Source: a virus (lineage: Duplodnaviria > Heunggongvirae > Uroviricota > Caudoviricetes). Taken from it: a DNA stretch of 6,262 nucleotides. The stretch is from IMG/VR virus record IMGVR_UViG_2602041905_000007; one strand, given 5' to 3'. Made by a program: the position numbers and the translations under genes. The notes under the pieces were generated by a model, which was not told where the DNA came from, ran no database searches, and saw only the letters and a program-made list of their open reading frames with translations. Shown here piece after piece: positions 1 through 6,262 of this stretch; position 1 is the first letter of the stretch, and every line of letters begins with the position of its first letter.

Positions 1-977
1 GTTTTCTACCTTTGTGAGCATCATGGCTGTGTGATCCATCAGTCTGAGCTTGACCAGAGTAACGGGCGGTGGATCTGTGAAAACACGGGCATGTGGACTC
101 GTGACGGTCTGACATTTTTCAGCGCCGCGGATAATGAAATTCCGCCGCCGCGCTCCATCACATTCCATATCTGGACGGCGTACAGTCCGTTCACCACCTG
201 GGTACAGATTGTCTATGACTGGCTGGATGCACTGAAAGATCCCAACGGCCTGAAAACCTTTGTGAACACCACGCTGGGCGAGACCTGGGAAGAGGCCGTG
301 GGCGAAAAACTCGATCACCAGGTGCTGATGGATAAGGTTGTGCGTTACACGGCTGCGGTGCCTTCCCGGGTGGTTTATCTGACGGCGGGCATTGACTCGC
401 AGCGAAACCGTTTTGAGATGTATGTCTGGGGATGGGCTCCGGGAGAGGAAGCCTTTCTGGTGGATAAAATCATCATTATGGGGCGTCCCGATGAGGAAGA
501 GACGCTGTTACGTGTGGATGTGGCGATCAACAAAAAATACCGCCATGCAGACGGAACCGAAATGACCATTTCCCGTGTCTGCTGGGACACCGGGGGGATC
601 GATGGCGAAATTGTCTATCAGAGGTCAAAAAAACACGGTGTTTTCCGGGTGCTGCCGGTAAAAGGTGCATCTGTTTATGGCAAGCCGGTGATCACCATGC
701 CAAAAACCCGCAATCAGCGGGGCGTGTATCTGTGCGAAGTGGGGACGGACACCGCAAAAGAAATTCTCTATGCCCGTATGAAAGCCGATCCCACGCCTGC
801 GGATGAAGCCACGTCGTATGCCATCCGTTTTCCTGATGATCCGGAGATTTTTTCGCAGACAGAGGCGCAGCAACTGGTGGCGGAAGAGCTTGTGGAGAAG
901 TGGGAAAAAGGAAAGATGCGTCTGCTGTGGGATAACAAAAAGCGGCGTAACGAAGCGCTGGACTGCCTGGTGTATGC
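1..977 (+). CDS. A: Terminase large subunit (lambda gpA-like), internal/C-terminal fragment; 5' end lies outside the window, 3' end cut by the N-run at 978-987
   Basis: Frame 1 is open from base 1 (VFYLCEHHGCVIHQSELDQ...) to the N-run. The translation (…WTAYSPFTTWVQIVYDWLDALKDPNGLKTFVNTTLGETWEE…GIDSQRNRFEMYVWGW…) is recognisably the C-terminal half of lambda terminase large subunit. The first M in the ORF track at 31 is an internal GTG, not a real start. Confidence 0.85.
521..977. repeat. Copy 1 of an imperfect direct duplication (partner 988-1444), about 457 bp, about 10 mismatches counted by eye
   Basis: Direct comparison: 538-547 taccgccatg equals 1005-1014, and 971-977 tgtatgc equals 1438-1444, giving a constant offset of 467. 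Differences are mainly third-codon-position changes. Confidence 0.9.
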
Positions 978-987
978 NNNNNNNNNN
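978..987. other. Assembly gap 1 (10 N) between overlapping contig ends
   Basis: Run of 10 N immediately flanked by the near-identical duplicated segments. Confidence 0.9.
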
Positions 988-1589
988 CGGCGATCAACAA
1001 AAAATACCGCCATGCAGACGGAACCGAAATGACCATTTCCCGTGTCTGCTGGGACATCGGGGGGATCGATGGCGAAATCGTTTATCAGAGGTCAAAAAAA
1101 CACGGTGTTTTCCGGGTGCTGCCGGTAAAAGGCGCATCTGTCTATGGCAAGCCGGTGATCACCATGCCAAAAACCCGCAATCAGCGGGGCGTGTATCTGT
1201 GTGAAGTGGGGACGGACACCGCAAAAGAAATTCTCTATGCCCGTATGAAAGCCGATCCCACGCCTGTGGATGAAGCCACGTCGTATGCTATCCGTTTTCC
1301 TGATGATCCGGAGATTTTTTCGCAGACAGAGGCGCAGCAACTGGTCGCGGAAGAGCTTGTGGAGAAGTGGGAAAAAGGAAAGATGCGTCTGCTGTGGGAT
1401 AACAAAAAGCGGCGTAACGAAGCGCTGGACTGCCTGGTGTATGCCTACGCGGCATTACGTGTGTCCGTGCAACGCTGGCAGCTTGATCTGGCTGTACTGG
1501 CAAAATCCCGGGAAGAAGAGACGACCCGGCCAACCCTTAAAGAACTGGCAGCGAAGCTGTCCGGAGGAGTGAATGGTTACAGTCGCTGA
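988..1589 (+). CDS. A: Terminase large subunit (gpA-like) C-terminal end, second copy after the gap; 988-1444 repeats 521-977
   Basis: Frame 3 is open from the gap to TGA at 1587-1589 (…MTISRVCWDIGGIDGEIVYQRSKKHGVFRVLPVKG…LDCLVYAYAALRVSVQRWQLDLAVLAKSREEETTRPTLKELAAKLSGGVNGYSR). It runs directly into the gpW-like start. The frame differs from the first copy because the copy offset is 467 bp. Confidence 0.85.
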
Positions 1590-1779
1590 ACTGCAGGCGC
1601 TGCGTCAGGCGCGCCTTGATTTATTAACCGGTAAACGGGTGGTGTCTGTCCAGAAAGATGGTCGCAGAATTGAATATACGGCAGCTTCTCTGGATGAGCT
1701 TAACCGGGCGATCAATGATGCGGAGTCGGTACTGGGGACAACCCGCCGTCGCCGTCGTCCGCTGGGAGTGAGGTTATGA
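1573..1779 (+). CDS. W: Head-tail joining / head completion protein (lambda gpW-like), 68 aa
   Basis: ATG at 1573 with GGAGG at 1563-1567; 68-aa product MVTVAELQALRQARLDLLTGKRVVSVQKDGRRIEYTAASLDELNRAINDAESVLGTTRRRRRPLGVRL resembles lambda gpW (same length, shared LTGKRV.VQKDGRR core). The start overlaps the terminase 3' end and the TGA stop overlaps the portal ATG (ATGA at 1776-1779). Confidence 0.85.
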   Translation: MVTVAELQALRQARLDLLTGKRVVSVQKDGRRIEYTAASLDELNRAINDAESVLGTTRRRRRPLGVRL

Positions 1780-2310
1780 AACGAACGCCTGTCCTGATTG
1801 ATGTGAACGGCGTTCCGCTTCGGGAGAGCCTCAGCTACACCGGTGGCGGTGCAGGATTTGGCGGGCAAATGGCAGAGTGGTTGCCACCCTCGCAGAGTGC
1901 CGATGCGGCCCTGCTGCCCGCGTTGCGTCTGGGGAATGCCCGTGCAGATGATCTGGTGCGCAATAACGGAATAGCGGCCAATGCGGTGGCCCTGCATAAG
2001 GATCACATTGTCGGGCATATGTTTCTGATTAGCTACCGTCCGAACTGGCGCTGGCTGGGGATGCGGGAGACCGCGGCAAAAAGTTTTGTCGATGAGGTGG
2101 AGGCGGCCTGGTCAGAATACGCAGAAGGGATGTTTGGTGAGATCGACGTGGAAGGGAAACGCACGTTTACGGAATTTATCCGTGAAGGTGTGGGCGTTCA
2201 TGCGTTTAACGGCGAAATCTTTGTGCAGCCGGTCTGGGATACGGAGAGTACGCAACTGTTTCGTACGCGTTTTAAAGCCGTGAGTCCGAAACGGGTGGAC
2301 ACGCCAGGAC
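1684..2310. repeat. Copy 1 of an imperfect direct duplication (partner 2322-2948), about 627 bp, roughly 28 mismatches counted by eye
   Basis: gcttctctggatgagcttaaccgggcg at 1684 equals 2322 onward; tgagtccgaaacgggtggac at 2281-2300 equals 2919-2938; constant offset 638. The segment covers the gpW-like 3' end plus the portal 5' end. Confidence 0.9.
1776..2310 (+). CDS. B: Portal protein (lambda gpB-like) N-terminal fragment, first copy, cut by the N-run at 2311-2320
   Basis: ATG at 1776 overlapping the gpW-like stop; translation MKRTPVLIDVNGVPLRESLSYTGGGAGFGGQMAEWLPPSQSADAALLPALRLGNARADDLVRNNG… matches the lambda portal N-terminus (…GGGSGFGG…GNARADDLVRNNG…). Confidence 0.8.
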
Positions 2311-2320
2311 NNNNNNNNNN
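2311..2320. other. Assembly gap 2 (10 N) between overlapping contig ends
   Basis: Run of 10 N flanked by duplicated sequence. Confidence 0.9.
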
Positions 2321-2321
2321 G

Positions 2322-2417
2322 GCTTCTCTGGATGAGCTTAACCGGGCGATCAATGATGCGGAGTCGGTACTGGGGACAACCCGGTGTCGCCGTCGTCCGC
2401 TGGGAGTGAGGTTATGA
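2322..2417 (+). pseudogene. W: Orphan 3' fragment of the gpW-like gene (second-copy overlap), not an independent gene
   Basis: Encodes …ASLDELNRAINDAESVLGTTRCRRRPLGVRL* in frame with no start; it repeats 1684-1779 with one R-to-C change. Most likely an artefact of the unmerged overlap. Confidence 0.7.
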
Positions 2418-4006
2418 AACGAACGCCTGTCCTGATTGATGTGAACGGCGTTCCGCTTCGTGAGAGTCTCAGCTACAACGGGGGCGGTGCAGGATTTGGC
2501 GGGCAAATGGCTGAGTGGTTGCCACCGGCGCAGAGTGCCGATGCGGCCCTGCTGCCCGCGTTGCGTCTGGGGAATGCCCGGGCAGATGATCTGGTGCGCA
2601 ATAACGGAATAGCGGCTAATGCGGTGGCTCTGCATAAGGATCACATTGTCGGGCATATGTTTCTGATCAGCTACCGTCCGAACTGGCGCTGGCTGGGGAT
2701 GCGGGAGACCGCAGCAAAAAGCTTTGTCGATGAGGTGGAGGCGGCCTGGTCGGAATACGCCGAAGGGATGTTTGGCGAGATCGACGTGGAAGGAAAACGC
2801 ACGTTCACGGAATTTATCCGTGAAGGTGTGGGCGTTCATGCGTTTAACGGCGAAATCTTTGTGCAGCCGGTCTGGGATACGGAAACCACGCAGTTATTCC
2901 GTACGCGTTTTAAAGCCGTGAGTCCGAAACGGGTGGACACGCCTGGACACGGTATGGGGAACCGTTTTCTGCGGGCCGGTGTGGAGGTCGATCGATATGG
3001 CCGTGCCGTCGCGTACCATATCTGTGAGGATGATTTTCCGTTCTCTGGTAGTGGACGATGGGAACGGATCCCGCGTGAACTTCCCACCGGGCGTCCGGCC
3101 ATGCTGCATATTTTCGAGCCGGTGGAGGACGGGCAGACCCGTGGGGCTAATCAGTTTTACAGCGTCACGGAACGGCTGAAGATGCTCGATTCCCTGCAGG
3201 CAACACAGCTTCAGTCGGCCATAGTGAAGGCGATGTATGCAGCGACGATTGAAAGTGAACTTGATACCGAAAAGGCCTTTGAATATATCGCCGGCGCGCC
3301 ACAGGAGCAGAAGGATAATCCGCTTATTAATATTCTGGAGAAGTTTTCCAGCTGGTATGACACGAATAACGTGACACTGGGCGGTGTCAAAATTCCGCAC
3401 CTTTTCCCTGGTGATGATCTGAAACTACAGACTGCGCAGGATTCAGACAATGGATTTTCTGCGCTTGAACAGGCGCTGCTGCGGTATATCGCCGCCGGTC
3501 TTGGCGTTTCCTACGAACAGTTGTCCCGTGATTACTCGAAGGTCAGTTACTCAAGTGCCCGCGCCTCCGCCAATGAGTCGTGGCGCTATTTTATGGGGCG
3601 GCGAAAATTTATTGCGGCCCGGCTGGCCACGCAGATGTTTTCCTGCTGGCTGGAAGAGGCACTTCTTCGGGGGATTATTCGTCCGCCACGGGCACGTTTT
3701 GATTTTTATCAGGCGCGATCAGCCTGGTCACGGGCAGAGTGGATTGGTGCCGGAAGAATGGCCATTGACGGGCTCAAGGAAGTCCAGGAATCAGTGATGC
3801 GCATTGAGGCCGGACTGAGCACGTATGAGAAAGAGCTGGCGCTGATGGGCGAGGATTATCAGGACATTTTCCGCCAGCAGGTCAGGGAATCTGCTGAGCG
3901 GCAAAAAGCCGGACTCTCACGTCCGGTGTGGATAGAGCAGGCGTATCAGCAGCAGATAGCGGAGAGTCGTAGGCCGGAAGAGGAGACAACACCACGTGAG
4001 ACGTAA
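2414..4006 (+). CDS. B: Portal protein (lambda gpB-like), complete second copy, 530 aa
   Basis: ATG at 2414 in the ATGA overlap with the gpW-like stop; continuous ORF to TAA at 4004-4006. The translation matches lambda portal along its length (…FEPVEDGQTRGAN.FYSV…LQSAIVKAMYAATIESELDT…LLRYIAAGLGVSYEQLSR…GRMAIDGLKEVQE…EAGLSTYEKE…). The track's start at 2384 is an upstream GTG inside the gpW-like fragment. Confidence 0.9.
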   Translation: MKRTPVLIDVNGVPLRESLSYNGGGAGFGGQMAEWLPPAQSADAALLPALRLGNARADDLVRNNGIAANAVALHKDHIVGHMFLISYRPNWRWLGMRETAAKSFVDEVEAAWSEYAEGMFGEIDVEGKRTFTEFIREGVGVHAFNGEIFVQPVWDTETTQLFRTRFKAVSPKRVDTPGHGMGNRFLRAGVEVDRYGRAVAYHICEDDFPFSGSGRWERIPRELPTGRPAMLHIFEPVEDGQTRGANQFYSVTERLKMLDSLQATQLQSAIVKAMYAATIESELDTEKAFEYIAGAPQEQKDNPLINILEKFSSWYDTNNVTLGGVKIPHLFPGDDLKLQTAQDSDNGFSALEQALLRYIAAGLGVSYEQLSRDYSKVSYSSARASANESWRYFMGRRKFIAARLATQMFSCWLEEALLRGIIRPPRARFDFYQARSAWSRAEWIGAGRMAIDGLKEVQESVMRIEAGLSTYEKELALMGEDYQDIFRQQVRESAERQKAGLSRPVWIEQAYQQQIAESRRPEEETTPRET

Positions 4007-5401
4007 TCTTTCACACATTATTGCCGCAGCATTCAATGAACCGCTGCTTCTGGAGCCCGCCTATGCGCGGGTTTTCTTTTGCGCGCTCGGGCGCGAGATG
4101 GGGGCAGCAAGTCTTTCGGTACCACAACAGCAGGTACAGTTTGATGCNNNNNNNNNNTGCACCGGCTGGGTGGTATGCGGCCATTTTCCGGAATGACAGG
4201 CTATGACGGCATTGTCGCCTGTCTTCAGCAGGCAATGGCGGATAGCCAGGTGCGGGGCGTACTGCTGGACATTGACAGTCCGGGCGGGCAGGCCGCCGGC
4301 GCGTTTGACTGCGCTGACATGATTTACCGCCTCCGTCAGCAGAAGCCGGTCTGGGCACTGTGCAATGACACGGCCTGTTCTGCAGCCATGCTGCTGGCGT
4401 CGGCCTGCTCCCGACGGCTGGTTACCCAGACATCCCGTATCGGCTCCATTGGCGTGATGATGAGCCATGTCAGCTATGCCGGTCATCTGGCGCAGGCCGG
4501 TGTGGATATCACGCTGATTTACTCAGGGGCGCACAAGGTGGATGGCAATCAGTTTGAAGCGTTGCCGGCAGAGGTTCGCCAGGACATGCAGCAGCGGATT
4601 GATGCGGCGCGCCGGATGTTTGCCGAAAAAGTGGCGATGTTTACCGGTCTGTCTGTTGATGCCGTCACGGGAACAGAGGCTGCCGTTTTTGAAGGTCAGT
4701 CCGGCATTGAGGCCGGGCTGGCGGATGAATTAATCAATGCGTCGGATGCCATCAGTGTGATGGCCACGGCGCTGAACAGTAATGTCAGAGGAGGCACTAT
4801 GCCGCAATTAACTGCAACGGAAGCCGCCGCGCAGGAGAACCAGCGAGTGATGGGGATCCTGACATGCCAGGAAGCGAAAGGACGTGAACAGCTTGCCACG
4901 ATGCTGGCAGGACAACAGGGCATGAGCGTTGAACAGGCCCGGGCGATTCTGGCCGCGGCGGCACCGCAGCAGCCGGTGGCATCCACGCAGAGTGAAGCCG
5001 ATCGCATTATGGTGTGTGAAGAAGCGAACGGTCGTGAACAACTGGCGGCAACGCTGGCGGCGATGCCGGAGATGACGGTGGAAAAAGCCCGCCCGATCCT
5101 GGCTGCTTCACCGCAGGCGGATGCCGGACCATCACTCCGTGATCAGATCATGGCACTGGATGAGGCAAAAGGGGCTGAGGCGCAGGCTGAACAGCTGGCT
5201 GCCTGCCCGGGAATGACAGTGGAGAGCGCCCGGGCTGTGCTGGCTGCGGGATCAGGTAAGGCAGAACCGGTCTCTGCATCCACAACCGCCATGTTTGAAC
5301 ATTTCATGGCGAACCATTCACCGGCAGCGGTACAGGGTGGCGTGGCACAGACGTCAGCAGACGGTGATGCGGACGTGAAAATGCTCATGGCCATGCCATG
5401 A
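3996..5401 (+). CDS. C: Head maturation protease / scaffold fusion (lambda gpC-like, S49 SppA/ClpP-like peptidase family), interrupted by the N-run at 4148-4157
   Basis: GTG at 3996 (GAGGAG at 3979-3984) overlapping the portal stop; N-terminus MRRNLSHIIAAAFNEPLLLEPAYARVFFCAL matches the lambda gpC N-terminus. After the gap, frame 2 is open to TGA at 5399-5401 and reads …FSGMTGYDGIVACLQQA…VLLDIDSPGG…GAFDCADMIYRLRQQKPVWALCNDTACSAAMLLASACSRRLVTQTSRIGSIGVMM…ITLIYSGAHKVDGN…, matching the gpC protease core. The two flanks are in different frames because the gap length is a placeholder. Confidence 0.85.
4148..4157. other. Assembly gap 3 (10 N) inside the gpC-like gene; no flanking duplication
   Basis: Run of 10 N. 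The flanking coding sequence is in different frames (left codons start at positions divisible by 3, right at positions leaving remainder 2), and too few residues lie between the conserved FFCAL and SGMTGY blocks. Confidence 0.85.
4799..5401 (+). CDS. nu3: Nested in-frame scaffolding protein (lambda Nu3-like), translated from an internal start in the gpC-like frame
   Basis: ATG at 4799 is in the gpC-like frame and is preceded by a strong Shine-Dalgarno AGAGGAGG at 4787-4794. It sits at the equivalent position to the lambda Nu3 start (…GG(R/T)M… just before the scaffold domain). Product MPQLTATEAAAQENQRVMGILTCQEAKGREQLA… is Ala/Gln/Glu-rich, as expected for a scaffold. Confidence 0.55.
   Translation: MPQLTATEAAAQENQRVMGILTCQEAKGREQLATMLAGQQGMSVEQARAILAAAAPQQPVASTQSEADRIMVCEEANGREQLAATLAAMPEMTVEKARPILAASPQADAGPSLRDQIMALDEAKGAEAQAEQLAACPGMTVESARAVLAAGSGKAEPVSASTTAMFEHFMANHSPAAVQGGVAQTSADGDADVKMLMAMP
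4835..5265 (+). repeat. Three diverged tandem repeats of about 45-50 codons within the gpC/Nu3-like scaffold domain
   Basis: Protein-level repeats: ENQRVMGILTCQEAKGREQLATMLAGQQGMSVEQARAILAAAAPQ / EADRIMVCEEANGREQLAATLAAMPEMTVEKARPILAASPQ / LRDQIMALDEAKGAEAQAEQLAACPGMTVESARAVLAAGSG. The DNA copies are clearly diverged, so this is not an assembly artefact. Confidence 0.7.
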
Positions 5402-5421
5402 AGTCAGTGCTGACCATCAAT

Positions 5422-5427
5422 AGGAGG
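5422..5427 (+). promoter_or_regulatory. Shine-Dalgarno site for the gpD-like gene
   Basis: AGGAGG located 10 nt upstream of the ATG at 5438. Confidence 0.7.
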
Positions 5428-5437
5428 TTTTTACAAT

Positions 5438-5785
5438 ATGGTGACGAAAACCATCACTGAACAGCGTGCGGAAGTACGTATTTTTGCCGGTAATGATCCG
5501 GCTCATACCGCCACAGGCAGCAGCGGGATTTCCTCGCCAACACCGGCACTGACGCCCCTGATGCTGGATGAAGCCACCGGGAAACTGGTGGTCTGGGACG
5601 GACAGAAAGCCGGTAGTGCGGTTGGCATACTGGTACTGCCGCTTGAAGGCACAGAGACGGCGCTGACGTATTACAAGTCGGGAACCTTTGCGACGGAGGC
5701 AATCCACTGGCCTGAAAGTGTGGATGAACACAAAAAGGCCAACGCCTTTGCTGGCAGTGCCCTGAGTCACGCGGCGCTGCCGTAA
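5438..5785 (+). CDS. D: Head decoration protein (lambda gpD-like), 115 aa
   Basis: ATG at 5438 with AGGAGG upstream, TAA at 5783-5785. The translation …GNDPAHTATGSSGISSPTPALTPLMLDEATGKLVVWDGQKAGSAVGILV…TYYKSGTF…WPE…K.AFAGSA… matches lambda gpD motifs (SDPAHTAT, MTPLMLD, KLVAWDG, AAVGIL, FYKSGTF, AFAGTA). Confidence 0.88.
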   Translation: MVTKTITEQRAEVRIFAGNDPAHTATGSSGISSPTPALTPLMLDEATGKLVVWDGQKAGSAVGILVLPLEGTETALTYYKSGTFATEAIHWPESVDEHKKANAFAGSALSHAALP

Positions 5786-5792
5786 CACGTTA

Positions 5793-5814
5793 TCAGGCCA
5801 CCGCGGTGGCCTGA
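5793..5814. promoter_or_regulatory. Perfect 22-bp palindrome in the gpD-gpE intergenic region (possible RNA hairpin or protein-binding site)
   Basis: tcaggccaccgcggtggcctga equals its own reverse complement; it lies 8 nt after the gpD-like stop and 28 nt before the gpE-like start. No strong U-tract follows. Confidence 0.5.
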
Positions 5815-5842
5815 CTGATTTCTGAATGAAAGGAACTGATTT

Positions 5843-6262
5843 ATGGGATTGTTTACGACCCGCCAGTTACTCGGTTATACCGAACAAAAAGTTAAATTTC
5901 GTGCGCTGTTTCTGGAGCTGTTTTTCCGCCGTACGGTGAATTTCCATACCGAAGAGGTGATGCTGGACAAAATTACCGGAAAAACGCCGGTGGCGGCCTA
6001 TGTCTCCCCGGTTGTTGAAGGAAAAGTGCTGCGTCATCGTGGTGGTGAAACCCGCGTGTTGCGTCCGGGCTACGTCAAGCCGAAACACGAATTTAATTAC
6101 CAGCAGGCGGTTGAGCGCCTTCCTGGTGAAGATCCATCTCAACTGAATGATCCGGCTTACCGCCGTCTGCGTATCATTACCGATAACCTCAAACAGGAAG
6201 AGCACGCGATTGTCCAGGTGGAAGAAATGCAGGCGGTAAATGCTGTGTTGTATGGCAAATAC
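5843..6262 (+). CDS. E: Major capsid protein (lambda gpE-like), N-terminal 140 codons; continues beyond the window
   Basis: ATG at 5843 with AAGGA 7 nt upstream; open to the window end. The translation MGLFTTRQLLGYTEQKVKFRALFLELFFRR…AAYVSPVVEGKVLRHRGGE…PGYVKPKHEFN…DPAYRRLRII…EEHAIVQVEEMQAVNAVLYGKY closely parallels the lambda gpE N-terminus. Confidence 0.9.
   Translation, partial: MGLFTTRQLLGYTEQKVKFRALFLELFFRRTVNFHTEEVMLDKITGKTPVAAYVSPVVEGKVLRHRGGETRVLRPGYVKPKHEFNYQQAVERLPGEDPSQLNDPAYRRLRIITDNLKQEEHAIVQVEEMQAVNAVLYGKY

What the first reader, a model, noticed from the sequence alone, without database searches (positions are those of the whole stretch)
521..1444. Unmerged, roughly 98%-identical overlap of terminase sequence across the first N-gap, pointing to two related alleles
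The 457 bp before the gap (521-977) and the 457 bp after it (988-1444) are the same stretch of terminase coding sequence at a constant offset of 467 bp. They differ at about 10 positions, almost all synonymous third-position changes, with two amino-acid differences (T vs I in CWD[T/I]GGIDG, A vs V in TP[A/V]DEAT). That pattern is typical of real divergence under purifying selection between two related lambdoid prophages (or strains in a mixed sample) that an assembler failed to merge, not of sequencing error. The consequence is that the terminase reading frame appears broken and about 467 bp too long here, and any gene call across 978-987 is chimeric.
Basis: seen in the sequence. Interest (0 to 1): 0.55.

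Follow-up and report, generated by a model that had tools for sequence, protein, structure and literature searches.

The report
False terminase duplication from scaffolding artefact
The apparent 457-base repeat inside a phage terminase gene is not biology: a draft E. coli assembly placed the copies from two sister prophages of one genome side by side across a 10-N placeholder gap, which is an ordinary assembly artefact.

Summary
Positions 521-977 and 988-1444 are the same terminase stretch at offset 467, with 10 mismatches in 457. Seven are synonymous third-position changes. Three change an amino acid (T/I, A/V, and V/A at the first base after the gap).

The window is the whole GenBank record JQFD01002007.1. 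It comes from E. coli isolate 913 (ST95, O1:K1), a cultured isolate sequenced on MiSeq and assembled with SPAdes. The record is four contigs joined by three 10-N runs.

Complete ST95-type genomes (SCU-108, APEC O1) carry two phage-21-like prophages about 150 kb apart. These differ at exactly the ten sites. The copy before the gap equals one prophage and the copy after it equals the other, base for base in SCU-108. Merging the overlap either way restores an intact terminase 3' part identical to a reference gene.

The same artefact recurs at the second gap (628-base overlap, 29 mismatches). The third 10-N run hides 110 real bases.

There is no real tandem duplication and no evidence for a mixed sample. 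Interest is low.

The parts
1..977 (+). Contig C1: internal part of the terminase large subunit gene (gpA nuclease domain), prophage P2 allele
   Evidence: Pfam GpA_nuclease, E=1e-68. 0 mismatches to SCU-108 prophage P2 (L004) and 1 to the APEC O1 prophage at 1.35 Mb. 100% identical to many complete E. coli genomes.
521..977 (+). Overlap copy 1: P2-type allele (variable sites 521-879) plus 98 bases shared by both prophages (880-977)
   Evidence: 10 mismatches in 457 against 988-1444. All ten sites are exactly the P1/P2 differences in SCU-108.
978..987 (.). 10-N run 1: placeholder joining two overlapping contigs (true distance -457)
   Evidence: Collapsing the overlap reproduces the reference genes exactly.
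988..1444 (+). Overlap copy 2: P1-type allele of the same terminase stretch; begins exactly at the first P1/P2 SNP
   Evidence: 0 mismatches to SCU-108 P1 (L003) and to the APEC O1 prophage at 1.20 Mb over 988-1682. Pfam GpA_nuclease.
988..2310 (+). Contig C2: terminase 3' end (to 1589), gpW (1573-1779) and portal 5' part. It is a hybrid: P1 allele to 1346, a shared 336-base stretch at 1347-1682, then P2 allele at 1683-2310.
   Evidence: Mismatch maps. Best complete-genome match is 99.9%, never 100%. Pfam gpW.
1683..2310 (+). Second overlap, copy 1 (P2 allele): gpW 3' end and portal 5' part
   Evidence: 29 mismatches in 628 against 2321-2948 at offset 638; 24 of the 29 changed sites leave the amino acid unchanged.
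2311..2320 (.). 10-N run 2: placeholder joining overlapping contigs (true distance -628)
2321..4147 (+). Contig C3: P1 allele; gpW 3' fragment, complete portal gene (2414-4006), start of the S49 peptidase/gpC gene. It begins exactly at the first P1/P2 SNP after the shared stretch.
   Evidence: 1 mismatch (3168) to SCU-108 P1 and 70-71 mismatches to P2-type prophages. Pfam Phage_portal_2.
4148..4157 (.). 10-N run 3: stands for 110 real bases of the S49 peptidase/gpC gene
   Evidence: C3 ends at L002 position 10827 and C4 starts at 10938. The missing reference sequence is shown.
4158..6262 (+). Contig C4: P1 allele; S49 peptidase/scaffold (gpC/Nu3 type), head decoration protein, major capsid protein 5' part
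   Evidence: 0 mismatches to SCU-108 P1 and 77 to P2. Pfam Peptidase_S49, HDPD, Phage_cap_E.

Best explanation
The 467-base 'tandem repeat' is a false duplication created by assembly and scaffolding.

The sequenced strain, E. coli isolate 913 (ST95 O1:K1), carries two co-resident phage-21-like lambdoid prophages, as related finished genomes do. Their head-gene modules are about 97% identical and contain long stretches of perfect identity. A short-read de Bruijn-graph assembler produces separate contigs for the two alleles wherever they differ. It breaks or switches path in the identical stretches. The scaffolder then chained contigs from both prophages into one record and put a fixed 10-N placeholder wherever it could not merge them.

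Across gap 1, the P2-type allele (521-977) and the P1-type allele (988-1444) of one terminase segment therefore lie in series.

Shown here: the overlap itself; the exact identity of each copy to a different prophage of single finished genomes; the single-copy state of this region in finished genomes and phages; and the source record and its assembly method.

Inferred: the graph-level mechanism (bubble branches linearised in series, k near 99), and the conclusion that contig C2 is a path switch and not a true recombinant.
For: (1) The copies are separated by an N-run, and the alignment runs right to the end of C1 and from the first base of C2.

(2) In SCU-108, P1 and P2 differ over this stretch at exactly the ten window sites. 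C1 equals P2 and 988-1682 equals P1, each with 0 mismatches. APEC O1 gives the same result, with 1 and 0 mismatches.

(3) Merging the overlap gives 1122 bases to the stop codon. The result is byte-identical to the 3' part of the P2 terminase gene (1-977 plus 1445-1589) or of the P1 gene (1-520 plus 988-1589).

(4) All eight finished prophage loci examined have a 1929-base terminase gene. In phage 21 and its relatives the 6262-base window maps to 5257 colinear bases, which equals 6262 - 467 - 638 + 100.

(5) Of the 5426 complete E. coli genomes, 1953 have this module, with a median of 2 places per genome.

(6) The same pattern occurs at gap 2 (29 mismatches in 628, P2 then P1). Gap 3 hides 110 bases, so the 10-N length is a fixed placeholder.

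(7) C2 and C3 both begin exactly at the first P1/P2 SNP after a shared block. C1 ends 98 bases after the last SNP. This is what bubble-branch nodes of a k≈99 graph look like.

(8) The source is record JQFD01002007.1 of GCA_000742495.1: isolate 913, a cultured ST95 strain, MiSeq 2x300 reads, SPAdes assembly (PMC4620641).

(9) This class of error is described in the literature: duplicated overlapping contigs placed adjacently (PMC2864568) and gaps between false duplicates (PMC9516828).
Against: - No reads or assembly graph of isolate 913 were available. Copy number, coverage and phasing in the source are therefore inferred from related finished genomes.
- The ends of C2 (2310) and C3 (4147) and the start of C4 (4158) do not fall at positions predicted by a simple two-allele k=99 bubble model, so those breakpoints are unexplained.
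- In SPAdes' own convention, K=99 would predict that C1 ends one base later than it does.
- That SPAdes writes a fixed 10-N 'artificial gap' is recalled from memory and was not verified here.
Confidence: 0.93

Rival explanations
1. Mixed sample. The two alleles come from two different E. coli strains (or a contaminant) sequenced together, each with one prophage, and not from two prophages in one genome.
For: The assembly has at least 2007 records, which is unusually fragmented for an isolate. Allele pairs alone cannot distinguish paralogues from strain mixtures.
Against: The DNA came from cultures of a single isolate (PMC4620641). Single finished genomes of the same lineage type hold both alleles (exactly in SCU-108; 1 mismatch on C1 in APEC O1), in two prophages about 150 kb apart. 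The median is 2 places per genome among carriers.
Confidence: 0.04
2. Real tandem partial duplication inside the terminase gene of one prophage, with the N-run covering a short unsequenced junction.
For: Taken at face value, the record shows head-to-tail copies.
Against: The offset of 467 breaks the reading frame. Each copy matches a different prophage of finished genomes site for site. All 8 finished loci and the phage records examined are single-copy here. An identical overlap pattern at the next gap argues for a systematic assembly cause.
Confidence: 0.01
3. Sequencing or consensus errors in one redundant contig of a single-copy locus.
For: Redundant low-coverage contigs can occur in unfiltered assemblies.
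Against: Seven of the 10 differences are synonymous third-position changes. All ten are established alleles found in finished genomes.
Confidence: 0.01
4. This variant uses the same artefact but a different phasing. Isolate 913 truly has a recombinant prophage with the C2 haplotype (P1-type terminase end joined to P2-type gpW/portal), as seen in ATCC 11775. The other prophage would be C1-C3-C4, and C2 would be an interloping contig inserted between C1 and C3.
For: The P1-type-terminase plus P2-type-portal haplotype exists naturally in ATCC 11775 P2, UPEC129 and PRO_A-1374, with 2-3 mismatches to C2. With 300-base reads, a 336-base shared stretch can be bridged by read pairs.
Against: No finished genome matches C2 exactly. 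Its two halves are each exact in SCU-108 P1 and P2. Finished genomes with the C1 allele mostly have the P2-type portal next to it.
Confidence: 0.2

Closest known systems
False (heterotype) duplications in draft assemblies: 'duplicated overlapping contigs' of Kelley & Salzberg 2010 (PMC2864568); false duplications with intervening gaps, Ko et al. 2022 (PMC9516828)
   Same: Two nearly identical contigs are placed adjacently in one scaffold. A gap lies between them, the alignment reaches the contig ends, and the sequence differences are real variants and not errors. The result is a spurious gene gain or a broken gene.
   Different: In those papers the two sequences are haplotypes of a diploid genome. 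Here the genome is haploid and bacterial, and the two sequences are paralogous copies in two co-resident prophages.
Lambdoid phage 21 head-gene module (terminase large subunit, gpW, portal, gpC/Nu3 S49 peptidase, gpD, gpE)
   Same: 99.1% nucleotide identity to phage 21 (OL657228, M81255) over the whole window once the overlaps are discounted. Pfam domains occur in lambda order.
   Different: Nothing biological differs. The window is a patchwork of two prophage alleles with two false overlaps and one 110-base hole.
Multiple near-identical lambdoid prophages in one E. coli genome as a cause of fragmented short-read assemblies (general knowledge, e.g. O157 Sakai-type genomes; ST95 genomes here)
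   Same: Two prophages about 150 kb apart share the same head module at about 97% identity, with identical blocks of 336 to 1811 bases.
   Different: None.

Membership tests
False duplication from scaffolding of overlapping allelic or paralogous contigs | The two copies are adjacent on one scaffold and separated by an assembly gap | tested here: met
   A 10-N run at 978-987 lies between the copies.
False duplication from scaffolding of overlapping allelic or paralogous contigs | The alignment extends to the ends of the contigs (end of the left contig, start of the right contig) | tested here: met
   The overlap runs to base 977 and from base 988.
False duplication from scaffolding of overlapping allelic or paralogous contigs | The locus is single-copy (not tandem) in finished genomes, and collapsing the overlap restores the gene | tested here: met
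   The terminase gene is 1929 bases in 8 finished loci. The collapsed sequence is byte-identical to the reference genes. Phage records are colinear over 5257 bases.
False duplication from scaffolding of overlapping allelic or paralogous contigs | Each copy corresponds to a distinct true source sequence (haplotype or paralogue) | tested here: met
   Copy 1 equals P2 and copy 2 equals P1 of SCU-108 with 0 mismatches. APEC O1 gives the same assignment, with 1 mismatch on C1.
False duplication from scaffolding of overlapping allelic or paralogous contigs | Read depth and read-pair signatures: about single-copy depth on each copy, double depth on shared blocks, discordant pairs across the join | not testable with these tools
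   The reads and assembly graph of isolate 913 were not available.
Lambda-family terminase large subunit (gpA) | gpA endonuclease domain, followed by gpW and a lambda-family portal in the same order as in lambda | tested here: met
   PF20454 at E=1e-68, PF02831 and PF05136. RefSeq annotation of identical loci agrees.
Genuine tandem segmental duplication | A sequenced junction between the copies, and a structure compatible with a functional or at least observed gene in finished genomes | tested here: not met
   The junction is Ns only. The offset of 467 is not a multiple of 3. No finished locus examined has it.

The most novel reading that the evidence does not exclude
Contig C2 may be a real recombinant prophage in this neonatal-unit ST95 outbreak clone (P1-type terminase 3' end joined to P2-type gpW/portal) and not a chimeric contig. 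That would record gene conversion between two co-resident prophages. Even so, this process is already known in lambdoid prophages and is visible in ATCC 11775.
Probability: 0.2. Interest if true: 0.15.

Novelty: not a real feature. Interest (0 to 1): 0.07.

Why it matters
This matters only as quality control. Gene calls across 978-987 and 2311-2320 are chimeric. The terminase and portal genes look broken or duplicated in this GenBank record, although the underlying prophages are intact. The 10-N runs must not be read as gap sizes. Pipelines that count prophage genes, pseudogenes or duplications in draft E. coli assemblies would be misled here. No new biology follows from this finding.

Tried and rejected
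- **Locating the source by sequence.** Exact-pattern scans with a 42-base pattern around the private SNP at 3168 found nothing in viral contigs, metagenome contigs or genome contigs. The source was found by an exact-protein look-up of the portal protein.
- **Wrong frame.** A first Pfam call used the wrong reading frame for C2 and failed. It was repeated correctly.
- **Sister isolates.** I looked up the truncated 186-aa terminase fragment hoping to find sister isolates with the same artefact. It returned unrelated assemblies with frameshifted or truncated terminase genes, and none were the sister isolates.
- **SPAdes and 10-N gaps.** A literature search for a citable statement that SPAdes writes 10-N artificial gaps gave nothing usable. 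That point remains from memory.
- **Breakpoint model.** A simple k=99 two-allele bubble model explains the start of C2, the start of C3 and the end of C1. It does not explain the ends of C2 and C3 or the start of C4. A third related prophage, or local coverage loss in the source, was considered but could not be tested.
- **Rejected readings.** Real tandem duplication, sequencing error and mixed sample were considered and rejected or down-weighted (see rival explanations).

Full report
**Observation.** The window contains three runs of exactly ten Ns, at 978-987, 2311-2320 and 4148-4157. It is therefore four contigs: C1 (1-977), C2 (988-2310), C3 (2321-4147) and C4 (4158-6262). An ungapped comparison of 521-977 with 988-1444 at offset 467 gives 10 mismatches in 457. 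The repeat finder and TRF find the same repeat, and chance is excluded (about 1e-216). In the terminase frame, seven differences are synonymous third-position changes. The tenth is the very first base of C2. Its codon is cut by the Ns, but in the reference prophages it reads GTG versus GCG, which is Val versus Ala.

**What the sequence encodes.** Pfam finds the gpA endonuclease domain of the terminase large subunit in both copies. It is followed by gpW, a lambda-family portal, an S49 peptidase (gpC type), head decoration protein D and major capsid protein E. The module is that of lambdoid phage 21 at 99.1% identity. In phage records the 6262-base window maps to 5257 colinear bases in four pieces. 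That figure equals 6262 minus the two overlaps with their Ns (467 and 638), plus the 100 bases by which gap 3 is under-represented.

**Where the two copies come from.** In complete E. coli genomes this module is common: 1953 of 5426 genomes carry it, with a median of two places per genome. I took both places from SCU-108 (P1 = L003, which also carries iss and a porin gene; P2 = L004, which carries tRNA and methylase genes; they lie about 150 kb apart). I also took both places from ATCC 11775 and from APEC O1.

- In SCU-108, P1 and P2 are identical for 1811 bases up to the position equivalent to window 520. Across the overlap stretch they differ at ten sites, which are exactly the ten window sites. 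They are then identical again for 336 bases.
- C1 equals P2 with 0 mismatches.
- C2 equals P1 with 0 mismatches over 988-1682, and equals P2 with 0 mismatches over 1347-2310.
- C3 equals P1 except at 3168.
- C4 equals P1 with 0 mismatches.
- APEC O1, an ST95 O1:K1 reference genome, gives the same assignment with 0-2 mismatches per contig.
- Collapsing the overlap either way yields a terminase 3' part that is byte-identical to the P2 or the P1 gene.

**Source.** An exact-protein look-up of the portal protein, which carries a private M252T change, returned a single record: JQFD01002007.1 of GCA_000742495.1. That record is 6262 bases long, so it is the window itself. According to PMC4620641, JQFD is E. 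coli isolate 913. It is an ST95 O1:K1:NM strain cultured from a neonatal feeding tube, sequenced on a MiSeq with 300-base paired reads and assembled with SPAdes. This makes a strain mixture unlikely. It also fits the finished ST95-type genomes that carry both prophages.

**Mechanism (inferred).** The two prophages form bubbles in a de Bruijn graph.

- C2 and C3 both begin exactly at the first P1/P2 SNP after a shared block.
- C1 ends 98 bases after the last SNP.
- The 457-base overlap is therefore exactly 'first SNP to last SNP plus 98', which is the extent of a bubble branch at k near 99.

The scaffolder then laid both branches in series and inserted a fixed 10-N placeholder. The placeholder carries no size information, because the true distances at the three runs are -457, -628 and +110 bases. 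My recollection that SPAdes uses a 10-N artificial gap is unverified (searches gave no citation). The ends of C2 and C3 and the start of C4 are not explained by this simple model.

**Comparison with what is known.** This is the bacterial, paralogue-driven equivalent of two published error classes. One is the 'duplicated overlapping contigs' of Kelley & Salzberg 2010 (PMC2864568). The other is the false duplications with intervening gaps of Ko et al. 2022 (PMC9516828). All sequence-level criteria of that class are met. The read-depth criteria could not be tested.

**Rivals.**

- *Real tandem duplication.* Disfavoured by the frame-breaking offset, the site-for-site match of each copy to a different prophage, the single-copy state in all finished loci examined, and the recurrence of the pattern at gap 2.
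- *Sequencing error.* Excluded by the synonymous bias and by the fact that all ten variants are established alleles.
- *Mixed sample.* Unnecessary and unlikely, but not formally excluded.
- *C2 as a true recombinant.* Whether C2 is a chimeric contig or a true recombinant prophage remains open. Similar haplotypes exist in ATCC 11775, UPEC129 and PRO_A-1374, with 2-3 mismatches.

**Verdict.** The duplication is not a real genomic feature. It matters for annotation quality only.

Noticed in passing
window 1683-2310 vs 2321-2948: There is a second unmerged overlap across the second N-run: 29 mismatches in 628 (95.4% identity), with 24 of the 29 changed sites leaving the amino acid unchanged. It covers the gpW 3' end and the portal 5' part, P2 allele then P1 allele. 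The gene call 1776-2417 across it is chimeric.
   Followed up: yes
window 4148-4157: The third 10-N run is not an overlap. It replaces 110 real bases of the S49 peptidase/gpC gene. The three N-runs are therefore fixed placeholders for true distances of -457, -628 and +110.
   Followed up: yes
window 988-2310: Contig C2 is a hybrid: P1 allele up to 1346, a 336-base stretch shared by both prophages, then P2 allele from 1683. No complete genome holds it exactly (best 99.9%). Similar natural haplotypes exist in ATCC 11775, UPEC129 and PRO_A-1374. It is either a chimeric contig or a true recombinant; this is unresolved.
   Followed up: partly
window 3168: There is a private C here, where all eight reference prophage loci have T. 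It changes the portal protein (M252T). The exact protein is on record only in this one GenBank contig. It is either a true private variant or a consensus error.
   Followed up: partly
L001/L002 (ATCC 11775) and L003/L004 (SCU-108), terminase region: Co-resident prophages share long blocks of perfect identity: 1811 bases in SCU-108, and both ATCC 11775 prophages encode the same terminase protein, WP_042210311.1. These blocks are embedded in 3-5% divergent sequence, which suggests gene conversion or recombination between prophages of one genome.
   Followed up: partly
window about 4830-5250: The C-terminal (scaffold/Nu3-like) part of the S49 peptidase gene encodes three degenerate repeats of about 45 aa, with a motif like ...EA.GREQLA..LA....M[ST]VE.AR.[IV]LAA...
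   Followed up: no
window 2310, 4147, 4158 (contig ends): These contig ends lie 4-8 bases from the nearest P1/P2 SNP or between SNPs. A two-allele k=99 bubble model does not predict them. A third related prophage or local coverage loss in the source genome is possible.
   Followed up: partly
whole record (JQFD01002007.1): The record number implies at least 2007 records in the assembly of a genome of about 5 Mb. The draft is therefore very fragmented or unfiltered, and similar artefacts are likely elsewhere in it.
   Followed up: no

What the first reader, a model, noticed from the sequence alone, without database searches (positions are those of the whole stretch)
1684..2948. Second unmerged overlap (about 627 bp, roughly 95% identity) duplicating the gpW-like 3' end and portal 5' end
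1684-2310 and 2322-2948 are the same sequence at an offset of 638 bp with roughly 28 mismatches counted by eye. Again these are predominantly synonymous, plus a few amino-acid changes (R vs C in the gpW-like tail; T vs N, S vs A and S vs T in the portal N-terminus). This overlap is clearly more diverged than the first one, so the middle contig (988-2310) is closer to the left allele than to the right one. That suggests a mosaic scaffold stitched from at least two distinct but related phage genomes. The apparent extra truncated portal and extra gpW-like tail are therefore artefacts, not a gene duplication.
Basis: seen in the sequence. Interest (0 to 1): 0.55.

Follow-up and report, generated by a model that had tools for sequence, protein, structure and literature searches.

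The report
Scaffolding artefact joining two prophages
The apparent duplicate of the head-tail joining gene's end and the portal gene's start is not a real duplication: a draft E. coli assembly placed the matching pieces of two related resident prophages one after the other across a 10-N gap.

Summary
Bases 1684-2310 and 2322-2948 are collinear, 627 nt long, and differ at 28 sites (95.5% identity). They are separated by the 10-N run at 2311-2320.

The window is the whole GenBank record JQFD01002007.1. That record is a SPAdes draft of E. coli isolate 913 (ST95, O1:K1), a pure culture.

All 28 differences, plus a 29th at 1683/2321, are fixed differences between two phage-21-type prophages. In the complete ST95 chromosomes checked these lie about 149 kb apart. 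"A" carries iss; "B" lies next to tRNA-Ile/Arg.

Against strain SCU-108 the four pieces resolve as follows:
- Piece 1 is B, exact.
- Piece 2 is A for 988-1682 and B for 1347-2310, both exact. The switch lies inside the longest A/B-identical stretch (336 nt).
- Piece 3 is A with one mismatch.
- Piece 4 is A, exact.

None of 5,426 complete E. coli genomes has the tandem layout, and the phage records listed span 2,521-2,522 nt where the window has 3,160.

The two "phage genomes" are prophages of one chromosome. The middle piece is not closer to the left allele; it is an A|B hybrid.

This is ordinary and of low interest, except as a warning about spurious gene models.

The parts
1..977 (+). Piece c1: terminase large subunit, nuclease domain part. 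Allele of prophage B, the prophage next to tRNA-Ile/Arg/Arg.
   Evidence: Exact 977/977 match to prophage B of PA45B and SCU-108, and 21-25 mismatches to the other six loci compared: three A prophages and the B prophages of DSM 30083, UPEC129 and PRO_A-1374. Pfam GpA_nuclease, E 1e-68.
978..987 (.). 10-N scaffold gap 1. It hides an unmerged 456-nt overlap (522-977 vs 989-1444; 9 mismatches).
988..2310 (+). Piece c2: terminase 3' end, complete gpW (1573-1779) and the first 178 codons of portal (1776-2309). It is an A|B hybrid. Bases 988-1682 are exact prophage A and 1347-2310 are exact prophage B. Bases 1347-1682 are the stretch the two share.
   Evidence: longest exact prefix and suffix in the SCU-108 A and B loci; all mismatches to B lie at or left of window 1346, and all mismatches to A lie at or right of window 1683. 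The best hits among 5,426 complete genomes were 99.8-99.9% identical, and every fetched locus differs from c2 by at least 2 sites.
1347..1682 (+). A 336-nt stretch identical in prophages A and B (terminase 3' end and gpW 5' part). It is the longest exact A/B identity in the head module and the place where c2 switches from A to B.
   Evidence: the longest run without an A/B difference is 336 nt; no variable site in any of the 7 loci between reference positions 7880 and 8215.
1684..2310 (+). Left copy of the repeat: gpW 3' end and portal 5' end, prophage B allele.
   Evidence: At all 28 differing sites it carries the PA45B prophage-B base. At 25 of them all four B-type loci agree. At 1943, 2030 and 2249 one B locus (DSM 30083 or UPEC129) carries the A base.
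2311..2320 (.). 10-N scaffold gap 2, placed where the two pieces overlap by 628 nt but could not be merged.
   Evidence: In phage 21 and the other full-coverage phage records listed, the 3,160-nt query 988-4147 spans only 2,521-2,522 nt, which is 3,160 minus the 638 offset.
2321..4147 (+). Piece c3: gpW 3' end (to 2417), full portal gene (2414-4006) and the first 152 nt of the S49 protease/scaffold gene. Allele of prophage A, the iss-carrying prophage.
   Evidence: One mismatch in 1,827 nt to prophage A of PA45B, UPEC129 and SCU-108, and 68-71 mismatches to the B loci. Pfam Phage_portal_2, E 1e-98.
2322..2948 (+). Right copy of the repeat: gpW 3' end and portal 5' end, prophage A allele.
   Evidence: At all 28 differing sites it carries the base shared by the three A-type loci.
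4148..4157 (.). 10-N scaffold gap 3. This one is a true gap: 110 nt of the S49 protease gene are missing.
   Evidence: c3 ends at PA45B position 1201134 and c4 starts at 1201245. The missing sequence is shown.
4158..6262 (+). Piece c4: S49 protease/scaffold (to 5401), head decoration protein (5438-5785) and major capsid protein 5' part (5843-6262). Prophage A allele.
   Evidence: Exact 2,105/2,105 match to SCU-108 prophage A, and 72-81 mismatches to the B loci. Pfam Peptidase_S49, HDPD and Phage_cap_E.

Best explanation
The repeat is a scaffolding artefact in a short-read draft genome. E. coli isolate 913 (ST95) carries two phage-21-type lambdoid prophages, as the finished ST95 chromosomes checked do. 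Their head modules are 96-98% identical and contain exact identities of up to 336 nt.

The assembler produced separate pieces for the diverged parts of each prophage. One piece (c2) crossed the 336-nt identical stretch and switched from prophage A to prophage B.

Inferred step: read pairs from prophage B link c1 to the B part of c2, and read pairs from prophage A link the A part of c2 to c3. The scaffolder therefore chained c1(B), c2(A|B) and c3(A). The ends that should overlap are only 95.5-98% identical, so they could not be merged, and a minimal 10-N spacer was written between them.

The result is that homologous segments of two different loci sit in series and look like a tandem duplication. 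No biological duplication, extra portal fragment or extra gpW tail exists.

Shown: the repeat itself, the N boundaries, the allele assignment, the absence from finished genomes and the origin of the record. Inferred: the read-pair mechanism, and that c2 is chimeric rather than a third real locus.
For: 1. The copies end exactly at the 10-N run, and the right-hand piece starts at a discriminating site.

2. At all 29 differing sites the left copy has the prophage-B base of PA45B and the right copy has the base shared by the three A-type loci. At 26 of the 29 all four B-type loci agree.

3. A and B co-reside in single finished chromosomes. This holds for PA45B, DSM 30083, UPEC129 and SCU-108, which were fetched, and for APEC O1, IHE3034 and PMV-1 from the hit tables. 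The two prophages lie about 146-149 kb apart in all of these except UPEC129, where they are about 0.8 Mb apart.

4. One two-prophage genome, SCU-108, accounts for 6,231 of the 6,232 non-N bases. c1 is B, exact. c2 is an A prefix of 695 nt plus a B suffix of 964 nt, both exact. c3 is A with one mismatch. c4 is A, exact.

5. Searching the 1,265-nt repeat region against 5,426 complete E. coli genomes gives places only 628 nt long, onto which both halves pile. No record reaches 99% identity, and the best records reach 97.8%, the average of 100% and 95.5%.

6. In phage 21 and the other full-coverage phage records listed, the 3,160-nt query spans 2,521-2,522 nt.

7. The window is the entire record JQFD01002007.1 of GCA_000742495.1. 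The accession paper describes isolate 913 as an ST95 O1:K1 isolate sequenced as MiSeq 2x300 Nextera XT reads and assembled de novo with SPAdes (PMC4620641).

8. dN/dS of 0.036 between the copies shows two long-diverged functional alleles, not a recent duplicate or sequencing noise.
Against: No reads were available, so the read-pair links and the absence of junction-spanning reads are inferred rather than seen.

The ends of c2 (2310) and c3 (4147) do not coincide with A/B branch points. Some breaks must therefore come from low coverage rather than graph structure. This fits a very fragmented assembly, since the record number exceeds 2,000.

That SPAdes writes a 10-N minimal gap when it cannot close or merge a join is from my own recollection. 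I could not confirm it in the papers searched.

Real prophages almost identical to c2 exist: the B prophages of DSM 30083 and PRO_A-1374 each differ from it at 2 sites. c2 need not be chimeric if isolate 913 has a third prophage.
Confidence: 0.93

Rival explanations
1. The two alleles come from two different E. coli strains, or from a phage contaminant, mixed in the sequenced DNA. They would then be haplotypes of one locus rather than two prophages of one chromosome. The scaffold would still be an artefact.
For: The assembly is very fragmented; the record number is above 2,000. The paper reports G+C ranging from 49.2 to 51.3% among the sister assemblies. Either could hint at impurity in some of them.
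Against: Mixing is not needed. The finished ST95 genomes checked carry both alleles in one chromosome about 149 kb apart, and one such genome explains all but one base of the window. The DNA came from cultured single isolates with indistinguishable pulsotypes.
Confidence: 0.04
2. It is a genuine partial tandem duplication in one prophage: portal 5' fragment, then gpW 3' end, then a full portal gene. The N runs would only mark small unsequenced gaps.
For: The sequence as deposited shows the two copies in tandem. Both partial reading frames are intact, with a strong synonymous bias.
Against: - The copy boundaries coincide exactly with the N run.
- The copies carry the alleles of two separate loci.
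- None of 5,426 complete E. coli genomes, and none of the phage records listed, has the arrangement.
- A duplication 4.5% diverged at synonymous sites would be old and should then be widespread.
- The same scaffold has a second overlap of the same kind at gap 1.
Confidence: 0.01
3. This is a variant of the best explanation. Piece c2 would be real rather than chimeric. Isolate 913 would carry a third 21-type prophage, or a recombinant B prophage, with an A-like terminase 3' end and B-like gpW and portal. The scaffold would then mix three loci.
For: Such mosaics exist. The B prophages of DSM 30083 and PRO_A-1374 differ from c2 at 2 sites each, and that of UPEC129 at 3. Some ExPEC genomes have 3 to 5 places matching these genes.
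Against: The best c2 hits among 5,426 complete genomes were 99.8-99.9% identical, and no fetched locus matches it exactly. c1 and c4 each have many full-length 100% matches, and exact matches in the fetched loci. c2 is an exact concatenation of the A and B alleles of an ST95 genome, with the switch inside the longest exact repeat. That pattern is what a misassembly predicts.
Confidence: 0.12

Closest known systems
Head-gene module of lambdoid phage 21 (records OL657228.1 and M81255.1: terminase genes 1 and 2, head completion gene 3, portal gene 4, protease/scaffold gene 5)
   Same: Same gene order and about 99% nucleotide identity over terminase 3' end, gpW-type gene, portal and protease start. 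The Pfam families are the lambda-type ones: GpA_nuclease, gpW, Phage_portal_2, Peptidase_S49, HDPD and Phage_cap_E.
   Different: Phage 21 has one copy of every segment. The 3,160-nt window stretch corresponds to 2,522 nt there. The window adds nothing biological to it.
The two co-resident 21-type prophages of ST95 and other B2 ExPEC chromosomes. Examples are PA45B at 1.197-1.206 Mb (with iss) and 1.341-1.356 Mb (next to tRNA-Ile/Arg/Arg), and the same pair in SCU-108, DSM 30083 and UPEC129.
   Same: Every piece of the window is an exact or near-exact copy of one or the other of these two loci.
   Different: In the finished ST95 genomes and in DSM 30083 the two loci are about 146-149 kb apart, and about 0.8 Mb apart in UPEC129. 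Each has a single gpW and a single portal gene. The window interleaves them as B, A|B, A, A.
Unmerged-overlap or 'both alleles in series' scaffolding errors in short-read assemblies of repeated or heterozygous sequence (general assembly knowledge, not tested against a specific publication here)
   Same: Near-identical segments flank a short fixed-length N run. Each segment belongs to a different genomic copy, and the finished sequence lacks the duplication.
   Different: Here the copies are paralogous prophages in a haploid bacterial chromosome rather than alleles of a diploid genome. One piece also switches copy inside a 336-nt exact repeat.

Membership tests
Scaffolding artefact (unmerged overlap of paralogous repeat copies) | The repeat copies abut an N run, and each copy ends at the end of an assembled piece | tested here: met
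   The left copy ends at 2310, the N run is 2311-2320, and the right-hand piece starts at 2321. The same pattern occurs at gap 1.
Scaffolding artefact (unmerged overlap of paralogous repeat copies) | The two copies correspond to two different loci in finished genomes of the same lineage | tested here: met
   All 29 differing sites separate the window's two copies as PA45B prophage B versus prophage A. At 26 of them all four B loci differ from all three A loci. Both prophages lie in one chromosome in PA45B, SCU-108, DSM 30083 and UPEC129.
Scaffolding artefact (unmerged overlap of paralogous repeat copies) | The tandem arrangement is absent from finished genomes | tested here: met
   None of 5,426 complete E. 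coli genomes has it. The places found are 628 nt long, and the best mean identity is 97.8%. The phage records listed span 2,521-2,522 nt for the 3,160-nt query.
Scaffolding artefact (unmerged overlap of paralogous repeat copies) | The record comes from a short-read de novo assembly that was scaffolded | tested here: met
   The window is the whole of JQFD01002007.1. The paper states MiSeq 2x300 reads and SPAdes de novo assembly (PMC4620641). The record contains three 10-N runs.
Scaffolding artefact (unmerged overlap of paralogous repeat copies) | No reads or read pairs support the junction, and depth is consistent with two single-copy loci | not testable with these tools
Genuine tandem segmental duplication | A sequenced junction joins the end of copy 1 to the start of copy 2 | tested here: not met
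   The junction consists of 10 Ns.
Genuine tandem segmental duplication | The arrangement recurs in related finished genomes, or the copies are each other's closest relatives | tested here: not met
   No finished genome has it. Each copy is identical to a different prophage locus and 4.5% diverged from the other copy.
Phage-21-type lambdoid head module | Gene order terminase large subunit, gpW, portal, S49 protease/scaffold, decoration protein, major capsid protein, with the lambda-family domains | tested here: met
   All Pfam hits are above the gathering scores. Identity to phage 21 is about 99%. The RefSeq annotation of the matching loci agrees.

The most novel reading that the evidence does not exclude
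Isolate 913 might really carry a recombinant 21-type prophage, with an A-type terminase 3' end joined to B-type gpW and portal at the 336-nt identical stretch. That would be a fresh gene-conversion or recombination event between two prophages co-resident in one chromosome, caught within a clonal hospital outbreak. Even then the tandem repeat itself would remain an artefact.
Probability: 0.08. Interest if true: 0.25.

Novelty: not a real feature. Interest (0 to 1): 0.06.

Why it matters
Biologically it does not matter. The genes are ordinary phage-21-type head genes already present in thousands of E. coli genomes.

Its practical value is as a caution. The public gene calls on this record include at least four spurious or broken proteins:
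- a 343-aa terminase fragment fused across gap 1;
- a 213-aa fusion of the portal N-terminus, XXXX and the gpW tail, at 1776-2417;
- a 66-aa fragment and a 402-aa fragment of the S49 protease, split by gap 3.

One contig is also chimeric between two prophages. Such records can seed false 'novel' proteins, false duplications and false recombinants in protein clusters and prophage surveys.

Fixed 10-N runs flanked by near-identical sequence are a simple flag for removing such records.

Tried and rejected
1. Exact-pattern scans for the junction (17 nt, 10 N, 17 nt) found nothing in viral contigs, genome contigs or metagenome contigs. The same pattern does match the window itself, so the record is simply not in those collections. 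The source was found instead by exact look-up of the portal protein.

2. A literature search to document that SPAdes writes 10-N minimal gaps gave only unrelated uses of '10 Ns'. That point therefore stays as my own recollection.

3. I tried to read the assembler's k-mer size from the piece ends. c1 ends 98 nt after the last A/B site, but c2 and c3 end 4 and 7 nt after a variant site, and c2 and c3 start exactly on variant sites. There is no consistent k, so I dropped this.

4. A blastp self-comparison of the protease/scaffold protein did not report the degenerate internal repeats that are visible by eye. I did not pursue it.

5. Chance, a real tandem duplication and a strain mixture were considered and rejected; see the rival explanations.
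Full report
**Observation.** The window has three 10-N runs, at 978-987, 2311-2320 and 4148-4157. They cut it into four pieces: c1 (1-977), c2 (988-2310), c3 (2321-4147) and c4 (4158-6262). Bases 1684-2310 and 2322-2948 align without gaps at an offset of 638, with exactly 28 mismatches in 627 nt (95.5% identity). Base 2321 against base 1683 is a 29th mismatch (also family D2). A companion overlap (522-977 vs 989-1444) has 9 mismatches in 456 nt. The other 22 changed codons are synonymous. For the portal part dS is 0.207, dN is 0.0074 and dN/dS is 0.036.

**What the genes are.** Pfam assigns these families, all above gathering score:
- terminase large subunit nuclease domain (1-975);
- gpW (1573-1779);
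- lambda-family portal (full at 2414-4006; a 178-codon fragment at 1776-2309);
- S49 peptidase;
- head decoration protein D;
- major capsid protein E.

At the DNA level the module is about 99% identical to lambdoid phage 21 and to several induced E. coli phages. In the full-coverage phage records listed, the 3,160-nt stretch 988-4147 corresponds to only 2,521-2,522 nt, which is 3,160 minus the 638-nt offset.

**Where the two copies come from.** Each piece was searched against 5,426 complete E. coli genomes. About 1,900 genomes have these genes, with a median of one to two places per genome depending on the piece.

I fetched both places from PA45B, DSM 30083, UPEC129 and SCU-108, and one place from PRO_A-1374. 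These strains carry two distinct prophages:
- "A" carries iss and a TonB-family gene upstream of the terminase genes.
- "B" has a DUF1737 pseudogene and rrrQ upstream, and in PA45B lies just downstream of tRNA-Ile/Arg/Arg.

A and B lie about 146-149 kb apart in PA45B, SCU-108 and DSM 30083, and about 0.8 Mb apart in UPEC129. All loci are collinear with no indels, so I tabulated every variable site. At all 29 sites where the two window copies differ, the left copy has the base of PA45B prophage B and the right copy has the base shared by all three A loci. At 26 of those sites all four B loci agree; at the other three, one B locus carries the A base. The two copies are therefore the homologous segments of two different prophage loci.

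**One genome explains the whole window.** Against SCU-108:
- c1 is an exact substring of B.
- c4 is an exact substring of A.
- c3 matches A except at one base (window 3168).
- c2 is exact A for its first 695 nt (988-1682) and exact B for its last 964 nt (1347-2310).

The shared part of c2, 1347-1682, is a 336-nt stretch with no variable site in any locus. It is the longest exact A/B identity in the whole head module. The best c2 hits among the 5,426 complete genomes were 99.8-99.9% identical, and every fetched locus differs from it by at least 2 sites. c1 and c4 each have many full-length 100% matches. The scaffold therefore reads B, then A|B, then A, then A.

Gap 3 is different in kind. It hides 110 nt that really are missing.

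**No finished genome has the duplication.** I searched 1684-2948 as one query. In the best hits both halves pile onto the same 628-nt place. No record reaches 99% identity, and the best mean is 97.8%, the average of 100% and 95.5%.

**Source.** The portal protein of the window has a private substitution, and an exact look-up finds it on a single contig. That contig is JQFD01002007.1 of GCA_000742495.1, is 6,262 nt long, and is identical to the window. The accession paper (PMC4620641) assigns JQFD to isolate 913. This is one of the indistinguishable ST95 O1:K1:NM isolates recovered from neonatal feeding tubes. It was sequenced as MiSeq 2x300 Nextera XT libraries and assembled de novo with SPAdes. 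The DNA therefore came from one cultured clone of exactly the lineage whose finished genomes (PA45B, SCU-108, APEC O1, IHE3034, UTI89) give the best matches.

**Mechanism (inferred).** Two 96-98% identical head modules, with exact identities longer than the k-mer size, collapse and branch in a de Bruijn graph. One contig crossed the 336-nt identity and switched locus. B-derived read pairs then link c1 to the B part of c2, and A-derived pairs link the A part of c2 to c3. The implied overlaps are not identical and cannot be merged, so a minimal N spacer is written. That SPAdes uses 10 Ns for this is my recollection, and I could not document it. Some piece ends do not coincide with A/B branch points, so low coverage also contributed to the breaks. 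This fits an assembly of more than 2,000 records.

The artefact reading is right. The two "phage genomes" are prophages of one chromosome. The claim that the middle piece is closer to the left allele is wrong, because both overlaps compare A with B, and the A/B divergence is simply lower in the terminase 3' end (2%) than in gpW and portal (4.5%).

**Rivals.**
- A strain mixture is unnecessary and unsupported.
- A genuine tandem duplication is contradicted by the N-bounded copy ends, the allele assignment and the finished genomes.
- A real third, c2-like prophage cannot be excluded without reads, because near-identical mosaics exist in DSM 30083 and PRO_A-1374. It would not change the verdict on the repeat.

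**Novelty and interest.** This is not a real feature. Its only value is as an example of how scaffolded drafts put false fusion proteins and false duplications into databases. The public gene calls on this record include a 213-aa portal-XXXX-gpW fusion and three other broken models.

Noticed in passing
window 522-977 vs 989-1444 (gap 1 at 978-987): A first unmerged overlap of the same kind: 456 nt with 9 mismatches (98.0%). Here c1 carries the prophage-B terminase allele and c2 carries the prophage-A allele.
   Followed up: yes
window 4148-4157: The third 10-N run is a true gap, not an overlap. It hides 110 nt of the S49 protease/scaffold gene, so the gene is called as a 66-aa fragment plus a 402-aa fragment in the public record.
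   Followed up: yes
window 988-2310, switch within 1347-1682: Piece c2 is an exact concatenation of prophage A (988-1682) and prophage B (1347-2310). No fetched locus matches it exactly, and the best complete-genome hits were 99.8-99.9% identical. It is probably a chimeric contig formed across the longest exact A/B repeat (336 nt).
   Followed up: yes
window 3168: C here gives portal Thr252. All A-type prophages examined have T (Met). The exact 530-aa protein occurs on only this one contig in the 153-billion-gene index. It is either a private mutation of isolate 913 or a base-calling or assembly error.
   Followed up: partly
L003/L004 (DSM 30083) and L005/L006 (UPEC129), terminase large subunit genes: In these strains the two co-resident prophages encode identical TerL proteins (WP_042210311.1 in DSM 30083 and WP_001304453.1 in UPEC129). 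Their gpW and portal DNA nevertheless differs by about 4.5%. In PA45B and SCU-108 the B prophage has its own TerL allele. This suggests past exchange between co-resident prophages, with a boundary at the same 336-nt identical stretch.
   Followed up: partly
window 1-1032, 1776-2417, 3996-4196, 4193-5401: The public gene calls on the record contain artefact proteins: a terminase fragment fused across gap 1 (343 aa), a portal N-terminus fused through XXXX to the gpW tail (213 aa, no Pfam hit on record), and the split protease.
   Followed up: yes
window ~4830-5260 (C-terminal scaffold part of the S49 protease gene): Three degenerate repeats of about 45 aa are visible by eye (...GREQLATMLAGQQGMSVEQARAILAAA / ...GREQLAATLAAMPEMTVEKARPILAAS / ...AEAQAEQLAACPGMTVESARAVLAAG). 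The DNA inverted-repeat hits I1-I3 fall in the same region. A blastp self-comparison did not report the repeats.
   Followed up: partly
L002 408-701 and L006 1407-1700 (prophage A, upstream of the terminase genes): Prophage A carries the serum-survival gene iss (a bor homologue) and a TonB-family gene as cargo between the lysis and packaging modules. Prophage B does not.
   Followed up: no

Follow-up and report, generated by a model that had tools for sequence, protein, structure and literature searches.

Three tandem copies of one scaffold unit in the nested protease/scaffold genes of a phage-21-type lambdoid prophage

The stretch of DNA analysed here (6,262 nucleotides; hereafter the window) carries head genes in the order portal, protease/scaffold, D-like decoration protein and E-type major capsid protein, as read from its open reading frames (ORFs) and from the annotation of phage 21. 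Over 1227 nt (window 4175-5401) it is 99.9% identical, at full length, to two phage 21 records, M81255.1, entitled "Bacteriophage 21 head gene operon", and OL657228.1, the complete genome of Escherichia phage 21. About 17-18 further E. coli phage records match the same interval at 94-99.9% identity. By these matches, the source of the window is a phage-21-type lambdoid E. coli prophage.

Gene 5 encodes a gpC-type protease/scaffold protein, named "head-tail preconnector gp5" in M81255 and "capsid protease/scaffolding protein" in OL657228. In the window it is split into two parts (Table 1), because a run of N stands in for 110 nt that are absent. The remainder of the gene forms an open frame of 408 aa (4175-5401), in which the Pfam family Peptidase_S49 is found with an E-value of 9.8e-35 (120 bits against a cut-off of 24.9). 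The gene 5 product also matches phrog_53, head maturation protease, with an E-value of 5e-110, and NCBIfam SppA_dom matches phage 21 gp5, yet under its curated cut-off. For the scaffold part no NCBIfam model was found; the scaffolding families phrog_8399 and phrog_8940 gave three matches each, and tblastn also reaches lambda nu3. The first-pass annotation, which took this ORF for a gpC homologue with a Nu3-like C-terminus, was thus right. Gene 6 has a putative in-frame nested start and a separate ribosome binding site, which M81255 and OL657228 both annotate. Its product is 200 aa long, the size that had been proposed for the nested scaffold, with a mass of 20.5 kDa, a pI of 4.6 and an alanine content of 23%.

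Table 1. Features of genes 5 and 6 in window coordinates
Feature	Position	Strand	Remarks
Gene 5, N-terminal 50 codons (gpC-type protease/scaffold)	3996-4147	+	ORF 3996-4196 starts MRRNLSHIIAAAFNEPLLLEPAYARVFF, the phage 21 gp5 N-terminus
N run (10 N)	4148-4157		replaces 110 nt of gene 5 (M81255 4724-4833); breaks the frame
Rest of gene 5 (S49 protease and shared scaffold C-terminus)	4158-5401	+	99.9% to M81255 and OL657228
Peptidase_S49 (ClpP/SppA-like) domain	4331-4774	+	Pfam PF01343, residues 53-200 of the 408-aa ORF
Shine-Dalgarno sequence of nested gene 6	4788-4794 (AGGAGG 4789-4794)	+	annotated RBS in M81255 and OL657228
Gene 6, putative nested scaffolding protein (Nu3 homologue)	4799-5401	+	ATG at 4799, in the gene 5 frame; 200 aa
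Unit 1 (U1)	4835-4969	+	gp6 aa 13-57; includes Tri1 box 4866-4969; orthologue of lambda's one unit, by tree and insertion
Unit 2 (U2)	4994-5116	+	gp6 aa 66-106; includes Tri box 5006-5116
Unit 3 (U3)	5135-5260	+	gp6 aa 113-154; includes Tri3 box 5147-5260
C-terminal tail	5261-5398	+	one predicted helix (TAMFEHFMANH; residues 160-173); ends ...KMLMAMP

Compared with genes 5 and 6 of phage 21, the window shares the gene, its nested start and all three repeat regions; it differs in the N run that interrupts gene 5 and in one nucleotide, which gives Phe in the window and Tyr in phage 21 in ...VAM[F/Y]TGLSV. The Phe codon lies at window ~4640, and the Phe variant is also present in a database protein (P0100). 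On the opposite strand within gene 6, OL657228 lists two 'CII binding sites' (ttgynnnnnnttgy), at 2130-2143 and 2364-2377, which correspond to roughly 4804-4817 and 5038-5051 of the window, one of them inside unit 2. Both look like bare pattern matches.

The region downstream of the nested start is confirmed to contain three tandem, diverged copies of one unit, placed within the frame that gp5 and gp6 have in common. The unit is ~40 residues long, with the consensus xxDRILAxxEAKGRExLAxxLAAxPGMTVEQAxxILAAAP, and local alignments of the copies yield 23/38, 19/36 and 21/36 identical residues (53-61% at the amino acid level). The unit-versus-unit alignment scores lie 12-17 SD above those of shuffled sequences (2000 shuffles each), BLASTP of the part containing U1 against the remainder of the protein returned E-values of 5e-12 and 1e-6, and an HMM built from the three units found three full-length matches in phage 21 gp5 (81-85 bits). 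These results bear out the first-pass description of three consecutive diverged units in the C-terminal part, and its span of 4835-5265 is accurate as well. Two DNA-level repeat finders run on the window detected none of the units, one of them returning short scraps and the other nothing, because the copies share 51-59% nucleotide identity and the repeat is visible at the protein level only.

Since the window is itself a patchwork, an assembly origin of the triplication has to be weighed. The window is made up of four segments, corresponding to M81255 1682-2658, 2202-3524, 2897-4723 and 4834-6938, with three joins of 10 N each (978-987, 2311-2320 and 4148-4157). The overlap is 457 nt between segments 1 and 2, where it appears as a 'tandem repeat' with a period of 467 and 95% identity, and 628 nt between segments 2 and 3; a gap of 110 nt separates segments 3 and 4. 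Identity to phage 21 is ~97.7% for segments 1-2 and ~99.9% for segments 3-4. The composition of the window suggests that contigs of different but related prophage copies were scaffolded together, and the duplicated terminase and portal ORFs are artefacts of the overlapping, N-joined segments. Attributing the three units to the same cause would be in keeping with these joins and duplicated overlaps elsewhere in the window, but the probability of this is negligible and the reading is refuted by three observations. All three units lie within the last, continuous segment (4158-6262, 99.95% identical to M81255), where the N runs do not affect them; their DNA identity to one another is only 51-59%; and the same sequence recurs in independent records, namely M81255, OL657228, the ~17-18 further phage entries and 1870 complete genomes of E. 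coli.

The triplication is already known, and what we describe is the rediscovery of an annotated feature of phage 21; this statement rests on GenBank record M81255. Its gene 6 contains three repeat_region features, Tri1 box (5542-5645), Tri box (5682-5792) and Tri3 box (5823-5936), each with the note "function unknown; putative". With an offset of -676 the boxes fall at the window positions given in Table 1, and they translate to the three units. The Tri boxes have been in GenBank since the early 1990s, and we found no discussion of them in the open-access literature searched.

Lambda gpC/Nu3 has the same architecture as the phage 21 proteins, with the same head-gene order, a homologous S49 domain and a nested in-frame start behind AGGAGG. 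Its scaffold part, however, has one unit after a 48-residue low-complexity leader, whereas that of phage 21 has three units after a leader of 12 residues. The unit HMM finds exactly one match in lambda gpC (residues 357-400, 53 bits), in agreement with the first-pass annotation, by which lambda carries the unit only once. From the homologous starts, the nested product is 131 aa (13.4 kDa) in lambda and 200 aa (20.5 kDa) in phage 21, and the 69 additional residues of gp6 go with two more units and their linkers. The lambda homologue of the gene 6 start is the ATG at 5342, behind AGGAGG, which gives the 131-aa product; the nu3 gene of the lambda RefSeq record is instead annotated as 201 aa from 5132, within the protease domain (NC_001416 5132-5737; L003:833-1438). 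After the last unit, the tail motifs TAMFEHFM ... KMLMAMP of phage 21 and TALDRLMQGAP ... LLNTPV of lambda appear to correspond, a match read by eye, as automatic alignment does not pair the motifs.

A profile built from 30 diverse units and run against 1.84 billion cluster representatives recovered 1256 proteins at E <= 1e-3. Among the best 150 matches, which should contain all proteins with at least two strong units, a single unit was counted in 138, two units in 8 and three units in 3; judging by the counts from these best 150, the unit is nearly always single-copy across the 1256 clusters. Its long carriers are S49 proteases of ~430-530 aa, in which the unit is positioned a median of 51 residues (typically 40-60) from the C-terminus, and the other carriers are stand-alone ORFs of ~120-165 aa. 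Based on these profile matches, the unit is the most widely conserved element within the scaffold part. Duplications of it have arisen independently in distant lineages (P0141, P0102, P0130 and P0136). Two further database proteins are fusions, one of tail tape-measure-like sequence to gpC (P0133, 844 aa) and one of a portal to the gpC C-terminus (P0120, 439 aa); these are probably cloning-vector products or misassemblies in public data.

Of the 5426 complete E. coli genomes, 1870 (34%) carry the three-unit allele, O157:H7 strains included, and in 1864 of them its length is unchanged. A four-unit allele (P0026/L004) occurs in 106 of the 5426 genomes. In the copy from E. coli GCA_032727965.1 (L004:1-1043), units 2-4 are mutually 82-90% identical, and this near-identity indicates a recent amplification. 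Rare two-unit alleles (P0022, P0018 and P0016) either carry a U1/U2 hybrid or lack U2. In the complete genome of E. coli WP3-W18-ESBL-08 (L008:98-1546), half of U2 has been lost in frame, leaving a 482-aa protease with 2.5 units. Such deletion variants are rare, and the prophages that host them may be defective.

In a neighbour-joining tree of units taken from 13 proteins, U1 of the enterobacterial multi-unit proteins falls together with the unit of lambda; a second group holds U2 and U3. The U1 units and the lambda unit also have a common three-residue insertion (R-[VI]-M-G-I-L). On this grouping and the insertion, U1 is the orthologue of the single unit of lambda. U2 and U3 of phage 21 each pair with U2 and U3, respectively, of proteins whose overall identity is only 50-65% and some of which come from Salmonella; the triplication is therefore older than the split of these lineages. 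The duplication had been regarded as fairly old because the DNA copies differ substantially, and old it is: the nearest neighbours of each unit are its counterparts in more diverged relatives. In comparisons of three E. coli alleles (three allele pairs), pN/pS is 0.04-0.27 in each unit, which indicates that each of the three is under purifying selection and that all three copies are maintained as protein. Synonymous divergence in gene 6 is strongly mosaic between E. coli alleles: in the interval 5135-5398, compared with L006 and L007, pS is ~0.46-0.52 in U3 and 0.03-0.06 in the adjoining tail. This mosaicism indicates recombination breakpoints inside gene 6.

It had also been suggested that an expanded scaffold domain could alter procapsid size. 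This idea is not supported. In phage 21, with three units, in lambda, with one, and in a four-unit prophage, the major capsid protein is 342, 341 and 342 aa long, respectively, and that of phage 21 is 62% identical to lambda E and 82% identical to that of the four-unit prophage in full-length alignments with at most one gap. The genome sizes of cos phages overlap too, 42.9-54.4 kb for three-unit and about 42-52 kb for one-unit phages. Because the capsid proteins align end to end and the genome sizes overlap, a change in capsid size is unlikely.

A constant capsid protein alongside a varying unit number could mean that the extra copies are neutral, a redundancy or spacer that arose through unequal recombination and is tolerated in a disposable, loosely structured scaffold. 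This explanation would accommodate one to four copies among close relatives whose capsid proteins are equal in length and align over their whole extent, the complete E. coli genome with half of U2 deleted in frame, the alleles with a U1/U2 hybrid or no U2, and the recent amplification seen in the near-identical copies of the four-unit allele. It is harder to reconcile with purifying selection on all three units, with a three-unit order conserved among relatives just 50-65% identical, with the unchanged length in 1864 complete E. coli genomes, and with the rarity of deletion variants that may sit in defective prophages. We consider it improbable, and the weaker of two rivals to the explanation favoured below.

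AlphaFold predicts each unit to be a separate three-helix mini-domain with a pLDDT of about 80, which is moderate, the model having been built from shallow alignments (20-30 sequences). The short linkers between units, rich in Pro, Ala and Gln, are predicted to be disordered, and the C-terminal tail is of low confidence (pLDDT 43-63). When the entire 200-aa model was compared with the PDB by Foldseek, no significant match emerged (best E = 3), as expected for domains whose relative orientation is undefined. Tandem three-helix binding domains such as those of staphylococcal protein A, and UBA/CUE-like domains, match at structural Z < 5 and 2-20% sequence identity; this likeness is a generic fold resemblance and does not argue for common descent.

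We also considered whether a helix-hairpin-helix motif with non-specific DNA binding makes up the second half of each unit. There is a weak match to Pfam HHH (PF00633) in U3 only (E = 0.069, 13.5 bits against a cut-off of 24 bits), weak profile matches (E about 1.2) lead to the C-terminal repeat domains of NusA, which we take to be helix-hairpin-helix domains, and RuvA is among the structural matches. However, all the Pfam, PDB-profile and structural matches are below threshold, and the top RuvA matches are to domain III, which binds RuvB, rather than to the helix-hairpin-helix domain. In addition, gp6 is acidic (pI 4.6), and during lambda assembly degradation removes the scaffold before the DNA goes into the head. 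This identity, which we regard as extremely improbable, was rejected.

A closer functional parallel is provided by other phage scaffolds. In P22, phi29, SPP1 and 80alpha, the scaffold binds the coat through helical or helix-turn-helix motifs in its C-terminal part (PMC11565965). The helix-turn-helix at the C-terminus of the P22 scaffold, like the helical C-termini of the other three, resembles the unit in being a small helical module close to the C-terminal end of a largely flexible scaffold. The likeness is one of functional analogy only, as no similarity in sequence or fold could be detected between the P22 coat-binding domain and the unit. The unit further differs from the P22 domain in that it has three helices instead of two, is repeated, is followed by a 46-residue tail and is shared with the protease.

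On balance, we think it probable that the unit is an interaction module that holds the scaffold and the protease in the assembling shell by binding the capsid protein and/or scaffold, and that the three copies make this interaction multivalent while T=7 is kept. From its conservation, distribution and predicted fold, from the reported interactions of lambda Nu3 with itself, C and E (PMC3224144) and from the coat-binding motifs of the scaffolds of P22, phi29, SPP1 and 80alpha, we infer the binding function as follows. The units would bind the lambda-E-type capsid protein, further scaffold molecules or both, prior to degradation of the scaffold by the protease. The protease gp5 may be held in the shell in the same way as the scaffold gp6, since it has the same C-terminus. 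With three copies the scaffold of phage 21 would be multivalent, the T=7 head remaining unaltered. Certain observations count against this explanation. The title of a 2011 paper by Medina et al. calls lambda Nu3 'intrinsically disordered', which is at odds with a folded mini-domain. The third copy may not be essential, because natural alleles with 2 or 2.5 units exist. Moreover, the C-terminal tail, not the unit, could be the capsid-binding element.

This last point leads to the main rival, according to which the units serve scaffold self-association or the recruitment of portal or protease, and the conserved tail (TAMFEHFM ... KMLMAMP) binds the capsid protein. Lambda Nu3 has been reported to interact with itself, C, B and E (two-hybrid) (PMC3224144), and the first three of these interactions count in favour of this rival. 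The tail likewise has points in its favour: a similar one, compared by eye, follows the last unit in both lambda and phage 21, with a predicted helix; across the three E. coli alleles it has diverged less than any other part (pS about 0.03-0.06); and in other phages it is the extreme C-terminus of the scaffold that binds coat (PMC11565965). Yet the tail is modelled with low confidence, and the recovery of 1256 clusters was built on the unit and not on the tail. We regard this alternative as possible but less likely than the favoured explanation.

A broader version of the favoured reading, which we put forward only tentatively, is that the unit is a general capsid-binding or scaffold cross-linking module of all lambda-E-type systems and that its copy number acts as a 'valency dial', tuning stoichiometry or fidelity with T=7 unchanged. 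The copy numbers that can be cited for it are one in lambda, three in phage 21, four in another E. coli prophage lineage and two, independently, in distant lineages. If this were true, the natural alleles with 1, 2, 2.5, 3 and 4 units, each accompanied by a capsid protein of unchanged length, would constitute a ready-made series for studying scaffold valency in procapsid assembly.

The triplication itself matters little, being an annotated feature of a classical phage that is very common in E. coli, and the three-unit scaffold is not a new kind of system. What is added here is, first, that the repeated unit is a discrete, widely conserved module, predicted to fold into three helices, which occurs in 1256 clusters and nearly always singly. 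Second, the number of copies has risen repeatedly and even now ranges from 1 to 4 in enterobacterial prophages, with capsid proteins that are constant in length and align end to end. Third, few head-gene alleles of E. coli are commoner than the three-unit form, which is present in 34% of complete genomes. The copy-number series offers a simple genetic handle on how a lambda-type scaffold engages the shell.
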